Shown here in pieces: positions 1 through 64,000 of a DNA stretch of 64,000 nucleotides. Under the pieces are notes generated by a model, which was given only the letters and a program-made list of their open reading frames with translations, was not told where the DNA came from and ran no database searches. Each line of letters opens with the position of its first letter. Within the stretch, counting starts at the first letter, position 1. The translations under genes were made by a program, and so were the position numbers. The DNA is from Minisyncoccia bacterium (GTDB taxonomy: Bacteria > Patescibacteriota > Minisyncoccia > Phycocordibacterales > DATDWN01): assembly GCA_049296855.1 (NCBI GenBank), contig JBAQTF010000012.1, positions 1,939-65,938 of the forward strand, written 5' to 3'.

Positions 1-366
1 AGTACCACATACTGCAATTTCTGGGTAACTATCCATAAACTTTACCTGTTCCTCCAGTCGTGTAGATAAACTAATATCATCACTATCCATACGTGCTACA
101 TATTCTCCCTGTGCTTTACTTAGACCGAGATTTAGACAGTACGTGTGCCCCATATTCTTTTCATTTTTTATGAATTTAATACGTGGATCAGCATACGATT
201 TTATAATATACGGGCTTTTATCCGTTGATCCATCATCAATGATTATAAACTCAAAATTAGGGTAAGTTTGGCCCAAAATGCTATCCATTGACTCTTGAAG
301 GTATTTTTCACTGTTATAACAGGCCATCAAGACCGTAATTCTCGGTTTTTCTATAGTTTTGTCCAT
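1..366 (-). CDS. Glycosyltransferase family 2, N-terminal portion; gene runs off the window start
   Basis: Manual reverse-strand translation from the ATG at 366 gives MDKTIEKPRITVLMACYNSEKYLQESMDSILGQTYPNFEFIIIDDGSTDKS...ARMDSDDISLSTRLEEQVKFMDSYPEIAVCGT. These are typical GT2 DxD/DSDD motifs. The frame stays open to position 1. Confidence 0.8.
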   Translation of the reverse strand, partial: MDKTIEKPRITVLMACYNSEKYLQESMDSILGQTYPNFEFIIIDDGSTDKSPYIIKSYADPRIKFIKNEKNMGHTYCLNLGLSKAQGEYVARMDSDDISLSTRLEEQVKFMDSYPEIAVCGT

Positions 367-1202
367 GCTAGGGGGATTATATCACTTTTGTCATTTTCGG
401 TGCCTGTGAACCATTTTTGAGGCGAAATCACTACTTTTTTAGGATTACTATTAAGCCAAGCCCCCCACCAGCTAAATGTACTGTTTGCAATAATATTGTG
501 TTTACAAAGACTCATCAGTATAAGTTCTTCGTAGTCTGGAATTATAGTATCAGAAACGAAAATAATCGGATATTTTTTAGGGAAGTTCTCTTTTACCCAT
601 TCTATATCGTCGGAGAATACAAAAAACGTAGTTTTGGGAAATTTTTCATCAATTTTGATCATCCCATTTTCGTAGTATGAAATTGGTAAAATCCCATGTT
701 TATCAGAGATTTTTTTTATGGATACATAATCTCCACGTCGAATATGTATGCTTGTTGAATTTGGTAAAGAAATAATTTGCTTCATAACTTCTTGAGAGGC
801 TTTCCCTAATGGTCTTTTTAGCTTGAAATCATTTCTAATCGTATTTTCATTAGCTTTAAAATATTTTTCGTTGTTCCAGTGACCAATGAAATATCCATTA
901 TTTTGTGACAGAATATTTGGGTCAAAAGCAGATGATTTTTCTATAATTTTCTTGCTCTTTAAACCAAGTTTATTTAGGACTTTTTGAAAAGGGGAGTTGT
1001 AGGAAGCAACCTCTTTGTCTGATGCTTCTTCCAATTCCATTACAAAATTATTTATTCTTAGAGATCTTTGACTTTGGTTAGCCTTTTCTAAGTACGACGA
1101 ATCTATTTTTAAACTAGTTTTATGAATCAATGATAAATTACGCCCCAATGCATATTGAAACATTTGATTACCCAGACCGCCCTCTAATTTTATTATGATC
1201 AT
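351..1202 (-). CDS. Alpha-1,2-fucosyltransferase (GT11 family)
   Basis: The protein has the GGLGNQMFQYA, HIRRGDYV and IANSTFSWWGAWL motifs of FutC-like GT11 enzymes. The ORF-track start at 1229 is a TTG. The ATG at 1202 forms a TAATG stop/start overlap with the upstream gene and restores the typical MIIIKLEGGLGNQ N-terminus. Confidence 0.85.
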   Translation of the reverse strand: MIIIKLEGGLGNQMFQYALGRNLSLIHKTSLKIDSSYLEKANQSQRSLRINNFVMELEEASDKEVASYNSPFQKVLNKLGLKSKKIIEKSSAFDPNILSQNNGYFIGHWNNEKYFKANENTIRNDFKLKRPLGKASQEVMKQIISLPNSTSIHIRRGDYVSIKKISDKHGILPISYYENGMIKIDEKFPKTTFFVFSDDIEWVKENFPKKYPIIFVSDTIIPDYEELILMSLCKHNIIANSTFSWWGAWLNSNPKKVVISPQKWFTGTENDKSDIIPLAWTKL

Positions 1203-2848
1203 TAATTGACTATCCAATAACTCAGACAAGCTTTATTTGTAACTGGATTATTGCTCGATTTTATAGTGAAACTTGTACCGGATGTTCTGGCGTTTATAAC
1301 ATAATTTCGTCCTGTGCCTGTATTGCAAGTAATACCAAGTCTTGTGCCAAGAGATGAGTCTTCCATAATAAATATCTGACTATTAGCTGTTACTGCAGTC
1401 GTGTTAACTACTAGAGTACTACCTCCTGTCGGCATAGCAACACTACCAGCTGGAGCAGAGCCACAAGTAGAAGGCGTTGTAGTAGAATTACAATTTGAAA
1501 CTGTACCTAAGTTTGTGATATTTAACAGTCCTTTCACTGTAGTTGTAGCATTTGTCCGTCCAATGTTAATTGATGTTGCTGTTGTTGAACCAAAAGAAAG
1601 AAGTCCTGCAGAATCTGTATCAAAGCCTAATCCATTCGCTAGAACATTTATGAAATTTCCGAAGATGTCACCATTTACATGAAGAGTTGCTGTGGGCGTA
1701 CTTGTTGCGATTCCAACCTTACTATTTATTATCATGTTTTGGCCAGAACGACCGAATGTCATAGTTGTTGCATTCATTGTGCCAAAATTTAGTATTCCAC
1801 TTGTCACAGAATCAAACAGTGATCCAACTGGCATAAAGAAATTTCCAGAAGTAAGCATAGTATCTGAACCGTCGTCAGAAAGAAGAGCATTACCTATAGT
1901 TGTACTTGCTGTAAACTTTACCAGTCTGTTAATTATTCCTGAACCTGTTATTGATTGATTACTACTTGTATAACTTATTATTACTATTCCTGATCCACCT
2001 GATCCACCAGTATTAGTGTTGCCACCTCCACCTCCACCTCCAGTATTTGGATCTCCATTACCAGGAGTTGAACCACTGTCACTTCCATTTCCTCCACCTC
2101 CTATTCCACCTGAACCGGGTGTAATAGCATCTGTCGCGCCACCCCCTCCGCCAGCATAAGTTACATTAGTTCCAGAAATTGAATTTGCGAGGCCAGCTCC
2201 TCCGTCACTTCCATCTGTATGTCCACCAGCCAGATCTTCTCCTGCTGTAGAAGCACCTCCACCCCCCGCACCTCCATTTCCTGACCCACCCCATATTTGA
2301 TTACCCCCTCTATTTCCTTGTCCTCCATTTCCTGACCCACCATTTGAATCATCTCCAAGCCCAGCCGCGCCACCACCAGAACCACCATCTGCGCCAGTAG
2401 CTGTCGTTGTAGAAAAACTTGAGCCACCTCCTCCACCACCTGTAGAAGTAATAGTACTAAATATTGAATCACCCCCATTAGTTCCTTTACTTGTATATAC
2501 TGTTGCACCACCTCCACCACTGCCAACTGTTACAGAATACGACTGACTTGTAATACTAAAATTAGAATCATATTGATAACCACCCGCACCACCTCCACCA
2601 CCATTATATTGATTAGTTGTACCTCCTCCACCACCACCTCCACCAGCTACAACAAGAGCTTGAACAGTACCCCCACCAGTACCAGTGCAATCTAAAGTTC
2701 CACTGGTTGTAAAAGTGTGAATTGTATTTCCACCCGATTGGATAATAGTTCCTCCAGTACAATCTGATGAGAATGCAAAAACAGTTAAAGGAGAGGCTGT
2801 CAAAGTGATTGCTAAGAATAATGATAAGAATGTTACGATTTTTTTCAT
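1202..2848 (-). CDS. Glycine-rich secreted protein (signal peptide, long Gly/Ser/Thr low-complexity region, structured C-terminal domain)
   Basis: N-terminal signal peptide MKKIVTFLSLFLAITLTASPLTVFA. Poly-Gly tracts include GGGGGGGG and GSGNGGQGNRGGN. The C-terminal roughly 200 aa are non-repetitive. No family recognised. Confidence 0.6.
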   Translation of the reverse strand: MKKIVTFLSLFLAITLTASPLTVFAFSSDCTGGTIIQSGGNTIHTFTTSGTLDCTGTGGGTVQALVVAGGGGGGGGTTNQYNGGGGGAGGYQYDSNFSITSQSYSVTVGSGGGGATVYTSKGTNGGDSIFSTITSTGGGGGGSSFSTTTATGADGGSGGGAAGLGDDSNGGSGNGGQGNRGGNQIWGGSGNGGAGGGGASTAGEDLAGGHTDGSDGGAGLANSISGTNVTYAGGGGGATDAITPGSGGIGGGGNGSDSGSTPGNGDPNTGGGGGGGNTNTGGSGGSGIVIISYTSSNQSITGSGIINRLVKFTASTTIGNALLSDDGSDTMLTSGNFFMPVGSLFDSVTSGILNFGTMNATTMTFGRSGQNMIINSKVGIATSTPTATLHVNGDIFGNFINVLANGLGFDTDSAGLLSFGSTTATSINIGRTNATTTVKGLLNITNLGTVSNCNSTTTPSTCGSAPAGSVAMPTGGSTLVVNTTAVTANSQIFIMEDSSLGTRLGITCNTGTGRNYVINARTSGTSFTIKSSNNPVTNKACLSYWIVN

Positions 2849-2941
2849 AAATTATTGATTAGTAAAGATCATTATTAAATATATACAAACAAATTATATA
2901 TCATATATATGATTATGCCTATGTAGTTAAGAACTAAATTA

Positions 2942-3619
2942 TCAATTTTGTTTCCATAACTCCCAAATAAATTCATATTGATAAACAGGATTGTGAGAAT
3001 TTTTCAGTTTATCTTTGATTTCTTGCATTTCCTTTTTTGCTTCTGGAAAGAAATTATGGAACTGAACAAGAACATAGTTAATATTTTTCATATATCCATA
3101 GTCAATGAGTCTGTTTAATAGAGCATACTCTCCACCTTCAATATTTATTTTAATCAAGTCAATCTTCCGTATATTGTTTTGCTTAATGTATTCAATTACA
3201 TCAACTAATTTAATATCAATTTTCTCTTCACTAATTTTTTTTATTGTTGATGAGCCGTCTCCACCTACACTTATTTTTTTAGTCTCAGTTTTGTCAGATA
3301 AGCCGAATTTATTTACTTTTATTTTTTTATTTTTTTCGAACCTGTGCTGTATTTCTACAGAAAAATTTGGTACTGGCTCAAATATATGGATGTTTGAATT
3401 ATACTTTCCATAAATATTACTTGCCCACTGTCCTTCATATCCTCCAACATCAAAAACTACCGAATTTTCATCAAGAAAAGATAATTTATTTGTGGAATCA
3501 CCGATGTCTTTTCTGAATAATGTTTTCTGGTCTCCAAAGGGGGATATATAAACTTTGTTACTAACATAATTAAATAGACTACCGATTTTTGAGAGTATTT
3601 TACTTAGCGAATTTCTCAT
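2942..3619 (-). CDS. FkbM-family methyltransferase
   Basis: VFDVGGYEGQW ... IKINIEGGEY motifs typical of the FkbM methyltransferase family. Confidence 0.7.
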   Translation of the reverse strand: MRNSLSKILSKIGSLFNYVSNKVYISPFGDQKTLFRKDIGDSTNKLSFLDENSVVFDVGGYEGQWASNIYGKYNSNIHIFEPVPNFSVEIQHRFEKNKKIKVNKFGLSDKTETKKISVGGDGSSTIKKISEEKIDIKLVDVIEYIKQNNIRKIDLIKINIEGGEYALLNRLIDYGYMKNINYVLVQFHNFFPEAKKEMQEIKDKLKNSHNPVYQYEFIWELWKQN

Positions 3620-3622
3620 GAT

Positions 3623-4540
3623 TTATTTTATTAGTTTTCTTAAAAAAGCTTTAATTTTATATACAATTTTACTATTTTTTTCGAGCTTAATTATTCTACT
3701 CGTATTCTCAGAAATTTTTTCACCTCTTAATCTAATCGGTTTAGTTTTTAAATTATCAAACCATGTAAATCTTCCTTCCTTACTGAGCATATAGTCAATA
3801 TCCTCATCAATAATTTTATCTAGGAACGGCATAACTGCTATTAAGGCTGACATAGTCACATTTCCCTTTTTGTTTTCTCTTACCCAATGTGAATTAATTC
3901 CTGCTCTATGTAGGTAGTATGTATTTTCTAGAGTAATCATTTTTGAGCCACTAAATAGTTGTCTAATTCCAAATGTCCAAGAATCCAATGTTTGGTTAAC
4001 AATTGTCGGCTCAAAATATGTTCCTGCTTTTTTCCAGCTTGATTTGGTAAATAGATAATTTCCAGTAGGACAAGGAGTGATATGTCCTGCCAAACAATTC
4101 TGTGCGGTTATCTCCTTTTGGAATAACCATTTTTGTGTAATATTATTTATATCGTTCTTAAAGAACCATAATTCACTAAAGGCAACAGCATCAGCATTAT
4201 TTAGAAGTAAATACTCTTTAAGTTTTTTAATGCTTCCTGAAATAAGGATATTATCTGAATCTAGTGTAAAAAGTAAATCATTTTTTGAAATCTGTATGGC
4301 AGTGTTTCTCCCAGCTGCTGCTGTGCCTTTATTGATTTGATGTCTAAAAGAGATAACTTGAGAGTACTTCTTCTTTAGCCTTGTAATTATTTTTGAAGTA
4401 TCATCAGTCGACGCATCATCTACTATGATAACTTCATCACCATCCTCAAAATTCCCATTAAAAATTGAGTCAACAGATTCTTCTATTGTATCGTCACAGT
4501 TATAAGCAGGAATAATAAAACTTATGTTTGATTTATTCAT
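3623..4540 (-). CDS. Glycosyltransferase family 2
   Basis: N-terminus ISFIIPAYNCDDTIEESVDSI...VIIVDDASTDDT...LDSDN is a GT2 Rossmann-like fold with DxD. Confidence 0.8.
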   Translation of the reverse strand: MNKSNISFIIPAYNCDDTIEESVDSIFNGNFEDGDEVIIVDDASTDDTSKIITRLKKKYSQVISFRHQINKGTAAAGRNTAIQISKNDLLFTLDSDNILISGSIKKLKEYLLLNNADAVAFSELWFFKNDINNITQKWLFQKEITAQNCLAGHITPCPTGNYLFTKSSWKKAGTYFEPTIVNQTLDSWTFGIRQLFSGSKMITLENTYYLHRAGINSHWVRENKKGNVTMSALIAVMPFLDKIIDEDIDYMLSKEGRFTWFDNLKTKPIRLRGEKISENTSRIIKLEKNSKIVYKIKAFLRKLIK

Positions 4541-5453
4541 TTTTTTTAAATACCACTATAATACTATGTCCAATGATATGTTCAGAAATGGATGATATCC
4601 CCAAAAAAGCAAGACGATTAGCCATATTTTTTAGTATAAAAGAAAAAGGTCCAAGCTTTTCATTTAATTTTTTCTCAACCACTTTTTCAGCGATTTCGTT
4701 CGCAAATCCCAGATGATATTTTTGTAGGGGTTCAAGATAAATTGATTCTAGCTTCATATTGAAATTATACTGTAATTTAATTAGTGAGTTCATATTCCAC
4801 ATGCCCATATGATGTGGGGGCATATTTAAAGTTGCATCATTTGATTTCATTATTAAGCAGTCATTGTTCGGGATACTTATAACCATTTTACCTCCGGGTT
4901 TTAGGACTGATAAAGAAGAATTGATGAAATTTTTTATATCGTATACATGCTCCATTACCTGAAAAGAACAAACCGTATCGTAGTAGTTTTTTTTATTTTT
5001 AGAAAACTGCTCTATTGTTTCAGGGTAGACAGACAGATCTTTTTCTTTACACTCTTTTACTGCATCAGAGTTTAATTCCAGTCCTTCAACTACTGCTCCA
5101 TTTTCTTTCATTTTTTTAATAAAAGTTCCCCGAGCGCAACCGATCTCTAAGACTTTGTCATTTTTTTTCACTAAGCCGTAAGCTATTTCATGCTCCCATT
5201 TCCAATCCATATAGTACCAAGGGAATTTCTCTAGTTTTTGATAGAAAGAGTCATCACCGGAAATATTTAAAGGATAATAAAATCTGTATCCAGTATCTAG
5301 ACACTTGTATATAGAGACAATTTTTATATTTTTAAAAAACTTTGAAACGTCCATATCCAGCTCTTTTTTATAGCGTTCGATTATGTACGAAGAGGGGATT
5401 TCTCTTTCAGGAACGACATTATTTGATCCTGTAACTGGACTTTTTATTTCCAT
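4533..5453 (-). CDS. Class I SAM-dependent methyltransferase
   Basis: VLEIGCARGTF ... LKPGGKMVISIPN motifs. Confidence 0.7.
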   Translation of the reverse strand: MEIKSPVTGSNNVVPEREIPSSYIIERYKKELDMDVSKFFKNIKIVSIYKCLDTGYRFYYPLNISGDDSFYQKLEKFPWYYMDWKWEHEIAYGLVKKNDKVLEIGCARGTFIKKMKENGAVVEGLELNSDAVKECKEKDLSVYPETIEQFSKNKKNYYDTVCSFQVMEHVYDIKNFINSSLSVLKPGGKMVISIPNNDCLIMKSNDATLNMPPHHMGMWNMNSLIKLQYNFNMKLESIYLEPLQKYHLGFANEIAEKVVEKKLNEKLGPFSFILKNMANRLAFLGISSISEHIIGHSIIVVFKKNE

Positions 5454-6325
5454 ATTTTTTTTATGACATTAGCTCCATTTTTTATAGGCAACTCAAACGA
5501 TTTTGGTGTAATTTTTATTATCTTTTCTAAAGTAAGAGTTCGAATTTTCCCACCGAAAACATGACGATAAGTGTAAAAGTCAGCCAAAACATCCCTTTTA
5601 ATTTTCTTTGGGTGTACTAATGGGAAGACCATTTTGTGAGATTTCATATTAGAAAACTCCGTAATCTCTGTTGTGTGAGTTGCATCTTCTCCAGATCCGA
5701 TATTTGAGACCAGGTTTACATTCGGGATAACGGCGAGCCCACCTCGTCTTTTAACTGAATTGAGCCATTGTTTATCCCAGATGTGTTTTCTTTGTTCAGG
5801 ACTTATCATATTATGGTCATAGTATTTCCAAGCTCTCGCCCATGTTGCCCAACCCCAATTATGAGTATATTCTGAAAAATAGTAAGAACCATTTCCTCTT
5901 TTTTTACCATCTTGAAAATTATTTCCACTTATGTGCATTATTTTCGGATTATCTTTATACTTTTCCAAAAGTTCCTGACAGAAATAGTAAAAGCTAGGGT
6001 GGGGAAGGCAATCATCGTCCATTATAATACCTCGATCTACGTGCTCAAACATCCATTTTATTCCTGTAACAGATCCTGTTCCACAACCTAAATTTTCTTT
6101 TTGAAACAACGTTTTGACTTTGCAAGGCCAATCGACTCTATTTGCTATTTCTCGAGCCTTTTCGCATTTTGCAACATCATCTGGCCTGTCTTTTCTTGGA
6201 CCGTCAGCACAGATAAAAAATTGTTTTGGTTTCATTTTCCTCACCACCTCAAAAGATTTGTCAGATATTTCTGGACGGTTAAAAATCATAAGAAGTATTG
6301 GTGTATCGAGTTGTTTATTGTCCAT
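5444..6325 (-). CDS. Nucleotide-diphospho-sugar transferase (HlpA / GNT-I-like glycosyltransferase)
   Basis: PILLMIFNRPE...FICADGPR...DDDCLPHPSFYYFC pattern seen in HlpA-like GT-A glycosyltransferases. Confidence 0.55.
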   Translation of the reverse strand: MDNKQLDTPILLMIFNRPEISDKSFEVVRKMKPKQFFICADGPRKDRPDDVAKCEKAREIANRVDWPCKVKTLFQKENLGCGTGSVTGIKWMFEHVDRGIIMDDDCLPHPSFYYFCQELLEKYKDNPKIMHISGNNFQDGKKRGNGSYYFSEYTHNWGWATWARAWKYYDHNMISPEQRKHIWDKQWLNSVKRRGGLAVIPNVNLVSNIGSGEDATHTTEITEFSNMKSHKMVFPLVHPKKIKRDVLADFYTYRHVFGGKIRTLTLEKIIKITPKSFELPIKNGANVIKKIWK

Positions 6326-6339
6326 AGTTCCTAATAAGA

Positions 6340-8370
6340 CTATGCTAAATAGTGTTTAATTTCAAGCTCAATTTCTTTTGCTATTTTTACACTATTTACA
6401 ATCTTACCGCCTAGAATTGACCAGCATCCAAAACCATAGTATGTCGTATCAGATGGTCTAGCATCATCGTGTTCTCTATAGGCATTTACTGCTCTATGAA
6501 CGTATCTAACATCAACGATTTCTGCCTTTTCTAAGATAGGTATCCATTCTTTACTTTTATTTAGTGTTTCTTTTATCATTGTCTTTGTTCTTTTTCGGCC
6601 ATGGGGGATTCCATTTTTGGGGACATATCTTTCTAGCATTGACTCTTTTATATGGACAAGAGTAAAAAGACCATCTTTACTTGTTGGTACCAGATTTGTA
6701 AACGGTCCGTCCATAATAGCGATAGATATTTTAGGTAGAGGTAATTTAACTATGAGTGTTTCTACAAGGTCAATACGGACAGGTTTTATAGGGAAATCAA
6801 ACCAATGAGAAAATTTATTGTGTCTTGCATATGTAGCGTTTATAACATAATCAAACTCTTTTGAGTTTTTGTTACCTTTTGAGTCGATAAATGTTAAGAC
6901 TTTCTTTCCATCAGGGTTGATTTTTCCAGAAACAACCTCAGAATTAAATTTTATTTTAAGATTGTGTGATTTTTGTATGCGTGCTTCTACAAGTTTCTTT
7001 AAGCGATCATAGTTATATATTGGCTCAAATGTTTTTAAAGATAATGATATTTTATTTCGATTTAAGAATTTTTCATTCGGATATTCTATTGTAAAAGGCA
7101 GATTGTGTTTACGACAGAATTTAAGATAGTCCTCTGGGGTTGTTTTTGACTTTGATTTTGCGACAGAATAATAAGTAGGGAATTCATAGACAATAGCCTC
7201 ACTATATAGATCTTCAAAAGCTTCTATAGCTTCACGGATATCCTCCACTGTTTTATCGCTCCTCGGATAGTGATATCCCCAGTGATGGCGATATTGATTG
7301 ATATAAGAGGCTTCAAGCATGATATCTTGGTTTTTTTCAAAGACGGTAACATCAGTGAATTTGGCCAATTCTAATGCACAATTTATTCCAAAAATTCCAC
7401 TACCTATAACAGCCACTTTTGGTTTCGCTAGATTAACAACATTTTTCTCCTTTGATTCTATTTCTTCTGCAATAGAGACGATACGTGTTCCTACGTCTAA
7501 ATCTGGGTATTTAACCTTTTTTCCTTTCAATAATTTTAAAAATACCACCAGTTCTTCTTCGAGAGGTGATTTTTCAGAAGTGCATTTTACTATCTTTACA
7601 GAACCGCTTTCTAAATTTTTGATCGAAATTATATTTTCTAGAAAGTCACATTTTATTTCCTTTTTGGAGAATATAAAATCTATTGTCCGAATTTTTTTAT
7701 CACCAGACCACCCAAGTTTAAATGTGGCATGTTTATTTTTAGCGTATTTTACCTCTACCGTTCGAGTTCTTTTAGATATTTTTGTAGAGATAGTTCCCGG
7801 ACTCATTCCAATAATAAAATCTACTATATCGAATAGGTGAAGTAGTTCAAAGGCTATAGGTCTTCCGTTGTCAGTATCTTTCTGGTTGGTAAAACTACCA
7901 TTTATGATGACAGGTTCTTTTTTGAATGGTTCTAGTATAGACCTAAGCTTTTTTATAGAAGGGTTATATCTAAAAATATGTCCAACCATAAAAGTTCTTC
8001 GATATTTCTTAGCTTCTGTAGTTATTCTCTTTGCTTCCAGGGTGTTCATCGCTAGAGGTTTTTCGATAAACACATCAGTCACAGGTAAGCATTTCATAGC
8101 AATTTCGTAATGAGTCTCAGGAGGCGTTACAATATCAACTGCATCTACACTTTTGAGTACGTCGTCTGTTATTTTAGTCCACACTTTTACATTATATTTT
8201 TTAGTTATATTTTTCTGCGACTCTTGAGATTTAACTACGACTCCAAATACAGAAATTACCCCTTTTTTCTCCAAAGAAAGAAGAGTTTCAAGATGTTTTT
8301 CTCCAAATCGTCCAGCTCCGATGAGTAGAATTGACGGTCTTTTATTCTTTTTTTTCTCAGTGAGTTTCAT
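6340..8370 (-). CDS. Fusion oxidoreductase: N-terminal Gfo/Idh/MocA NAD(P)-binding domain plus C-terminal FAD/NAD(P)-binding oxidoreductase domain
   Basis: N-terminus ILLIGAGRFGEKHLETL is a Gfo/Idh/MocA Rossmann fold. A second dinucleotide-binding motif VAVIGSGIFGINCALELAK occurs near residue 320. Confidence 0.6.
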   Translation of the reverse strand: MKLTEKKKNKRPSILLIGAGRFGEKHLETLLSLEKKGVISVFGVVVKSQESQKNITKKYNVKVWTKITDDVLKSVDAVDIVTPPETHYEIAMKCLPVTDVFIEKPLAMNTLEAKRITTEAKKYRRTFMVGHIFRYNPSIKKLRSILEPFKKEPVIINGSFTNQKDTDNGRPIAFELLHLFDIVDFIIGMSPGTISTKISKRTRTVEVKYAKNKHATFKLGWSGDKKIRTIDFIFSKKEIKCDFLENIISIKNLESGSVKIVKCTSEKSPLEEELVVFLKLLKGKKVKYPDLDVGTRIVSIAEEIESKEKNVVNLAKPKVAVIGSGIFGINCALELAKFTDVTVFEKNQDIMLEASYINQYRHHWGYHYPRSDKTVEDIREAIEAFEDLYSEAIVYEFPTYYSVAKSKSKTTPEDYLKFCRKHNLPFTIEYPNEKFLNRNKISLSLKTFEPIYNYDRLKKLVEARIQKSHNLKIKFNSEVVSGKINPDGKKVLTFIDSKGNKNSKEFDYVINATYARHNKFSHWFDFPIKPVRIDLVETLIVKLPLPKISIAIMDGPFTNLVPTSKDGLFTLVHIKESMLERYVPKNGIPHGRKRTKTMIKETLNKSKEWIPILEKAEIVDVRYVHRAVNAYREHDDARPSDTTYYGFGCWSILGGKIVNSVKIAKEIELEIKHYLA

Positions 8371-9196
8371 TGAATATACTGTCGCTTTTTAGCTCTGGAT
8401 AGTCAAGTGGGGTGTTTGAGCAAATGATTCCGTTCGGACGTCCTGTCCTGTTATTTATTCGATAATAAAAGAAAATTTTATCCCATTTTATTTTTCCCGA
8501 ATTAAATAGTTTTTTAATATCACTCAAATAATCATGATTTTTCATTGCCTCCATCAATATTACGTATTTTTTCGACATTGCAAAAAGATTTTCTAGTGCT
8601 ATTAGGTGTAATTCATCTGTACGAATGTGCATTATTACTGCTTGAGTATAGGTCAGATCGCATTGTTCGAAAGGGAGTTTGGTAAAAAGTGTGGTTGCAT
8701 CAGACTGTGATATATTATTTTTTAAATGGGGATATGTCTTCTCTAGACTTTTTAGTTGTTTGTCTGAGAGGTCTATGCCACAGATTCTTTTGTTTGGAAG
8801 TAATACAGAAAGATTATGAAGGTGCATACCTGTTCCGCACCCCATCTCAAAAATAGAATCTGGATTCAGTTGAAGTATAGTTTCGTATAAAAATTCATGA
8901 GATTCATGGAGGGGTTTGATTTCTTGGTTGTTTTTAATTAATTTCCCATTCTTAAGAACGTAATCGTTCTTTTTTAGTGATTGAGTGTAGTATTTTGATA
9001 CTTTCTTTAGTTCACCTAAGTAGTGAAGATGATAAAGTGTCCAGTCAAACATGTCTTTGTCATTATTCTTTGGATTGGAAAAGTGGAGTTTTACAGCAAC
9101 TTTTCTTATAGATTTTAAAAAATGATACCCGAATATCTCAATGTTCGGATAATACTCATCTTTATTTGTAATAAATTTTTTTATTTTCTTCAGCAT
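8357..9196 (-). CDS. Class I SAM-dependent methyltransferase
   Basis: EMGCGTGMHLHNL motif. Confidence 0.65.
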   Translation of the reverse strand: MLKKIKKFITNKDEYYPNIEIFGYHFLKSIRKVAVKLHFSNPKNNDKDMFDWTLYHLHYLGELKKVSKYYTQSLKKNDYVLKNGKLIKNNQEIKPLHESHEFLYETILQLNPDSIFEMGCGTGMHLHNLSVLLPNKRICGIDLSDKQLKSLEKTYPHLKNNISQSDATTLFTKLPFEQCDLTYTQAVIMHIRTDELHLIALENLFAMSKKYVILMEAMKNHDYLSDIKKLFNSGKIKWDKIFFYYRINNRTGRPNGIICSNTPLDYPELKSDSIFNETH

Positions 9197-9197
9197 A

Positions 9198-10295
9198 CTA
9201 TATGATGTGTTTTAGTTTTAAGATTTCTATAACACGATTGCAAAAACTTTTTGGAAGGAATTGAATATATTTATCACTTGTCAGGTAGCGTTTACCAGCG
9301 AGGATGTATTTATTGTACTCGCCCTCTTTCATCTTAATAAGGTATTTTGCTAATTCTGTATTATTATTGAATTTTCGGCGGTCAATAAATGTATCAGAAT
9401 CAATATAGTCTGTTATATTTGGAGCGCCCCAATATACAGGAACTGTCCCGGCTTGAAGTGAGTCAAATATTTTCTCTGTTATATATCCATTTGTTCCAGA
9501 TAGATTTTCGTAACAAATATTGAATTTGTATTTTGATAATGTTTCTATCTTGTCTTTTGAATGCCCACGGTATGTTTTATATTTTTTTATAAACCAAGGA
9601 AATATTCTTTGCAATCTAGTGATAGGTATGTTCCACCTTACTCCATATAGATCAAAATTGTCAGGGAAGTTCGAGTCAAAATATTCAATAGATTTTCTTC
9701 TTTCTGAGTATAACTCATTTTTCTCTCTCGAGTACTTATTAAAAGATATATTCACTAACAGTTTTTTTTGACTAAACGGAACAACTGTTCCTAATGGTTT
9801 ACGGTCTGGTATAGGTAGACGAAATTTGAAGAACTTTTTATTGTCCACCAATTCATCATTCCAGGTCAAGATAGTGGAAAATTTATCGTGTAATGATTTT
9901 ACGTAGTTGTATGGTTTAACTGATTTACCTTCCCATAAAACCAAAACCATTTTATCCTTTAATCCGTGGTGGAGGCATTCCTGATATAACTTTCTTTTTG
10001 GCTCAGGTTTTTTCTTTAAAGTTTCTTTTCGCAGAAAGGGAATATTACTTAATGGGTATTTTAGTTTCTCGCCCAAACTACTTCCGTCCATGAAAATCAC
10101 ACAGGTGCAGTTATCCAGACTATTTTGATCAATAGTTTTAAAGGTGTATCCAAGTTCTAAAAACCTGTCTCTTAAGAATTTCCACGGATCATTCATGTTG
10201 TTTATGTCATCCTTGAACATGGCATTATTCGCCAGAGCGGGGCTATCAAAGTTTATGAATATATCTTTCATGTTTTTATAAAGGTTTCCAAACAA
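9198..10295 (-). CDS. Alpha-1,3(/4)-fucosyltransferase (GT10 family)
   Basis: YKFNICYENLSGTNGYITEKIFDSLQAGTVPVYWGAPN matches the GT10 FucT signature (compare Helicobacter FutA/B, YKFNLCFENS...YVTEK...IPIYWG). Confidence 0.85.
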   Translation of the reverse strand: MFGNLYKNMKDIFINFDSPALANNAMFKDDINNMNDPWKFLRDRFLELGYTFKTIDQNSLDNCTCVIFMDGSSLGEKLKYPLSNIPFLRKETLKKKPEPKRKLYQECLHHGLKDKMVLVLWEGKSVKPYNYVKSLHDKFSTILTWNDELVDNKKFFKFRLPIPDRKPLGTVVPFSQKKLLVNISFNKYSREKNELYSERRKSIEYFDSNFPDNFDLYGVRWNIPITRLQRIFPWFIKKYKTYRGHSKDKIETLSKYKFNICYENLSGTNGYITEKIFDSLQAGTVPVYWGAPNITDYIDSDTFIDRRKFNNNTELAKYLIKMKEGEYNKYILAGKRYLTSDKYIQFLPKSFCNRVIEILKLKHII

Positions 10296-11211
10296 TTAGT
10301 GAATGACCATCTACAAACATACTACCAGAGTTAGTTCTTTTTGCCTCTATTATTTTCACACTGCCTTTTGATTCTAGTTCTCTGAGATAATTTAAAAAAC
10401 CATTTATGTATTTTCTCTTTTTGAAATATTCTATTGATAGGTAATCCGGTAGTCTGTTTGGGTCTAGAATTTCGGCTATCGGTTCAATATTGACGACCAC
10501 TTCTGGTTTGTTTTTCAAAATATAGTCAACGAATTTTTTATAATCTTCACCAGTTTGTTCCAGAGAAGCAAAAGTAAATACTGCTGATTTTGGTGCGATT
10601 TTGAAACTAGAATCTGGATTGAAGTAGTCAAATTTTTTACCAAAAAGTTTTTTATCTCCGAGATTTTTTGCAATCTGCTCTATTCCTTTCTGACTTGATT
10701 CTACCCAGTCCATTCCCCAGATAGTTGCCGCTCTGTTTATTTCACGCATTTTTAAGAGGTTATGTCCTGGTCCACAGCCAAATTCATAGAGATTTTCATA
10801 TTTTCGGAAGTATTTGTCTAAAACATAGTACGTGAGTGTATTTACAATATTTATCTCAAAATCTTTTGAAACCGCTTTTACGAACTCTCCATTGATTCTC
10901 AGGATGTCGTATTTTCCGTAGTATTTTGGAATAAGAAATTTCTCATCCATATTTTCTTTGTATGCGTCCGCGTTTTCTTTCCAACCTTTTTGCCATTGTT
11001 CAAGCCTATGTTTTCCTGAAAAAGGGATTGAATCATCCAGTAAGACAGAGATTATTTTAAGTATTACTTCGTCTCTTTCTTTTGTGCTCAGAGTATTATA
11101 TTTTAGTTTATAACTTTTTATTTTTTTTGCGAGAAAAGGTGAAACTTTGTCATTTATCATTTTCTCATAGTCTTTTTCATTTATACTCTTTTGCATATTA
11201 TTTAGTTTCAA
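10276..11211 (-). CDS. Class I SAM-dependent methyltransferase
   Basis: YEFGCGPGHNLLKM motif. Confidence 0.65.
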   Translation of the reverse strand: MKLNNMQKSINEKDYEKMINDKVSPFLAKKIKSYKLKYNTLSTKERDEVILKIISVLLDDSIPFSGKHRLEQWQKGWKENADAYKENMDEKFLIPKYYGKYDILRINGEFVKAVSKDFEINIVNTLTYYVLDKYFRKYENLYEFGCGPGHNLLKMREINRAATIWGMDWVESSQKGIEQIAKNLGDKKLFGKKFDYFNPDSSFKIAPKSAVFTFASLEQTGEDYKKFVDYILKNKPEVVVNIEPIAEILDPNRLPDYLSIEYFKKRKYINGFLNYLRELESKGSVKIIEAKRTNSGSMFVDGHSLIVWKPL

Positions 11212-12247
11212 GTGGCCCAGGTTCTTGTCTGGTTAGTTTTTTCCACAGATCTAAAGACATATTAAGTATTCCGACGAAATTATTCTTTTCTATCTCCACC
11301 AAGTTTTCGCTTAGCCATTTTTCTATCGTCTTTATCGTATTTTCTAGACTATATTTTGGTTTCCAATTAAAGTCTTTTTCAAACGCTTTTGATGTAATTT
11401 GTAAATTACGAAGGTCTCCTAAGTCTCCCATCTGACCAATTTTGCATTTCACAACTTTTTGTATAGCCTCGCCGAATTGTTCTTTTGAAAGATTGTGACT
11501 GCCTATATTATATATAAGTTTTGGCCACCTATCTTTAGACATAATAGAAAAGTAACCACTTGTCATGTCTCTCACATCTATAGCTGCTCTATAGGCATTT
11601 AATTCAGATATTCTGATTAGACCTTGAGCTACAGCACAGTATGTAAAGTGATTTGGTAATAATTCGATTCTCATCCTAGGAGCAACACCGCAAACCGTTG
11701 CTGGACGGAGCATAATGATTTTAAATTTTGGATTTTTCTTAACTTTAGTTTTTATGTATTTCTCCATCTCTAATTTATATTTGCAGTAGTTATCCGTTGG
11801 TTCTGGTAGGGGAGCCTTCTCATCTAAAAGTTTCATTTCTTTTTGATTACCATAAAGACTTGATGTCGAGTTGTATATGATGGGGACTTTTAACTTTTCC
11901 GCCAGGTCAATAACTTTTTTTGAAGATTCATAGTTTAAATCTTTTGTGTAGTTTGGGTTATGATTTGCCGCCCAAACAGAAGAAAGCTCAGCAAAGTGAA
12001 AAATAAAATCCGGTTTAAAATCAACAATAGATTTTTTAAGAAGTTCTATGTTTCTAGTGTCTCCAATAACGTAACTTAGTTTTGTTTTAACTTTTTTCTC
12101 TTCCCCGATTTCCTTTAATATTTTTTTGTAATCCTGTTCGTAAATAAGTGAGTCATACAGGCAAACATCAAAGTCTTTTTTTAGCGCTTCTTTTGCTAAT
12201 TGTGAACCAAGGTAACCCAATCCTCCTGTAATAAAGATTTTTTGCAT
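11198..12247 (-). CDS. NAD-dependent epimerase/dehydratase (SDR family)
   Basis: N-terminus IFITGGLGYLGSQLAKE is a Rossmann fold. Extended SDR. Confidence 0.75.
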   Translation of the reverse strand: MQKIFITGGLGYLGSQLAKEALKKDFDVCLYDSLIYEQDYKKILKEIGEEKKVKTKLSYVIGDTRNIELLKKSIVDFKPDFIFHFAELSSVWAANHNPNYTKDLNYESSKKVIDLAEKLKVPIIYNSTSSLYGNQKEMKLLDEKAPLPEPTDNYCKYKLEMEKYIKTKVKKNPKFKIIMLRPATVCGVAPRMRIELLPNHFTYCAVAQGLIRISELNAYRAAIDVRDMTSGYFSIMSKDRWPKLIYNIGSHNLSKEQFGEAIQKVVKCKIGQMGDLGDLRNLQITSKAFEKDFNWKPKYSLENTIKTIEKWLSENLVEIEKNNFVGILNMSLDLWKKLTRQEPGPLETK

Positions 12248-12296
12248 TTCCTTAAGTTATCATAATTTTAACCTTGTGTCCAAAACTTTTTATACG

Positions 12297-12325
12297 TAAA
12301 AAAGCGTGGGACTTGCGTCCCACGC
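12297..12325 (-). terminator. Intrinsic terminator at the 3' end of the GC-rich HD gene
   Basis: On the minus strand: GCGTGGGAC-GCAA-GTCCCACGC followed by TTTTTT. It sits 26 nt downstream of the HD gene stop. Confidence 0.75.
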
Positions 12326-12350
12326 CTAATCTGTTTCCGATTGTTCGCCT

Positions 12351-13049
12351 CTACTCTTCCGGGAAGGGGTAAAGTCCGACGCTTTGCATCTCCTCGACGC
12401 ACCGCGACATGAAGTCGCGATAGTAGTCGAAGTATGGCTTACCCATCTCCTTGGCTTTCGGGAGGCGCAACATGTCCTCCCACTCAAGGTTGAACCAGAT
12501 CGCGTCGTAACACGACTGGATATTTCGGAACGTCGTTTGCGGATGTTTCCTACCGAGGTATTTCGGGATGCATGCCGGAATGTTGGGTCGGTGTTGTCCA
12601 CCCCGAATGAGGTTGAGTGCTCCCATGTTCGACAATCGATCTGCATCCTTGAGGGTCACTGTGACAGGGTTGTCCGCGTCACTGTTGCGCATTGAATGCT
12701 CCATCAATGCTTCACGCATGAACATGAGCTCGTCGTTTCTGAACTCCCCAACAGGCAGTAGCCCAAAGTATCGGTCCAACACTTCGCTTGTTTCACTGCC
12801 GAAGTGACGGTCGGTCGAGTGCATGAGTCCAACGACCCAGGTCATCTCGCCGACTCGCGGGGTTTCCGCGATGAGTGCGCTGGTCTGAGCGACCCGAAGG
12901 TCGTGGTCCCAGCCGTGCCCCATGGTTGTCTTTCCTGACGCGACGATGTCCTCGTGAGTCTTCTTCACCGCATCGTATAGAGCTTTGTATTTCGCTCTCA
13001 TTACCACGAATGTGTTGTACAGATACTGCTTTTTAGTCTCTGTTGCCAT
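12351..13049 (-). CDS. HD-domain protein (predicted metal-dependent phosphohydrolase), encoded in a GC-rich island
   Basis: H...HD...H...D pattern (GHGWDHDLRV, GLMHSTDRH, LKDADRL). Local GC is about 55-60% against about 35% in flanking genes. Purine-rich Shine-Dalgarno sequence AAAGGGGGG upstream. Confidence 0.7.
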   Translation of the reverse strand: MATETKKQYLYNTFVVMRAKYKALYDAVKKTHEDIVASGKTTMGHGWDHDLRVAQTSALIAETPRVGEMTWVVGLMHSTDRHFGSETSEVLDRYFGLLPVGEFRNDELMFMREALMEHSMRNSDADNPVTVTLKDADRLSNMGALNLIRGGQHRPNIPACIPKYLGRKHPQTTFRNIQSCYDAIWFNLEWEDMLRLPKAKEMGKPYFDYYRDFMSRCVEEMQSVGLYPFPEE

Positions 13050-13132
13050 CTCGACCCCCCTTTGAAAAAGGTTTTTACCTAGGAAAAGTTCTGTCTGGAC
13101 TCTATCACATTATTATAAAAAAGTCAAATATA

Positions 13133-14143
13133 TTATTTATACAACACTTTCTGCCACTCAATAGTTTTCTTTACCCCAACTTCTAGAGAAACGAAATCTT
13201 TTTTACCAAATTCGTTTTTAACTTTATCCAAATTTAAACTAACGTCTTCTGGTGCTCCAACCAGAGCTTGTTTTTCAGATTTAGGAATATTCACAGGCAC
13301 TTTTAAGTTTTTTCCAATAAGTTTAGCTAAATCAGCAATTGTCGTTCTGGAAATTCCTCCAACGTTATAGATATTGTCTTTTCCTTCTAAAAGTATTTTC
13401 CACATCATCCAGACTGCATCAGTAATATAACAGTATGTGCGGAGAGCCGAGCCGTCGTCCATCATGTTTATTTTCTTCTCTGTTAGAGCGCGGCCGATAA
13501 AAGAATTTAAAACACGCTTATCGTCTTTTTTTGTTCCGGGACCATAAGCTAAAGAAAGCCGCACAGATTTCGCATCTACTCCACTACTACGGAGGGTGGA
13601 GACAATAGCTTCACCACAGCGTTTGGCTTCTATGTAACATGAGCGTGGATGGTCTGTGTTTGTTGTACCGATTTCTGTCTCTTTGAAAGGTGGTTTCGAG
13701 AGTCCACTGTAGACTTCGCTTGTGCTCATGAATAAAAACTTTCCGCTATTATTTAATTTATCAAATAATTTCAAAGTGACAGCCGTGTTCATCTTTATGG
13801 TTTTTAGAGGGTTTTCCATAAATTTCCCTGGCTGACCATATCCTCCCGCATGAATAATAATGTCGGCTTTTGGTAATTTATTTACAAAATCATCATCGCA
13901 TAAGTCTCCCCCTATTACAGTAGCGTTTGCACCCTTAGATATTTCTTCCCAGTATTTTTCTGGTTTACTTTGGCAAACAGCATAAACTTTTACTCCGGTT
14001 TTTAAGAGTCCAGCTAGAAGATATGTTCCGACGAGTCCAGATGCTCCAGTAATCAAAACATTTTTGTTTTTTAATTGTGAAAAATCCACTCCTTTGATTG
14101 AACTTTTTGCGTCATCTATTATTATTTGGGCTAATTTATCCAT
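13133..14143 (-). CDS. NAD-dependent epimerase/dehydratase (SDR family)
   Basis: VLITGASGLVGTYLLAGLL Rossmann motif. Confidence 0.75.
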   Translation of the reverse strand: MDKLAQIIIDDAKSSIKGVDFSQLKNKNVLITGASGLVGTYLLAGLLKTGVKVYAVCQSKPEKYWEEISKGANATVIGGDLCDDDFVNKLPKADIIIHAGGYGQPGKFMENPLKTIKMNTAVTLKLFDKLNNSGKFLFMSTSEVYSGLSKPPFKETEIGTTNTDHPRSCYIEAKRCGEAIVSTLRSSGVDAKSVRLSLAYGPGTKKDDKRVLNSFIGRALTEKKINMMDDGSALRTYCYITDAVWMMWKILLEGKDNIYNVGGISRTTIADLAKLIGKNLKVPVNIPKSEKQALVGAPEDVSLNLDKVKNEFGKKDFVSLEVGVKKTIEWQKVLYK

Positions 14144-15017
14144 TGATTAGTTTCTTTAGTTTTTTATTTATTGCGTTAGGTGTCATTCCTAAATCCTTGT
14201 CGTGTTCTTCTGCTTTACCATATTTTGTCAGAAATCTTTTAGGCATACCAGCATGAACGATTTCAATAGCTTTTCCGGGAAAAGTATTTATCACGTCGGT
14301 GTCTAGTGCTCCTTCATAATAAGGTTCGCATATCAATATTTTATTTCCAGCGAGATTATTTTTTAGTGTCTTCGAGTCAAAAGGGAACAAGGTCGTGTAG
14401 TAAAGTATCGTTACATCTTCTTTTTCTGTCGCCTCTAGGACGGTTTTCAGCATTGGGCCAACAGCTATGACAGTAGCTTTTTTACCTTTTTTCACAACAT
14501 TCGCTTTACCGAATTTAACTTTTTTACTGTTTTCGTTCCCTCTCTCACTCAAACGAAAATAGGTTGGATTACCATCGGCGTAAGATTGTTTAAAAAGAGT
14601 GTCAAATTCCTCTGCTGTTCCCGGGACGATGATTTCCATTCCTGGGATATTTTTTAATATCGCAATGTCAGACGGACAGTGATGCGTTGCGCCAAGTGCT
14701 GCATAGTCATATGATGCACCGACACTGACAAAGTTTCCTCCGAGTTTCTGAAAAGCAAAATCTACTTTAATTTGCTCTAGTCCTCGTTCAACTATAAATG
14801 GGGTAATAGTGTGAACAACTGGTATTAAATTTGTTTTGGCCAGTCCTGCAGCTAGACTGATTGTTGCTTGTTCTAAGATCCCAATGTTATAAACTCGGGT
14901 GGGGTGTTTAGCGAAAGCATTTCTGAATCCAAATACACCAATATCTCCAAGTATCAAAACGAGTTTTTTGTCTTTATCTAGCACCTTCTCTAAAGTTTTT
15001 ACGAATTGTTTTCTCAT
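14136..15017 (-). CDS. Transketolase, C-terminal (pyrimidine-binding) subunit
   Basis: Transketolase Pyr domain and C-terminal domain. The gene is split from the upstream TPP-binding subunit. Confidence 0.75.
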   Translation of the reverse strand: MRKQFVKTLEKVLDKDKKLVLILGDIGVFGFRNAFAKHPTRVYNIGILEQATISLAAGLAKTNLIPVVHTITPFIVERGLEQIKVDFAFQKLGGNFVSVGASYDYAALGATHHCPSDIAILKNIPGMEIIVPGTAEEFDTLFKQSYADGNPTYFRLSERGNENSKKVKFGKANVVKKGKKATVIAVGPMLKTVLEATEKEDVTILYYTTLFPFDSKTLKNNLAGNKILICEPYYEGALDTDVINTFPGKAIEIVHAGMPKRFLTKYGKAEEHDKDLGMTPNAINKKLKKLING

Positions 15018-15030
15018 TATGTCTTTATAT

Positions 15031-15807
15031 CTAACTACTCAGTTCTTTCACAAGATTCTCGTACTCTTCTTTTGTTGGTGCTTTGTGGTGCCAAGCAGGA
15101 TTACCTTCCATAGTTTTACTTCCATAGCCTTTTATAGTTTCAGCTATTATGGCCAGTGGTTGTCCTATGTGAGGAGTTTTCAGTGCTTGATAAATCTCCT
15201 CTTGATTGTGACCACTAACTTTAATCACAACCCAATCAAATGACTTAAACTTTGATGCGATGTCACTCACAGACACAGCTCGGTCTGTCGAGTGGTTGTG
15301 ATCAACTATACAGATTAAGTTGTCTAATTTGTGATGACTGGCTAAAAGTGCTCCCTCCCAGACTGTACCCTCGTTACTTTCACCGTCGCCTATTATTGCA
15401 TAGACATTCGCTTTGTTTAGAGTGATTCGCATCCCTATAGCCATACCTACAGCAGTAGGGAAGCCATGACCAAGTGATCCAGTAGAAACTTCAACCCCAG
15501 GAACTTTTAGTGAATCTGGATGTCCACCAAGAATCCCTTCGAATTTTCCAAACGATTTCAAATGTTTTTTATGAAAAAATCCTTTGTCTGCGAGAATAGC
15601 ATACAAACCAAGAGAACCATGACCTTTGCTCAAAACGAATCTATCCCTTTTTGGATCGATTGGATTTTTCGGATTAAATTTTAAAACCTTGTCATATAGT
15701 ACGACCAATATATCCAAAATAGAAAAAGCACTAGGAATATGACCTTCTCCAGAGTTGTATGAAGCTTCAACTATTGAAATCTTTAGTTGGTTTATTCTAT
15801 CTTTCAT
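15031..15807 (-). CDS. Transketolase, N-terminal (thiamine-diphosphate-binding) subunit
   Basis: GHIPSAFS...GSLGHGFPTAVGMA...GDGESNEG is the TPP-binding transketolase signature. Confidence 0.8.
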   Translation of the reverse strand: MKDRINQLKISIVEASYNSGEGHIPSAFSILDILVVLYDKVLKFNPKNPIDPKRDRFVLSKGHGSLGLYAILADKGFFHKKHLKSFGKFEGILGGHPDSLKVPGVEVSTGSLGHGFPTAVGMAIGMRITLNKANVYAIIGDGESNEGTVWEGALLASHHKLDNLICIVDHNHSTDRAVSVSDIASKFKSFDWVVIKVSGHNQEEIYQALKTPHIGQPLAIIAETIKGYGSKTMEGNPAWHHKAPTKEEYENLVKELSS

Positions 15808-15812
15808 ATTTT

Positions 15813-17084
15813 CTATGAAATTTTTTCTGTTTTGTAATCCAATATGTTAGATACCTTACCCCAATATGCATCACCTTGTACAGGTTGTCTTGAGTTATTT
15901 TCGTTTGTTATTTCAATACTGATATCTTTTACTGTATCAACGCTACCTCTACCATCACTCAAATGTTTTAACCCAATATTTAGGAAAAGTACTCCGATTT
16001 GGAATAAATATGCTGGTATTTCAACACGAGTCCTGTATTTACCAGGTTCATAGTTCCTGTATCTACCTTCAATATCTCCTTCAGTAGAAAATAAAAGTAA
16101 TTCTCCTTGATAAAAGAAATATAAGAAAAGAAGTTTTTTTTCAAGTGGTTTACGTACTTCATAGTCAATCTCAATGGAGAATTTTTCTCCGATGGGTATT
16201 TGTGCTTGAGGTTTACCATCTTGACTTAAAATAGTTACTTTTTTAATTTGGCCTTCCAAAGTTTCTTTAGCCGGGTATTCTACGATTGAATTTAAAGTTC
16301 TTTCTACGTTAAGGTAGTAGTTCACTACTTCTGAGGTCTCGCCAAATTTAATCAACTCACCGTGTTTAAGCAAGATTGTCTTTGTACACAATCTTTCTAT
16401 AGCATCCAGATTGTGACTAACGAATATAATAGTTCTACCACCAGCCTTAGTAATATCGTCCATTTTCCCTAAACATTTTTTCTGAAATTCTGCGTCACCA
16501 ACAGCTAAAACCTCGTCGACAATTAAAATATCTGGTTCCATATGAGCTGCGACAGAGAAAGCAAGACGGACATACATTCCACTAGAATAATATTTAACTG
16601 GAGTATCAAGGAACTTTCTGACGCCAGAAAACTCGACTATTTCTTCAAACTTACCCGCCACTTCTTTTTTGGTCATTCCAAGAATAGCGCCGTTAAGAAA
16701 AATGTTTTCTCTTCCAGTTAATTCTGGATGGAAACCAGTGCCGACTTCAAGTAGTGAACCAACACGCCCACGGATTTTTATTTCTCCTGTGGTTGGTGGT
16801 GTGATTTGAGATAAAATTTTAAGTAAAGTAGATTTACCTGCACCATTTGGGCCTATAACTCCTATAATTTCTCCTTTTTTAATTGTAAGATTTAAACCTT
16901 TTACCGCCCAAAACTCTTCCTTTTTTTCAAATCCTATAATTGATATAGCTTTAACTTTCAGGAATTTTAATGGGGATTTTAGTATTGTCATTATGACATC
17001 TCGCAAGGCAACATAACCGCCACGCTCCCGTGTGATATCGTATTTTTTTCCTAAGTTTTTTATTTCAATTACATTGCCTTTCAT
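15813..17084 (-). CDS. ABC transporter ATP-binding protein, polysaccharide export (Wzt/TagH-like) with C-terminal extension
   Basis: Walker A motif GPNGAGKSTLLKIL plus ABC signature. There is a roughly 170-aa C-terminal extra domain, as in Wzt. Confidence 0.8.
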   Translation of the reverse strand: MKGNVIEIKNLGKKYDITRERGGYVALRDVIMTILKSPLKFLKVKAISIIGFEKKEEFWAVKGLNLTIKKGEIIGVIGPNGAGKSTLLKILSQITPPTTGEIKIRGRVGSLLEVGTGFHPELTGRENIFLNGAILGMTKKEVAGKFEEIVEFSGVRKFLDTPVKYYSSGMYVRLAFSVAAHMEPDILIVDEVLAVGDAEFQKKCLGKMDDITKAGGRTIIFVSHNLDAIERLCTKTILLKHGELIKFGETSEVVNYYLNVERTLNSIVEYPAKETLEGQIKKVTILSQDGKPQAQIPIGEKFSIEIDYEVRKPLEKKLLFLYFFYQGELLLFSTEGDIEGRYRNYEPGKYRTRVEIPAYLFQIGVLFLNIGLKHLSDGRGSVDTVKDISIEITNENNSRQPVQGDAYWGKVSNILDYKTEKIS

Positions 17085-17101
17085 ATTTTTCTTTAATATT
17101 T

Positions 17102-17998
17102 TTACAGGACATCAGCAAAATATCTCTCAGTCTTTTTAAAAACATATACACCAAAGATCATTAACACAGTTGTACCAGCAAGAGAAATTGATATAAGAAT
17201 CCAATTTATAGGAGCTGTCCCTAGGATGGCCGCTCGGGCACTTTGTATCACCCCCATCATTGGGTTAAGAGCTAAAATCCAAGAATATTTTCCCGCGATA
17301 CTTGCTGGATAAATAACTGGAGTTAAAAACATTAATATTTGAATAAAAAATGGCAAAACATATCGAACATCTCTGTATTTTACATTGATTGCTGATAAGA
17401 ATAATCCACTACCAACAGATGCCATAAAAGTAATTATTAATAGAAGGGGTAGAATCAATAGACCAGATAGGTGAGGAACATATCCATAATAAAACATAAG
17501 TCCGATTAGAATAATGGTAGCAACAGCAAAATCAATTAACTTTGTGATTACCGAGGAAACTGGCAAAATCAGTCTAGGAAAATATACTTTAGTTATTATG
17601 GCCTGGTTACTTGTTAGTGCACTACTAGTATCTCCAAGAGCACTGGAGAAAAATTGCCAAAACAGAAGACCGACATAAACAAAAATAGGATAGGGGACCC
17701 CATCCGATGGCATTTTAGCTAGGCCTCCGAAAAACACAGAAAAAACCACCATTGTTATAAAGGGTTGGAAGATAGCCCAAGCAACACCTATAAATGTTTG
17801 TTTATATCGTACTTTAAGATCTCTCCATGTAAAAAAATATAGGAGCTCTTTATAACGCCAAATTTCTCGGAAATCCTCTAGACTGAAGGTTTTCTTAGGT
17901 TTTATGACAGTTTCTCTAAGGGTATTGGGTTGAGTCATATTTTGAGCAGTATAACAGAAAAACCACTTTTTTTCTATTTTTTCTAAAAGTAGAATCAA
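17102..17998 (-). CDS. ABC-2 type polysaccharide exporter permease (Wzm/TagG-like)
   Basis: Six predicted TM helices and an ABC-2 family pattern. The true start may be the internal MTQPNTL. Confidence 0.75.
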   Translation of the reverse strand: MILLLEKIEKKWFFCYTAQNMTQPNTLRETVIKPKKTFSLEDFREIWRYKELLYFFTWRDLKVRYKQTFIGVAWAIFQPFITMVVFSVFFGGLAKMPSDGVPYPIFVYVGLLFWQFFSSALGDTSSALTSNQAIITKVYFPRLILPVSSVITKLIDFAVATIILIGLMFYYGYVPHLSGLLILPLLLIITFMASVGSGLFLSAINVKYRDVRYVLPFFIQILMFLTPVIYPASIAGKYSWILALNPMMGVIQSARAAILGTAPINWILISISLAGTTVLMIFGVYVFKKTERYFADVL

Positions 17999-18960
17999 TT
18001 CAAATTTTTTGAATGATTATTGATATACCAGTTAATTGTCTTCCTTAATCCTGTTTCAAAGTCTATTTTTGAGACAAATCCAAACTCTTTTTTAGCTTTA
18101 CTTACATCAAGTTTTCGTCTTGGCTGACCATCTGGTTTCGTCTTGTCCCAAACTACTTTTCCATTAAACCCCACAATTTTTGAAATAATTTTTACCAAAT
18201 CTTTTATTTTTATTTCAAAATTACTCCCAATATTTATTGGACGAGAGTCATTATGTTTTATGGTTGCTAGAACGATAGCTCTCGCTGCATCATCTACATA
18301 TAAAAATTCTCGACTGGCTTTTCCTGTGCCCCACACAACGACTTCAGATTTATTTTGTCCCTTTGCTTCGACAAAGCGTTTAATCAGAGCTGGTATTACA
18401 TGTGAATGATCGGGATGAAAATTGTCTCCAGGTCCATAAAGGTTTACACATACTGGATTTATACCATTAAAGCCATATTGTTGTCTGTATGCTTCTAACT
18501 GAACAACGAGCATTTTTTTCGCCAATCCATAAGGAGCGTTGGTTTCTTCTGGATAACCTATCCAAATGTCTTCTTCTCTAAATGGTATTCTAATCGGTAT
18601 TTTGGGGTAAGCGCAAACGGTTCCAACTTGAACAAATTTTTTCACCTTTGCTTTTCGAGCTTCTTCTATCAAATGGATTCCCATCACTGCATTATCATAA
18701 AACAATGTCCCAGGAAATTTTTTATTGAAACCAATACCTCCAACTGTCGCCGCCAAATGGATGATAATATCTTTTTCTTTCACTGCTTTTTCACAATTTT
18801 TTTGAATTCTCAAATCTAGTTCTTTACTTCGCGGACGAAAAATATTTTTTTCTTTTGCTCCATTACGAATCAATTCATTAAAAACAGTTTGACCAAGAAA
18901 GCCGTGACCACCAGTTAGTAGTATTTTTGAGTTTTTTAAATCTATTTCATCTTTTTTCAT
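17995..18960 (-). CDS. fcl: GDP-L-fucose synthase (GDP-4-keto-6-deoxy-D-mannose 3,5-epimerase-4-reductase)
   Basis: [12 protein letters not shown]...HLAATVGGI...GTVCAYPK motifs of Fcl/WcaG. Confidence 0.85.
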
Positions 18961-19990
18961 CTTTTTCTTTTTCTAGATCAGCTTCAGTCATTATTTTTAC
19001 TAATTCTTTAAATTTGACTTTAGGTTTCCATCCAAGATTTTTTCGAGCTTTGCTATAGTCTCCTAGCAATAAATCTACTTCAGCTGGACGAAAATACAAT
19101 GGATCAATCTCCACGATAATTTTTCCTGTTTTTTTATCTATGCCTTTTTCTTTTACACCCTTTCCCTTCCATATAATATCCATGCCCAATATTTTTGCAG
19201 ACTCTTCGACGAACTCTCTTACAGAGTGGGTTTCATTTGTTGCTAATATATAGTCTCCAGGTTTTTTTGCTTGAAGCATAAGCCACATACCATAAACGTA
19301 ATCTTTTGCGTAACCCCAATCTCTTTTTGCATCGAGATTCCCTAAATATAATTTTTCGTCAATACCTAACTTTACCCTAGATAAACCCCTTGTAATTTTT
19401 CTGGTGACAAATGTTTCTCCACGTCTAGGAGATTCATGATTAAACAAGATTCCGTTTACTGCAAACATGTTGTAACTTTCTCTGTAGTTTTTTGTTATCC
19501 AATATGCGTAAACTTTTGCTACTCCATATGGTGAGCGTGGATGGAACATGCTAGTTTCCTTGAGTGGTATCTCTGCCGCTTGACCAAACATTTCACTCGA
19601 AGAAGCTTGGTAGAATCTTGTTTTGTCCAATCCAACTTGTCTCATAGTATCAAGAATTCTAAGAGTCCCAAGTCCCGTAACACCTCCTGTATATTCTGGA
19701 AGATCAAAACTAACTTTAACATGGCTTTGGGCTCCAAGATGATAGATTTCGTCCGGTTTAACTTTTGCAAGTATTCTAGTGAGGCTATTCCCATCAGATA
19801 AGTCTCCGTAATGGAGATGTAGTCGACTTCTCCTCTCGTGCGGGTCTTTATATATGTGGTTTATTCTAGCAGTGTTAAAAGAACTAGATCGACGAATAAT
19901 ACCATGTACCTCGTAACCTTTGTCTAAAAGTAATTCAGTCAGATAAGAGCCATCTTGACCAGTGATACCTGTAATTAAGGCTTTTTTCAT
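18947..19990 (-). CDS. gmd: GDP-mannose 4,6-dehydratase
   Basis: N-terminus [43 protein letters not shown] is highly characteristic of Gmd. Confidence 0.9.
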
Positions 19991-20075
19991 AATGTAGGGA
20001 ATAATAGCAGATTAGCCTATTTTTTTCTAGCCTAATTTTTATTTTTACTAGCGTTTAAAAACTTGATTTGGTATA

Positions 20076-22259
20076 GTGTCTATCATGAATTTAAAAAATA
20101 TTTTTAAGTATGCAGTAATTGGGGGTTTGTTTCTAACTCCGTTCATAGCTTTCATTGTGCCTAGTGCGATGTTTTTTCCTTTCATATCTGGAAAGGGATT
20201 TACTTTTAGGATTTTATCAGAGATTCTATTCGGTTTATTCGTTATCCTGGCTTTTATAGATGTGGAGTATAGACCAAAACTTTCTTGGATCACCAAAGCC
20301 GTTTTGAGTTTTGTTTTTATAATGTTAATTGCTGATCTTCTAGGGGTTAATCCTTACAAGAGTCTTTGGAGTAATTATGAACGAATGGAAGGTTTTGTTT
20401 TACTGATTCACCTAGCTATGTATTATATAGTGCTGTCTTCGGTGTTAAAAACTAAATCACTTTGGAACTATTTTTTCAATACCTCAATTCTGGCAAGTGT
20501 TCTCATGTCTATATACGGAGTCTTCCAACTTTTAGGTAAGGCTACTATTAACCAAGGAGGTGTTCGAGTTGATGCCACTTTTGGTAACGCTTCTTATCTG
20601 GCTATATATCTTGTTTTTCATATTTTTCTCTGTTTGTATTTATTAGTGGATGAATCTTGTAAAAAATGGTTGAAATGGACTTATGGAGTAATTATTTTAT
20701 TAGAGACTGTTATATTGTATTTTACTGCTACCAGAGGTGCTATTCTCGGTCTTATCGGAGGACTACTTCTCACAGGACTACTTCTTGCATGGAAGGAAAG
20801 AGAAAATAAAACATTGCGAAAGGTTGCTTTTGGAGTTGTTGGGGGAGTAGCAGTTTTCATTTTTGGATTTATTCTTCTACGCAACACATCAGTTGTTCAA
20901 AGTAGCCCAGTTTTGTCTAGATTTTCAAATCTTGGGTTTTCGGAGTTTAAAACTCAAGGAAGATATTTTGTTTGGCCAATGGCTATATCGGGTATAAAAG
21001 AGCATCCGATACTTGGTTGGGGACAGGAAAATTTTAACTTCGTTTTTAATAAATACTACAATCCTGGAATTTTTGGTCAGGAAGAGTGGTTTGATCGAAC
21101 ACATGATTTAGTGTTGGATTGGCTTATTGCTGGAGGTATTTTAGGATTTATTTTTTACGTCGGGATTTATGTCGCTCTGTTCTATTATATATGGAGAAGG
21201 AAGAATGTCATGAAAATCTCTGAAAAGGGAATTCTAACTGGAATGGTTTTGGCTTACGTCTTCCATAATCTATTCGTTTTCGATAACCTTATCAGCTATA
21301 TAATATTTTTCTCTATTATTTCTTATGTACATTGGTATAGTACTGCGGATAATAAGACAGTAGGTAATTATTACACAAAAACGTTTTCTGATGAAGTCAC
21401 AAATTATGTTATTTTACCTATCGTGACAGTTCTCACTATTGGTATGGTCTACTTTGTGAATATTCCTGCTTTAAGTGCAAATCAAACTCTTATACAGGCT
21501 ATTTCTCCACAAAAAGAAGGAGTAGAAAAAAACCTGAGCTTATTTAACCAAACTTTCAGTTATGACTCATTTGGTTCAACAGAAGCAATCGAACAGTTAG
21601 TTACAGTGACAAATCAAATTATGTCGTCACAGTTTCCCGCTGAAATAAAACAAAAATTCATTGATTTAACAAAAAAGAAAATTGAAGAAAAAGTAGCTCA
21701 AGTACCAAAAGACGCTCGCTACCTAGTTTTTGCTGGTAGTTTTTTCAATCGTCTTGGACAATATGATGAAGCAATAAAATATTTGGAACGTGCTTTGGTT
21801 GAATCACCAAAGAAGCAAACAATTTATTTTGAGTTGGGTACTTCTTATATGGTTAAAGGCGATTATAAAAAAATGATGGAGTTATTTAAGACAGCATATG
21901 ACTTTAAGCCAGGAGCTCAGGATGCACAGGTGATGTACGCAGTTGGCGCGATTTATGCAAAAGACAACACAGTTTTAACTGAACTCTTGCCAAAAATAAA
22001 TCAAGAAGTAGTGATCTCTGATAATAGATTTTTAAAAGCATATGCTGATACCGGTAGTTATAACTCTGTTATAACCATTCTTTCTCTTAGATTACAAAAA
22101 GATCCGACGAACACTCAAAATAAACTATCTCTCGCCTCTACGTATGCCACAATAGGTCAGAAACAAAAGGCTATAGATATTCTTCGTGAGATGATTGCTG
22201 CCGATCCGAAATTCAAAGACCAAGGCGAACAATATATAAAGGAGGTGGAAAAGAGTTAA
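20076..22259 (+). CDS. Polytopic membrane protein of the O-antigen ligase/polymerase (Wzy_C-like) family with C-terminal TPR repeats
   Basis: About 12 TM helices, with a large loop FVWPMAISGIKEHPILGWGQENF typical of the O-antigen ligase family. C-terminal TPR-like repeats. Confidence 0.6.
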   Translation: MSIMNLKNIFKYAVIGGLFLTPFIAFIVPSAMFFPFISGKGFTFRILSEILFGLFVILAFIDVEYRPKLSWITKAVLSFVFIMLIADLLGVNPYKSLWSNYERMEGFVLLIHLAMYYIVLSSVLKTKSLWNYFFNTSILASVLMSIYGVFQLLGKATINQGGVRVDATFGNASYLAIYLVFHIFLCLYLLVDESCKKWLKWTYGVIILLETVILYFTATRGAILGLIGGLLLTGLLLAWKERENKTLRKVAFGVVGGVAVFIFGFILLRNTSVVQSSPVLSRFSNLGFSEFKTQGRYFVWPMAISGIKEHPILGWGQENFNFVFNKYYNPGIFGQEEWFDRTHDLVLDWLIAGGILGFIFYVGIYVALFYYIWRRKNVMKISEKGILTGMVLAYVFHNLFVFDNLISYIIFFSIISYVHWYSTADNKTVGNYYTKTFSDEVTNYVILPIVTVLTIGMVYFVNIPALSANQTLIQAISPQKEGVEKNLSLFNQTFSYDSFGSTEAIEQLVTVTNQIMSSQFPAEIKQKFIDLTKKKIEEKVAQVPKDARYLVFAGSFFNRLGQYDEAIKYLERALVESPKKQTIYFELGTSYMVKGDYKKMMELFKTAYDFKPGAQDAQVMYAVGAIYAKDNTVLTELLPKINQEVVISDNRFLKAYADTGSYNSVITILSLRLQKDPTNTQNKLSLASTYATIGQKQKAIDILREMIAADPKFKDQGEQYIKEVEKS

Positions 22260-22261
22260 TT

Positions 22262-22384
22262 TGCATTAACTCTGTATATGTGGTACCATATGTGCGTGAG
22301 TGCGCAATGCAGGACGGCTCAGCTGGAATGCAGGTAAGCTCACGAACGAATGTATTACAAGGCCGCCTTCGGGCGGTTTTGTAT
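22262..22384 (+). ncRNA. Candidate structured small RNA or structured 3' UTR ending in a rho-independent terminator
   Basis: A locally GC-rich segment in an AT-rich gap. Duplicated AATGCAGG motifs at 22306-22313 and 22327-22334. Terminal hairpin GCCGCC-UUCG-GGCGG followed by UUUU at 22361-22384. Confidence 0.4.
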
Positions 22385-22572
22385 AAAAACTTCCAGATTT
22401 GGCCAATCTCACCGTCTAAAATTCTCACAAAATTCTCACTGTACGACTTGTACGCCTCGGATTCTGATTCGAATTCTATACGCGACCTTGTCTAAAATCT
22501 GAAAGTTTTTGTAGTTTTCCATATCATTGAGATTTTTTCACATATTAAGTATTATTAATACAATCTTTTGTT

Positions 22573-22643
22573 CCGATAGATGGTTAGCGGTTCGCACTCA
22601 CGTATACATTCGTTGGAGTAAGCCATCGCTAACCATCTATCGG
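22573..22643. repeat. Perfect 17-bp inverted repeat (CCGATAGATGGTTAGCG / CGCTAACCATCTATCGG) enclosing a 37-nt GC-rich loop
   Basis: Read directly from the sequence. Loop segments at 22593-22602 and 22604-22614 are exact reverse complements of 22295-22304 and 22345-22355. Confidence 0.7.
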
Positions 22644-22929
22644 CGCAATTCTCAGTAATAAAAAATTTAAATTTTATTGAACACATTTTTTTGGAGGCTC
22701 TCGGACTGTGACGGTGTAAGAGTGGGTAAAATTTTCTCAAAAAATTTATACGTGCTCAAAAAAATAAATGTTGAGAAAAAATTTAAATTTTAAAAAGTTA
22801 TCCACACTTTTCTCAAAAAAATATTTATTTTATTCTTTTCTGTACTATAATCAATCTAGGTCGCAATAACCAATTTAAAAATAATTTTAATTTAATTATT
22901 TATCACAGAATAATTAACTAATAAACATT

Positions 22930-22992
22930 ATGGCAAAAAAGAAAAAAGCAAAGAAAGCAAAAAAAGCAAAGAAAACAAAGAAACGAGCATAG
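22930..22992 (+). CDS. Possible 20-aa lysine-rich micro-ORF (MAKKKKAKKAKKAKKTKKRA)
   Basis: ATG...TAG ORF over an (AAAGCAAAGAA)n-like simple repeat. No ribosome-binding site, though host genes generally lack one. Confidence 0.2.
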   Translation: MAKKKKAKKAKKAKKTKKRA

Positions 22993-23068
22993 TCTCACTT
23001 TGTTTCGAAAAAATCACAATAAAATTATTGGTTGATTTCAAAAATCTATTTAATATAGGTTTTTGTTT

Positions 23069-23082
23069 TTTTATGCTATAAT
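23069..23082 (+). promoter_or_regulatory. Extended -10 promoter (TGcTATAAT) for secA
   Basis: TGCTATAAT lies 14 nt upstream of the proposed secA ATG at 23096. Confidence 0.45.
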
Positions 23083-23095
23083 CCTGTTTATATTT

Positions 23096-25618
23096 ATGTC
23101 GATTTTTTCTTCATTATTTGGTTCTGAATCTGGTAAAATTTTGAAAGAAATAGAACCTATAGTTTCAAAAATAAACTCTCTAGAGAGCGGCATTTCTTCG
23201 TTATCTGACGAAGAATTAAAAGGGAAGACAATTGAGTTCAAAAAACGTTTAGCAGAAGATGAAACACTAGATTCGATTTTACCAGAAGCGTTTGCAGTTG
23301 TGAGGGAAGCTTCGAAAAGATGTCACAATGAACGTCATTTTGATGTTCAACTTATGGGGGCAATTTTATTACATCGAGGAAGTATTTCTGAAATGAGAAC
23401 TGGGGAAGGTAAAACTCTTGTCGCTACTTTACCAGCATACCTCAATAGTTTAACAGGGCTTGGTGTTCACATTGTTACTGTTAACGACTATCTTTCAAAA
23501 CGTGATGCGGTTTGGATGGGAGAGATTTATTCTTTTTTAGGAGTTTCAGTTGGTGTCATAAATCATGAAGAGTCATTTATATATGATCCGACGCATACGA
23601 AAGAATATGAGCAACTGGATAAAAAAAGAGATGAGGTAGGTTCGTTTAAAGTTGTAAACGAATTTCTTCGATCTGTAACGCGCCGTGAGGCATACCATGC
23701 TGATATTACTTATGGTACGAACAATGAGTTTGGCTTTGATTATTTGAGAGACAATATTGAATATGAGGAAGCTAGGTTGCGACAACGCGAACCAAACTAC
23801 GCTATTGTTGACGAGATTGACTCCATTTTGATTGACGAGGCCAGAACTCCGCTTATTATTTCTGCACCTACGACTGATTCTGACGAGTTGTACGTAAAAT
23901 TTGCTGAAATATCCAAGAAACTAGAAAAAGGTGAGCATTATACGATAGATGAGAAATTTAGAACGATTGCTTTAACTGATTCTGGAATAAGTTATGCCGA
24001 GGAGATACTTAATGTTGGGAATATTTATACGGAAAAAGGTATAAAATACGTCCATCATCTAGAAACGGCGATAAGAGCGACTGCTTTATTTAGTAAAGAT
24101 AAAGATTACGTCGTAAAAGACGGTGAAATCATTATCGTCGACGAGTTTACTGGACGACTCCAGCCTGGACGAAGGTGGTCAGAGGGTCTACATCAGGCAA
24201 TCGAAGCAAAAGAGCATGTACCAATCCAAAAAGAATCAAAAACATTTGCTTCAATCACTTTCCAAAACTATTTTAGACTTTATAAAAAACTTGCCGGTAT
24301 GACTGGTACTGCAGCCACGTCATCTGAGGAGTTTTACAAGGTTTATGGTCTGCATGTGATTTCTATTCCAACAAATAAACCTATAAATCGTAAAGATCAC
24401 AACGATCTTATTTTCCAAACCGAAGTCGGTAAATTTAAAGCTATAGCAAAAGAAGTCAAAGAGCGTCATAAAAATGGACAGCCTGTGCTTATTGGTACGG
24501 TTTCAATCGAGAAGAATGAAATGCTTTCAGAATTTTTACGTACAGAAGGTATTCCACATGAAATTCTTAACGCAAAAAATCACGGAAGGGAAGGTGAGAT
24601 AATTGCTCAAGCAGGAAGGGTTGGTGCAGTAACTATCGCAACAAACATGGCTGGTCGTGGAGTGGATGTAAGGCTCGGGGGTAATCCTGGAACGAAAGAG
24701 TTGTACGAAGAGGTAAAATCTCGAGGAGGTTTGTTTGTTTTAGGCACGGAGCGTCATGATGCACGCAGGATAGACAATCAGCTCCGAGGTAGATCTGGAA
24801 GACAGGGCGATCCAGGTGGGACTCAGTTTTTCGTTTCTCTTGATGATCATCTGATGCGAGTCTTTGGAGGGGATTCTATTAAAAACATGATGGGTAAACT
24901 CGGTATAAAAGAGGATGAACCTATTGAGAATCGCCTTATTACTAAATCCCTGGAAAGCGCACAGGAAAAAATAGAAGGATTTAATTTTGACGCCAGAAAA
25001 CATGTCTTAGAGTTCGACGACGTTTTGAATTATCAGAGAAAAATATTCTATGGAAGGAGACGAGATGTGTTGTTGGGTGATGATAGTGTTTTGAAGGCTT
25101 ATATAGAAGAATTATTAACTGAAAGTAATGATTCTGAAAGGGCAAAAATTCAAGATAGACTCTCTAAGTCTGATAAAGATTATCTGGAAACTCTTCGTCG
25201 AGTAATACTACAAGCTATGGATATGTACTGGGTCGAACATTTGGAAGTAATGGATTACATGAGAGCTTCTGTAAATCTACGTGCTTATGGCCAGAGGGAT
25301 CCATTGGTTGAATATAAACGTGAAGGGTTAAAGTTGTTTAAAAACATGGAAATGTCTATCGGACAGGAGATTTTGAAACTTATTCCTCAAGTACAATCAG
25401 GAGCATTGTATGTTGATGCACCGGTTAAACTGACTCTAGGTATGCAAGATTCTGAAAAGATAAATGCAGGAGCTCCTAAAAGTATTGTAGTGGATCGTAC
25501 TGCGGGTGGAGAGAAAATGGGTAGAAACGATCCATGTTTCTGTGGTTCTGGTAAAAAATACAAGAAATGTGGAGAGATTAATAGCGAAGAGCATCAAAAA
25601 ATGATGCAAAGTAAGTAA
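23096..25618 (+). CDS. secA: Preprotein translocase ATPase SecA
   Basis: SecA DEAD-motor motifs and a C-terminal zinc-binding CFCGSGKKYKKC tail. The ORF-track start at 23063 is a TTG upstream of the putative promoter. The ATG at 23096 is preferred. Confidence 0.9.
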   Translation: MSIFSSLFGSESGKILKEIEPIVSKINSLESGISSLSDEELKGKTIEFKKRLAEDETLDSILPEAFAVVREASKRCHNERHFDVQLMGAILLHRGSISEMRTGEGKTLVATLPAYLNSLTGLGVHIVTVNDYLSKRDAVWMGEIYSFLGVSVGVINHEESFIYDPTHTKEYEQLDKKRDEVGSFKVVNEFLRSVTRREAYHADITYGTNNEFGFDYLRDNIEYEEARLRQREPNYAIVDEIDSILIDEARTPLIISAPTTDSDELYVKFAEISKKLEKGEHYTIDEKFRTIALTDSGISYAEEILNVGNIYTEKGIKYVHHLETAIRATALFSKDKDYVVKDGEIIIVDEFTGRLQPGRRWSEGLHQAIEAKEHVPIQKESKTFASITFQNYFRLYKKLAGMTGTAATSSEEFYKVYGLHVISIPTNKPINRKDHNDLIFQTEVGKFKAIAKEVKERHKNGQPVLIGTVSIEKNEMLSEFLRTEGIPHEILNAKNHGREGEIIAQAGRVGAVTIATNMAGRGVDVRLGGNPGTKELYEEVKSRGGLFVLGTERHDARRIDNQLRGRSGRQGDPGGTQFFVSLDDHLMRVFGGDSIKNMMGKLGIKEDEPIENRLITKSLESAQEKIEGFNFDARKHVLEFDDVLNYQRKIFYGRRRDVLLGDDSVLKAYIEELLTESNDSERAKIQDRLSKSDKDYLETLRRVILQAMDMYWVEHLEVMDYMRASVNLRAYGQRDPLVEYKREGLKLFKNMEMSIGQEILKLIPQVQSGALYVDAPVKLTLGMQDSEKINAGAPKSIVVDRTAGGEKMGRNDPCFCGSGKKYKKCGEINSEEHQKMMQSK

Positions 25619-25656
25619 TTTATGATATTATCTTCGTTATATAATCTTTTAAACAA

Positions 25657-26040
25657 ATGAAAAAATATCTTTATATTATCGCGATTTTAATAGTAATATC
25701 TGGTGTTGTTTGGTTAATAATGACTCCTGGTAAACCAGGTAAATTGGATGCTTTTGCTCAGTGTATAAAGGACAAAGGAGCGATATTTTATGGCGCTTTC
25801 TGGTGTCCACATTGTCAGGCACAAAAGGCTCGTTTTGGTAAATCTGCTAAATTACTTCCATATGTAGAGTGCTCGACTCCAGACGGTAAAGATCAACTAC
25901 AGGTTTGTAAGGATTTGAGCATAAATACTTATCCGACATGGTATTTTGCAAGTAGTACTTCCGACAAGAAAGATGTCGTTACTGGAGAAATAGAGCTAGT
26001 AGATCTAGCTCTAAAAACAAGCTGTCCTTTGGTACAATAA
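25657..26040 (+). CDS. Membrane-anchored thioredoxin-fold protein (DsbA-like, CPHC active site)
   Basis: N-terminal TM segment followed by FYGAFWCPHCQAQK ... YPTWYF. Confidence 0.65.
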   Translation: MKKYLYIIAILIVISGVVWLIMTPGKPGKLDAFAQCIKDKGAIFYGAFWCPHCQAQKARFGKSAKLLPYVECSTPDGKDQLQVCKDLSINTYPTWYFASSTSDKKDVVTGEIELVDLALKTSCPLVQ

Positions 26041-26052
26041 GACCGTAATAGT

Positions 26053-26616
26053 ATGACGTCTTTTATTCAAACAAACACCACTTATATTATTGGATTTTTA
26101 ACTTTAATATCCAATATTATTTTTGTCGTAGTTTTGATGATTATTCTTATTCATGCAGATTCTCGAAAACATCTGTATAATTTTGTGCACAAATATATTT
26201 TGGAGCTACTCTTTTGGGGTATTTTGTCAGCTGTAGTCGGAAGTTTGATTTACTCAGACATTGTTGGTTTTCCACCATGTGATTTATGTTGGTATCAGAG
26301 AATATGCATGTATCCACAACTGATAATAGTGTTAATGGCTATGTATAAAAAAGACAAGACAGTAATCGACTATCTCGTTCCGTTTTCTGTTATCGGTGCA
26401 ATTATTGCTTTATATCAATCATTTATCCAATGGGGATTTTCTTTCGGTCTAACAGGAGGTTGTGTTGCTCTTGGTGGTGAATGTGCAAAGGTCTACTTTA
26501 CCGAGTATTCCTATATCACCATACCTTTTATGTCTTTCACAGTCTTTGTCTATATCATAACTCTTAAATTAGTCTATTATCATAAAGATTGGAAATTAAA
26601 AAATGGGAGAGAATAA
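26053..26616 (+). CDS. Disulfide bond formation protein B (DsbB/BdbC family)
   Basis: Four TM helices. PPCDLCWYQRICMYP matches the BdbC/DsbB signature. Confidence 0.75.
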   Translation: MTSFIQTNTTYIIGFLTLISNIIFVVVLMIILIHADSRKHLYNFVHKYILELLFWGILSAVVGSLIYSDIVGFPPCDLCWYQRICMYPQLIIVLMAMYKKDKTVIDYLVPFSVIGAIIALYQSFIQWGFSFGLTGGCVALGGECAKVYFTEYSYITIPFMSFTVFVYIITLKLVYYHKDWKLKNGRE

Positions 26617-27502
26617 AGTAAAAATCGTAACTCATAATGCTAATTTCCACGCAGATGATATTTTTGCTGTCGCTACACTTTCTTTGGTTTTAGAAAATGA
26701 AGAAAAGGAATTTTCTATAACTCGTTCTCGTGATATGGATGTGATAGAAAAAGGTGATTACGTTGTAGACGTTGGTGGTATCCACGATCCAAATACTAAC
26801 CGTTTCGACCATCATCAGGAAGGCGGAGCGGGAAAAAGGGATAATACAGTTCCGTATGCTTCCTTCGGATTAGTTTGGAAGAAGTTTGGGGAAAAGCTTT
26901 GTGGAAGTTCTGAAATTTCTCAAAAAATTGATCAAATTCTTATACAGTGGATTGATGCCACAGACAATGGTGTTCAAGTTGTTGAAACAAAGATTCCTGG
27001 TATTTATCCTTATGACATCGGTCTTTTCTTCAATGCTTTTACCCCGGACTGGAAAGAAGGCAAGGATAATATTGATAGTGTTTTTATGGAAACAGTTTCA
27101 ATAGCCAAGGTGGTTTTAGGGAGAGAAATATTAAAAAGAAAAAATTTATTCGAAGCTTCTAGTATTGTTGAAGAGATATACAAGAATAGCGTTGATAAGA
27201 GGCTTGTTATTTTCGATAGGTATTATCCATCAACGGAATTTTTAGCCAAATTCCCAGAGCCACTTTTTACAGTTTTTCCCAGAGATGATGGCACTTGGGC
27301 TATTAAAGTAATAAGAAATGATGACCATTCATTTGTTTCGCGTAAAAATCTACCAGAAAGTTGGGCAGGTAAGGTTGGAGTAGAATTAGAAAAGGCAACT
27401 GAAGTCCCGGGTTCAGTTTTCTGTCATTCCGGTAGATTTATGGTTGTAGCTAAAACAAAAGAAGCAATACTCAAATTAGCTGAGATAGCTTTAAATTCTT
27501 AG
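26603..27502 (+). CDS. MYG1/UPF0160 family metal-dependent hydrolase
   Basis: THNANFHADD...VDVGG...DHHQ motifs. Confidence 0.7.
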   Translation: MGENKVKIVTHNANFHADDIFAVATLSLVLENEEKEFSITRSRDMDVIEKGDYVVDVGGIHDPNTNRFDHHQEGGAGKRDNTVPYASFGLVWKKFGEKLCGSSEISQKIDQILIQWIDATDNGVQVVETKIPGIYPYDIGLFFNAFTPDWKEGKDNIDSVFMETVSIAKVVLGREILKRKNLFEASSIVEEIYKNSVDKRLVIFDRYYPSTEFLAKFPEPLFTVFPRDDGTWAIKVIRNDDHSFVSRKNLPESWAGKVGVELEKATEVPGSVFCHSGRFMVVAKTKEAILKLAEIALNS

Positions 27503-27617
27503 CTAAAGAGGCCTGGGAGATACAGGAGAATCATACTGATAATCATTAGCACAGATATAACTGTCCAAATCATCTGAAAAGTTTTTTTGTTCTTTTTCTG
27601 GAATAGCATACTATTTA

Positions 27618-28016
27618 TTGTGTATAATGAATATAATGCTTGATTTTCACCAAAAACGCAAGGTTCGTAGTGTAATGTATCATCGAGTTACAGTTGTCAT
27701 ACTTTCTGTAATTACTTTGATTGTGCTACATTCTACTTGGCTTGTTTATAATAAGAAAATAGAAAGTGCTGAGATGAAAGATGTTGCACTACGGGGTGTT
27801 GAAGAACTCCGGATACGGGATAGTGATCTACTGGCTAAAATCGATAGGTTGAGTACTACTCCTGGGGTGGAAGAAGAGGTTAGGTCAAAGTTTAGTGTTG
27901 CGAAAGATGGAGAAAATGCGGTTGTTATAGTTGAGGATGAGGAGACAAAGGTTTCGACTACAAGTCAAAAGATTAGTTTTTGGACAAAACTAAAGAACTT
28001 TTTTATTAATAATTAA
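27618..28016 (+). CDS. Septum formation initiator family protein (FtsB/DivIC-like)
   Basis: TM helix, coiled coil, then PGVEEEVRSKFSVAKDGENAVVIV. The true start may be the internal MYHRV. Confidence 0.5.
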   Translation: MCIMNIMLDFHQKRKVRSVMYHRVTVVILSVITLIVLHSTWLVYNKKIESAEMKDVALRGVEELRIRDSDLLAKIDRLSTTPGVEEEVRSKFSVAKDGENAVVIVEDEETKVSTTSQKISFWTKLKNFFINN

Positions 28017-28095
28017 AGACACTTGTTGCTTGTGGATTTTTCAGATATACTATTTGGACATTAAATATTTGTAATTATTAATTAGTCATGAAAAA

Positions 28096-28359
28096 ATGAA
28101 AAAAGTCACAATATACTCAACACCGACATGTCACTTCTGCAATATGGCGAAGGACTACTTCAAACTAAACAATGTGGAGTTCGAGGCTTTTGATGTGGCT
28201 TCTGATGCGAATAAGAGAAAAGAAATGATGGAAAAGTCAGGACAGCTCGGTGTGCCAGTAATACTTATTGATGATAGTATAGTTATTGGATTTAACAAAC
28301 CCAAACTAGCTCAACTGCTCGGCATACCCAACACTCCAAACACAACTCAAGTGGTTTAG
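28096..28359 (+). CDS. Glutaredoxin-like protein
   Basis: VTIYSTPTCHFCNMAKDYF...GVPVILIDD is a thioredoxin fold with a CxxC motif. Confidence 0.65.
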   Translation: MKKVTIYSTPTCHFCNMAKDYFKLNNVEFEAFDVASDANKRKEMMEKSGQLGVPVILIDDSIVIGFNKPKLAQLLGIPNTPNTTQVV

Positions 28360-28364
28360 GTTTT

Positions 28365-28436
28365 GCCGGCGTAGTTCAATGGATAGAACAGTCCCGTCCT
28401 AAGGGATAGATGCACGTTCGATTCGTACCGCTGGCA
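28365..28436 (+). tRNA. tRNA-Arg (anticodon CCT)
   Basis: Cloverleaf folded by hand. Acceptor stem GCCGGCG/CGCTGGC, anticodon loop GU-CCU-AA, T-loop GTTCGATTC. No CCA end encoded. Confidence 0.8.
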
Positions 28437-28493
28437 CAAAAAATAGTGAAACGATTAATTTTGATTTTTCATTGATTTTGCTATACTATACTC

Positions 28494-28751
28494 ATGTCAC
28501 CAGAGGAAAAAGAGCTCTTTAAACGAAGTATCGAACTCGCAGAACAAAATAACGCTATATTACTCTATATGCAGAGGTCTATGCGCTGGGCTCATGTTAT
28601 GAGCATCCTGTACTGGGTGTTTATAATAGGCTCTGCAGTTGGTGCATATTATCTGATACAGCCATACGTAGAAGCAATAGGTGGTAAATTCAATGGTGCA
28701 ACTAGTAATTTAAACGGGATTCTTGATGGAATTAAAGGTTTGGCTCAGTAG
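28494..28751 (+). CDS. Hypothetical small membrane protein
   Basis: 85-aa ORF between two tRNAs with one predicted TM helix. No family recognised. Confidence 0.4.
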   Translation: MSPEEKELFKRSIELAEQNNAILLYMQRSMRWAHVMSILYWVFIIGSAVGAYYLIQPYVEAIGGKFNGATSNLNGILDGIKGLAQ

Positions 28752-28760
28752 TTAGATCAT

Positions 28761-28836
28761 GCCTAGGTAACTCAGTTGGTAGAGTGCTTCCCTGAAGAGG
28801 AAGAAGTCGCCAGTTCAAATCTGGCCCTAGGCACCA
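28761..28836 (+). tRNA. tRNA-Phe (anticodon GAA), CCA end encoded
   Basis: Acceptor stem GCCTAGG/CCTAGGC, anticodon loop CU-GAA-GA, T-loop GTTCAAATC, 3' CCA present. Confidence 0.85.
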
Positions 28837-28840
28837 AATC

Positions 28841-28869
28841 AAAAAATCACTCAATTGAGTGATTTTTTG
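28841..28869. terminator. Bidirectional intrinsic terminator
   Basis: AAAAA-ATCACTCAATTGAGTGAT-TTTTTT is a perfect 18-nt palindrome flanked by A and T runs. It lies between tRNA-Phe (+) and the Hsp20 gene (-). Confidence 0.75.
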
Positions 28870-28876
28870 GTTTTTT

Positions 28877-29338
28877 CTAACCTTTTACTCGTAGGCGAGT
28901 CTGTCGGTTTTTATCTAACTTAGGCATTCGGATAATAAGTAATCCGTGTTTTTCTATTGCTTCTGATTCTTCAACGTCTACTTCAGCAGGGAGCATAATA
29001 ATTCTCGAGAACGAGCCCCAATAAAGTTCTTGATGAAAATAATCATCTTCTTTGACAAATTTTTCTGTCTCACGTTTACCTTTTATAGTAACCATATCGC
29101 GGGTTATGGCGATATCTAAATCTTCTGGTTTTACACCAGCGACCATACTTTTTATAATTATTTCAGTTGGAGTTTGGTACATGTCTACAGTCAGCTGACC
29201 CTCTTCGTCATTTTCCTCATATAGGTCTGGACTAACGCTGTCCTTACTCGGCAGTTTACTCGCCACCTCTTCTGTGCCAGTGTCGTCGATCCGTACACTG
29301 CCCGTTAGTTTTTCAAAGAATGATCTAGTATCTTTCAT
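28877..29338 (-). CDS. Hsp20/alpha-crystallin family small heat-shock protein
   Basis: Alpha-crystallin domain pattern ...VDMYQT...ITRDMVTIKGKRE...GLLIIRMPK. Confidence 0.75.
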   Translation of the reverse strand: MKDTRSFFEKLTGSVRIDDTGTEEVASKLPSKDSVSPDLYEENDEEGQLTVDMYQTPTEIIIKSMVAGVKPEDLDIAITRDMVTIKGKRETEKFVKEDDYFHQELYWGSFSRIIMLPAEVDVEESEAIEKHGLLIIRMPKLDKNRQTRLRVKG

Positions 29339-29353
29339 ATGTTATTTTAAAAA

Positions 29354-30076
29354 TTAATTTTGAGAACTATTATAGACTTTCATTTTATTAAGGTGTTTTA
29401 CTTTCTCAAACAACAGTAGTAGTGCGATGATTCCAATCCATACTGCTCCGAATACAAAGAAAATATTTCCCTCGGCACGGTTAATTATAAATAAATTGAA
29501 CGAAGTATGCAATACTATAGCAATGATAAGTCCGGATAGTATGTACAGTCTTCTTTCGGCGAGTGGTTTGTAAAAGGAAAGTCCCATACATATACCGATA
29601 GTTGCTGATGATATGGTATGTAGTAAACTAGCTCCTATAAATCGTAGATTACTGCTGATGATTGTTTCAAATATGTTTCCGTTGTGTATTGAGGGTATGA
29701 GAAATAGAGCATTTTCCAAAGTTACGAATCCTAACGCAGAGACTATAAGGTATATTATATCGTCTACAGGTTCGTTCGTTACCTTGTTTTTTAAGGCAAT
29801 AAAGTAAACAAAGACGAATTTTGACACTTCTTCAATAGTTGCCCATAGGGTAAAAGACAGTACTTCTTGGTTTTTTATGTAATGGTAAACGAGTTCCTGA
29901 AGTTTTAATGAAACAAGTACAGCCAACATCCCACCTAGGAAAGATAGAGTGAGCATTTTTGCAGGTTCAGGGTGAGAATCTTCTTTTAACCAAAACCACA
30001 TCCAGACAAGAGCTGGTATAAGACCAAGAAGAAAGGCAAGAATAAATGGATATTCTTCTAAAAATGTTAAGAACAT
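29354..30076 (-). CDS. PrsW-family intramembrane metalloprotease
   Basis: Polytopic membrane protein with the EEVSKF (EExxK) and LLHTISSA (FxxxH-type) motifs. Confidence 0.65.
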   Translation of the reverse strand: MFLTFLEEYPFILAFLLGLIPALVWMWFWLKEDSHPEPAKMLTLSFLGGMLAVLVSLKLQELVYHYIKNQEVLSFTLWATIEEVSKFVFVYFIALKNKVTNEPVDDIIYLIVSALGFVTLENALFLIPSIHNGNIFETIISSNLRFIGASLLHTISSATIGICMGLSFYKPLAERRLYILSGLIIAIVLHTSFNLFIINRAEGNIFFVFGAVWIGIIALLLLFEKVKHLNKMKVYNSSQN

Positions 30077-30093
30077 ATGTTACTCTTATTTTA

Positions 30094-32232
30094 TCACGGT
30101 TTCGGCCACTTTGTTACCATGAGGAACTCAGGTGAATCTTTGTTGGAGATATTTGACCAAATTTCTTCTGTTATGAAAGGCATAAATGGGTGGAGTAGCT
30201 TCAGGCAAGTTTCCAGTATATGATTTAAGGTATATTGTGCTGATTTGACTGTATTCTCATCACTGCTTTTTAGTTTTTCTTTCGATTCTTCTATTATTTT
30301 GTCAGCAAAAGTGTGCCAGACATAGTGATAAATCTTCTCGGCAGCTAAGTAGAATCTATAACTATCCATATCTTTTGTAATATCTGTCGTAAGTTCATTA
30401 AGATTGGAGATACTGACTGAATCAATTTCTGTCAGCTTATCTGGTTTCTGCCTATCCCAGTTTTCTGAGACAGATAAAACAAATCGAGTAATGTTCCAGA
30501 TTTTATTCGCAAAAAGCTTATAGGCTTTTATCCTATCTTCTGATAAAGCCAGGGAAGTACCAGGTGTGTTTCCTATCACTAAACCCATCCTAAAAGCATC
30601 AGTACCAAATTTTTCAGTTAGCACCATTGGATCAATTACATTTCCTTTACTTTTACTCATTTTCAATCCTTTTTTATCCAAGACGAGTCCATGGAGGTAT
30701 ACTGCTTTAAAAGGAATCTCTCCAGTCATATATACACCTAACATAATCATCCTTGTGACCCAAAAAAATATGATCTCTCCTGCAGTCTCCATGATGTCGG
30801 TTGGGTAGAATGTTTTGAAATCTTTTGAATCAGGATATCCCAACGTCGCAAACGGCCACTGACTGGATGAAAACCATGTGTCAAAAGTATCTTGGTCTTG
30901 AACGACACCACTTCCACATTTTTCGCATTTTGATATTTTGTCCTCCAAATCAACCATGCCGTGACCACATTTAGTACAAATTTTGGCTGGAATTGGTATT
31001 CCCCAAACGATTTGTCTAGATATATTCCAGTCCATTATGTTTTGTAACCAATGCATGGTTATTTTTTTGTAATGTTCAGGTATGTATTTTACTTCATCAT
31101 TCTCTATTTTTTCTAAAGCTTTTAGAGCCAGAGGTTTCATTTTAACAAACCACTGGTTTCTTATTTGAGGTTCTATTATAGTCCCACATTTATAGCATGT
31201 ACGAACAATATGTTTATAATTTTCATCAACTTTTTCGACTAAACCTTTACTTCGGAGTTTTTCTATTATCAGAGGTCTAGCTTTTTTCCAATATTGACCA
31301 GCAAATTCTCCGGCAATTGGCAGAAGTTTTCCATTGTCATCAATAATCTGCTCTTTATCTAGGTTGTGCCTCTCTGCTATTTCAAAGTCAGTAGTATCAT
31401 GCCATGGAGTAATAGTCATTACTCCAGTACCAAATTCCATATCAATCGCTTTGTCCTTTATAATGGTCGCCTCAATCGGTCCATTTATCCATTCAAGTTT
31501 TATTTTCTGGCCATCTTTATAGTCAATATATCTTTTATCGTCTGGATGCATCACTACATACTTGTCACCAAATTTTGTTTCTGGTCTGGAAGTGGCGATA
31601 ATGAATGGTCCGTACTTTAAATAATAAAAACTATCAATTTTTTCTTCATCCTCAATTTCAAGGTCTGAGAAAGAAGTTTGGTGTTTTGTACACCAACTAA
31701 CGATTCTATTTCCTCTGTATATCAATTTATCATCAGATAGTTTTTTGAATGTTTGATATACAGTTTCCACGATATTTGAGTCCAGAGTAAATTTTTCACG
31801 AGACCAATCACAGGATGCCCCCATTTTTCTTATTTGTGATTTTATATTTAAAGAATTATTCAAGGTGAAATCAAAAATTTCTTTATATAGTTGTTTTGGT
31901 TCAATTTCAAACCTTGTCCGACCTTCCTTTTCTAGTTTTTTTTCATAAACAACTTGAGTTTCAAATCCAGCATGATCTAATCCAGGAAGCCATAAAGTTT
32001 TGAATCCCTGCATTCTTTTATAGCGAATCATAATGTCTTCAATAGTCATGACTAGACCGTGTCCGGCGTGTAGGGAACCGTTAGCATTAGTTGGGGGCAT
32101 GATTAATGTAAATGGTATTGCATTTGGGTCAGTATTTTTATCAGGATTAAAAAAACCACTTTCTTCCCAAAGTTTATAGATCTTATCTTCGGTTTCTAAA
32201 GGTTTATATGGGGACAAGAATATCTCTTTCAT
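30094..32232 (-). CDS. valS: Valine--tRNA ligase (compact form)
   Basis: Class I synthetase motifs PPTNANGSLHAGHG and KMSKSKGN. DTFDTWFSSSQWPFATLGYPD is typical of ValRS. Confidence 0.8.
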   Translation of the reverse strand: MKEIFLSPYKPLETEDKIYKLWEESGFFNPDKNTDPNAIPFTLIMPPTNANGSLHAGHGLVMTIEDIMIRYKRMQGFKTLWLPGLDHAGFETQVVYEKKLEKEGRTRFEIEPKQLYKEIFDFTLNNSLNIKSQIRKMGASCDWSREKFTLDSNIVETVYQTFKKLSDDKLIYRGNRIVSWCTKHQTSFSDLEIEDEEKIDSFYYLKYGPFIIATSRPETKFGDKYVVMHPDDKRYIDYKDGQKIKLEWINGPIEATIIKDKAIDMEFGTGVMTITPWHDTTDFEIAERHNLDKEQIIDDNGKLLPIAGEFAGQYWKKARPLIIEKLRSKGLVEKVDENYKHIVRTCYKCGTIIEPQIRNQWFVKMKPLALKALEKIENDEVKYIPEHYKKITMHWLQNIMDWNISRQIVWGIPIPAKICTKCGHGMVDLEDKISKCEKCGSGVVQDQDTFDTWFSSSQWPFATLGYPDSKDFKTFYPTDIMETAGEIIFFWVTRMIMLGVYMTGEIPFKAVYLHGLVLDKKGLKMSKSKGNVIDPMVLTEKFGTDAFRMGLVIGNTPGTSLALSEDRIKAYKLFANKIWNITRFVLSVSENWDRQKPDKLTEIDSVSISNLNELTTDITKDMDSYRFYLAAEKIYHYVWHTFADKIIEESKEKLKSSDENTVKSAQYTLNHILETCLKLLHPFMPFITEEIWSNISNKDSPEFLMVTKWPKP

Positions 32233-32481
32233 TTGTACAGATTATCATATTATAGCTATAAACGGTAGATAATCAGTATTAAGTGTAATTAGTAGTTAAT
32301 TTAGCGGGATCTCTTGTCTCTTATAGCGTGTGGTAGGTGTCCTTTATATGTAAATTATAAACTACTTTGGGTTTTGAAGGTATATTAGAATATAAAAGAC
32401 ATAAATTTAATTATAAAGGACATTAGTACTGAAATTGGCCTAAAATAAGGTTTGTTTAAATTTGTTACTAATTAAAGTATA

Positions 32482-32510
32482 TTGACAACATATGAAAGAG
32501 GGAGTATACA
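32482..32510 (+). promoter_or_regulatory. Sigma70-type promoter TTGACA-N17-TATACA for the surface-protein gene
   Basis: Read directly from the sequence. It overlaps the first ATG at 32492, which argues for the downstream start at 32534. Confidence 0.5.
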
Positions 32511-32533
32511 TTTGTCTAATTGTGAACAGAATC

Positions 32534-34807
32534 ATGAATAAAAAATCTCATTTCTCGTTTTTAAATATAATAGGAAAAACAGCAGTTTTTGTCTTAATTT
32601 TCCTCTACATTTTTAATGTTACAGTTGTCTTTGCTAACGGAGATTCTCATTCTGAGAGAGTTCACGATGAATCTTCATATGAGAGTGAACCAAATCATGA
32701 TAATCATGATGAACACTCAAATCCATGCGGTGGGGAAGAAAATGGTCACACAAATACAGCGCCTGTCATAACTCTTTTAGGAAGTAATCCTGTAACAATA
32801 ACTGTCGGAGCTATCTACACTGATCTAGGTGCAACAGCACAAGATACTGAAGATGGAGATATTACGGCAAACATTACTGCGACTAGTACAGTCAACACTA
32901 TGATTGTTGGGATTTACTCGATAACTTACAATGTTACTGATTCAGGAAATCTTTCTGCAACACCAGTTGTAAGAACAGTAAATGTGATTTTATCCATTCC
33001 TAGTATTAACAATCCTCCAGTCATAACTTTGGTTGGGAGTACTCCTATGATTTTTAATATCGGAGCTTCTTTTATTGATCCAGGGGCAACAGCTATAGAT
33101 ATTGAAGATGGAAATATTACGGCAAACATAACTTCAACGAGTACGGTTAATACACTTGCCGTTGGTACTTATTCAATCGAGTACGGTGTTACAGATTCAG
33201 GAGGTCTTAGAGCTACAACGACAAGAGCAGTGATTGTCAACCCTATTCCAGAATGTGCCTTTCCACAAATAAACTCTTTTTTGGCTACAAGTACGACAGT
33301 TGGACAAACATTTAGTTATACACTCACTGCGACGACTAGTTTTGCAACGACAACCTCAATCGTTTTCAATGTTGCGACAACTAGTCTTCCATCCGGACTT
33401 TCCTTTTCTACAACAACTAATGTAATAACCGGCACCTCAACACAAGTTGGAGTTTTCAATATCAACATAACAGTTACTAACAGCTGTGGTCAAGACTCAA
33501 GGACATTTGTTCTAACAGTTAACGATGTTGTTCCAGATGGTGATGGAGGAAATGGTGGTGGAAATCCTTCTCCAAGTTCTAATATTGCCGTTACGAAAAC
33601 TGTAGATAAACCTACAGCAAGTGTAGGGGATACTGTTACATACAGTATTTCTGTAGTTAATAATGGTCCAGATAATGCCACCGGGGTATCTATAAAGGAC
33701 ATTTTACCAAACAGTTTGGATTTTGTTTCAGCATCTTCCTCGATTGGAACATATAGTACAACAACTAGTACTTGGACTGTTGGTGATTTAGCCAATGGAT
33801 CATCAACAGCGTTGATACTCGTATCGACTATACACGCAGGTTTTGAAGGACAAAAAATAACTAACACTGCAACTGCATCTTCGACACAATCAGACACTGA
33901 CTCATCTAACAACATTACAAATGCAGATGTTAATGTTAACCCTGTAATTTCTACAGCTTGTACTTCAAACTGTGGGGGAGGATCATCTGGAGGAAATGGT
34001 GGTGGAGGAGGCGGAGGAGGCAACGGACCAATCGTTGGTTCATATGGAATTGTAAATAGTTCTAACGGAAGCGGTTCACAAATAGGGGCTTCTACTGTAA
34101 AAGGTTGTTACTATTTATTTGATTATCTTCGTGCTGATTTTAAAAACAATCCTATTGAAGTAACAAAGCTACAAGTTTTCTTACGAGACTTGGAAGGTTT
34201 CAAGGACATAAAAATTACTGGAGTGTATGACGAACAAACTATTGTTGCAGTGGATGCTTTTCAGGCGAGATATGCCTCTGATATTTTGACTCCATGGGGT
34301 CATGATAAACCTACTGGTTACACATATATTCTTACAAAGAAAAAAGTAAACGAAATATATTGCAAGACTGCTTTCCCCATAACACCTCTACAGCAAACGG
34401 AAATAGATAACTATAGAGATTTCTTACTTGGACTAAAAGACGCTGGTATTGTTCTTCCTAAAACAAACAGTCAAGAAATTGATAAAACTAATTCTACAGG
34501 ACCAGTTCCGGTTGAGCTAACTCCCGAGATTCCAAATAGTGTAGTAGGTAAAAAATCGACGACAAATACTGAACAGGGAACTCTTTCTAGTATTTCAACC
34601 ACAACTAAAAATATTATATCTAATTTTACTGCAAATGTGATTGGAGCAGGAAAGAACATTGCAGGTTTTTATAGTAACACAGGACTTACAGGTTGGATTA
34701 ATCTCCTTCTTATCGCTACTACTTTAGTTGTTACTTATCTTTGGTATCGAGAGAGGAGAAGAAATAAGAAATTAGAAATTATTAATAAAGAAATTGATTT
34801 AAGTTAA
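32534..34807 (+). CDS. Cell-surface protein: signal/TM segment, two tandem Ig-like (DUF5011-type) repeats, DUF11-type domain, Gly-rich linker, C-terminal TM anchor
   Basis: Two roughly 90-aa tandem repeats begin (N)APVITLLGSNPVTITVGA...DGDITANITATSTVNT and (N)PPVITLVGSTPMIFNIGA...DGNITANITSTSTVNT. DUF11-like TKTVDKPTASVGDTVTYSISVVNNGPDNATGV. C-terminal hydrophobic helix followed by RERRRNKK. Confidence 0.65.
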   Translation: MNKKSHFSFLNIIGKTAVFVLIFLYIFNVTVVFANGDSHSERVHDESSYESEPNHDNHDEHSNPCGGEENGHTNTAPVITLLGSNPVTITVGAIYTDLGATAQDTEDGDITANITATSTVNTMIVGIYSITYNVTDSGNLSATPVVRTVNVILSIPSINNPPVITLVGSTPMIFNIGASFIDPGATAIDIEDGNITANITSTSTVNTLAVGTYSIEYGVTDSGGLRATTTRAVIVNPIPECAFPQINSFLATSTTVGQTFSYTLTATTSFATTTSIVFNVATTSLPSGLSFSTTTNVITGTSTQVGVFNINITVTNSCGQDSRTFVLTVNDVVPDGDGGNGGGNPSPSSNIAVTKTVDKPTASVGDTVTYSISVVNNGPDNATGVSIKDILPNSLDFVSASSSIGTYSTTTSTWTVGDLANGSSTALILVSTIHAGFEGQKITNTATASSTQSDTDSSNNITNADVNVNPVISTACTSNCGGGSSGGNGGGGGGGGNGPIVGSYGIVNSSNGSGSQIGASTVKGCYYLFDYLRADFKNNPIEVTKLQVFLRDLEGFKDIKITGVYDEQTIVAVDAFQARYASDILTPWGHDKPTGYTYILTKKKVNEIYCKTAFPITPLQQTEIDNYRDFLLGLKDAGIVLPKTNSQEIDKTNSTGPVPVELTPEIPNSVVGKKSTTNTEQGTLSSISTTTKNIISNFTANVIGAGKNIAGFYSNTGLTGWINLLLIATTLVVTYLWYRERRRNKKLEIINKEIDLS

Positions 34808-34880
34808 AAAAGAAAGAACCAACGTTATGTTAGTTCTTTCTTTTTTTGTACTTCCTTTACTATTCTACAACACTTCAGCT

Positions 34881-36080
34881 TTATTTCAACGTTGCTATCC
34901 CCAGTTTTATGTTTCCTTTCGCTATTATCTGCTTTTTTAGAGAAAGTAGCTCTGGATATAGGTTAATATTGAGATAAGTAGCACAAGCTATCATCAGAGC
35001 GTTGTCAGTGGAGAGTTCTTTTGTCGGTATTTTTACCACTAAACCATTATATTTATTTTCGAGCTTCATAAATATCTCTCGGATTTTTTTATTTGCAATG
35101 ACTCCTCCTGCGACTATTAAAGTTTTTGCGCTAGAATTGTTTAAAGCCAACTCCATTTTATTTAACAGGACTTCAACTACAGCATCTTCGAACTCTCTTG
35201 CGATATCAGATTTGTCTGTGACTGATAACACTCCATTTTTTTCTACAAAGTTATCTCGTATGTAGTACAGTACTGCAGTTTTTAGTCCAGAAAATGAAAA
35301 GTTTAGATTGTTGGAATAAATCATTGGTCGTGGTAGTTTTGCTACAGGAACCAGTTTTTCTATCCGTGCTTTTTCCGCTAACTTAGAAACCTCTGGTCCA
35401 CCAGGGTAGGGGAGCTCTAACATTCGAGCCACTTTATCAAACGCTTCTCCCACAGCATCATCCAAAGTTTCTCCTATAACGGAGTATTTACCCCAACTTT
35501 CTATCTCTACTATTTCTGTGTGACCACCAGATATAAGTAATGCTAGAGCGGGGAATTTTACTTTTCGGTTGTCTGAGTTTTCAATTAGTATCGAAGCAAT
35601 GTGTCCTTCCATATGGTTTGTGCCGATGACAGGAATGTTCCAAAGTTTTCCAAGAGCCTCTGCAAAACTTATTCCGACCCACAAAGCTGGTTCTAATCCC
35701 GGACCAGAAGTAACAGCAATAACATCAATATCGGGTTTCTCTATATTTTCAAATATTTTTCTAAAACCCAAGTACAAACCTTCTTCTCGTTCTAATATTT
35801 TTTCTAGTTCACTCCATATTTTTTCAGAGTGTTTAGTTTTTGATTCATTAAAAAGTGATGCATCAGTCAGAGCCTTTTTCAAAATAGGTGAAAGGTTTTT
35901 TGCATGTTCACGTTTAGCCAGCATGGGGAAAACCCCACCGTATTCTTTGTGTATGGCTATTTGTGAAAATAGTGCATTTCCTAGTACAATAAAAGTTGGA
36001 TTTTCCGATCCTCCAGTAGCTTCCACAATACTCACTGCTGTCTCATCACAAGATGTTTCTATACTTAAAATTTTCATCAT
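34881..36080 (-). CDS. tsaD: tRNA N6-adenosine threonylcarbamoyltransferase TsaD (Kae1/YgjD family) with internal insertion
   Basis: MKILSIETSCDETAVSIV...GTNHMEGHI...LISGGHTE motifs. At 399 aa it is about 45 aa longer than typical TsaD because of an insertion after residue 60. Confidence 0.8.
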   Translation of the reverse strand: MMKILSIETSCDETAVSIVEATGGSENPTFIVLGNALFSQIAIHKEYGGVFPMLAKREHAKNLSPILKKALTDASLFNESKTKHSEKIWSELEKILEREEGLYLGFRKIFENIEKPDIDVIAVTSGPGLEPALWVGISFAEALGKLWNIPVIGTNHMEGHIASILIENSDNRKVKFPALALLISGGHTEIVEIESWGKYSVIGETLDDAVGEAFDKVARMLELPYPGGPEVSKLAEKARIEKLVPVAKLPRPMIYSNNLNFSFSGLKTAVLYYIRDNFVEKNGVLSVTDKSDIAREFEDAVVEVLLNKMELALNNSSAKTLIVAGGVIANKKIREIFMKLENKYNGLVVKIPTKELSTDNALMIACATYLNINLYPELLSLKKQIIAKGNIKLGIATLK

Positions 36081-36081
36081 G

Positions 36082-36154
36082 TGCGCGATAGAGGGCTCGA
36101 ACCTCTGACCTTCTCAACGTCAATGAGACGCTCTACCAACTGAGCTAACCGCGC
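36082..36154 (-). tRNA. tRNA-Val (anticodon GAC)
   Basis: The reverse complement folds as a cloverleaf. Acceptor stem GCGCGGT/ATCGCGC, anticodon loop TT-GAC-GT, T-loop GGTTCGAGC. It lies immediately upstream of tsaD. Confidence 0.8.
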
Positions 36155-36226
36155 AATATTTAACTTCATAAAACTAACATATTTTTGCTTTTTAGACAAA
36201 AAATGCTATAGTTTTCTTGTTAATTT

Positions 36227-36298
36227 GGCCCTATCGTCTAACGGTTAGGACACGGCCTTTTCAAGGCTTAAATCCGGGTTCGATTCCCGGTAGGGTCA
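36227..36298 (+). tRNA. tRNA-Glu (anticodon TTC)
   Basis: Acceptor stem GGCCCTA/TAGGGTC, anticodon loop TT-TTC-AA, T-arm CCGGGTTCGATTCCCGG. Confidence 0.8.
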
Positions 36299-36312
36299 CA
36301 ATTTGAAACTGA

Positions 36313-36660
36313 ATGAGAAAATTAACCAATTCATTTTTATCTGCGTTTCAAGGTCTTCTTACTACGTGGAAAGAAGAGAGAAACTTTCGTATCGAAATTA
36401 TCGCTTCTATTTTTGTTACTGTGTGTGTGATTTATTATGAATTTTCTTTTGTTGAGTCAGTTTTTTGCGTCATCGCGATTACTTTTGTCCTTTGTGCAGA
36501 AATAATAAATACAGCTATTGAAGATTTATGTAATAAAATCGAATCAAATCACGATCCAATGATAGGAAAGATAAAAGATATTTCAAGTGCTTTTGTTTTA
36601 GTCAGTGCAAGTGGTGCTTTGATTGTGGGTTTACTAGTTTTTTATAATCATTTTTTCTAA
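36313..36660 (+). CDS. Diacylglycerol kinase (DgkA) family protein / undecaprenol kinase-like
   Basis: Small three-TM protein with EIINTAIEDLCNKI...KDISSAFVLVSASGALIVG DgkA motifs. Confidence 0.65.
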   Translation: MRKLTNSFLSAFQGLLTTWKEERNFRIEIIASIFVTVCVIYYEFSFVESVFCVIAITFVLCAEIINTAIEDLCNKIESNHDPMIGKIKDISSAFVLVSASGALIVGLLVFYNHFF

Positions 36661-36666
36661 TTTTAA

Positions 36667-37368
36667 ATGAAGTATTCGGAAGTTATTTTGGCAATGCAGA
36701 AAAAGTCGAGTCCAAAAAAAGCCAAAGCTTCTGCATGGTTTTTTAAAACAGGTAAGGGGCAATATGGTGAAGGTGATATTTTTATTGGTCTGACCGTTCC
36801 AGAACAAAGAATTATTGCAAAAAAATTCAGTGATTTACCTGTAAACGAAATAGAGAAACTTTTAAAGTCAAAAATCCACGAGCATAGATTTACAGCTCTG
36901 ATTATTCTCGATTTACTTTATCAAAAAAGCGATAAAAAGATTCGGTCAAAAATTGTCGATTTTTATCTATCTCATACAAAATATATAAATAACTGGGACT
37001 TAGTTGACACTTCCGCTAGTTATATATTAGGAGAACATTTATTCAAGAAAAAAAGAGAAATCTTGTATAAGTTAGCAAGATCAAAAAATTTGTGGGAGAG
37101 AAGAATCGCTATTATTTCCACAGGTTATTTTATATCCAAAAATGATTTCAAAGACACGATAGAGATTTCGAAGTTATTGCTCTCCGACAAACAGGACTTG
37201 ATTCACAAAGCTGTTGGCTGGATGCTTCGTGAAGTGGGGAAGAGAGATGAAAAAGTTCTGGTAAAATTTCTCGACAATTTTATAAAGAAGATGTCACGAA
37301 CTACTTTGCGCTATGCAATAGAAAGATTTCCCAAAAAGAAAAGATTATATTATTTAAATATTAAATAA
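36667..37368 (+). CDS. DNA alkylation repair protein (AlkD-like HEAT-repeat glycosylase family)
   Basis: ASAWFFKTGKGQYGEGDIFIGLTVPEQR...NNWDLVDTSA...LWERRIAI...AVGWMLREVGKRD pattern. Confidence 0.65.
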   Translation: MKYSEVILAMQKKSSPKKAKASAWFFKTGKGQYGEGDIFIGLTVPEQRIIAKKFSDLPVNEIEKLLKSKIHEHRFTALIILDLLYQKSDKKIRSKIVDFYLSHTKYINNWDLVDTSASYILGEHLFKKKREILYKLARSKNLWERRIAIISTGYFISKNDFKDTIEISKLLLSDKQDLIHKAVGWMLREVGKRDEKVLVKFLDNFIKKMSRTTLRYAIERFPKKKRLYYLNIK

Positions 37369-37376
37369 TATAAAAA

Positions 37377-37414
37377 GGGCTGGGTACGTTGTTTGGAAAC
37401 GTACGAACCAGCCC
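37377..37414 (-). terminator. Hairpin terminator at the 3' end of GC-island 2 (minus-strand orientation)
   Basis: GGGCTGGGTACGT...ACGTACGAACCAGCCC stem (7+6 bp), followed on the minus strand by TTTTT. Confidence 0.6.
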
Positions 37415-37434
37415 TTGTGGTGGACGACGCTCGG

Positions 37435-37656
37435 TCATGACGCCTTCCTCTCCTGCGTTTTGTGACGAATGATGAGGCGCGCAACCTCAGTCACCATTTC
37501 TGACTTCTCGGGTTCTTTGATGAACCCCGCGGATTCGACCGCTGCATTCAAGATCTTGTTGTATCTTGGAGCAAAGAGTCGACCCTCAGTGGTCAGGACT
37601 TTTTCACATTCCCTGATCACTTTCAAAGCGATTTCACCAGCGTTCAAAATAATCAC
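37435..37656 (-). CDS. Small hypothetical protein (about 70 aa) in GC-island 2
   Basis: GC-rich ORF with an AGGAGGTG Shine-Dalgarno sequence. The track start at 37656 is a GTG that overlaps that sequence. A TTG at 37647 gives 8-nt spacing. No family recognised. Confidence 0.45.
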   Translation of the reverse strand: MIILNAGEIALKVIRECEKVLTTEGRLFAPRYNKILNAAVESAGFIKEPEKSEMVTEVARLIIRHKTQERKAS

Positions 37657-37720
37657 CTCCTTTTACTCTGGCTAGAGTTTACCATTCTAAATTTTTTTGT
37701 AAAGAGCTTATAAAAAGGAA

Positions 37721-37743
37721 GGCTCGTCGTATTACGACGAGCC
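37721..37743 (-). terminator. Perfect 10-bp hairpin between the two island-2 genes (possible internal terminator/attenuator)
   Basis: GGCTCGTCGT-ATT-ACGACGAGCC, followed on the minus strand by TTCCTTTTTAT. A second small hairpin CCTAGC-GATG-GCTAGG is adjacent. Confidence 0.5.
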
Positions 37744-37759
37744 TTTGACCTAGCGATGG

Positions 37760-37966
37760 CTAGGTAACTTCTTGTTCAGGGCCCTTGCGAGAAGCATTTC
37801 TCCTCGCGTTTGCTGCCCGAGAGAGGGTTGACATCGCCTGGTATACGTTTTCGTTTCTCCCAGCGTATCTCTTTACTACCTCGAGCATGAGGTTCCTATA
37901 GTCTCTGTCTGGGTACCTTTGACGCAAGTCTCGGAGCTCGTTCAACATCCGGTCTGTAATGACCAT
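37760..37966 (-). CDS. Small hypothetical protein (68 aa) in GC-island 2
   Basis: ATG start preceded by AAGGAGGG at 6-nt spacing. GC-rich. No family recognised. Arg-rich C-terminus. Confidence 0.5.
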   Translation of the reverse strand: MVITDRMLNELRDLRQRYPDRDYRNLMLEVVKRYAGRNENVYQAMSTLSRAANARRNASRKGPEQEVT

Positions 37967-37991
37967 AGCGGAGCCCTCCTTCTAGGGAATA

Positions 37992-38021
37992 ATTATACTA
38001 CATTAACAGGGCTTTTGTCAA
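37992..38021 (-). promoter_or_regulatory. Consensus sigma70 promoter TTGACA-N18-TATAAT driving the island-2 genes
   Basis: Minus-strand TTGACA at 38021-38016 and TATAAT at 37997-37992, about 25 nt upstream of the ribosome-binding site. Confidence 0.6.
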
Positions 38022-38056
38022 CTACTTAATCCACAGGCAATTCACATCTTATCCCA

Positions 38057-38512
38057 CTATTTCAATAGCTCATCAACTATACTTTTTACTATATCTCCAT
38101 CAGCTTTACCTTTCAGTTCCTTCATAAGTATGCCTATAAGCTGACCTGCTTTTGATTTGTCAGTTACTCCCAACTCTTCCATTTTTGCTTTTGCAATTTT
38201 CATTACTTCTCCGCGGGGCATCTGGGTTGGTAGGTAAGTTTCAAGTATCACAAGTTCAGTCCTTTCACTTTCAGCAAGTTCTGGTCGTCCACCTTTCGTA
38301 AATTGATCAATAGAATCTTTTCTTTGTTTTACCGCTCGTCGAATTACATTCAAAACTTCTTCATCAGTTAGTTCATCAGTCGGCATCTTTTTCATCGCCA
38401 CGAGTTCGTTTGTGAAGGCAGAAACGAGTCCTCGGACGACTCCAAGTTTTACAGCATCTTTTGCTTTCATAGCTTCCTTCATTTGATCTCTAATTTGTGT
38501 TTGTAGTGACAT
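38057..38512 (-). CDS. GatB/YqeY domain-containing protein
   Basis: Full-length YqeY-like pattern: MSLQTQIRDQMKEAMKAKD...LGVVRGLVSAF... Confidence 0.75.
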   Translation of the reverse strand: MSLQTQIRDQMKEAMKAKDAVKLGVVRGLVSAFTNELVAMKKMPTDELTDEEVLNVIRRAVKQRKDSIDQFTKGGRPELAESERTELVILETYLPTQMPRGEVMKIAKAKMEELGVTDKSKAGQLIGILMKELKGKADGDIVKSIVDELLK

Positions 38513-38572
38513 ATTTATTTTTGTTATTTTGCTATATTATCATGATTTTAAGATTTTTGGTAGAATGTTCAT

Positions 38573-39628
38573 ATGGATATAACTATAGTTCTAAGTATTC
38601 TTGGTGCATTTATTATAGGTGCCGTTTTAGTTTATTTCTTGCGTCCAAAATCTGGAAGTGACGAAACGGGACTTAATTTGATCTTACAGCAAATAAATGA
38701 GCTCAATCGTGTAATGGATTCTAAAATAGGTGAGAGTACTCGTTCCATGAATGAGTCTGTACGGAGTCAGTTGGGTGAGTCAGCAAACCTAATACGTGAA
38801 GTGACAAAAGGACTTACGAAACTGGATGAGACGAATCGTCAGGTAGTTTCTTTTGCAGATCAACTTCAAAATCTTCAAGATATTTTGAAAAATCCAAAAC
38901 AAAGAGGGATTTTGGGTGAGTATTATCTCGAAACGCTTCTAAAAAATGTCCTCGCGCCAAGTCAGTATCAAATGCAATATGCTTTTAAAAATGGTGAGAT
39001 TGTGGATGCTGTTGTCTTTGTAAAAGACAAAATTATTCCTGTTGATTCAAAGTTTTCTCTTGAGAATTACAACCGCATGATTGAGACGAGTGACGCAACC
39101 GAAAAAATCCGCCTCGAAAGACTTTTTGTAAATGACTTGAAGCTTCGTATCACAGAAGCAGCAAAATACATCAGACCAGAAGAAGGGACTATGGAGTTTG
39201 CTTTCATGTTTATTCCTCATGAAGCTATTTATTATGATCTTTTAATAAACAAAATAGGTGCGCAAATGGGAAACACAGCGGAGGACACTGAAAATCTTAT
39301 TCAACGAGCAGCAGGAAAATACAAAGTTATTATTGTTTCCCCGACGTCATTTCTAGCGTATCTCCAAACGGTTCTTCAAGGTCTTAAAGCAATGCAGATA
39401 GAAGAAAAAACGAAAGAAATTCAAAAAAATGTTTCAAACCTTATGACACATCTAAAAAGTTACGAGGAATATCATAATAAACTCGGTTCATCACTCAGTA
39501 CGGTTGTAAACCACTACAACAACGGAAGCAAAGAGTTCAAAAAAATTGATAAAGACATGATTCGCATTACAGGGGAATCAAATGGTTTTGAATCAGTTTT
39601 AATAGATAAGCCAGAGAATGAGGAATAA
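38573..39628 (+). CDS. rmuC: DNA recombination protein RmuC
   Basis: N-terminal TM segment, coiled coil, and C-terminal RmuC nuclease-like domain (GEYYLETLL...VDAVVFVKDKIIPVDSKF). Confidence 0.75.
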   Translation: MDITIVLSILGAFIIGAVLVYFLRPKSGSDETGLNLILQQINELNRVMDSKIGESTRSMNESVRSQLGESANLIREVTKGLTKLDETNRQVVSFADQLQNLQDILKNPKQRGILGEYYLETLLKNVLAPSQYQMQYAFKNGEIVDAVVFVKDKIIPVDSKFSLENYNRMIETSDATEKIRLERLFVNDLKLRITEAAKYIRPEEGTMEFAFMFIPHEAIYYDLLINKIGAQMGNTAEDTENLIQRAAGKYKVIIVSPTSFLAYLQTVLQGLKAMQIEEKTKEIQKNVSNLMTHLKSYEEYHNKLGSSLSTVVNHYNNGSKEFKKIDKDMIRITGESNGFESVLIDKPENEE

Positions 39629-39683
39629 TTATAAATGGCTAAATACTTGCAATTTTTGGGATTTTTGGTAGGATAGTTGGACT

Positions 39684-40001
39684 ATGGAATTCGCAGTAAT
39701 AGCTACAGGTGGAAAACAATACAAAGTCTCAAAAGGGACTATTTTAAAAATTGAAAAAATCAAAGGTGATTTTAAGGTGGGAGACAAGATTGTCTTTGAT
39801 AAAGTTCTGCTCGTAGAAGCGGGTTCTGACACTACAATAGGCACCCCCTACATAACCAAAGCTTCTGTTGAATCAACACTTGAGGAAGTTGGACGAAACA
39901 AGACAGTTGAAGTGGTAAAATACAAACAAAAATCTCGATATTATAAAAAGAATGGGCATAGACAACCTTGGTTCAAAGTGAGGATTAGTGGTATCAAATA
40001 A
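39684..40001 (+). CDS. rplU: 50S ribosomal protein L21
   Basis: MEFAVIATGGKQYKVSKGTILKIEKI... bL21 signature. Confidence 0.9.
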   Translation: MEFAVIATGGKQYKVSKGTILKIEKIKGDFKVGDKIVFDKVLLVEAGSDTTIGTPYITKASVESTLEEVGRNKTVEVVKYKQKSRYYKKNGHRQPWFKVRISGIK

Positions 40002-40019
40002 CAGCTCAAGTCTTACATC

Positions 40020-40649
40020 TTATTGTCTATTTTTCAAGGCATTTTTTATAGTGTCTGAGTCAGAGTATTCGAGTTCAGTTCCAGTTGAGAGTCCGCGGCC
40101 AAGAGTTGAGATTTTTATATTATTTTTGTCAGCAGGAGGTTTTAAAATCTGGGATAGATATGAGAGAGTATTTTCGCCCTCAGGATTGTAATTCAAGGCG
40201 ATAATAATCTCCTCTAAACCATTCTTCGTTTTTTTCTCAACTTGAGAGATCAGATCTTTTTGACGGATCCTTTTTTCTGGGGTTTTTTCAAGTATAGGAA
40301 CTGTTCCACCGAGAATAAAGTAGTATCCGTTATAAAATCTCGTTTTCTCTATATTTTCAAAATCTACATCATGAGAGACAATCATAAGCAGATTACTGTC
40401 ACGATTGCTGTCGCGGCAAATAGGACAGGTCGTTGTGGTTGCGTTTGGGAAAAATCTGAAACATGTGTCGCATGAGTGAACTGTCGAACGAACATCACTT
40501 ATAAGTTTCGCTAAATCATTTGCATACGACGGATTTCTGTTAAGTAAAAAATAAACAAACCTTTTTGCCTGGCGCGGTCCGATTCCCGGAAACTCCTTAA
40601 AGAGTTCTATCAATTTCTGCGTATTGTCCATAGTTTTATACTCATCCAT
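40020..40649 (-). CDS. recR: Recombination protein RecR
   Basis: N-terminal HhH, C4 zinc finger (CDTC...CPIC), Toprim domain. Confidence 0.85.
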   Translation of the reverse strand: MDEYKTMDNTQKLIELFKEFPGIGPRQAKRFVYFLLNRNPSYANDLAKLISDVRSTVHSCDTCFRFFPNATTTTCPICRDSNRDSNLLMIVSHDVDFENIEKTRFYNGYYFILGGTVPILEKTPEKRIRQKDLISQVEKKTKNGLEEIIIALNYNPEGENTLSYLSQILKPPADKNNIKISTLGRGLSTGTELEYSDSDTIKNALKNRQ

Positions 40650-40687
40650 TTTAGCAAATATCTATGATGATAAGAAGTTTTTTGGAT

Positions 40688-40716
40688 TTGACACGTTAGG
40701 TATTCGTTGTTAGTTT
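40688..40716 (+). promoter_or_regulatory. Promoter TTGACA-N17-TAGTTT for the island-3 gene
   Basis: Read directly from the sequence. It is followed by the Shine-Dalgarno sequence AAGGAGG at 40726-40732. Confidence 0.45.
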
Positions 40717-40739
40717 GTGTTGAGAAAAGGAGGTTGTAC

Positions 40740-41201
40740 ATGGGACATCCGAATCTGTCGGACGGGTTGAATAGATTGATTGATGCCACAGATATACCTG
40801 GAGCTACTTTGGAACTTCGAGAAGTCAAGGTCGGCCAGATCATCAAGGTCGTTTTCGGTGACGAGGGAAAGAAAACTTCTCTCACAATTCGCATCGACAA
40901 GCCAGCTGGTAAAGGGTGGGGTGAGGATTCAGCACTCGGGACCATTCTCGCAGTTGAACTTCAACCAGACAAAGTGGAGTCATTTCGGAAAGTTGATCTT
41001 CCTATTCCACCTATTGGTGAGAAATGTGCGCTTTTCTGTGCTTGTACACGAAACCCTGGGGCTCCATTTGGTATGACGATGTTACACGTTCATCATCTTA
41101 CCAAAGGGAGGCACTTCAGTTGGACAACCCGTCCAAATACCAACAATGAAATCGGGTGGCTTTTTCCAGAAACAGTCTCTGGCTGGTCAGTGCATGGCTA
41201 G
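40740..41201 (+). CDS. Hypothetical protein (153 aa) in GC-island 3
   Basis: ATG at 40740 with a perfect AAGGAGG Shine-Dalgarno sequence at 7-nt spacing. GC about 48-50%. No family recognised (contains CALFCAC...HVHH). Confidence 0.55.
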   Translation: MGHPNLSDGLNRLIDATDIPGATLELREVKVGQIIKVVFGDEGKKTSLTIRIDKPAGKGWGEDSALGTILAVELQPDKVESFRKVDLPIPPIGEKCALFCACTRNPGAPFGMTMLHVHHLTKGRHFSWTTRPNTNNEIGWLFPETVSGWSVHG

Positions 41202-41218
41202 TACGAGACGCGCGAATT

Positions 41219-41274
41219 GGTCGGAGGAATTGGCCTCCGACCATGAGGCACACTTAGTGTGCTTTTTTGTTTTT
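41219..41274 (+). terminator. Tandem hairpins terminating the island-3 gene
   Basis: GGTCGGAGG-AATTGG-CCTCCGACC, then GCACAC-TTA-GTGTGC followed by TTTTTTGTTTTT. Confidence 0.7.
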
Positions 41275-42655
41275 AAAACGAGTTAAAATCTTTGTCGGCG
41301 TGTTGTTTATCTATACTCTGAAAAGTAGCTTTCTTTTCGTTGAAAAATAGTTCCACTTTTCCGGTCTCACCATTTCTATGTTTTTCAATTAAAATTTCTG
41401 CGATGTTTGTCTTTTCTGCTTCTTCTTTGTATTTATCTTCACGGTGGATGAACATTACTACATCTGCATCCTGTTCGATTGATCCAGAATCTCGAAGGTC
41501 AGATAGGCGAGGACGACCACCACGGGCTTCAACAGCTCGAGATAGCTGTGATAGAGCTAGGACAGGGACATCGAGTTCACGAGCCAGGTTTTTTAAAGCA
41601 TGAGATATTTCTGTAGTTTGCTGTACTAGGTTGTCGTTTTTGGTTTGTGTTGGGACCATCAGTTGTAAGTAGTCCACAACAATAAGTCCGAGACCTTTTT
41701 CACTTTTCAGACGACGGGCGATTGAGCGCATCTTCAAAATATTATTTCCGGGTTGGTCGTCGATATAAATAGGTGCCTTACTTAGCTTATCAAGTGAGCT
41801 TTTGATTGCGTCAAAGTCACCTTGACGAGAAAGTTTTCCTGTTCGTAGTTTCCAAGCGTCAACGTTTGATTGTGCAGCGAGCATACGATCAACCAATTGT
41901 TGGGAAGACATTTCTAGAGAGAAAATACCGACAGGAATATTATGGTTGACAGCAGCCTGACGAGCAATATCGAGGGCTAGGGAAGTCTTTCCTGTACTAG
42001 GTCTTCCAGCAAGTATAATTAAATCTGATTTTTGTAAACCAGAAAGTTTGTTATCAATGTCCGTAAATCCAGTCGGTATTCCTCGCATACCATTACCGTC
42101 TGTGTGTAGTCTATCAAGCCTTTCCCACGCTTCAGCCAGTTCATCTTTGATAGGAACGAATTTATGTGAAGTGTTGAAGTTAGTAACATCAAAAAGTTTT
42201 TTCTCAGCATTATCAAGCATTTCTTCGAGTTCTTTATTTTCATCATAACCAATTTGAGAAATGTGATCTGAGGCCTCTATGAGACGCCTCATCATGTGTT
42301 TTTTTTGGACGATAAGAGCATAGTACCCGATGTTTGAAGAAGAAGGAACAATATTTACAATCTCTGTTAGATAGGTATTGCCTCCGACTTGGTCAAGCCA
42401 GCCTTTCTCTGACAATCTCGAAGAAACAGAGAGTAAATCAATCGGTGAACGCTTTGTAAAAAGTTCCATCATCGTTTCATAAATGATGTGATGTTTTTCG
42501 GAATAAAAAGAATCATGAGCAACTATTTCTGTAATATCATAAAGTGCTTCTGGACGAAGCATTATAGAACCAAGTAGCGCCATCTCTGCCTCCAAGTTTT
42601 GTGGAGGTATTCGCATTCTATTCTGTACCATCTGAGTTATTACAGTTTGAACCAT
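41273..42655 (-). CDS. dnaB: Replicative DNA helicase DnaB
   Basis: DnaB N-terminal domain plus RecA-like domain with Walker A motif GRPSTGKTSLALD. Confidence 0.9.
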   Translation of the reverse strand: MVQTVITQMVQNRMRIPPQNLEAEMALLGSIMLRPEALYDITEIVAHDSFYSEKHHIIYETMMELFTKRSPIDLLSVSSRLSEKGWLDQVGGNTYLTEIVNIVPSSSNIGYYALIVQKKHMMRRLIEASDHISQIGYDENKELEEMLDNAEKKLFDVTNFNTSHKFVPIKDELAEAWERLDRLHTDGNGMRGIPTGFTDIDNKLSGLQKSDLIILAGRPSTGKTSLALDIARQAAVNHNIPVGIFSLEMSSQQLVDRMLAAQSNVDAWKLRTGKLSRQGDFDAIKSSLDKLSKAPIYIDDQPGNNILKMRSIARRLKSEKGLGLIVVDYLQLMVPTQTKNDNLVQQTTEISHALKNLARELDVPVLALSQLSRAVEARGGRPRLSDLRDSGSIEQDADVVMFIHREDKYKEEAEKTNIAEILIEKHRNGETGKVELFFNEKKATFQSIDKQHADKDFNSF

Positions 42656-42725
42656 ATAAAGATATTACCACACAGAGGTTTTTTGCGTCATTCTGTAAAG
42701 TGGGGAATGTGTGGGAAAGCTGTGA

Positions 42726-44075
42726 CTAACGAGGGGTGACCAACGTGCCCAAAGGAGTATCCTTCACCTTAAAGCCAAAAGACTCGATTTTCTCTCGAAT
42801 TTCGTCACTTTTTGTGAAATTTTTATTATTTCTAGCTTCATCTCGCTCTTTTATGAGATTTTTAACGTTTTCTGGAATTTCAAACTCTACTTTTTCATTA
42901 AGTTTTAAGCCAAGTACTCGGTCAAAATCTAGCACTAGTTCTTTTCTAGTTCCTTCTCCCAGTTCCTCATCTCTTAGGACTTGCCAGACTAAAGCCAAGG
43001 TTTTCGGCATATCCAAATCATTATTTATACCATCTTCAAATTCAGTTTTATATTTTTCCGCCAAACTTTGACCCAATTTTCCATCTCCTAGACTTTGAAA
43101 TTTTTCTCGCAGTCTTCGTAGTGCAGTCTCACTACCCTCAAGTGCTTCCCAAGTGAAGTTTAAAAGAGTTGAATAGTGTGAACCTAAAACAAAATATCGA
43201 TATGCTAGAGGACTAATTTTTTTATTTTTAATATCTTTCAGAGTAAAAACATTTCCAAGAGATTTGGACATTTTTTTCCCGTCGATAGTAATAAATCCTC
43301 CGTGAATCCAATAATGTACAAAAAGTTTTCCAGTTACTGCTTCTGACTGAGCAATCTCATTTGTATGGTGGGGAAATATAAGGTCAGACCCACCAGTGTG
43401 TATGTCCAGAGTTTCTCCCAAATTAGTCATGGACATTGCAGAACACTCAATGTGCCAACCAGGCCTACCTTTTCCGAACGGTGCGTCGTAAACTACATTA
43501 CCATCTTCCGGTGTGTAGAATTTCCACAATGAAAAATCTCTCGGATTGGTCTTGTCATAATCGTCGTTTACAATACGTTCTTTCGTAGTGTTTTCTAAAT
43601 TAAGATTTGCTAGTTTCCCGTATCCTTTTGATTTTCCAATATCAAAATAAATACCATCAGAGCTTTTGTATGCAGTCCCGTTCATTAACATTTTCTCAAT
43701 CAGAGAAATCATATCCGCTATACTCTCTGTTGCTCTTGGAGTTTTGTTTGCATTTTTGATATTTAATGATTTCAAATCTTCAAAAAACAAATCCTCGTAT
43801 TTTCTAGTCAGACTCTTCAAATCAATTTTTTCTTCCTGACTCCGCCTTATAGTTTTGTCATCAACATCCGTGATGTTCGTCACACTGTTTACTTTATATT
43901 TATTGTATTCAAACATCCTTCTCAATATGTCAGATAGAATAAACGTGCGAAAATTTCCTATATGAGCATAGTCATAGACTGTTGGTCCACAGTTGTACAT
44001 GCTAACTTGCCCCTCTATCAAAGGTACGAATTTCTCCTTATTCCCTGACATCGTGTTGTGTAAGTAAATATCCAT
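42726..44075 (-). CDS. cysS: Cysteine--tRNA ligase
   Basis: MYNCGPTVYDYAHIGN (HIGH-like motif) and KMSKSLGN. Confidence 0.9.
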   Translation of the reverse strand: MDIYLHNTMSGNKEKFVPLIEGQVSMYNCGPTVYDYAHIGNFRTFILSDILRRMFEYNKYKVNSVTNITDVDDKTIRRSQEEKIDLKSLTRKYEDLFFEDLKSLNIKNANKTPRATESIADMISLIEKMLMNGTAYKSSDGIYFDIGKSKGYGKLANLNLENTTKERIVNDDYDKTNPRDFSLWKFYTPEDGNVVYDAPFGKGRPGWHIECSAMSMTNLGETLDIHTGGSDLIFPHHTNEIAQSEAVTGKLFVHYWIHGGFITIDGKKMSKSLGNVFTLKDIKNKKISPLAYRYFVLGSHYSTLLNFTWEALEGSETALRRLREKFQSLGDGKLGQSLAEKYKTEFEDGINNDLDMPKTLALVWQVLRDEELGEGTRKELVLDFDRVLGLKLNEKVEFEIPENVKNLIKERDEARNNKNFTKSDEIREKIESFGFKVKDTPLGTLVTPR

Positions 44076-44087
44076 GTGTGTCGCGAT

Positions 44088-45008
44088 TTACAGCCACTTT
44101 TTGTGTTTTGCGTATGAAATAGATATAAGTGCTGATATTAGCATTATACAAATAACAACCCAGAAGGCGTTTGAGTCTTTGATTATAGGCATACCCTCCG
44201 TACGCATTGCAAATATAACAGCAATAAGATTTAAAGGTAAAACAATTGAACCAACAACAGTTAGGTTTTTAACAGTTTCGTTTTGTTTCGATGTTAATAA
44301 TGAATTGTTAGTATCACGTAGTTCATGTAAAACTTCCAAATTGGATTTTATCGTAGTATTTATTTTTAGATAATCAATGATGATAGTTTCGACTTCGTAC
44401 CCGAAGTTTGATCCAAATATTTCTTCACCTCTGTGTCTGAGGGACTCAAGTATTTCATAATGAAGATCAGTTATCCTTTTAAAATCCAAAAGAGTTCTAG
44501 TAACCTCGGAAATTGATATAACCATTTCTTTCTCTTTCCCATGAAAGATTTGACTAGTGATTTCCTCTGTTGTGTCTTCTATTGATTCAAGTTCTTCGAA
44601 AAGCGAAGCATAAAGATCACGCAACATGTTAATAAATATAAAGTGAGTATGTTTGTGTTTACGGTCGCCGTTTTTATCTAATATCTCGTCAACTTCAATG
44701 TCTTTTGCAAATTTATGCAGTGCATCTATGGTGTCATATCTTGCTGTGATGATAGTGTCTTTTCCAATAATAAAATCTACCTCCTGACTTTTACCTTCAA
44801 CATGTGTGTGCTTCCGAACAGGGAAGTGAAGGATACAATATATGTATTGATCGTGGAATTCAATACGTGGTTTTGGATTTTCCGAATTTAGTTCTTTTGC
44901 TACAAAAGGATGGATATTGTATTTATTCATCATCTCGTGGATTTCTTCTGTGGTACCGCGATCAATATCAATCCACGTTTCGCTATTGTATTTGTACGTG
45001 TTAATCAT
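44088..45008 (-). CDS. CorA-family divalent-cation transporter (variant GMN region)
   Basis: Cytoplasmic N-domain plus two C-terminal TM helices. LTVVGSIVLPLNLIAVIFAMRTEGMPI aligns with CorA LT..S.IFLPLTFIAGIYGMNF, but the GMN motif reads AMR. Confidence 0.55.
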   Translation of the reverse strand: MINTYKYNSETWIDIDRGTTEEIHEMMNKYNIHPFVAKELNSENPKPRIEFHDQYIYCILHFPVRKHTHVEGKSQEVDFIIGKDTIITARYDTIDALHKFAKDIEVDEILDKNGDRKHKHTHFIFINMLRDLYASLFEELESIEDTTEEITSQIFHGKEKEMVISISEVTRTLLDFKRITDLHYEILESLRHRGEEIFGSNFGYEVETIIIDYLKINTTIKSNLEVLHELRDTNNSLLTSKQNETVKNLTVVGSIVLPLNLIAVIFAMRTEGMPIIKDSNAFWVVICIMLISALISISYAKHKKWL

Positions 45009-45073
45009 TTGGTTATATTATATCTGAATACTAATTTGACCACAATATAATTTCTTGCGATAATTAAACATCA

Positions 45074-46303
45074 ATGGGTAATAACTTCTTTAAATACCGT
45101 ACCTACGTCCTAATATCCCTCCTTGTTCTCGGAGGTGTATTTTTTTCTGGCTATTATTTTGGGAAGAGCAACAGTTCTGACCAAGATAAAGTTTTTACAT
45201 TAATAAATAAAACTGCTACTACGACTGGGGAGGTGGACTTTTCTCCGTTCTGGAAAGCATGGAATGTTATTGATGATAAATATGTTCCGTCAAGCACCAC
45301 AGCAAAAGAAATAAGTAGCCAAACACGAGTTTACGGTGCTATCGAAGGAATGGTCAAATCTCTTGGAGATCCGTACACTATTTTTTTTCCACCAGTTGAG
45401 TCAAAAAGTTTTAGTGAAGAAATAAAAGGTCAGATAGAGGGTGTTGGTATGGAAGTTGATATTCGAGAGGGGGTTCTGACTGTTATTGCTCCGGTCAAAG
45501 ATACACCGGCATACAGAGCTGGTATAAAATCTGGTGATAAGATTTTTAAGATTGGTAGTAAATCTACTGAGAATCTAAATACACAAGAAGCCATAGCTCT
45601 TATTCGTGGTCCTAAGGGGACTTCGGTCACTCTTACAATATTTAGAAAAGATATAAAGGAGCCATTTGAGTTAAGTATGATTCGTGACGTTATAAATATT
45701 CCTACCGTTGATACTGAAACAAAAGGTGATGTGTTTATCATACATTTGTATAGTTTCTCTTCCATTTCTCCAAACCTTTTCCGTAACGCTCTTCGGGAGT
45801 TTGTTGAATCCGGTAAATATAAAATGATTATTGATCTGCGGGGTAATCCTGGCGGTTACCTCGAGGCTGCACAAGATATGGCTTCATGGTTTCTACCTAC
45901 TGGTAAAGTGGTTGTTAGTGAGGATTTTCGAGATAAAAGTAAAAACGAAATTTTCCGAAGCAAAGGTTACAACATTTTCAATGATAAACTTAAACTCGTA
46001 GTCCTTATTGATGGTGGTTCAGCAAGTGCTTCAGAAATTTTGGCTGGAGCTTTGCATGACCACGGAGTAGCAACTCTTGTTGGTGTTCAGTCGTTTGGTA
46101 AGGGTTCTGTGCAGGAACTCATTGATATTACTTATGATACATCACTCAAAGTAACTGTCGCAAAATGGTTAACTCCAAATGGAATTTCAATCTCTCATCA
46201 AGGACTAACCCCAGATATTATTGTAAAACTTGATGAGGAGAAGTTTAAAAAAGATAGGACAGATACACAAATGTTGAAGGCATTGGAGATTCTTTCAAAA
46301 TAG
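45074..46303 (+). CDS. S41-family C-terminal processing peptidase (CtpA-like) with PDZ domain
   Basis: PDZ (GDKIFKIGSKST) and catalytic GNPGGYL...SASASEILAGAL. Confidence 0.85.
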   Translation: MGNNFFKYRTYVLISLLVLGGVFFSGYYFGKSNSSDQDKVFTLINKTATTTGEVDFSPFWKAWNVIDDKYVPSSTTAKEISSQTRVYGAIEGMVKSLGDPYTIFFPPVESKSFSEEIKGQIEGVGMEVDIREGVLTVIAPVKDTPAYRAGIKSGDKIFKIGSKSTENLNTQEAIALIRGPKGTSVTLTIFRKDIKEPFELSMIRDVINIPTVDTETKGDVFIIHLYSFSSISPNLFRNALREFVESGKYKMIIDLRGNPGGYLEAAQDMASWFLPTGKVVVSEDFRDKSKNEIFRSKGYNIFNDKLKLVVLIDGGSASASEILAGALHDHGVATLVGVQSFGKGSVQELIDITYDTSLKVTVAKWLTPNGISISHQGLTPDIIVKLDEEKFKKDRTDTQMLKALEILSK

Positions 46304-46307
46304 GTTA

Positions 46308-46346
46308 GTCGGGTGAGTATCTCCAGTCTGGAGACACTCACCCGAC
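46308..46346 (+). terminator. GC-rich hairpin downstream of ctpA
   Basis: GTCGGGTGAGT...ACTCACCCGAC is an 11-bp stem with an internal CTCCAG-TC-TGGAG mini-palindrome. No clean U-tract follows. Confidence 0.45.
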
Positions 46347-46375
46347 CCCCACAAATTTTGTGTTAAGATATAAAT

Positions 46376-46819
46376 ATGAAAATAATATTACTTAAAGATA
46401 TTGCTAAGGTTGGACGAAAGTATGATATAAAAGATGTCGCTGAAGGTTTCGCTTTAAACATGCTTATCCCACGTGGAGTAGCACAGATTGCGACACCGGG
46501 AGCCATAAAGAAAGTCGAGGAGATGAAATCTCGTGACATGACAGATAGAAAAATCCAGGAGGAGCTTTTGTTGAAAAATCTTGAGGTCATAAAAAATCTG
46601 AAAATAAATCTCAAAGAAAAAGCTAGTGATAAGGGTCACTTGTTTGCCGGAATTACAAAAGAAATGCTTGTTTCGGAAATTTTAAAGTCAACCAGACTGA
46701 ATCTTGATCCAGAATCAATTAAGTTAGCTAAGCCAATAAAAGAAGTTGGGGAACATTTCATTGCTGTTGAAGCCTTAGGTAAAAAAGCAGAATTTACTCT
46801 CAAAATCGAAGCAGAATAA
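46376..46819 (+). CDS. rplI: 50S ribosomal protein L9
   Basis: MKIILLKDIAKVGRKYDIKDVAEGFALNMLIPRGVA is the bL9 N-domain. Confidence 0.9.
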   Translation: MKIILLKDIAKVGRKYDIKDVAEGFALNMLIPRGVAQIATPGAIKKVEEMKSRDMTDRKIQEELLLKNLEVIKNLKINLKEKASDKGHLFAGITKEMLVSEILKSTRLNLDPESIKLAKPIKEVGEHFIAVEALGKKAEFTLKIEAE

Positions 46820-46820
46820 A

Positions 46821-46866
46821 ACACCCAACACAAACTCTTCCCGGAGGTTTGTTTTGTGTTGGGTGT
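46821..46866 (-). terminator. Hairpin terminator (14-bp stem) at the 3' end of the island-4 gene
   Basis: ACACCCAACACAAA ... TTTGTGTTGGGTGT. On the minus strand it is followed by TTTTATT. It overlaps the rplI 3' flank. Confidence 0.6.
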
Positions 46867-47066
46867 CACGTTCTTGCTTTTAGGTGAGATGGGGTTGAGA
46901 GTTCTCGAAGTCTTCGACATTTCTCACAACCCTTGTCCGTCGGTTCACCCGGGCAAGGTTTTCCGTGAGGACAGTTGTGTTTTATGGCATTTGTCCCGTG
47001 GCTTTTTGTGTTGCGGACTTGAGATCCGCAACCCAAACATGTGACGTAGGTCTCAGGTCTTCCCAT
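46866..47066 (-). CDS. Small Cys-rich zinc-ribbon-like protein (66 aa) in GC-island 4
   Basis: MGRPETYVTCLGCGS...HNCPHGKPC...KGCEKCRR carries two CxxC pairs plus C/H residues. The ATG is preceded by AAGGAG at 7-nt spacing. GC-rich. Confidence 0.5.
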   Translation of the reverse strand: MGRPETYVTCLGCGSQVRNTKSHGTNAIKHNCPHGKPCPGEPTDKGCEKCRRLRELSTPSHLKART

Positions 47067-47090
47067 GGCTGATCTCCTTTTCTCAAAACA

Positions 47091-47112
47091 AAATAGCACT
47101 GAAGTGCTATTT
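47091..47112 (-). terminator. Terminator hairpin downstream of rpmA
   Basis: AAATAGCAC-TGAA-GTGCTATTT. On the minus strand it is followed by a T-rich tract. Confidence 0.6.
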
Positions 47113-47137
47113 TGTAAAATCATGATTCCAATTATTT

Positions 47138-47410
47138 CTAAACTACATTTATTACTTTTTTGATGCCTACTTTATTATCGAAATGCATTTTTCTTTTTAT
47201 TCCAAATTTTACTGTTCCGGAAGTCAGTGCAAATAGAGTATGATCTTTTCCCATAGATACGTTTTTCCCAGCGAGTGTCTCAGTGCCTCTTTGTCGTATA
47301 AGGATTGAGCCAGCCTGCGCCAAATCTCCCTCGGTAATTTTAACCCCGAGGTATTTTGGATTTGAATCCCGACCGTTTTTAGTTGTTCCTGCGGACTTTT
47401 TATGTGCCAT
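47138..47410 (-). CDS. rpmA: 50S ribosomal protein L27
   Basis: [24 protein letters not shown] is the bL27 signature. Confidence 0.9.
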
Positions 47411-47448
47411 CTGGTTTTATATATAGAATCTGTTAATATCCCACTAAT

Positions 47449-47850
47449 ATGATTAGTTATACGAGTATAAAGGAAACCTTGGAAAAAATCAAGCCTTTTT
47501 ATAGTCTTATTTTGGTGGTTATTACGGCGAGTATTTTCTTTGCTTTAGGACGACTTTATAACTTAGAGCGACAAAAAACTCCTATAAAGATCGAGTATTC
47601 TAACGCTATTCAAACCAGTACTGTGGTTTCAGCTGTTTCGACAACCAGTAGCTCCAACTCATTGGTTAATGTTCCAATTCAGGTAACCGACGGTCCTGTT
47701 ATCGGCTCAAAAAGTGGTAAAAAGTACTATTTCCCATGGTGTGGAACGGTGAAAAGAATCCTTCTGCAAAACCAAGTCTATTTTGCAACAATCGCTGAGG
47801 CTCGTAAGGCCGGTTTTGTTCCTGGTGGAAACTGTAAAGGTCTGAAATAA
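47449..47850 (+). CDS. Hypothetical membrane-anchored protein with conserved C-terminal motif (YFPWCG...AGFVPGGNC)
   Basis: N-terminal TM helix and an S/T-rich linker. The C-terminal motif is loosely reminiscent of Ada-type F-x-P-x-C...AGF-x-P-C metal-binding motifs. Confidence 0.4.
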   Translation: MISYTSIKETLEKIKPFYSLILVVITASIFFALGRLYNLERQKTPIKIEYSNAIQTSTVVSAVSTTSSSNSLVNVPIQVTDGPVIGSKSGKKYYFPWCGTVKRILLQNQVYFATIAEARKAGFVPGGNCKGLK

Positions 47851-47871
47851 TTTTCCATTTCTGTTTGTTTT

Positions 47872-49491
47872 TTGTTAAAAATATGTTATAAACAATGTAT
47901 GAAGTATTCCACAATCATTACCTACGCAAAAACTTTTTTTACTAAAAAAAGGATTATTTGGACAGTTGTTATTGCTATTATTTTGTTTGCAGTGTGGTTC
48001 TTTTTTATTAGAAAATCTGGAGTCAGTAATATACAAACTGCCATAGTTAAACGACAAGATGTAGAGAAGACGGTTCTTACCACTGGTCAGGTTGTTAGCG
48101 CAACAGATCTTAGTTTGAGCTTTCAGACGAGCGGATTTGTTCGAAGAATAAACGTAAAAGAGGGAGATGTTGTAAAGACTGGCCAGGTTTTAGCGGTTTT
48201 GGATCAAGGCGTATCTTCCGCTACGCTTGAAAGTGCAAAGGGGACTCTGGCACAAGCTGAGGCAAATTATGAAAAAATACGTTCCGCTGCAACAGCACAA
48301 GATGTTGCAGTAAGTCAGACGGCTGTAGGCTCAGCTGAGATCAGTTTGGAAAATGCCAAACAAGATTTGATTCATGAACTTTCTAATGCATATAGCGACG
48401 CGAATACAGCTGTTTTGTCTTACACAAATATTTTATTTTTAAATTCACAGTCTGGTTCACCCCAGTTTAGTGTTTCTGGAACTGTTCAGACAAATTCACA
48501 AGCCGTAATTAATGCAAACTCTGATCGTTTGGCTATTAACACACTTCTACCTTCTTGGCAGAACGAAATAGCAAATATTAACACTAATGATTTAGATAAA
48601 GTCATAAATGATTCTTTAAAAAATCTTTATACTGTTAGTAATTATCTAAACAACATTGTCAACCTACTGACGACATATACTCAAATATCATCCGGAGGTA
48701 GCCAAACTACTCTAACTACTTATGCGACAGGAGTAGCCACAGCAAAGGCGACAGTAGATGGATTAATAACTTCTATAATTAGCTATAGACAAGCGGTGAA
48801 AAGTGCTGGAGCAGCTCTTTCTCAAGCGCAAGCATCATTAAGTTTTAAACAATCCCCAGCAAGACCTGAGGATATTAACATTGCCCTCGCCCAAGTCCTC
48901 TCAGCGGAAGGACAAGTGCACTCAGCAGAGTCAACACTGAACAACACAGTAATCACAGCTCCGGCAAACGGTACAATCACTCTAGTTGACATTAAACTCG
49001 GAGAACTTGCTACTGCCGGAAAAGAAGTATTCAAACTTCTTGACGTCGGTTCACTTCATACAGAGGCCGATGTTAGTGAAGCTGACATCGCCTCTGTGGT
49101 TGTCGGCCAGACAATAGATAATACTTTTGATGCACTAGGACCAGATAAACATTTTCAGAGCAAAGTTCTGGTAATTAACCCAGCATCAACTGTTGTCTCA
49201 GGTGTAGTGAATTATAAAGTTACAGGAAGTTTAGAAAATATTAAAGATATAAAACCTGGCATGACGGCAAATATGACTATTCTTGTTAATAAAAAAACAG
49301 ATATTCTCGTCGCACCATCTGGAGCAATAATGAACAAAGATGGAAAGAGATTTGTTAGGGTTATAGACGACATAAAGAAAAAGACATATCACGAGGTGGA
49401 AATAAAAACAGATTTAGAAGGTGACGGTGGACTTGTAGAAATAGTTTCGGGTTTGAGAGAGGGGCAGGAGATAGTGACTTACATAAAATAG
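47872..49491 (+). CDS. Efflux transporter periplasmic adaptor (HlyD/MacA-like membrane fusion protein)
   Basis: TM anchor, biotinyl/lipoyl-like hairpin (VKEGDVVKTGQVLAVLD), long coiled coil and beta-barrel domains. The start may be the internal MKYSTII at 47899. Confidence 0.75.
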   Translation: MLKICYKQCMKYSTIITYAKTFFTKKRIIWTVVIAIILFAVWFFFIRKSGVSNIQTAIVKRQDVEKTVLTTGQVVSATDLSLSFQTSGFVRRINVKEGDVVKTGQVLAVLDQGVSSATLESAKGTLAQAEANYEKIRSAATAQDVAVSQTAVGSAEISLENAKQDLIHELSNAYSDANTAVLSYTNILFLNSQSGSPQFSVSGTVQTNSQAVINANSDRLAINTLLPSWQNEIANINTNDLDKVINDSLKNLYTVSNYLNNIVNLLTTYTQISSGGSQTTLTTYATGVATAKATVDGLITSIISYRQAVKSAGAALSQAQASLSFKQSPARPEDINIALAQVLSAEGQVHSAESTLNNTVITAPANGTITLVDIKLGELATAGKEVFKLLDVGSLHTEADVSEADIASVVVGQTIDNTFDALGPDKHFQSKVLVINPASTVVSGVVNYKVTGSLENIKDIKPGMTANMTILVNKKTDILVAPSGAIMNKDGKRFVRVIDDIKKKTYHEVEIKTDLEGDGGLVEIVSGLREGQEIVTYIK

Positions 49492-49507
49492 TAGAGAAGT
49501 AACTCTT

Positions 49508-50224
49508 ATGCTACTCATTCATACTGAAAATCTAAAAAAAGACTACTTAAATGAAGGAGTTACAACTCCGGTTTTACACGGTGTAAATTTTGATATGGAA
49601 AAAGGTGAGTTCGTTGCGATTATGGGACCGTCTGGCTCTGGTAAATCAACTTTGATGCATATTCTGGGTTTTCTCGACCGATCGACTGGAGGCACTTATG
49701 AATTTGAAGGAGTTGACACAAAAAATTTCAGTAAGGATTATCTAGCTGAACTTCGTAACGAACGGATTGGTTTTGTTTTCCAGTCGTTCAATCTTCTTCC
49801 ACGTACTACAGTTCTCGATAATGTTAAATTACCTCTTATATATAGTAAAAAGAAAAACCATGATGACTTAGCAAAGAAAGCCCTATCTGATGTTGGACTA
49901 TCACATCGTTTGGATTTTTATACAAACCAGATTTCTGGTGGAGAGAAACAACGTGTGGCTATCGCTCGAGCATTGGTTTGTGATCCAGCAGTCATATTTG
50001 CTGATGAACCGACAGGAAATCTCGACTCCAAATCTGGTAATGCAGTTCTCGGTATTTTACAGGAGTTAAATAATAAAGGTCACACTATTATTCTAGTTAC
50101 TCACGAAATGGACACAGCCAACCACGCAAAAAGAATTATTCGCATTAAAGACGGAATGATTGTTGGAGACGAAAAAATAAAAAATAGGACTATTGCGTCT
50201 ACTGACGGAGATTTGAGGAAATAG
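49508..50224 (+). CDS. ABC transporter ATP-binding protein (MacB/LolD-like)
   Basis: Walker A motif [10 protein letters not shown], signature [15 protein letters not shown], Walker B motif [11 protein letters not shown]. Confidence 0.9.
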
Positions 50225-50252
50225 GATTAATCCCGTTAGAGTTAATAAAGTT

Positions 50253-50513
50253 ATGTTTTACACATATATATTAAAAAGCAATAAAAATGGTAGATTATAT
50301 ACTGGTAGTACAAATGATTTACGGAAACGTCTTAAGCTCCATAATGACGGTAAGTCGAATTATACAAAAAAACATACACCGTATGAACTTATATATTATG
50401 AAGCTTGTTTAAATGATCATGATGCTAGAGTAAAAGAGATATATTTGAAAAGTGGTATGGGTAAGAGGTATATTAATAATCGCTTGAAGAGTTTCCTAAC
50501 TCTAACGGGATGA
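50253..50513 (+). CDS. GIY-YIG nuclease-domain protein (UPF0213/YhbQ-like)
   Basis: FYTYILKS...GRLYTGSTNDLRKRLKLHN shows the GIY..YIG motifs plus the conserved Arg. An 86-aa stand-alone domain. Confidence 0.75.
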   Translation: MFYTYILKSNKNGRLYTGSTNDLRKRLKLHNDGKSNYTKKHTPYELIYYEACLNDHDARVKEIYLKSGMGKRYINNRLKSFLTLTG

Positions 50514-51793
50514 ATTTTATTTCAACTATAAGAATGACTGTCCGCAATTTACTTGCAAGAAAAGGCAGGTCGTTTTTGACCATGCTCGGAATTGTTATAG
50601 GTGTAGCAGGTGTGATTATTATTATTTCTCTCGGTGCTGGTGCGCAGAGTCTTGTTCTTGGTCAAATCAACAAACTCGGGAGCAATCTTCTCAGTGTCCA
50701 ACCAGGAAAAAGTGATACAAACGGACCACCAGCTCAAGCTTTTGGTGTTATCGTTACGACACTAATAAACGAAGATGCTATTGCTATACGTAACTCATCT
50801 GGGGCTCAACACATCATAGCTGTGAACGCAAACGTTCGTGGTACAGCAACAGTCACATGGCAAAACAGAACAATTGATACAAATTTTCTAGGCACAGATT
50901 CTGGATATGAAGATGGAGTTAATTTTACAATCAGAGAAGGTCAATTCATGGACAAGCCAAGTTTGGATGGTGGAGCAAATGTTGTGGTACTAGGTTCGAC
51001 AGTTGCTGACCTGCTTTTTAAAGACTCTGGTGTTAATCCGATTGGTCAAGTTATAAAAGTAAAAAGTGCTGCACTCTCTAACTCATCCTCAAAATCTTTA
51101 GGGGTACCTCTTCGAGTTATGGGAGTCATTGACCCTCGTGGCAGTGCTTTTTTCCAAGATCAAGATGATCAGATATTTATTCCACTTTCGATTGGGCAGG
51201 GCCAACTTCTCGGTATTCATTACTTGCAGATGATTGGAATAAAAGTTGACTCAGCCGACAACGTACAGCAAACCATAGACGATATCACAACTATTTTGAG
51301 ACAAAGACATCATATTGTGAGTGATAGTGATATTGATTTTACCGTACGCAATCAAGCAACAGCCGCTGGGATTTTGACAACAATCACAAACGCTCTGAGT
51401 CTGTTTCTAACTTCGATGGCTGCAGTCGCACTTGTTGTTGGAGGTATTGGTATTTTAAACATCATGTTAGTTACTGTTGCTGAAAGAACTCGTGAAATCG
51501 GTTTACGTAAAGCAGTCGGGGCAACAAATGGAAATATCATGAAACAGTTTTTACTTGAAGCAGGAACTCTGACATCAATTGGTGGAGTTATCGGTATTGT
51601 TGTTGGAGTATTTCTCTCATATCTCATGGCCCTTCTTATGAGGTATCTTGGATATGATTGGGATTTTGTAATTTCAATTACGTCAGTCGTTCTTGCAATA
51701 GGAGTTTCAATTTTGACAGGAGTAATATTTGGACTTTACCCATCATGGAAAGCCAGCAAATTAAATCCAATAGATGCACTTCGATATGAATAG
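50510..51793 (+). CDS. ABC transporter permease (FtsX/MacB-like, large periplasmic domain)
   Basis: N-terminal TM helix, periplasmic domain and C-terminal 3-TM FtsX domain (GIGILNIMLVTVAERTREIGLRKAVGA). Confidence 0.85.
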   Translation: MNFISTIRMTVRNLLARKGRSFLTMLGIVIGVAGVIIIISLGAGAQSLVLGQINKLGSNLLSVQPGKSDTNGPPAQAFGVIVTTLINEDAIAIRNSSGAQHIIAVNANVRGTATVTWQNRTIDTNFLGTDSGYEDGVNFTIREGQFMDKPSLDGGANVVVLGSTVADLLFKDSGVNPIGQVIKVKSAALSNSSSKSLGVPLRVMGVIDPRGSAFFQDQDDQIFIPLSIGQGQLLGIHYLQMIGIKVDSADNVQQTIDDITTILRQRHHIVSDSDIDFTVRNQATAAGILTTITNALSLFLTSMAAVALVVGGIGILNIMLVTVAERTREIGLRKAVGATNGNIMKQFLLEAGTLTSIGGVIGIVVGVFLSYLMALLMRYLGYDWDFVISITSVVLAIGVSILTGVIFGLYPSWKASKLNPIDALRYE

Positions 51794-51798
51794 AAAAT

Positions 51799-53043
51799 AT
51801 GCTTAAGCTAATAAAACAATCAATCAAAGCTCTCTCTGCGAATAAAGCTCGTACCTTACTTACCATGCTCGGTATTGTCATAGGTATTGCAACTGTAGTT
51901 ATGGTTCTCTCGGCTGGTGCAGGTTTCCGAAGTCTTATTGATTCGCAAATAGCGACGCTAGGGAGTAACACTCTTTTTATTCAAGTGCGCATTCCACCAA
52001 CAACTAAAAATCGTGCAGCTAACTCCCAAGGTCCAGGAGCTGCTTTTTCTGGTGTTACAATATCAAGTTTTAAACAGCGAGATTTAGACGATATAAAAAA
52101 ACTAGAAAACGTCGTGGGGGCGTATGGAATTGTCTCTGGACAAGCATCGGCTAGTTATAGAGCAAATAAAAAAACAGCTATTTATTATGGAGCGGGTGCA
52201 GAAAGATTTAGTATTGATAAAACAAAACTGTCTTCTGGAAGGTTCTACTCACAAAGTGAAGATAACTCAGGTAGCCAAGTCGTTATTTTGGGAAGTAAAA
52301 TAGCTACCGATTTATTTGGTCAAGACGACCCGATTGGTAAGCTTCTTCGTATCGGCACATTGAACTTTCAAGTTATTGGTATACATGAACCACAAGGAGC
52401 AATAGGTGAAAACGATAATTTATTGTTTATTCCACTTATCACCGCACAGAAAAAACTATTAGGTGTAGACTATTTTTCGATTGGGGTCGTTGCTTTACAA
52501 GATATAAATGCTGGAGATAGTACAGCCGAGCAGATAAAAATACTAATGCGTAGTAACCACTCTATTACAAATCCTGACAAAGATGATTTTACTGTTAAAA
52601 CTCAAGCTGAGGCACTTGAAACATTCAACACAATTTTCAGTGGCTTAACATATTTGCTTATCGCAATCGCAGCTATTTCTCTAGTTGTTGGGGGAGTTGG
52701 AATTATGAATATTATGTATGTTGTTGTTACAGAACGTACTGCCGAAATAGGTTTGAAAAAAGCAGTTGGTGCAAAAGAATCTGATATTTTAAATGAATTT
52801 TTGCTTGAAGCCATTCTAGTCACTGTTTTCGGGGGTATTATAGGTATCGTTTTCGGCTCATTACTTGGTTACATCGTTTCACTTATTGCTGCTTCACAAA
52901 ACTTAGCTTGGACTTTCATAGTCCCGATTTACGCAATGGTTTTGGCGTTTGGAGTTTCGGCAGCTATTGGTATTTTCTTTGGAGTTTTTCCAGCTCGTTC
53001 GGCTTCGAAAATGGATCCTATCGAAGCATTGAGGTATGAATAA
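51799..53043 (+). CDS. ABC transporter permease (FtsX/MacB-like), paralogue
   Basis: Same architecture as the preceding permease (GVGIMNIMYVVVTERTAEIGLKKAVGA). Confidence 0.85.
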   Translation: MLKLIKQSIKALSANKARTLLTMLGIVIGIATVVMVLSAGAGFRSLIDSQIATLGSNTLFIQVRIPPTTKNRAANSQGPGAAFSGVTISSFKQRDLDDIKKLENVVGAYGIVSGQASASYRANKKTAIYYGAGAERFSIDKTKLSSGRFYSQSEDNSGSQVVILGSKIATDLFGQDDPIGKLLRIGTLNFQVIGIHEPQGAIGENDNLLFIPLITAQKKLLGVDYFSIGVVALQDINAGDSTAEQIKILMRSNHSITNPDKDDFTVKTQAEALETFNTIFSGLTYLLIAIAAISLVVGGVGIMNIMYVVVTERTAEIGLKKAVGAKESDILNEFLLEAILVTVFGGIIGIVFGSLLGYIVSLIAASQNLAWTFIVPIYAMVLAFGVSAAIGIFFGVFPARSASKMDPIEALRYE

Positions 53044-53051
53044 AAAAGAGA

Positions 53052-53069
53052 CCACCCGGTTAAGGGTGG
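53052..53069. terminator. Hairpin CCACCC-GGTTAA-GGGTGG shared by the permease operon (+) and the island-5 gene (-)
   Basis: A-run upstream and T-rich downstream on the plus strand. T-run on the minus strand. It overlaps the last codons of the island-5 ORF. Confidence 0.6.
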
Positions 53070-53335
53070 CCTTTGTCTGATGGTTTTTTAAACCACTTGC
53101 TATTGGTGCGAAGATCTTCCACGACCGCCGAGTCCATTCCGAGCAGTTCGTAGGCGGTTCGTGCTTCTGCGTCCCCGATCTCTTTTTTTGTCCAACAGTA
53201 GTCGATTGCTCCTAGAACACAAGCTTGAGCCGATCTGAGCCGACCTTCTTCAAGGAAGATGTCTACACAGAGTTTACCTTCCTCGTTGAGGTATACCTCG
53301 GCCAGCTGTTTAATGGTCGCTTTATCTGCATTCAT
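53060..53335 (-). CDS. Hypothetical protein (91 aa) in GC-island 5
   Basis: ATG preceded by GGAGGTG. GC about 50%. No family recognised (LCVDIFLEEGRLRSAQACVLGAIDYCW). Confidence 0.5.
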   Translation of the reverse strand: MNADKATIKQLAEVYLNEEGKLCVDIFLEEGRLRSAQACVLGAIDYCWTKKEIGDAEARTAYELLGMDSAVVEDLRTNSKWFKKPSDKGHP

Positions 53336-53353
53336 AAACCCACCTCCATTAGT

Positions 53354-53382
53354 GTTATATCTTATATTAACATGATTGTCAA
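53354..53382 (-). promoter_or_regulatory. Near-consensus promoter TTGACA-N17-TATAAC for the island-5 gene
   Basis: Minus-strand TTGACA at 53382-53377 and TATAAC at 53359-53354, about 20 nt upstream of the ribosome-binding site. Confidence 0.55.
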
Positions 53383-53424
53383 ATACAGCTAAACATTTTA
53401 GTAGTTTTGTGATATGTTTTCATT

Positions 53425-54333
53425 ATGAACCAAGAGAGTATACAGCATACAATCATACTTTTTTATAAATACGTAGAAATAGATAACCCAGAAAAGCTGA
53501 GAGATAGACAGCGTTCTCTGTGTGAAAAACTCGGACTAAAAGGACGGGTGATTGTTGCAAAAGAGGGAATTAACGCGACACTCGAAGGGACGACAAAGAA
53601 CATAAATGAATATCTAAAAGAATATCTTTCCGATTTGCGATTTTCAGATACTCACATAAAGAAAAGTACTGGTGATGGAGATTCATTCCCAAGACTTTCT
53701 GTCAAAGTGCGAAAAGAAATAGTCACTCTTGGTTTGGAAGATGATATCAATCCAAATGAAATCACAGGAAAACATCTCAAACCTGAGGAGTTGAAACAGT
53801 GGTATAAGTCCGGCAAAGATTTTGTCATCGTTGATATGAGAAATGATTATGAGTTCAAAGTCGGTCGCTTTAAAAATTCAATAATGCCGAGATTGCAGAA
53901 TTTTAGAGATGTCCCAAAAGCTCTAGGAGACGTTGAAAAACTTCGTGACAAAACCGTCCTAACTGTTTGTACGGGCGGAGTACGTTGCGAAAAAGCTTCA
54001 GGACTTCTTGTTCGAGAAGGATTTAAAGATGTTTACCAGCTCGACGGTGGTATTGTCAGCTATATGGAAAAATTTCCAGCACAAGAGTTCCAAGGTTCTC
54101 TCTACGTTTTTGACAAAAGAATCATCATGGATTTTGATTCTGTTAATAATCTTGGAGATAAACACGTCGTAATAGGGAAGTGTGACAAGTGTGGATTATC
54201 GAACGAACGATATGTAAACTGCAAACGACCAGAGTGTAACAAACACTTCATCTGTTGCGAATCTTGTTCTGAACCCGACGGTCGTTCCTTCTGCTCCATT
54301 GAGTGTCGCGAAAAAATGATGATAACTTCATAA
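53425..54333 (+). CDS. trhO: tRNA uridine(34) hydroxylase / rhodanese-domain protein TrhO (YceA, UPF0176)
   Basis: UPF0176 N-domain, rhodanese domain with CTGGVRCEKAS, and a Cys-rich C-terminal tail. Confidence 0.75.
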   Translation: MNQESIQHTIILFYKYVEIDNPEKLRDRQRSLCEKLGLKGRVIVAKEGINATLEGTTKNINEYLKEYLSDLRFSDTHIKKSTGDGDSFPRLSVKVRKEIVTLGLEDDINPNEITGKHLKPEELKQWYKSGKDFVIVDMRNDYEFKVGRFKNSIMPRLQNFRDVPKALGDVEKLRDKTVLTVCTGGVRCEKASGLLVREGFKDVYQLDGGIVSYMEKFPAQEFQGSLYVFDKRIIMDFDSVNNLGDKHVVIGKCDKCGLSNERYVNCKRPECNKHFICCESCSEPDGRSFCSIECREKMMITS

Positions 54334-54358
54334 GCATGATCTTTCATATAAAATTTAC

Positions 54359-54850
54359 ATGCAAATAAAATCACAATTCACAGACCCTGATGGGAAAACC
54401 GCCTACGTGACGTATCAAGACGCAGATTCCTTTGACCATCTTTTAGATAAGAAAGTTACCCAAGCATATGGAGTTTGTCTGCTTAATGATAAAATAGTCA
54501 TTGTCTATAGTGGAAAAAGAAAGCATTGGATTTTGCCAGGCGGAAGTATCGAAGAAGGAGAAACATTTGAAGATTGTTTAAAACGGGAGATTAAAGAGGA
54601 ATCAAATATGAAAGTAATTTCTTTTACACCGATCGGTTATCAAGAGGTGCATTTTGACGGAAGAATATTCAATCAACTTCGTTACGTTTGTATAGTAGAA
54701 CCATACGGAGATTTTGTCTCAGACCCTGATGGAAGTATAACAGAAATAAAATTTATTGATCATAAGGACTACAGACAATATTTTGACTGGGGTGATATCG
54801 GTGAAAGAATCATAAAAAGAGCGTTGGAAATTAAGGATAGGGATAAATGA
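54359..54850 (+). CDS. NUDIX hydrolase
   Basis: Nudix box GGSIEEGETFEDCLKREIKEESN. Confidence 0.8.
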   Translation: MQIKSQFTDPDGKTAYVTYQDADSFDHLLDKKVTQAYGVCLLNDKIVIVYSGKRKHWILPGGSIEEGETFEDCLKREIKEESNMKVISFTPIGYQEVHFDGRIFNQLRYVCIVEPYGDFVSDPDGSITEIKFIDHKDYRQYFDWGDIGERIIKRALEIKDRDK

Positions 54851-54884
54851 TAAAAGCATATTTATTTTTTAATATAAATAAATT

Positions 54885-56201
54885 TTAAAATATTCTGTGA
54901 ATAAACTTTATATCTTTTGGGTCAATAAGGTTTTTAGGTAAATCATTTATTTCATGCCATTTCCATTCTTTGAATTTATCATGCTCTATTAATTTAGGCT
55001 CTTCATTAATTTCACACTGAATAAAATAAACTTTATCTCCACTTTTCACCCCATCTTTCTGACCAATCACTCTTAAAAAGTTAACATTACTGACACCTAT
55101 TTCCTCAAGTATTTCGCGTTTAATTGATTCAATCATAGTTTCACCTTCAATTGCGCGACCACCAGGGTATGTCCATACAGGAGCTCCTTTTCTATATTCA
55201 CGTAAGCCCATAAGTATTTTATTATCTTTTTTGATAAGAGCAAAAAAACAAAGTTGATCATAATTAATTTTAAATTTTGAAATGAGATATTTTATGTTTA
55301 GTTGGTTCGAAAGCATTTCTATACTGGGCAATCTATCTGGTCTTTTTCTCTCATAACCGTAGAGTGTTCCGAATTTAGATTGTAAGATACCAATATAATA
55401 TTTCAAACTAGTTTTAAAAAGGTTTGCTGTTTTGTGAGAATCATTGAAATTAAGGAAGATTTTTCCACTCTGGTTGTCTATGTTTTCATTGTAAAAGATG
55501 TCCGTCCAATTTTTCATATAGGCTCTTTTATGCACCCCTTTTTCATTACTGTTTTTCTGTCTAACGTTCATTGTCGCAAAATGAAAATGTTCGACAAACG
55601 CAGTTTTACAATCAATAATTATATAATTAGAATCCCATAATTTGAGAGATAAATTTCCGTCACCATAATAAAATGGGTATTTATCTTCTTCGCAGAATCC
55701 TATGTCAATAAGAGCTGATTTTAAATACATGCCGTGGTTGATTGATAGCTTATGTCCCAAAGTTTGACGAACATAGTACATTTTCTCGTGTGGGAGATTT
55801 CTCCAATAAAATGCTATTCCACCAATTTTTTTACCAGAATTTATCTGATTTTCAAACAAATAATAAGCATTCATTATTGATTCAGGAACTATAAGGCAAT
55901 CATCGGAAATCATGACCACATATTTACCATGGGTTGCTTGAAAAGCGATATTCATATAGTATCCCCAGTTTCTTTTTTCTATTTCCACCCCTTTCCACAA
56001 ACCATTATTATGTTGAATTATAGTGATAATATCTTTTTGAGAAGTCAGCCAAGAGATACTTCCGTCACTAGATCCGCCATCAATCACGATGATTTCGTAC
56101 GGTAGTGATATACCATTTTCTCGTAAGGTTTTTATCGTTTTTTTAAGGAATGGTTTTCTATTATAACTCCCTAAAATGATGGAAATTATTGGCTTAGACA
56201 T
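54885..56201 (-). CDS. Bifunctional protein: N-terminal GT2 glycosyltransferase fused to C-terminal NUDIX hydrolase domain
   Basis: N-terminus ISIILGSYNRKPFLKKTI...VIDGGSSDGS (GT2). C-terminus PGGRAIEGETMIESIKREILEEIGV (Nudix box). Confidence 0.7.
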   Translation of the reverse strand: MSKPIISIILGSYNRKPFLKKTIKTLRENGISLPYEIIVIDGGSSDGSISWLTSQKDIITIIQHNNGLWKGVEIEKRNWGYYMNIAFQATHGKYVVMISDDCLIVPESIMNAYYLFENQINSGKKIGGIAFYWRNLPHEKMYYVRQTLGHKLSINHGMYLKSALIDIGFCEEDKYPFYYGDGNLSLKLWDSNYIIIDCKTAFVEHFHFATMNVRQKNSNEKGVHKRAYMKNWTDIFYNENIDNQSGKIFLNFNDSHKTANLFKTSLKYYIGILQSKFGTLYGYERKRPDRLPSIEMLSNQLNIKYLISKFKINYDQLCFFALIKKDNKILMGLREYRKGAPVWTYPGGRAIEGETMIESIKREILEEIGVSNVNFLRVIGQKDGVKSGDKVYFIQCEINEEPKLIEHDKFKEWKWHEINDLPKNLIDPKDIKFIHRIF

Positions 56202-56293
56202 AAGTTTTATATTAGGGCAAGAATTGTACCACTATAACACGATATTGATATTTTTCAATATCTGTTGTATTCTATTATTAGAAAGGGGGTCCT

Positions 56294-57106
56294 ATGAGAC
56301 TCATTGAAAAATTAGATACTTGTAGGTGTTCTCCTGATGAAGTTGTCGTGCTAGTTCGCCACGGCGTTGATCTTCCTGTTCTTTCTAAAGAACTTAATCA
56401 ACCTCTCACTGAGGAAACAAAATCCGATATAAGGATTCTCGGAGGTGAGATGATCGAGCTCTGTGGAAGACTTGCAGTTAAGAACGTTTACATTTGTCAT
56501 AGTAATCGTCTTAGAGCAATTCAGACAGGAATAATTATGACAGAAGCATTTCATTCTGCGAATATTCCTGTAGAGATAGTTGAGGCCGTTGGGATTCGAG
56601 AAATTTATCAAGGGGATTTTCTTATCAAAGATCATTCACAAGGATCTGAGTATAAGCCACTTGTAGATGCATGGCGGGTGTGGCAACGAAAACTTGATGA
56701 ATCTGAACTACTCTATAGATTCGGGGATCCAATCCTAGATGAGGATGGAAAAGCTCAACATCCTGAATTAACGGGTTGGTTTAAAGAATTTGGTGAGCAT
56801 CAAGGAGAATTCTCTCTACGTCTATATCTGCTGTTGAAAGAAATGTTTGATGATAATAAGGAACACCTACAAATTATCATCGGACATCAAGCCTCTTCAT
56901 CTAGGATTCAGCGAATCTTTGATGCTGTATCTAAGATACAGAGTCCTGACGAGTTCGTACCTGGTGAATTTGTTAGATTTATAGAAAAAAGAGGTTCACG
57001 AATACCTATCGATCCAGCATGTGGAGTGGTTCTAAAAAAGCCAGATCGAGGTCTTGTCACGCGGGTACTTCAAAAGGAGATTGACTATCTAAAAAGCATT
57101 GTATAG
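56294..57106 (+). CDS. Histidine phosphatase superfamily protein (phosphoglycerate-mutase-like)
   Basis: VVLVRHGV (RHG catalytic motif) ... IIGHQAS. Confidence 0.65.
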   Translation: MRLIEKLDTCRCSPDEVVVLVRHGVDLPVLSKELNQPLTEETKSDIRILGGEMIELCGRLAVKNVYICHSNRLRAIQTGIIMTEAFHSANIPVEIVEAVGIREIYQGDFLIKDHSQGSEYKPLVDAWRVWQRKLDESELLYRFGDPILDEDGKAQHPELTGWFKEFGEHQGEFSLRLYLLLKEMFDDNKEHLQIIIGHQASSSRIQRIFDAVSKIQSPDEFVPGEFVRFIEKRGSRIPIDPACGVVLKKPDRGLVTRVLQKEIDYLKSIV

Positions 57107-57128
57107 GGTCCCGTGTAAAAGCGGGACT
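57107..57128 (+). terminator. Hairpin GGTCCCG-TGTAAAAG-CGGGACT downstream of the phosphatase gene
   Basis: Read directly from the sequence. It overlaps the TTG-initiated 5' extension of the next ORF, which argues for that ORF starting at 57150. Confidence 0.5.
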
Positions 57129-57149
57129 CTATTTGTTATACTTAAAACC

Positions 57150-57674
57150 ATGGAACAATACAGACTTACAGAAATAAAAGAAAAAGATGGAGTTAAGGTT
57201 ACCTATATCTGGCACCCAGGAGTAATACCCGAAGGTATTCCTGTACAACAAGTTTACGGTTTTTGTAACACTGTAGATAATCTCGTCGTACTTGTTCGCG
57301 AAAAAGGAGATGACAGGTTTACTCCACCTGGCGGTGGTACAGAAAAAAATGAAACTGCTCTAGAGACTTTATACAGGGAATTTAATGAGGAAGTCCAATT
57401 CATTCCAGAAGACGTCAAGTTATTGGGTTCATTAGAGGTAATAAACCCTGGGGCTGAAGATGAAATTCAAAAACATAATTTACAGGTTAGATTTGTTTGT
57501 AGAATTGGAAAAATGGAAAACTTTATTCCATTGCATGATAATGAAACTGAGCAAAGAATCTTTATCTATTATAAGGATCTTCCTGAATACATAGGATTTA
57601 TAAAAAAATACAGTAGCGGCATGATTCAGTACAATATGTATTGTGATTATGTTGATGGCAAAATTGACCTATGA
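57150..57674 (+). CDS. NUDIX hydrolase
   Basis: Nudix box PGGGTEKNETALETLYREFNEEV. Start moved to the first ATG (MEQYRL). The track start at 57099 is a TTG inside the hairpin. Confidence 0.7.
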   Translation: MEQYRLTEIKEKDGVKVTYIWHPGVIPEGIPVQQVYGFCNTVDNLVVLVREKGDDRFTPPGGGTEKNETALETLYREFNEEVQFIPEDVKLLGSLEVINPGAEDEIQKHNLQVRFVCRIGKMENFIPLHDNETEQRIFIYYKDLPEYIGFIKKYSSGMIQYNMYCDYVDGKIDL

Positions 57675-58804
57675 AAATAGCTATTATTCAGCCACGTACG
57701 CCGTATCACGTAGCAGGGTCTGAGAAAGTATCGACAAAACATGCTGAGTTTCTCTCTAAACTTGGTCATCAGATATATTACTATACTTCGGTTGTAAAAA
57801 ATAAAGGCGAAACTTTTTTATTCAAAGAATTTATTGCTAAAAAATTACCGAATGTACATATTATAAGGTCGGATATTTCAGGATATATTGAGGGTTTATA
57901 TGATACTGTACCAGACAGTGATCATGTACGTTGGGTCACTGAATCCCTTGCGTTTAGTGAGAATATATACAATAGGCTTAAAGATAATAAGCCAGATGTT
58001 ATTCTTACTTATTATCTTCCAGATAGCTTGTTTAAGCCAACAGGTATTCCGAATGTAATCTATCTTTCTGGTTATCCTTCGAAGAAAATTTTATGGTATC
58101 AAGCGTTTATAAAATTTTGTCATGCAACTATTTCAATAAGTTCTATTGTTTCAGAAAAATGGAAAGAAGAAATTAGCCAGGTTACTTTAAATTATTCTTT
58201 GGGTACTGGTGTCGATCATCCAATTTATAAAGAAGATATTTTACCGAAAGCAAAGTCTAACTTAGTTTATGTCGGTAGGCTTATAGAAAGGAAGGGGGTC
58301 TTAACGCTATTAGAAGCTTTTATTAAAATTTTAGAAAACAATCATGACATACATCTTTGGATTGTCGGAGAGGGGGAATTTATAGATAGACTGAATCAGA
58401 TAATTATAAAGAATAATCTTAAGGATAAAATTACTCTTACTGGATTAGTAAAAAATCCATATGATTACTTTAAGATGGCTGATATTTGCGTTTTTCCTTC
58501 GCACAGAGGTGATGGTTTAATGGGGACGGTTTTGGAATCTATGGCGTCTGGCAAGCCAGTCATTTCTACAATCGAAAGTGGAAGTGAGGATGTAATTATA
58601 AATGGGGAAAATGGAGTCCTTGTGGAGCCGGAGAATATTGTAGAATTGGTAGATGCAATAGTCAATCTACTCCACGATAAACCTAAAAGAATAAGTATGG
58701 GTGAAAAAGCTAAGAAATTTATTATCGAAAATGTAATTTGGGAAAAAAATTGTAAGAAACTTGAAGGGATTCTTGAAGATGTGGTAAGAAAAACGACAAG
58801 ATAG
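57671..58804 (+). CDS. Glycosyltransferase family 4
   Basis: GT-B C-terminal domain with VGEGEF...FPSHRGDGLMGTVLESMASGKPVI. Confidence 0.8.
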   Translation: MKIAIIQPRTPYHVAGSEKVSTKHAEFLSKLGHQIYYYTSVVKNKGETFLFKEFIAKKLPNVHIIRSDISGYIEGLYDTVPDSDHVRWVTESLAFSENIYNRLKDNKPDVILTYYLPDSLFKPTGIPNVIYLSGYPSKKILWYQAFIKFCHATISISSIVSEKWKEEISQVTLNYSLGTGVDHPIYKEDILPKAKSNLVYVGRLIERKGVLTLLEAFIKILENNHDIHLWIVGEGEFIDRLNQIIIKNNLKDKITLTGLVKNPYDYFKMADICVFPSHRGDGLMGTVLESMASGKPVISTIESGSEDVIINGENGVLVEPENIVELVDAIVNLLHDKPKRISMGEKAKKFIIENVIWEKNCKKLEGILEDVVRKTTR

Positions 58805-58854
58805 TTTTTGTTAATTCCGGAAAGGCTATATTTTAATACTCGCTTTTTATTTTC

Positions 58855-58950
58855 ATCTGTTGCGAATCCTGTTCTGAATCAGATGGTAAATCTTTTTGTG
58901 GTGTTGAGTGTAAAGAAAAAATTGAAAAACTTGTCTCTGTGGATAACTAA
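58855..58950 (+). pseudogene. Remnant of a second trhO-like gene (C-terminal about 31 codons only)
   Basis: It translates to ICCESCSESDGKSFCGVECKEKIEKLVSVDN*, against the TrhO tail ICCESCSEPDGRSFCSIECREKMMITS* at 54250-54333. Nucleotide identity is high over the first roughly 45 nt. No upstream ORF or start. Confidence 0.6.
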
Positions 58951-59053
58951 CCTCCATTTTCTTTCATTATAAATTCTTTTGCCGTACAATAAAATTACAC
59001 AGAGAATTTCTGTAAATTTATTCCAAAGATAATTTAAAATAATTCTAAATAAA

Positions 59054-59665
59054 ATGAAAGAAGTAAATAAAATTCAAACAGAAAAAACAGTGCAAAAAGG
59101 AGAAGATTTAAAAGTTGAAGAAGAAGAAGGTCCCGCACGTAACCTAATTGGTAACAGAATTCCAAAGGATTATTTCTGGACTTCTGGACAGGGTGAAAGT
59201 GATATTGCCATTCACGCTGGTTCTTACCATTTAGCACTTCGTCAGGCGGGTATAGAGATGTGCAACATAATGAGTTACTCATCTATAATGCCGGAAATAG
59301 CTAAACAGGTCTATAGACCAAAAAACCTGATTCATGGCTCTGTAATGGAGAGTATTATTGCTGTTGCGGACGCTGGGAAAGGTGAGAGAGCTACGGCTGG
59401 AATAATCTACGGCTGGTTGCATGACAAAGAGACTGGTCAGAGGCACGGCGGACTTGTTTGTGAATATAATGGTAATGACAAAGAAGTCCATGCCCGTGAA
59501 CAACTCAAGCTTAGTCTAAACGAGCTTTACACAAATGGTTATAACGACAAATATGACTTAAAAAATCTGAAAATGACCACACGTAGTTTTGTCCCAAAGA
59601 AAAAACATGGTACAGCGTTAGTTGCTATTTGTTTTTTGAATTACGTTTACCCAATTATTGGCTAG
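59054..59665 (+). CDS. pdaD: Pyruvoyl-dependent arginine decarboxylase (PdaD/AaxB family)
   Basis: IPKDYFWTSGQGESD...SYSSIMP region matches the PdaD family, including the Ser in the cleavage/pyruvoyl-forming motif. Confidence 0.65.
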   Translation: MKEVNKIQTEKTVQKGEDLKVEEEEGPARNLIGNRIPKDYFWTSGQGESDIAIHAGSYHLALRQAGIEMCNIMSYSSIMPEIAKQVYRPKNLIHGSVMESIIAVADAGKGERATAGIIYGWLHDKETGQRHGGLVCEYNGNDKEVHAREQLKLSLNELYTNGYNDKYDLKNLKMTTRSFVPKKKHGTALVAICFLNYVYPIIG

Positions 59666-59754
59666 TGGTGGGAATCTCCTGATGGCCATCTTGAAGAAAA
59701 TGAGGATGTAGAGCAGACTCTTTTTCGGAAGACGTTAGTGATATAATACTCGAC

Positions 59755-60681
59755 ATGACTGTCTCAGTTTTTCTTATCGCAATAGGGGCACCATTTTTGT
59801 GGGCTCTTGTTAATCATGCAGACAAATTTCTTATTGATAAATTTTTTGGGACAAAAGTCGGTGGTGGAGTCGGTGGTTTAATGATTTTTTCTACCCTTTT
59901 TTCTGTTTTTTTGTTACCAATTATAATTTGGATGGACCCCAATATTTTTGATATCACAGTGACTGGGGCTTTAATCCTCATGTCTGCTGGTGCTATTAAT
60001 GCGATTTCAATTTTATTGTATCTTTATGCGCTTAATGAAGGTGAGGCTACTGTTGTGGTGCCGTTCATGCAACTTATTCCAGTCTTCTCTTTTATTTTTG
60101 GCTATTATTTGTTGGGGGAAACTGTAACTTGGATGCAAGTAGTTGGGGGAATGATTATAATTCTTGGATCAGGTTTTCTTGCACTGGGTGGAATATATAA
60201 AGGACAGAAATTGTATTTTAAGACAAAAATTGTCGTTCTTATGACATTACATAGTATTGGATTTGGTTTGTATGGTATTTTATTTAAATTGATTAGTATA
60301 AAAGAAGGTTTTTGGTCGGGAGCTTTTTGGGAAGCAATAGGTCTGATACTTACTGGGTGTATTTTGTTTTGCATACCATCTTATCGCAATGATTTTCTCC
60401 GGATTATTAGAGGAAATTCAAAGACTATTATTGGAATTAATCTAATTAGTGAACTGTTTACTATATTAGGCAATTGGTTAACTGCTTTTGCGAGTCTTAT
60501 GTCTAAAGTAGTTCTTGTGACTCTAATAGCTGGATTCCAACCAGTTTTTGTTCTCGTACTTGGAGTTTTGACTACAATGTTTTTTCCATATATTATGGAA
60601 GAAGATATTTCCAGAAGAGCTTTAACCCAAAAAATATTTGCAGTCGTCCTAATTGGAATCGGTACTTATCTACTTTATTGA
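59755..60681 (+). CDS. EamA/DMT-family transporter
   Basis: Ten TM helices with a duplicated EamA-like organisation. Confidence 0.7.
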   Translation: MTVSVFLIAIGAPFLWALVNHADKFLIDKFFGTKVGGGVGGLMIFSTLFSVFLLPIIIWMDPNIFDITVTGALILMSAGAINAISILLYLYALNEGEATVVVPFMQLIPVFSFIFGYYLLGETVTWMQVVGGMIIILGSGFLALGGIYKGQKLYFKTKIVVLMTLHSIGFGLYGILFKLISIKEGFWSGAFWEAIGLILTGCILFCIPSYRNDFLRIIRGNSKTIIGINLISELFTILGNWLTAFASLMSKVVLVTLIAGFQPVFVLVLGVLTTMFFPYIMEEDISRRALTQKIFAVVLIGIGTYLLY

Positions 60682-60706
60682 CCTTAATTTTGGTATAATA
60701 GATGGT

Positions 60707-61039
60707 ATGTTAAAAGGCAAGTTACCTAATTTAAATACTATTTTGACCATCCTATTTTTCGTTTCTTTCGTCATGGCAATTGGTGCTAGTTACTATAAGT
60801 ATTACTATACAAAAAACTACGACTATTTAGTTGAGGCAAAATGTGATCCTGAAGCCGAGAAATGTAATTTTAGGGATTGTGAAAATAGTCCAGATGACTG
60901 TCCACCAAATGGTCTGTCGTACTATAAAGAGTATTATGTTAAGGCTTATGATTTTCCAAAATGTTCCGATAACTCCTGTGAAAAAGAATGCACGAACGGA
61001 ACAATACAGTGTGAGCTTATTCCACCGATAGAGAACTAG
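60707..61039 (+). CDS. Hypothetical small Cys-rich membrane-anchored protein
   Basis: One TM helix followed by a Cys-rich ectodomain (8 Cys). The start is chosen at the internal Met MLKGKLPN. The track start at 60653 overlaps the EamA gene. Confidence 0.4.
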   Translation: MLKGKLPNLNTILTILFFVSFVMAIGASYYKYYYTKNYDYLVEAKCDPEAEKCNFRDCENSPDDCPPNGLSYYKEYYVKAYDFPKCSDNSCEKECTNGTIQCELIPPIEN

Positions 61040-61058
61040 TTAGTTTATAAATACACAA

Positions 61059-61898
61059 ATGCTGAAAGATATTGATATAGATGAACTGGTGAAAGATAGA
61101 AAGGCTTTTAATAAGTTTGTTTATACACCGTTTGATGAAGCAATAAAAGAGATTGGTAAAAGAAAATCAGATAAATCAATTCATGACCTTAATTTTGTTC
61201 CAGGAATATTAAAAAAAGCTCCAAGGGCCATAATGTTTAGACAACTTGTCACTCCAAATTATGAAATAAGTAGATTTGTCAGTATATCAGAACTTTGTGG
61301 TCTAGAGCCGTTATTTTTTGAATACTATAATGACAAGTTTACATCAAATAATGTGTGGAAACATTCTTTGGGTAAGATGTTTTTTTGTAAAGGGAGGAGT
61401 AAGGATGGTCAGGCGAGAGTTGAAACTTTAAATGTAATTGATTTTAATAGGTCAAATGGAAAAAGTATTTCGTCTGTAAAAACTTTATGGGGGCAATCTC
61501 TTGTCAATTTTCATCACGAGTTATTTATAAGAAGGTTTAAGAATTTTAAAGATATTTTCTTTGATGCATCTAATTGGTTTCATGATAATGGTGGTAATGC
61601 ATCAGGATATTATAAGCAATTTCTGTCTCTATTTATAAAAGATGCAATACTTTTTGATAATTTTCTTTTGGATGATAAAGAGCTAACCTTTACCAAAGAA
61701 GTATTTTTGCTTGCATTTATATCTATAATTAAAGAAACGGGGGTAAAGCCTCTCATTGTTGCTTTAGAGCCTACAGAAATAGAAGAAGATAGATTCTGGA
61801 TGTGTCATCCATATGAAGATATAAAGTTTGTTCATTATAAACTATCAAGTATACCTAATAAAATCTGGATAAAGTTGAAGGAATTGTTTATACTTTAG
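61059..61898 (+). CDS. Hypothetical protein
   Basis: 279-aa ORF. No family recognised. Confidence 0.45.
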   Translation: MLKDIDIDELVKDRKAFNKFVYTPFDEAIKEIGKRKSDKSIHDLNFVPGILKKAPRAIMFRQLVTPNYEISRFVSISELCGLEPLFFEYYNDKFTSNNVWKHSLGKMFFCKGRSKDGQARVETLNVIDFNRSNGKSISSVKTLWGQSLVNFHHELFIRRFKNFKDIFFDASNWFHDNGGNASGYYKQFLSLFIKDAILFDNFLLDDKELTFTKEVFLLAFISIIKETGVKPLIVALEPTEIEEDRFWMCHPYEDIKFVHYKLSSIPNKIWIKLKELFIL

Positions 61899-61901
61899 TG
61901 T

Positions 61902-63527
61902 ATGGATATAAACACCTGTCTGGAGACCACGCTTCCATATCATACTATTGCCTATTATTCTCATTTGATACCAGTATTCATCACAGTTATACTGAGTGTT
62001 TTTGCATTAGTTAAATCAAGATATTCATTATTATCTAAAATATTTTCCTTGTTTACATTTGGTTTCTGTTTATGGCTTATCGGGGACGTAGTTCTTTGGA
62101 CACAGAATGATTATAATCTCATTAACTTCTTATGGGCACCGTTAGACTATATAAATATACTATTTTATATTCTAGGCACATATTTTTTTATGGTGGTTGT
62201 GAATGAGAGAGATATTTCAGTTTGGCAAAAGATCGGTTTCATATCTTTGACTTTACCGGCCTGGTGGATAACCATAACTAACCAATCTATAACAGCTTTT
62301 AATCAACCTGTTTGTGAGGCTTTCAATAACGAATTTTTGACTCAGTATAAATTAGGAGTTGAGATATTTGTTGTTGTTTTTATAATCGTCTTTGCAATTA
62401 TGAGATGGAGACAATCTCTTAGAGATAAAAGAAAACAAATCATTATTGTCTCAACTGCTCTTATACTGTTTTTTGGGGTTTTCAGTGTGACAGAATACAT
62501 ATCAAGTCAGACAGGTGTTTATGAGATAAATCTTTATAGTTTATTTGTATTGCCGGTATTTCTTTTCATGATGATATATTCCATCGCGAACTTAAAGGTC
62601 TTTAATCTCCGGTTGATAGGGACCCAACTAATTGTTTACGTCATGATCATTATGGTCGGATCACAGTTTTTCTTTCTTGAGAATACGACGAATCAAATCC
62701 TGACTATTTTAACTTTTGTCCTATCACTTTCTTTTGGAGTCCTCCTTATTAGAGATGGAAAAAAGGAGATAGAGCAACGAGAACGAATCGAAAAACTTGC
62801 AGTGAGTTTGGATCAGACAAATGTGAAGTTAAAAGAGGCTAATCTGGGTCAGGCGAACTTGATGCATTTTATGAATCACCAGGTGAAGGGGAGACTCGGT
62901 ATTGCTAAAAATATTTTTGCGGAGCTTTTGACGACTGACTATGGCATTATACCAGCGGAGGCAAAACCTTTGGTTGAGAAAGGACTGGAGGAGGTTAATC
63001 TCGGTGTAAACTACGTTCAGAGTATTTTGAGAGGTGCTTCGGCTGAGAGTGGGGTATTGCCGTATGATATGAGACCGATGGATTTCAAGACTGATGTGGA
63101 AGGAGTAGTGGAGAGTCAAAAACTTCGTGCTGAGAATAAAGGTCTAAAGTTTATGTTCACTGTCGATTCTGGTGATTATAAAATGAAAGGTGACGCGATG
63201 CTTCTCGGTGAAGCTGTAAAAAATCTTATCGATAACTCAATAAATTATACGCCGTATGGAGGCATTGATGTTAGTTTGAAAAATACAGGAAAATTTATGC
63301 AGTTAATAGTAAAAGATACTGGGATAGGTATTACAAACGAAGATAAACCAAAACTTTTCAAATCCGGTGGTCGCGGAACAGACTCAATCAAAACCAATGT
63401 GGATTCCACAGGTTATGGACTGGTCTTCGTCAAAAAAGTTATAGAAGCTCACAAAGGTACTGTCTCCGTCGACTCGGAAGGTAAGGGTAAAGGTTCTACA
63501 TTTACTATTGATTTACCAAAAAATTAG
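61902..63527 (+). CDS. Sensor histidine kinase with N-terminal polytopic (about 7 TM) sensor domain
   Basis: Multiple TM helices, coiled coil, an H-box-like HFMNHQVKGRLG, and a C-terminal HATPase_c (GYGLVFVKKVIEAHKGTVSV...GKGSTFTIDLP). Confidence 0.75.
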   Translation: MDINTCLETTLPYHTIAYYSHLIPVFITVILSVFALVKSRYSLLSKIFSLFTFGFCLWLIGDVVLWTQNDYNLINFLWAPLDYINILFYILGTYFFMVVVNERDISVWQKIGFISLTLPAWWITITNQSITAFNQPVCEAFNNEFLTQYKLGVEIFVVVFIIVFAIMRWRQSLRDKRKQIIIVSTALILFFGVFSVTEYISSQTGVYEINLYSLFVLPVFLFMMIYSIANLKVFNLRLIGTQLIVYVMIIMVGSQFFFLENTTNQILTILTFVLSLSFGVLLIRDGKKEIEQRERIEKLAVSLDQTNVKLKEANLGQANLMHFMNHQVKGRLGIAKNIFAELLTTDYGIIPAEAKPLVEKGLEEVNLGVNYVQSILRGASAESGVLPYDMRPMDFKTDVEGVVESQKLRAENKGLKFMFTVDSGDYKMKGDAMLLGEAVKNLIDNSINYTPYGGIDVSLKNTGKFMQLIVKDTGIGITNEDKPKLFKSGGRGTDSIKTNVDSTGYGLVFVKKVIEAHKGTVSVDSEGKGKGSTFTIDLPKN

Positions 63528-63551
63528 AAAAATGATCACGTAACATAATTA

Positions 63552-63583
63552 ACATTCCAACATTCTGCAGAATGTTGGAATGT
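63552..63583. repeat. Perfect 32-bp palindrome ACATTCCAACATTCTGCAGAATGTTGGAATGT
   Basis: Read directly from the sequence. It lies 25 bp downstream of the histidine-kinase stop and 47 bp upstream of the next gene. Confidence 0.8.
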
Positions 63584-63629
63584 CTTATGTGTGGTATGGT
63601 TTTAGTTATGGTTTTTAACTTATAAATAT

Positions 63630-64000
63630 ATGGCGCAGGAAAATGTTTGGGATAGGGAGTATAGGAAATCAAAACTTTTAACAAAGGATAATAAGCCACA
63701 GGCAGATGTGGTGCGTTTTGTGAAATACTTAAAAAAAGAAGGGTGTGTTAATTTGCTGGGCACGACCATGCTTGATCTCGGTTCTGGGATAGGAAGAAAC
63801 AGTTTTTATTTTGCAGAGCAGGGGAGTCAGGTTATCGGATTTGAGATTTCTAAAACCGCAAACGAAATAGCTCAAAAAAACTTAAACCAAGCAAATATGT
63901 CAAGGATTCTCCTAACCGATTCTTCAAGGTCGAACCTTGAAGAAGGATACAACACGTCAAGGATTCCCCTTGACATTAAGTATGTAAAACGAAGTATCGG
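63630..64000 (+). CDS. Class I SAM-dependent methyltransferase (N-terminal part; runs off the window end)
   Basis: Manual translation gives MAQENVWDREYRKS...TMLDLGSGIGRNSFYFAEQGSQVIGFEIS, a SAM-binding motif I. No stop before 64000. Confidence 0.6.
   Translation, partial: MAQENVWDREYRKSKLLTKDNKPQADVVRFVKYLKKEGCVNLLGTTMLDLGSGIGRNSFYFAEQGSQVIGFEISKTANEIAQKNLNQANMSRILLTDSSRSNLEEGYNTSRIPLDIKYVKRSI

What the first reader, a model, noticed from the sequence alone, without database searches (positions are those of the whole stretch)
46821..47112. GC-island 4: Cys-rich zinc-ribbon mini-protein inserted between ribosomal protein genes rplI and rpmA
A 66-aa ORF carries CxxC...C..H..C...CxxC and an AAGGAG ribosome-binding site. 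It sits in a GC-rich patch flanked by two hairpin terminators, one shared with rplI and one with rpmA.

Small zinc-ribbon proteins in such positions are typical of phage or mobile regulatory cargo, for example anti-sigma, anti-defence or Ogr-like factors. The other ORFs on both strands of this patch look like GC-driven artefacts.
Basis: seen in the sequence. Interest (0 to 1): 0.6.

Follow-up and report, generated by a model that had tools for sequence, protein, structure and literature searches.

The report
Unannotated cysteine-rich mini-gene in insertion hotspot
A tiny, unannotated gene for a cysteine-rich, probably metal-binding protein sits as a self-contained foreign-looking unit between two ribosomal protein genes of an ultra-small (CPR) bacterium; related genomes have either nothing or a different small gene at this spot, and what the protein does is unknown.

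Summary
A 66-codon minus-strand ORF (47066→46866) with an AAGGAG ribosome-binding site lies in a ~50% GC patch of a 36% GC Patescibacteria genome. Two hairpins bracket it between convergent rplI and rpmA.

It is probably a real gene, though annotators left it uncalled:
- Six Cys with two CxxC in this frame occurred in 2.5e-5 of shuffles.
- Native genes here almost never carry a Shine-Dalgarno motif.
- A sigma-70-like promoter and a terminator bracket the ORF exactly.

No family matches it: Pfam, PHROGs, PADLOC, NCBIfam, PDB, two very large protein collections, viral contigs and phage records. One weak candidate relative exists, a 72-aa GC-rich, SD-led mini-gene in another CPR genome. All six Cys align to it, and it is under purifying selection (dN/dS 0.22).

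Relatives have a single bidirectional terminator at this site, or unrelated GC-rich cassettes. It is therefore an accessory insertion in a hotspot, and one of six such cassettes in the window.

Phage origin, or an Ogr-like or anti-sigma role, has no support. Function remains unknown; a Zn-binding mini-protein is the best guess.

The parts
46866..47066 (-). 66-codon ORF (c66) for a Cys6His4 mini-protein; stop TGA at 46866-46868, start ATG at 47064-47066
   Evidence: The Cys/CxxC pattern has p = 2.5e-5 in shuffles. GC is 0.50, against 0.444 expected from its amino acids with native codon usage.
47074..47079 (-). Shine-Dalgarno AAGGAG, 7 nt upstream of the ATG. It lies within the 13-mer TTGAGAAAAGGAG (47074-47086), which is also found before the c153 cassette.
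   Evidence: SD motifs are almost absent from native genes.
47090..47118 (-). Putative sigma-70-type promoter: TTTACA (47118-47113), 17 nt, then TG-n-TATTTT (47095-47090). It overlaps the rpmA terminator hairpin. Inferred, not shown.
   Evidence: 9 of 12 matches with an extended -10 TG. It is 72% identical over 61 nt to the promoter/leader of the cassette at 40685-40745.
46821..46866 (.). Hairpin with 14-bp perfect outer arms. A T-run follows on the minus strand, so it is the terminator of c66. It abuts the rplI stop codon, so it is shared with rplI.
47088..47115 (-). Hairpin with 13-bp arms followed by TTTTGTTTTG on the minus strand: the intrinsic terminator of rpmA
47005..47037 (.). Internal 13-bp hairpin lying over the codons of the first CxxC knuckle. 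Its significance is unknown.
46376..46819 (+). rplI (ribosomal protein L9), left flank
   Evidence: Ribosomal_L9_N, E = 9e-18.
47138..47410 (-). rpmA (ribosomal protein L27), right flank
   Evidence: Ribosomal_L27, E = 4e-32.
40685..41201 (+). Sister cassette c153: a related promoter/leader (40685-40745) followed by an unrelated 153-aa GC-rich ORFan (40740-41201)

Best explanation
The patch is a self-contained, horizontally acquired single-gene expression cassette. It was inserted into the terminator region between the convergent rplI and rpmA genes of a Patescibacteria (Minisyncoccia/Paceibacteria, Zambryskibacteria-like) genome.

How it is expressed (inferred):
- Transcription starts from its own sigma-70-like promoter, which overlaps the rpmA terminator.
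- A leader of about 17 nt carries a strong Shine-Dalgarno site, a signal that native genes of this organism do not use.
- The 66-codon ORF fills the transcript.
- A hairpin terminator shared with rplI ends it.

The product (inferred): a 7-kDa, basic (net charge about +7), cytoplasmic protein with six Cys and four His and no hydrophobic core. It most likely folds around one or two metal ions, probably Zn. The N- and C-terminal CxxC knuckles would form a zinc-ribbon-like site, and the central H-x-C-x-H-xxx-C could form a second site. It probably acts by binding another macromolecule.

Shown: the anatomy, the accessory and insertional status, the non-random Cys pattern, and the atypical SD, GC content and codon usage.

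Inferred: expression, metal binding, and any downstream role.
For: Anatomy. The promoter-like site, SD, ATG, ORF and terminator are contiguous, and the ORF fills the GC-rich stretch exactly.

Coding signals.
- At least 6 Cys plus at least 2 CxxC in this frame occurred in 2.5e-5 of dinucleotide shuffles. The other five frames have 0-4 Cys and no CxxC.
- Only 2 of 52 native ORFs of at least 150 aa carry even a 4-mer SD-like motif, whereas 6 of 6 GC-rich cassettes carry a strong one.
- The same contrast appears in other CPR loci.

Accessory status.
- The synteny S41-rplI><rpmA-Ada-like is conserved.
- The spacer is a single A-tract/stem/T-tract terminator of 34-85 nt in L001, L007, L008, L010, L011 and L012, and it is short and AT-rich in most metagenome relatives.
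- In L002, L004, L005 and L006 the spacer holds different ~50% GC inserts.

Foreign signature. GC is 0.50 against 0.36 for the genome. About 60% of that excess comes from amino-acid composition; the rest comes from codon usage that is mildly atypical (z = -2.4).

Same architecture elsewhere. Five other cassettes in the window share it. One of them (232 aa, HD-like) has 22 homologues, including one in a 54% GC genome where it is not an island.

Candidate homologue P0026/P0027 (72 aa).
- All six Cys of c66 align, with matching YVxCLxC and CPxGxxCP motifs.
- A composition-preserving shuffle test gives p = 5e-5.
- It is GC-rich (0.49-0.53 against a 0.38 background) and the only SD-led gene among 16 called genes at its locus.
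- The two variants have dN/dS 0.22 and keep all 10 Cys.
Against: - No statistically secure homologue exists. The P0026 match has E = 0.03-0.12 in a database of only ~350 kb, and the next unrelated hit has E = 0.17.
- Nothing was found in 5.8 billion protein clusters or 1.84 billion representatives, apart from one spurious repeat protein in which the Cys are not conserved. These searches see only called proteins, and c66 itself is not called.
- Annotators left the spacer empty.
- The open frame alone is unremarkable (p = 0.11).
- AlphaFold gives no confident fold.
- All available copies of the locus are 100% identical, so there is no polymorphism test for this ORF.
- The promoter is only a 9-of-12 consensus match and overlaps a terminator hairpin.
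- There are no expression data.
Confidence: 0.6

Rival explanations
1. The patch is non-coding. It could be a decayed remnant of a former cassette, or a small structured RNA transcribed between the two terminators. On this view the ORF is fortuitous, kept open by the low stop-codon frequency of GC-rich DNA.
For: - The frame stays open in 11% of shuffles.
- The interior folds slightly better than shuffles on both strands (z = -1.8 and -2.2), and a perfect 13-bp hairpin lies at 47005-47037.
- The same site in L002 holds a 192-nt GC-rich insert with hairpins but no promoter, SD or long ORF.
- No gene is called here, and there is no secure homologue.
Against: - The Cys/CxxC pattern in exactly the SD-led frame has p = 2.5e-5.
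- A strong SD is present in a genome that otherwise lacks SD motifs.
- No Rfam family matches at the gathering threshold or at E <= 10, beyond microRNA and snoRNA noise.
- The fold z-scores are weak, similar on both strands, and close to one of the two cassette coding sequences folded for comparison (z = -1.3 and -0.3).
Confidence: 0.22
2. One reading: it is phage-derived or mobile-element regulatory cargo, such as an Ogr/Delta-like activator, a zf-HC2 anti-sigma factor or an anti-defence protein.
For: - It is accessory, GC-atypical and carries its own promoter and terminator, which is moron-like architecture.
- Small Cys4 proteins of about 70 aa include Ogr/Delta (established knowledge).
Against: - No Pfam hit, and Ogr_Delta and zf-HC2 are both in Pfam-A.
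- No PHROG hit better than E = 0.14 and no PADLOC hit.
- No relative in IMG/VR contigs or in 50,697 phage records.
- Three other proteins tested (cassettes c232 and c153, and the candidate homologue P0026) have no viral relatives; c91 was also scanned without a hit.
- I noticed no prophage, integrase or transposase gene among the neighbouring genes that were identified; this was not a systematic scan.
Confidence: 0.1
3. It is a divergent zinc-ribbon ribosomal protein (like L31, L32, L33, L36 or S14), placed among ribosomal protein genes.
For: - It lies between rplI and rpmA.
- Its size and CxxC...CxxC pattern resemble L31 (resemblance recalled from memory, not tested beyond Pfam).
Against: - No ribosomal Pfam or NCBIfam family matches.
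- The gene is absent at this site in nearly all relatives.
- Its GC content, codon usage and SD are unlike the native ribosomal protein genes beside it.
Confidence: 0.02
4. The real gene is the antisense + strand ORF (46856-47044, 62 aa, GTG start), translated from rplI read-through transcripts.
For: - GGAGGT lies 8 nt upstream of its GTG.
- The left hairpin lacks a T-run on the + strand, so rplI read-through is conceivable.
Against: - The SD-like motif and the start codon are buried in the hairpin.
- It has no promoter.
- It has 4 Cys and no CxxC, and no family matches it.
- It is simply the complement of a Cys- and Gly-rich frame.
Confidence: 0.03

Closest known systems
Small zinc-ribbon / rubredoxin-like Cys4 mini-proteins (the generic structural class)
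   Same: About 65 aa with no hydrophobic core. It has an N-terminal CxxCG and a C-terminal CxxC knuckle about 33 residues apart, and CP-x-G motifs typical of metal knuckles.
   Different: No zinc-ribbon, rubredoxin or other Pfam or NCBIfam profile matches. It has an extra central H-x-C-x-H-xxx-C cluster. The fold could not be predicted, and the best PDB hits are non-significant: a Rieske ferredoxin at E = 0.35 and PsaC at E = 0.38.
Phage 'morons' (autonomous promoter-gene-terminator units inserted between conserved genes, often of atypical GC)
   Same: It has its own promoter, its own terminator and atypical base composition. It sits between two conserved genes and is absent from relatives.
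   Different: The host locus is a cellular housekeeping region, not a prophage. There is no viral relative of the cargo.
PeSL cassettes of T4-type phages (promoter-early plus stem-loop modules flanking shuffled ORFs)
   Same: Stem-loops and promoter modules flank interchangeable small ORFs. L004 and L005 share the terminator and the promoter/SD but carry unrelated cargo. c66 and c153 share a promoter/leader.
   Different: This is a comparison from memory. No shared PeSL sequence was tested, these are cellular genomes, and only a handful of cases were seen.
P0026/P0027, an uncharacterised 72-aa Cys-rich protein of another groundwater CPR bacterium (JGI Ga0265292_1000216; Hainich contigs)
   Same: Similar length, with MG/ME at the start. 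All six Cys of c66 align. It is GC-rich in an AT-rich genome, is SD-led, has its own promoter, and lies 1.2 kb from rpmA in the same S41-rplI-rpmA neighbourhood.
   Different: Only 29-34% identity, and significance is borderline. It has four additional Cys and is acidic rather than basic. It has no known function or family either.
Ogr/Delta zinc-finger transcription activators of P2/P4 phages
   Same: About 70 aa with four or more Cys in CxxC-type pairs.
   Different: No Ogr_Delta Pfam match, no phage context, and different Cys spacing.

Membership tests
Zinc-ribbon / rubredoxin-like metal-binding mini-proteins | Two Cys knuckles (CxxC ... CxxC) placed to chelate one metal ion | tested here: met
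   C10xxC13 and C47xxC50 are read directly from the sequence. The pattern is non-random.
Zinc-ribbon / rubredoxin-like metal-binding mini-proteins | Match to a curated zinc-ribbon or rubredoxin sequence profile | tested here: not met
   No families at E <= 1 in Pfam-A or NCBIfam.
Zinc-ribbon / rubredoxin-like metal-binding mini-proteins | Beta-hairpin knuckle fold and actual metal binding | tested here: inconclusive
   AlphaFold pLDDT is 56 (single sequence) and 46 (3-sequence alignment), with only short strands predicted at residues 6-9 and 16-19. Metal binding is not testable with these tools.
Ogr/Delta phage zinc-finger activators | Match to the Ogr_Delta profile, and a P2/P4-type phage context | tested here: not met
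   No Pfam hit. No PHROG hit better than E = 0.14. I noticed no phage gene among the neighbouring genes that were identified; not scanned systematically.
zf-HC2 anti-sigma factors | H-x3-C-x2-C motif matching the zf-HC2 profile, usually next to an ECF sigma gene | tested here: not met
   No Pfam hit. The neighbours are rplI, rpmA, an S41 peptidase and an Ada-like membrane protein.
Known anti-phage defence components | Match to a PADLOC model | tested here: not met
   No families at E <= 1.
Zinc-ribbon ribosomal proteins (L31, L32, L33, L36, S14) | Profile match and universal presence among close relatives | tested here: not met
   No ribosomal family matches. The gene is absent at this site in most relatives.
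Rfam structured RNAs | Covariance-model match at the gathering score | tested here: not met
   Only four tRNAs were found elsewhere in the window. The local E-value scan gave only microRNA and snoRNA noise of 11-18 bits.
Horizontally acquired genomic islet / moron-like cassette | Patchy distribution at a conserved syntenic site | tested here: met
   The site is empty in L001, L007, L008, L010-L012 and most of L031-L050, and holds different inserts in L002, L004, L005 and L006.
Horizontally acquired genomic islet / moron-like cassette | Composition and expression signals unlike the host's, plus its own promoter and terminator | tested here: met
   GC is 0.50 against 0.36, codon usage z = -2.4, and the SD contrasts with SD-less native genes. 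Promoter activity itself was not tested.
Horizontally acquired genomic islet / moron-like cassette | Identified donor or mobility machinery | tested here: not met
   No homologue in any collection. I noticed no integrase or transposase among the neighbouring genes identified, and found no target-site duplication beyond a chance-level 8-mer.

The most novel reading that the evidence does not exclude
These Patescibacteria may carry a population of integrase-free 'expression-slot' cassettes. Conserved modules (terminator hairpin, sigma-70 promoter, strong SD, and a 3' terminator) would sit at intergenic hotspots between housekeeping genes, and their GC-rich ORFan cargo would be exchanged by recombination within the modules. 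That would be a cellular analogue of phage PeSL or moron shuffling. The cassettes are also the only SD-led genes in otherwise SD-less genomes, which would give them a separate translation-initiation channel. c66 would be one cargo of this system, and the first member (with P0026) of a new family of Cys-rich mini-proteins.
Probability: 0.2. Interest if true: 0.7.

Novelty: new member of a known kind. Interest (0 to 1): 0.4.

Why it matters
- It is a concrete case of a plausible small protein gene that standard annotation missed in a CPR genome. Because it is uncalled, protein-database searches cannot see it or relatives that are likewise uncalled.
- The context matters more than the single ORF. 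In these streamlined, AT-rich genomes that lack SD motifs, a set of GC-rich, SD-led ORFan cassettes, each with its own promoter, occupies intergenic hotspots, and the cargo differs between related genomes.
- If that pattern is general, it bears on how ultra-small symbionts acquire and express accessory functions, and on whether SD-led initiation marks foreign or specially regulated genes in them.
- The function of the Cys-rich protein itself is unknown, which limits its immediate importance.

Tried and rejected
RNA families and folding.
- Rfam at the gathering threshold on the whole window, and an E-value scan of the patch, found nothing relevant.
- ARAGORN found no tRNA or tmRNA here.
- Folding both strands gave z of about -5 for the whole patch, but this comes from the two terminators. 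The interior gives only -1.8 and -2.2.

Protein families and homologues of c66.
- Pfam, PHROGs, PADLOC and NCBIfam gave no family.
- PDB sequence search gave only non-significant Rieske and PsaC hits. I looked in the other frames for a second Rieske box and found none.
- The search for homologous proteins found nothing.
- The exhaustive phmmer search gave one hit, P0001. I rejected it as a repeat protein in which the Cys are not aligned.
- Scans of viral and metagenome contigs with c66 found nothing.
- Phage tblastn and blastn found nothing. Plasmid tblastn gave only non-significant hits.

Structure. AlphaFold was run alone and with the 3-sequence alignment. Both models have low confidence, so no fold search was attempted.

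Polymorphism test. All recovered copies of the locus are identical.

Relationships among inserts.
- c66 against the L006 61-aa Cys-rich ORF at the same site is not significant.
- An all-against-all comparison of the cassette proteins showed them all unrelated.
- A search for flanking direct repeats found only a chance-level 8-mer.

Native promoters. I tried to show that native genes are leaderless from the positions of -10 boxes. The distribution has no sharp peak, so I claim only 'SD-less', not 'leaderless'.

Literature. I found no paper on Cys-rich small proteins or SD usage in Patescibacteria. HGT among Patescibacteria in general is documented, and 61.6% of genes in acquired regions have no assigned function (PMC12455944).

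Full report
WHAT IS THERE

The window comes from a Patescibacteria (CPR) metagenome-assembled genome, GCA_049297715.1, contig JBAQUU010000002.1, labelled Minisyncoccia. Its closest L9 relatives are Zambryskibacteria/Paceibacteria-like MAGs. Overall GC is 36%.

rplI (46376-46819, +) and rpmA (47138-47410, -) converge on a 318-nt spacer whose core has 47-52% GC.

On the minus strand the spacer reads, in order:
- The rpmA terminator hairpin, 47115-47088, followed by TTTTGTTTTG.
- A sigma-70-like promoter match that overlaps the hairpin: TTTACA, 17 nt, TG-n-TATTTT (47118-47090).
- The leader TTGAGAAAAGGAG (47086-47074).
- ATG at 47066.
- 66 codons.
- TGA at 46868-46866.
- Immediately afterwards, a 14-bp hairpin (46866-46821) followed by a T-run. 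This hairpin abuts the rplI stop codon.

The protein is MGRPETYVTCLGCGSQVRNTKSHGTNAIKHNCPHGKPCPGEPTDKGCEKCRRLRELSTPSHLKART. It has six Cys (two CxxC pairs plus C32 and C38), four His, a net charge of about +7 and no hydrophobic stretch.

IS IT MORE THAN CHANCE?

The open frame alone is not.
- With the SD-ATG fixed, 11% of dinucleotide shuffles remain open for 65 codons.
- 2.7% of shuffles of the spacer contain some SD-ATG ORF of at least 66 aa.

Two other features are far from chance.
- The Cys pattern. Translating shuffles in frame gives a mean of 1.2 Cys. At least 6 Cys together with at least 2 CxxC occurred in 2.5e-5 of 40,000 shuffles. The other five real frames have 0-4 Cys and no CxxC.
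- The SD. This genome hardly uses Shine-Dalgarno sites. Of 52 native ORFs of at least 150 aa, only 2 have even a 4-mer SD-like motif at -20 to -4.
- In the whole window, the SD-led ORFs of at least 60 aa with GC of at least 0.48 are exactly six GC-rich cassettes, c66 among them, plus the antisense ORF discussed below.

THE ISLAND IS AN INSERTION IN A HOTSPOT

The synteny S41 peptidase - rplI >< rpmA - Ada-like protein is conserved in 19 GTDB genomes and 26 metagenome contigs.

- The empty state is one bidirectional terminator: an A-tract, a GC stem and a T-tract, in a 34-85 nt AT-rich spacer. It is seen in L001, L007, L008, L010, L011 and L012. In more distant relatives the two genes even overlap.
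- Most metagenome relatives also have short, AT-rich spacers.
- Four close relatives carry other ~50% GC inserts at this site:
  - L002: 192 nt, with hairpins only.
  - L004: 565 nt, with a 125-aa ORF.
  - L005: 517 nt, with a 116-aa ORF.
  - L006: 314 nt, with a 61-aa ORF that has four Cys.
- The L004 and L005 ORFs each lie on the rpmA strand behind a TTGACA...TATAAT-type promoter and a strong SD; the L006 ORF has the strong SD and a TTTACA -35 box, but I found no convincing -10 box.
- None of these proteins is related to c66 or to one another.

Empty is therefore ancestral, and the site has been filled several times independently.

ONE OF A CLASS

The window contains six such units. Each has ~50% GC (48-54% over the ORF) and consists of a sigma-70-like promoter, a strong SD, an ORF and a terminator:

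| Cassette | Coordinates | Strand | Length |
|---|---|---|---|
| c232 | 12351-13049 | - | 232 aa |
| c70 | 37435-37647 | - | 70 aa, TTG start |
| c68 | 37760-37966 | - | 68 aa |
| c153 | 40740-41201 | + | 153 aa |
| c66 | 46866-47066 | - | 66 aa |
| c91 | 53060-53335 | - | 91 aa |

- None has a Pfam, PHROG, PADLOC or NCBIfam family.
- Their codon usage departs from native usage, with z from -4 to -13. For c66 the departure is only -2.4.
- For c66, about 60% of the GC excess comes from amino-acid composition: expected GC with native codons is 0.444, observed is 0.503.
- c232 has 22 homologues, and NCBI names the window's own copy 'HD domain-containing protein'. One homologue sits in a 54% GC genome where it is not an island. 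This points to transfer from higher-GC Patescibacteria.
- c153 is an ORFan.
- Transfer among Patescibacteria is documented, and most genes in acquired regions there have no assigned function (PMC12455944).

SHARED MODULES, DIFFERENT CARGO

- The c66 promoter and leader (47061-47121, -) is 72% identical over 61 nt to that of c153 (40685-40745, +), in register with the start codons. It is the longest inverted repeat in the window. The exact 13-mer TTGAGAAAAGGAG occurs only at these two places.
- Between L004 and L005, the flanking genes are 70-97% identical and the terminator and promoter/SD modules about 65-70%. Identity collapses to the 25-50% of a random alignment exactly between the start and stop codons, and the proteins are unrelated.
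- The window and L006 share only a 12-nt element in the -35 region at the orthologous position.

This looks like cargo exchange inside a conserved expression slot. I have only these few cases, so I treat it as a lead rather than a finding.

HOMOLOGUES OF C66

None is secure.
- The word-indexed search of 5.8 billion clusters found nothing.
- The exhaustive phmmer search of 1.84 billion representatives gave one hit. It is a 3285-aa repeat protein that aligns none of the Cys, so I rejected it.
- Viral, metagenome, phage and plasmid searches were negative or non-significant.

These protein databases contain only called genes. c66 itself is not in them, so homologues that are likewise uncalled would be invisible.

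I therefore ran tblastn against the syntenic loci I had fetched. It found one candidate: L053 4456-4674, which is protein P0026 (72 aa).
- The E-value is 0.03 by tblastn and 0.05-0.12 in the reciprocal searches of a ~350 kb database.
- A composition-preserving shuffle test of the pair gives p = 5e-5.
- All six c66 Cys align, within YVxCLxC, CPxGxxCP and CxxC motifs, and the alignment runs from the start codons to near the C-termini.
- P0026 is itself a GC-rich mini-gene (0.49-0.53 against 0.38). It has a TTTACA/TAATAT promoter and a GAGGAGG SD, and it is the only SD-led gene among the 16 called at its locus. It lies 1.2 kb from rpmA.
- Its variant P0027 differs at 12 residues, none of them Cys. 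dN/dS between the two is 0.22.

P0026 is therefore a genuine protein under selection. Its homology to c66 is plausible, and I estimate about 55%, but it is not proven.

WHAT IT PROBABLY DOES

The step from sequence to 'metal-binding' is inference from the ligand pattern and the absence of a hydrophobic core.
- No profile matches, and the best PDB hits are non-significant: a Rieske ferredoxin at E = 0.35 and PsaC at E = 0.38.
- The AlphaFold models are unusable.
- The positive charge of c66 suggests nucleic-acid binding, but P0026 is acidic, so I do not lean on this.

My committed reading is an independently expressed accessory mini-protein that folds around Zn and binds a macromolecular partner.

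I estimate about 0.6-0.7 that it is a real protein-coding gene. The combined reading (real gene, metal-binding product and horizontal acquisition) I score at 0.6, and the metal-binding step is likely if the gene is real.

The leading rival is a non-coding remnant or small RNA, at about 0.2. A phage-regulator reading (Ogr-like, anti-sigma or anti-defence) has no positive evidence. A ribosomal-protein reading is excluded by the patchy distribution.

The + strand ORF (46856-47044) has a GGAGGT 8 nt before its GTG start. That motif lies in the terminator loop, and the ORF has no promoter and no Cys motif, so I regard it as the mirror image of the real frame.

VERDICT

It is a new, unclassified member of a known kind: small Cys-rich metal-binding ORFans carried on horizontally acquired islets. 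Interest is moderate. The more notable result is contextual: SD-led, GC-rich cassettes at intergenic hotspots in genomes that otherwise lack SD motifs.

Noticed in passing
window 12351-13049(-), 37435-37647(-), 37760-37966(-), 40740-41201(+), 46866-47066(-), 53060-53335(-): Six GC-rich (~50% against 36%) single-gene units, each with a sigma-70-like promoter, a strong SD and a terminator. None has a known protein family, and the proteins are unrelated to one another.
   Followed up: partly
whole window; also L020, L027, L029, L056: Native genes almost never have a Shine-Dalgarno motif (2 of 52 ORFs of at least 150 aa), whereas all GC-rich cassettes do. At the L056 locus the Cys-rich mini-gene P0026 is the only one of 16 called genes with an SD. 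The 16S anti-SD could not be checked because there is no rRNA in the window.
   Followed up: partly
L004 2732-3298 versus L005 4444-4962: At the same rplI/rpmA site in two related genomes, the terminator and the promoter/SD modules are homologous (65-70% identical), but the ORFs between the start and stop codons (125 aa and 116 aa) are unrelated. This looks like a cargo swap inside a conserved expression slot.
   Followed up: partly
window 40685-40745(+) and 47061-47121(-): The promoter/leader regions of two different cassettes (c153 and c66) are 72% identical over 61 nt, in register with their ATGGGA starts. This is the longest inverted repeat in the window.
   Followed up: partly
L006 3673-3909(+) and L008 3670-3912(+): A second hotspot, between the S41 peptidase gene and rplI, holds a GC-rich 78-80 aa ORF whose translations look similar in the two genomes (similarity judged by eye, not scored). 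L010 and L014 have other GC-rich inserts there.
   Followed up: no
L002 4445-4636: The rplI/rpmA spacer holds a 192-nt, 50% GC insert with strong hairpins but no promoter, SD or long ORF. It may be a decayed cassette or a structured RNA.
   Followed up: no
L003 4454-5123: The rpmA - Ada-like gene pair is inverted relative to all the other relatives, so this junction is also a rearrangement point.
   Followed up: no
window 46856-47044(+): An antisense 62-aa ORF with a GTG start has GGAGGT 8 nt upstream, inside the loop of the left terminator hairpin. That hairpin has no T-run on the + strand, so rplI transcripts may read through antisense to c66.
   Followed up: partly
window 1982-2646(-): A GC-rich stretch made of imperfect direct repeats (CCACCTCC-type, period about 84 nt) lies inside a 548-aa minus-strand ORF. 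It probably encodes a Gly-rich repeat protein and is not a cassette of the kind above.
   Followed up: no
window 32762-32962 / 33017-33217 and 54247-54317 / 58852-58922: A 201-nt internal tandem duplication (71% identical), and a 71-nt, 76% identical repeat between two loci 4.6 kb apart. Neither was examined further.
   Followed up: no
L056 5733-5897 and 6001-6219: Upstream of P0026 is a 54-aa ORF that looks like the N-terminal membrane part of the Ada-like protein found next to rpmA in the window. The P0026 cassette may have replaced the C-terminal part of that gene. This is a visual impression only.
   Followed up: no

Follow-up and report, generated by a model that had tools for sequence, protein, structure and literature searches.

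Between the second permease gene of an ABC transporter and trhO, the genome of a Minisyncoccia bacterium carries a minus-strand gene of 91 codons that databases annotate only as 'hypothetical protein'. The locus raises the question of whether this gene is native to its host lineage or was acquired, by what route it came, and what its product might do. It was examined within a contig stretch of 64,000 nucleotides (hereafter the window), for which an initial sequence-only reading had placed the gene in a GC island and had described it as an orphan with a promoter and a terminator of its own. The analysis indicates that the locus is probably a single gene acquired horizontally as a self-contained transcription unit, with a predicted strong promoter of the sigma-70 type, a strong Shine-Dalgarno sequence and an intrinsic terminator, and set into a variable ABC-trhO junction of a Minisyncoccia (CPR) genome of 36% GC. 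Taken alone this is a routine case, the ordinary acquisition of a small accessory gene as a new passenger.

Composition and genomic context

The coding sequence (minus strand, 53060..53335, with its ATG at 53335-53333) has a GC content of 0.486 and a GC3 of 0.489, against a GC content of 0.36 and a mean GC3 of 0.30 (sd 0.07) for the window, so that the GC island was borne out. Its GC3 ranks second highest among the 64 ORFs of the window, in which the ribosomal-protein genes have a GC3 of about 0.30. As had also been described, the minus-strand unit is convergent with the permease gene and divergent from trhO. Both neighbours belong to the backbone and lie on the plus strand: on the left the gene of the second MacB/FtsX-type ABC permease (51799..53043; 78-80% identity in six relatives), on the right trhO (53425..54333; UPF0176_N, Rhodanese and Rhodanese_C domains; 64-79% identity in relatives).

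The backbone order, consisting of the ABC-ATPase, permease 1, permease 2, a gap and trhO, is kept in six relatives with 64-87% identity, and none of the 12 TrhO-linked relatives has the small gene. The junction is empty in one of them (L027), where 51 bp separate permease 2 from trhO; it carries HicA/HicB in L014, and unrelated GC-rich ORFs without a Pfam match in L009, L011, L012 and L016. The only DNA common to the cassettes of different relatives is a 57-bp terminator element shared by L009 and L012. The sequence-only reading had suggested looking for domains shared with the proteins of the other GC islands, and the comparison of these proteins and of the relatives' junction ORFs gave none. 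From the comparison with L027 and other relatives, the inserted cassette is estimated at about 340 bp (53044..53385), with boundaries placed to within about 10 nt, from just past the permease stop codon to just beyond the -35 hexamer. The junction is 100% identical across three independent assemblies, which excludes an assembly chimera, and all copies were identical between samples in a comparison of synonymous variation. By its composition and its distribution the small gene thus reads as foreign to the host lineage, and the view that it does not represent a native housekeeping family was upheld by its absence from the 12 relatives, including the empty site of L027.

It is quite improbable that the gene is ancestral, inherited vertically and lost by the relatives, with a high GC content produced by amino-acid composition or by selection. 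Such a history could appeal to two diverged genomes of another CPR lineage (L028 and L032), in which the family holds the same slot, and to the many Ala, Gly, Glu, Asp and Arg residues of the protein, which push GC1 and GC2 upwards. GC3, however, is independent of amino-acid content and nevertheless stands at 0.49 versus 0.30; the gene is missing from every one of the relatives, one junction being empty and five holding different cargo; and the related Minisyncoccia L029 has a 43%-identical member of the family at a different site.

Promoter, ribosome-binding site and terminator

The expression signals that the sequence-only reading had listed are all in place upstream of the 91-codon ORF. On the minus strand, the -35 hexamer TTGACA (53377..53382) is followed after a 17-nt spacer by the -10 hexamer TATAAC (53354..53359), and the Shine-Dalgarno sequence GGAGGTG (53341..53347) lies 5 nt upstream of the ATG. 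The promoter is an 11/12 site in a consensus scan; its -10 hexamer lacks the usually invariant final T, which is why one consensus scan missed it. Sites of at least 11/12 are not enriched as a class in the window (5 found versus 3.4 +/- 1.8 expected). They occur, however, at four of 11 family loci, where roughly 0.003 would be expected per locus, and that of L028 is a 12/12 promoter. This recurrence across the family and the position directly ahead of the Shine-Dalgarno sequence and ATG place the predicted cassette promoter beyond chance. As the -10 hexamer ends just 18 nt ahead of the ATG, the predicted leader would be about 12 nt long, with the Shine-Dalgarno sequence at its extreme 5' end.

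The cassette promoter adjoins a putative native promoter of trhO that points the opposite way (plus strand, 53390..53418); it was read from the sequence as TAAACA-N17-TG-extended TATGTT, and the consensus promoter scan did not detect it. Its -10 hexamer would end 6 nt before the ATG, and the trhO mRNA would therefore be nearly leaderless.

At the other end of the cassette, folding energy and sequence reading place a terminator hairpin with a 9-bp stem and a 6-nt loop (minus strand, 53049..53072). Its arms (AGGCCACCC/GGGTGGTCT, at 53072-53049) are followed by CTTTTTTATT, and the U-rich tract CUUUUUUAUU (minus strand, 53039..53048) overlaps the stop codon of the permease gene (53041-53043). The hairpin had been said to overlap the stop codon of the small gene, and its TAA (53062-53060) indeed sits in the loop, with the three codons before it (GGC CAC CCT) making up the 5' stem arm. 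The same hairpin had been proposed to terminate transcription from both sides, a proposal that stood well for one strand and less well for the other: on the minus strand it has a folding energy of -16.5 kcal/mol (z -4.4), nine base pairs, one of them G.U, and an unbroken U6, versus -15.2 kcal/mol (z -2.2) on the plus strand, where the stem has an A.C mismatch and the T tract is broken. Judged from these features, it would serve primarily as the terminator of the small gene, and a weaker role in stopping read-through from the permease operon is plausible. No such hairpin was found at the empty permease-trhO junction of L027; the terminator therefore probably came in with the cassette, and may now also shield trhO against transcription of the permease operon.

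The protein and its family

The 91-codon ORF is a genuine gene, and it encodes a genuine, folded protein of the cytoplasm with five helices. Independent gene callers also call the ORF, and the AlphaFold prediction reached a pLDDT of 81 from the sequence alone and 83 when the alignment was supplied; each of the five models (80-83) has five helices. A word-index homology search retrieved only the window protein itself; an exhaustive HMMER search gave about 40 full-length relatives of 75-100 aa with 30-47% identity, the closest being 47% identical, so that the label of orphan had to be withdrawn in favour of a family of small proteins that is not catalogued (alignment A1). The chance that the ORF is spurious and the GC-rich segment non-coding, as a structured RNA or a remnant, is practically negligible. 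The gene is short and has no annotation beyond 'hypothetical protein', which would suit that reading; against it stand the full-length protein-level homologues on dozens of metagenomic contigs, the confident fold, the independent gene calls and the lack of an Rfam match even at E <= 1.

Members share the motif LAxKYLNExGQ...LLGAIDxxW...ISDxEA..Y..LGL...R, and the conserved positions of the 41-member alignment belong mostly to the hydrophobic core or to helix caps, with no conserved Cys/His/Ser catalytic pattern. Neither A1 nor a second alignment (A2) offered a stretch conserved enough for a back-translation search. The core is acidic (mean charge -5.3, negative in 36 of the 41 members). In 25 of 41 the C-terminal tail carries a net positive charge, and 80% of members conserve R76.

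The sequence-only reading had drawn attention to two Cys residues. The window protein has three (C23, C39 and C47), and helix 3 carries two of these at a distance of eight residues (...ACVLGAIDYCW...), and this spacing is what a Cys-dependent redox or metal-binding mini-protein could draw on. The pair is not conserved across the family: Cys occupies the C47 position in five of 41 members and is not among the common residues of the 38/39 alignment column, and counts range from 0 to 3 per member. Since many members have no Cys at all, a redox or metal-binding role is very improbable.

The protein had been called unrecognised, and this held for every curated library tried, by sequence and by fold. 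The query and the 41 family members, searched against Pfam, NCBIfam, PHROGs and PADLOC, gave nothing above cutoff or recurring; in PADLOC the query had no match, and the members gave single stray matches only. A sequence-profile search of the PDB yielded no usable match (best E 0.08). Structure prediction, which had been proposed as a check, delivered a confident five-helix fold, but the fold search identified nothing: Foldseek against PDB and BFVD returned no usable match (best E 1.1-2.6). The only library match was to Pfam DUF6197 (residues 10-62 against profile positions 11-65, E 0.17), and membership was rejected, as its 12.6 bits stand against a gathering cutoff of 24.6 bits and 39 of the 41 members have no match; the two that do have a best E of 0.0042. 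DUF6197 is likewise a family of unknown function, and is mentioned in an actinophage genome announcement (PMC10586128).

The typical family member is monocistronic and, among 11 loci, nearly all have a Shine-Dalgarno sequence and, directly behind the stop codon, a hairpin. No neighbouring gene is common to the family loci compared. A conserved partner gene, as in type II toxin-antitoxin systems, was rejected on the grounds that the gene is monocistronic, has its own terminator and shares no neighbour. The tail-to-tail arrangement with ABC transporters is considered a coincidence, being found in three of about ten contexts with differing transporter types, and is not retained in the syntenic pair L028/L032. 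A domain-fusion lead (P0035) was dropped, as its extension has no recognisable domain.

The family diverges much faster than its syntenic neighbours: the family proteins of L028 and L032 are 32% identical versus 72-88% for neighbouring proteins, and those of L005 and L008 are 54% identical versus 79-88%. L028 and L032 hold the gene in a matching slot (PIF1, the gene, then ... TrmD-KhpA-S16); the family thus looks resident in some lineages and is not always mobile. In most of their own genomes the members have approximately native GC (locus GC 0.40-0.50, and 0.58 in L035). Where identifiable, the contigs that carry the family belong to CPR/Patescibacteria: the GH15 protein next to the L008 member shares a cluster of >=90% identity with proteins of Paceibacteria and Nomurabacteria, and the YchF of L029 is 85% identical to the own YchF of the window genome. 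The YchF locus of the window genome was rejected as a second comparable junction, because synteny is broken on the relevant side.

Probable route of acquisition

The Pfam listing holds no integrase or transposase within +/-10 kb of the gene, and a search for flanking repeats, target-site duplications and att sites gave only short chance matches. Relatives of the family were found in none of 50,697 phage records, 72,556 plasmids and IMG/VR. An integron cassette was rejected, given the gene's own promoter, a single 3' palindrome that is a canonical terminator hairpin, and the lack of an integrase within that distance. Because mobility genes and repeat ends are lacking, we infer that the cassette was probably taken up as DNA and recombined in through the conserved flanks; its donor would be another CPR genome of higher GC. 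On this view the cassette was likely passed between CPR bacteria and entered a recombination hotspot.

Published work describes comparable situations. Patescibacteria have acquired genes by horizontal transfer mostly from other Patescibacteria, and organisms of this kind are thought to be naturally competent (PMC12455944). Hotspots of horizontal transfer that lack mobile elements have been attributed to recombination in the core genes on either side, above all where the species is transformable (Oliveira et al. 2017, PMC5635113). The ABC-trhO junction resembles the latter in being bounded by core genes, in the turnover of unrelated accessory genes, and in an interval free of integrase and transposase, the gap holding only the 91-aa gene. 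A relic copy of a flank, the 3' end of trhO at 58846-58935, brackets a 4.5-kb block missing from the relatives and is the sole hint of flank recombination nearby. The junction differs from these hotspots in its tiny scale (0.05-2.8 kb, mostly single small genes) and in that the comparison runs across species, with flanks of 70-80% identity, rather than within a species. With the horizontally acquired islands of Patescibacteria (PMC12455944) it shares compositional deviation and a probable origin in other Patescibacteria, the main source of those islands; they are larger and have annotated functions, whereas here there is a 340-bp islet with a single gene of an undescribed family.

The locus may therefore be regarded as a compact example of gene uptake by streamlined CPR genomes in the form of higher-GC promoter-to-terminator units. 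Should the pattern be general, monocistronic islets that are rich in GC and set between syntenic core genes would provide a simple signature, which could help to mine recently exchanged and probably adaptive genes in uncultivated ultra-small bacteria.

Possible functions

Absent from all curated libraries, with about 40 members, five helices, no detectable structural neighbour, strong expression signals of its own and a divergence several-fold faster than that of its neighbours, the family may be part of the 'dark matter' with which CPR bacteria conduct symbiosis or conflict. We tentatively propose that the protein may act non-enzymatically by binding a partner, as an adaptor or inhibitor, in an accessory and possibly conflict-related role. 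This proposal is based on the lack of enzyme motifs, of a partner gene and of a fold match, together with analogy.

The cassette as a whole resembles the morons of phages (concept of Hendrix/Juhala, summarised in PMC2920897): it has its own promoter and terminator and a deviant GC content, it lies between genes that are adjacent in relatives, and different units occupy the one site across genomes, with a toxin-antitoxin module among the alternative cargo. It differs from them in that the host replicon is a CPR chromosome, amid housekeeping genes, and not a phage or prophage; the wider flanks hold ABC transporter, trhO, ribosomal protein and tRNA synthetase genes and no phage genes. That it is nonetheless a moron or anti-defence gene left by a departed phage or mobile element, for example an inhibitor of the anti-restriction or anti-CRISPR-like type or a factor for superinfection exclusion, is unlikely. 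To the features of the unit itself and its insertion between conserved genes may be added, in favour of such an origin, a small, acidic, helical, fast-diverging and patchily distributed protein and the HicAB module at the same junction in L014. It is opposed by the lack of relatives in the phage, plasmid and IMG/VR sets, of a consistent PHROG or PADLOC match over the 41 members and of any result from the BFVD fold search; the family neighbourhoods examined consist of housekeeping or unannotated genes, and an integrase was seen only in L030, at a distance of about 4.5 kb from the member of the family. Since phage context, phage homologues and a consistent PHROG match are all lacking, the cassette is better called moron-like than a moron.

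A more far-reaching reading, to be regarded as doubtful, is that the proteins are CPR-specific, highly expressed and fast-diversifying small helical effectors, such as inhibitors of phage or host functions, which move as promoter-to-terminator cassettes through fixed Minisyncoccia hotspots alongside unrelated GC-rich ORFs that lack a family match. They would be 'chromosomal morons', with no dedicated mobility genes and with exchange driven by natural DNA uptake.

There is likewise only a small probability that the protein is a DNA- or RNA-binding regulator, with its last three helices resembling an HTH or homeodomain and with a basic C-terminal tail. Several of the Foldseek matches in the PDB are homeodomains or POU domains, aligned over about 40-50 columns at an rmsd of 4-5 A; the conserved R76 and the net positive tail would fit, and the 'LG(L/I)..' turn motif, to our reading, recalls HTH turns. 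These fold matches are not significant, however, with E >= 2.6, a probability <= 0.23 and a TM <= 0.43; the acidic core argues against nucleic-acid binding, and Pfam and NCBIfam detected an HTH family in none of the 41 members. The basic tail of the window protein, moreover, is largely dictated by the terminator stem.

The same tail (...LLGM..VEDLRTNSKWFKKPSDKGHP) resembles one Sel1 repeat, and eight long SLR proteins were among the phmmer matches. Kinship with Sel1-like repeats was rejected, because the resemblance is confined to this one sequence and a profile built without the window sequence scored <= 0.9 bits against those SLR proteins; Pfam Sel1 had no match in the query or the 41 members, and the high SLR score comes from one short match multiplied over 4-8 repeats. 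The Sel1-like tail is an artefact that arises where the ORF runs into its terminator, the final residues being encoded by the stem.

A self-contained gene between permease 2 and trhO

The 91-aa gene lies on the minus strand between the plus-strand genes for ABC permease 2 and TrhO, and carries all of the start signals assigned to it by the sequence-only reading: a -35 box TTGACA (53382-53377) and, after a spacer of 17 nt, a -10 box TATAAC (53359-53354), both listed in our promoter scan, a Shine-Dalgarno (SD) sequence GGAGGTG (53347-53341) and an ATG (53335-53333), which opens a called ORF of 91 codons with its TAA stop at 53062-53060. Sequence and folding place the terminator hairpin AGGCCACCC-TTAACC-GGGTGGTCT at 53072-53049, followed by the U-tract CTTTTTTATT (53048-53039, all on the minus strand). 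The proposed overlap of hairpin and stop codon was confirmed: the TAA lies within the loop, the 5' arm of the stem is made up of the gene's final three codons GGC CAC CCT (G-H-P), and the U-tract runs across the stop codon (53041-53043) of the permease gene that lies upstream on the plus strand. Read as minus-strand RNA, the hairpin is more stable (-16.5 kcal/mol, z = -4.4, equalled by 0 of 200 shuffles) than as plus-strand RNA (-15.2 kcal/mol, z = -2.2), where the G.U position becomes an A.C mismatch and the T tract is interrupted. It serves primarily as the terminator of the small gene; the shared use by the permease operon that had also been proposed is plausible as a secondary role. An Rfam scan of the cassette region gave no family even at E <= 1.

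The ORF has a GC content of 0.486 and a GC3 of 0.489, against a window GC of 0.36 and a mean GC3 of 0.30 (sd 0.07), in agreement with its designation as a GC island; only one of the 64 window ORFs has a higher GC3. As a class, near-consensus promoters (at least 11/12) show no enrichment in the window, with 5 sites versus 3.4 +/- 1.8 in simulations, and the cassette -10 has no canonical final T, so the promoter call depends on where the element lies and on its repeated occurrence in the protein family described below. The junction region is 100% identical in three independent assemblies over 7.5-14 kb, and its arrangement is therefore not an assembly artefact.

A junction with variable content

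A TrhO scan of the GTDB species representatives identified 19 loci, mostly Minisyncoccia/Paceibacterota MAGs, with TrhO proteins 43-79% identical to that of the window. Six of them retain the order membrane-fusion protein, ABC ATPase, permease 1, permease 2, gap and trhO, with identities of 64-87%. None of the 12 relatives examined by tblastn and with the family profile encodes a homologue of the 91-aa protein, which argues against a housekeeping family native to this lineage.

The content of the permease 2-trhO gap differs in each genome compared. The 381 bp of the window hold the 91-aa gene; the gap of locus L027 is empty (51 bp, permease 2 and trhO on the same strand); that of L016 (389 bp, L016:5602-5990) holds a 74-aa hydrophobic ORF, membrane-like by inspection, behind a perfect TTGACA-N17-TATAAT; that of L014 (698 bp) encodes, at L014:5510-5975, HicA (Pfam E 2.7e-13) and a partner resembling HicB, whose E of 0.0022 falls short of the Pfam cutoff; that of L012 (928 bp, L012:5045-5972) a 187-aa ORF with a GC3 of 0.69; that of L009 (1042 bp, L009:4955-5996) two ORFs of about 0.48 GC without Pfam match; and that of L011 (2769 bp, L011:3217-5985) a 350-aa hydrophobic ORF, acyltransferase-like by inspection only, followed by GC-rich ORFs without Pfam match. 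No protein similarity was found among the junction cassettes, and the only DNA they have in common is a 57-bp terminator element, 96% identical between L009 and L012. Apart from the HicAB pair, the relatives' junction ORFs are GC-rich (GC3 0.5-0.7) and have no Pfam match, and several sit behind TTGACA-N17-TATAAT-like promoters.

Around the window cassette there are no direct or inverted repeats that would suggest transposition or site-specific integration, and no integrase or transposase gene occurs within +/-10 kb. Since the empty L027 junction has no hairpin, the terminator most likely arrived with the gene. Comparison of the regions upstream of trhO would place the right edge of the insert just past the -35 box, where the cassette promoter appears to stand back to back with a native, TG-extended, nearly leaderless trhO promoter. 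In this clade the TG-extended -10 box of trhO ends 6-11 nt before the ATG with no SD, and the gene appears nearly leaderless (window 53390-53424; L009:5950-6000; L012:5930-5976).

The 91-aa gene is thus lineage-specific, compositionally foreign cargo at a junction that turns over among related species without mobility genes, and the cassette represents an accessory gene, small and acquired horizontally, at a hotspot of recombination. Phage morons are likewise defined by their own promoter and terminator, deviant GC and insertion between genes adjacent in relatives, and their hotspots carry alternative cargo, toxin-antitoxin modules included (PMC2920897). The cassette shares all of these features but lies outside the phage or prophage in which a moron must reside, and is therefore moron-like rather than a moron. 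On the three features examined it fits the mobile-element-free hotspots of horizontal gene transfer (PMC5635113); identity as an integron cassette was rejected. What is new is a previously uncatalogued protein family carried by an already known kind of acquisition.

The 91-aa protein family and its predicted fold

A word-index search with the 91-aa protein returned only itself. When 1.84 billion cluster representatives were scanned exhaustively with HMMER, 50 matches emerged at E <= 0.001, about 40 of which are proteins of 73-102 aa that share 30-47% identity with it over nearly their full length. The ORF is a genuine gene, with what appear to be strong stand-alone expression signals, and can no longer be called an orphan. 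The family alignment (41 members) displays the motif LAxKYLNExGQ..V...L....L..A...LLGAIDxxW....ISDxEA...Y..LGL........R; conservation is concentrated in hydrophobic residues of the core and in helix caps, and shows no catalytic pattern. The pair of cysteines singled out earlier is not a meaningful motif, as the C47 position has Cys in only 5 of the 41 members and many members are Cys-free. Of the original interpretation, the foreign, self-contained and unrecognised cassette stands, while the orphan status and the cysteine motif do not. The family core is acidic (mean -5.3) and the tail slightly basic; neither a signal peptide nor a hydrophobic segment was seen in the 91-aa protein by inspection.

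AlphaFold2 predicted five helices (residues 5-15, 18-30, 33-49, 55-64 and 69-82) with a mean pLDDT of 81 when run on the single sequence and of 83 when given the alignment (80-83 over the five alignment-based models, 42-81 over the single-sequence models). This confident model found no significant Foldseek match, either in PDB (best E 2.6, TM about 0.4, to YlaN and homeodomains) or in BFVD (best E 1.1), and a sequence profile search of PDB reached E 0.08 at best. In Pfam the query matched only DUF6197, at 12.6 bits, below the cutoff of 24.6, and membership was rejected; among the 41 members DUF6197 appeared twice, the rest being isolated single matches. Neither query nor members had a consistent match in NCBIfam, PHROGs or PADLOC, and membership of a PADLOC defence family was likewise rejected. 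The protein, unrecognised as first described, matches no known family or fold in these collections.

The remaining 8 phmmer matches are long Sel1-repeat proteins, which match the C-terminal tail alone (...KWFKKPSDKGHP), repeatedly, in 4-8 stretches each. Because a family profile from which the window sequence was left out gives them <= 0.9 bits, and because the terminator stem dictates part of this tail, we treat the resemblance as an accident of the window sequence and reject kinship; no other family member exceeds 4 bits against these proteins.

Genomic context and divergence of the family

All family neighbourhoods examined are chromosomal, with housekeeping neighbours such as ribosomal proteins, DnaK/GrpE/DnaJ, TrmD, S16, YchF, RelA and ParB, and no relatives were found among phage records, plasmids or IMG/VR. 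A type II toxin-antitoxin pair was rejected for the family, no partner gene being conserved across the neighbourhoods compared. Where a taxon could be attached, the carriers are CPR bacteria: the GH15 neighbour at locus L008 shares a cluster of at least 90% identity with proteins of Paceibacteria, Nomurabacteria and Paceibacterota, and at L029 the YchF adjoining the family member is 85% identical to that of the window genome, so that a fairly close relative bears a 43%-identical member at another site. The carrier loci mostly have a GC content of 0.40-0.50 (L035 alone 0.58), with a family gene whose GC is close to the local value or slightly exceeds it. With a GC of 0.49 against 0.36 for its genome, the window copy appears to be an import from a genome of the 0.40-0.50 type, which agrees with a survey in which transfers into Patescibacteria came mostly from other Patescibacteria (PMC12455944).

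The family gene is typically a self-contained monocistronic unit, and at nearly all of the 11 family loci a strong SD precedes it and a stable hairpin follows immediately after the stop. Sigma-70 promoters of at least 11/12 occur 18-71 nt upstream at four of them (window, L028, L029 and L036), that of L028 being a perfect 12/12; as roughly estimated from the window background, about 0.003 would be expected per upstream region, which puts this recurrence far beyond chance.

The family protein diverges much faster than its neighbours. At the syntenic loci L028 and L032, identity is 72-88% for the flanking PIF1, TrmD, KhpA, S16 and RNase R but 32% for the family protein; at L005 and L008, GH15 (88%) and ABC-F (79%) compare with 54%. 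Either rapid evolution or xenologous allele replacement would produce this pattern. The 32%-identical copies at L028:6001-6249 and L032:2167-2388 occupy one slot, between PIF1 and TrmD-KhpA-S16-RNase R, the former GC-rich with a consensus promoter and the latter compositionally native, which suggests allele replacement at a fixed slot. An ABC-2 transporter pair is inserted beside the family gene at L028.

Proposed acquisition and function

The cassette was probably acquired by DNA uptake and recombination anchored on the conserved flanks, as has been proposed for hotspots devoid of mobile elements, above all those of transformable bacteria (PMC5635113); competence and pilus genes are common in CPR bacteria (PMC12455944). 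A start-less relic of the trhO 3' end, FICCESCSESDGKSFCGVECKEKIEKL, at 58846-58935 (plus strand) is likely a footprint of such flank-homology recombination. It matches the C-terminus of the resident TrhO at 75% identity and the L013 and L014 C-termini at 79-81%, includes a 27-nt stretch at 96% DNA identity, and brackets a Nudix/glycosyltransferase block of about 4.5 kb (54359-58804) that is missing from all relatives. The cassette's terminator and divergent promoter would now part trhO from the permease operon.

Given the lack of a catalytic pattern and of a partner gene, the acidic core, the patchy distribution, the strong expression signals and the fast divergence, we tentatively propose, as a rather speculative possibility, a non-enzymatic binding protein (adaptor or inhibitor) of accessory, possibly conflict- or symbiosis-related, function, as opposed to an enzyme, a transporter or a subunit of the core machinery. 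The main functional rival, a nucleic-acid-binding regulator, would account for the conserved Arg and the homeodomain-like Foldseek matches, although the latter are insignificant. The family would gain in importance should it turn out to act in conflict or symbiosis as an effector of CPR bacteria, as would the cassette if genomes of this kind generally acquired genes by exchanging bare promoter-to-terminator units.

Other islands and insertions in the window

Putative cassettes of the same architecture recur elsewhere in the window, each ORF having its own SD and hairpin terminator. The strongest GC island (12300-13125) contains a minus-strand ORF of 232 aa (12351-13049, GC 0.54, GC3 0.69) with TTGACT-N17-TG-extended TAGAGT, SD GGGGGG and a T-run behind its hairpin. 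Two tandem GC-rich mini-cassettes (37375-38021, minus strand) encode proteins of 68 aa (37760-37966, behind a perfect 12/12 TTGACA-N18-TATAAT with SD GAAGGAGGG) and 73 aa (37435-37656). None of the three has a Pfam match, and the suggested search for shared domains showed none of the island proteins compared to be related to each other or to the 91-aa protein.

Foreign origin was rejected for the 'GC island' of a 548-aa secreted-looking glycine-rich protein (1202-2848, minus strand; Pfam Gly_rich_2 and K1-lyase C-terminal domain), which reflects amino-acid bias (GC2 0.61 from Gly codons, GC3 very low at 0.18). A putative Cys-rich ORF of 85 aa (46866-47123, minus strand, GC 0.46) between the L9 and L27 genes is uncalled by the NCBI and Logan gene callers and has a weak tblastn match (31%) at L017. 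An 86-aa GIY-YIG gene (50253-50513, plus strand, GC 0.30) between the ABC ATPase and permease 1, whose start it overlaps by 4 nt, is missing at this position in L009, L011, L012, L014, L016 and L027; a 45%-identical copy adjoins a different ABC ATPase at L013, and the gene looks like a separate, homing-endonuclease-like insertion of low GC.
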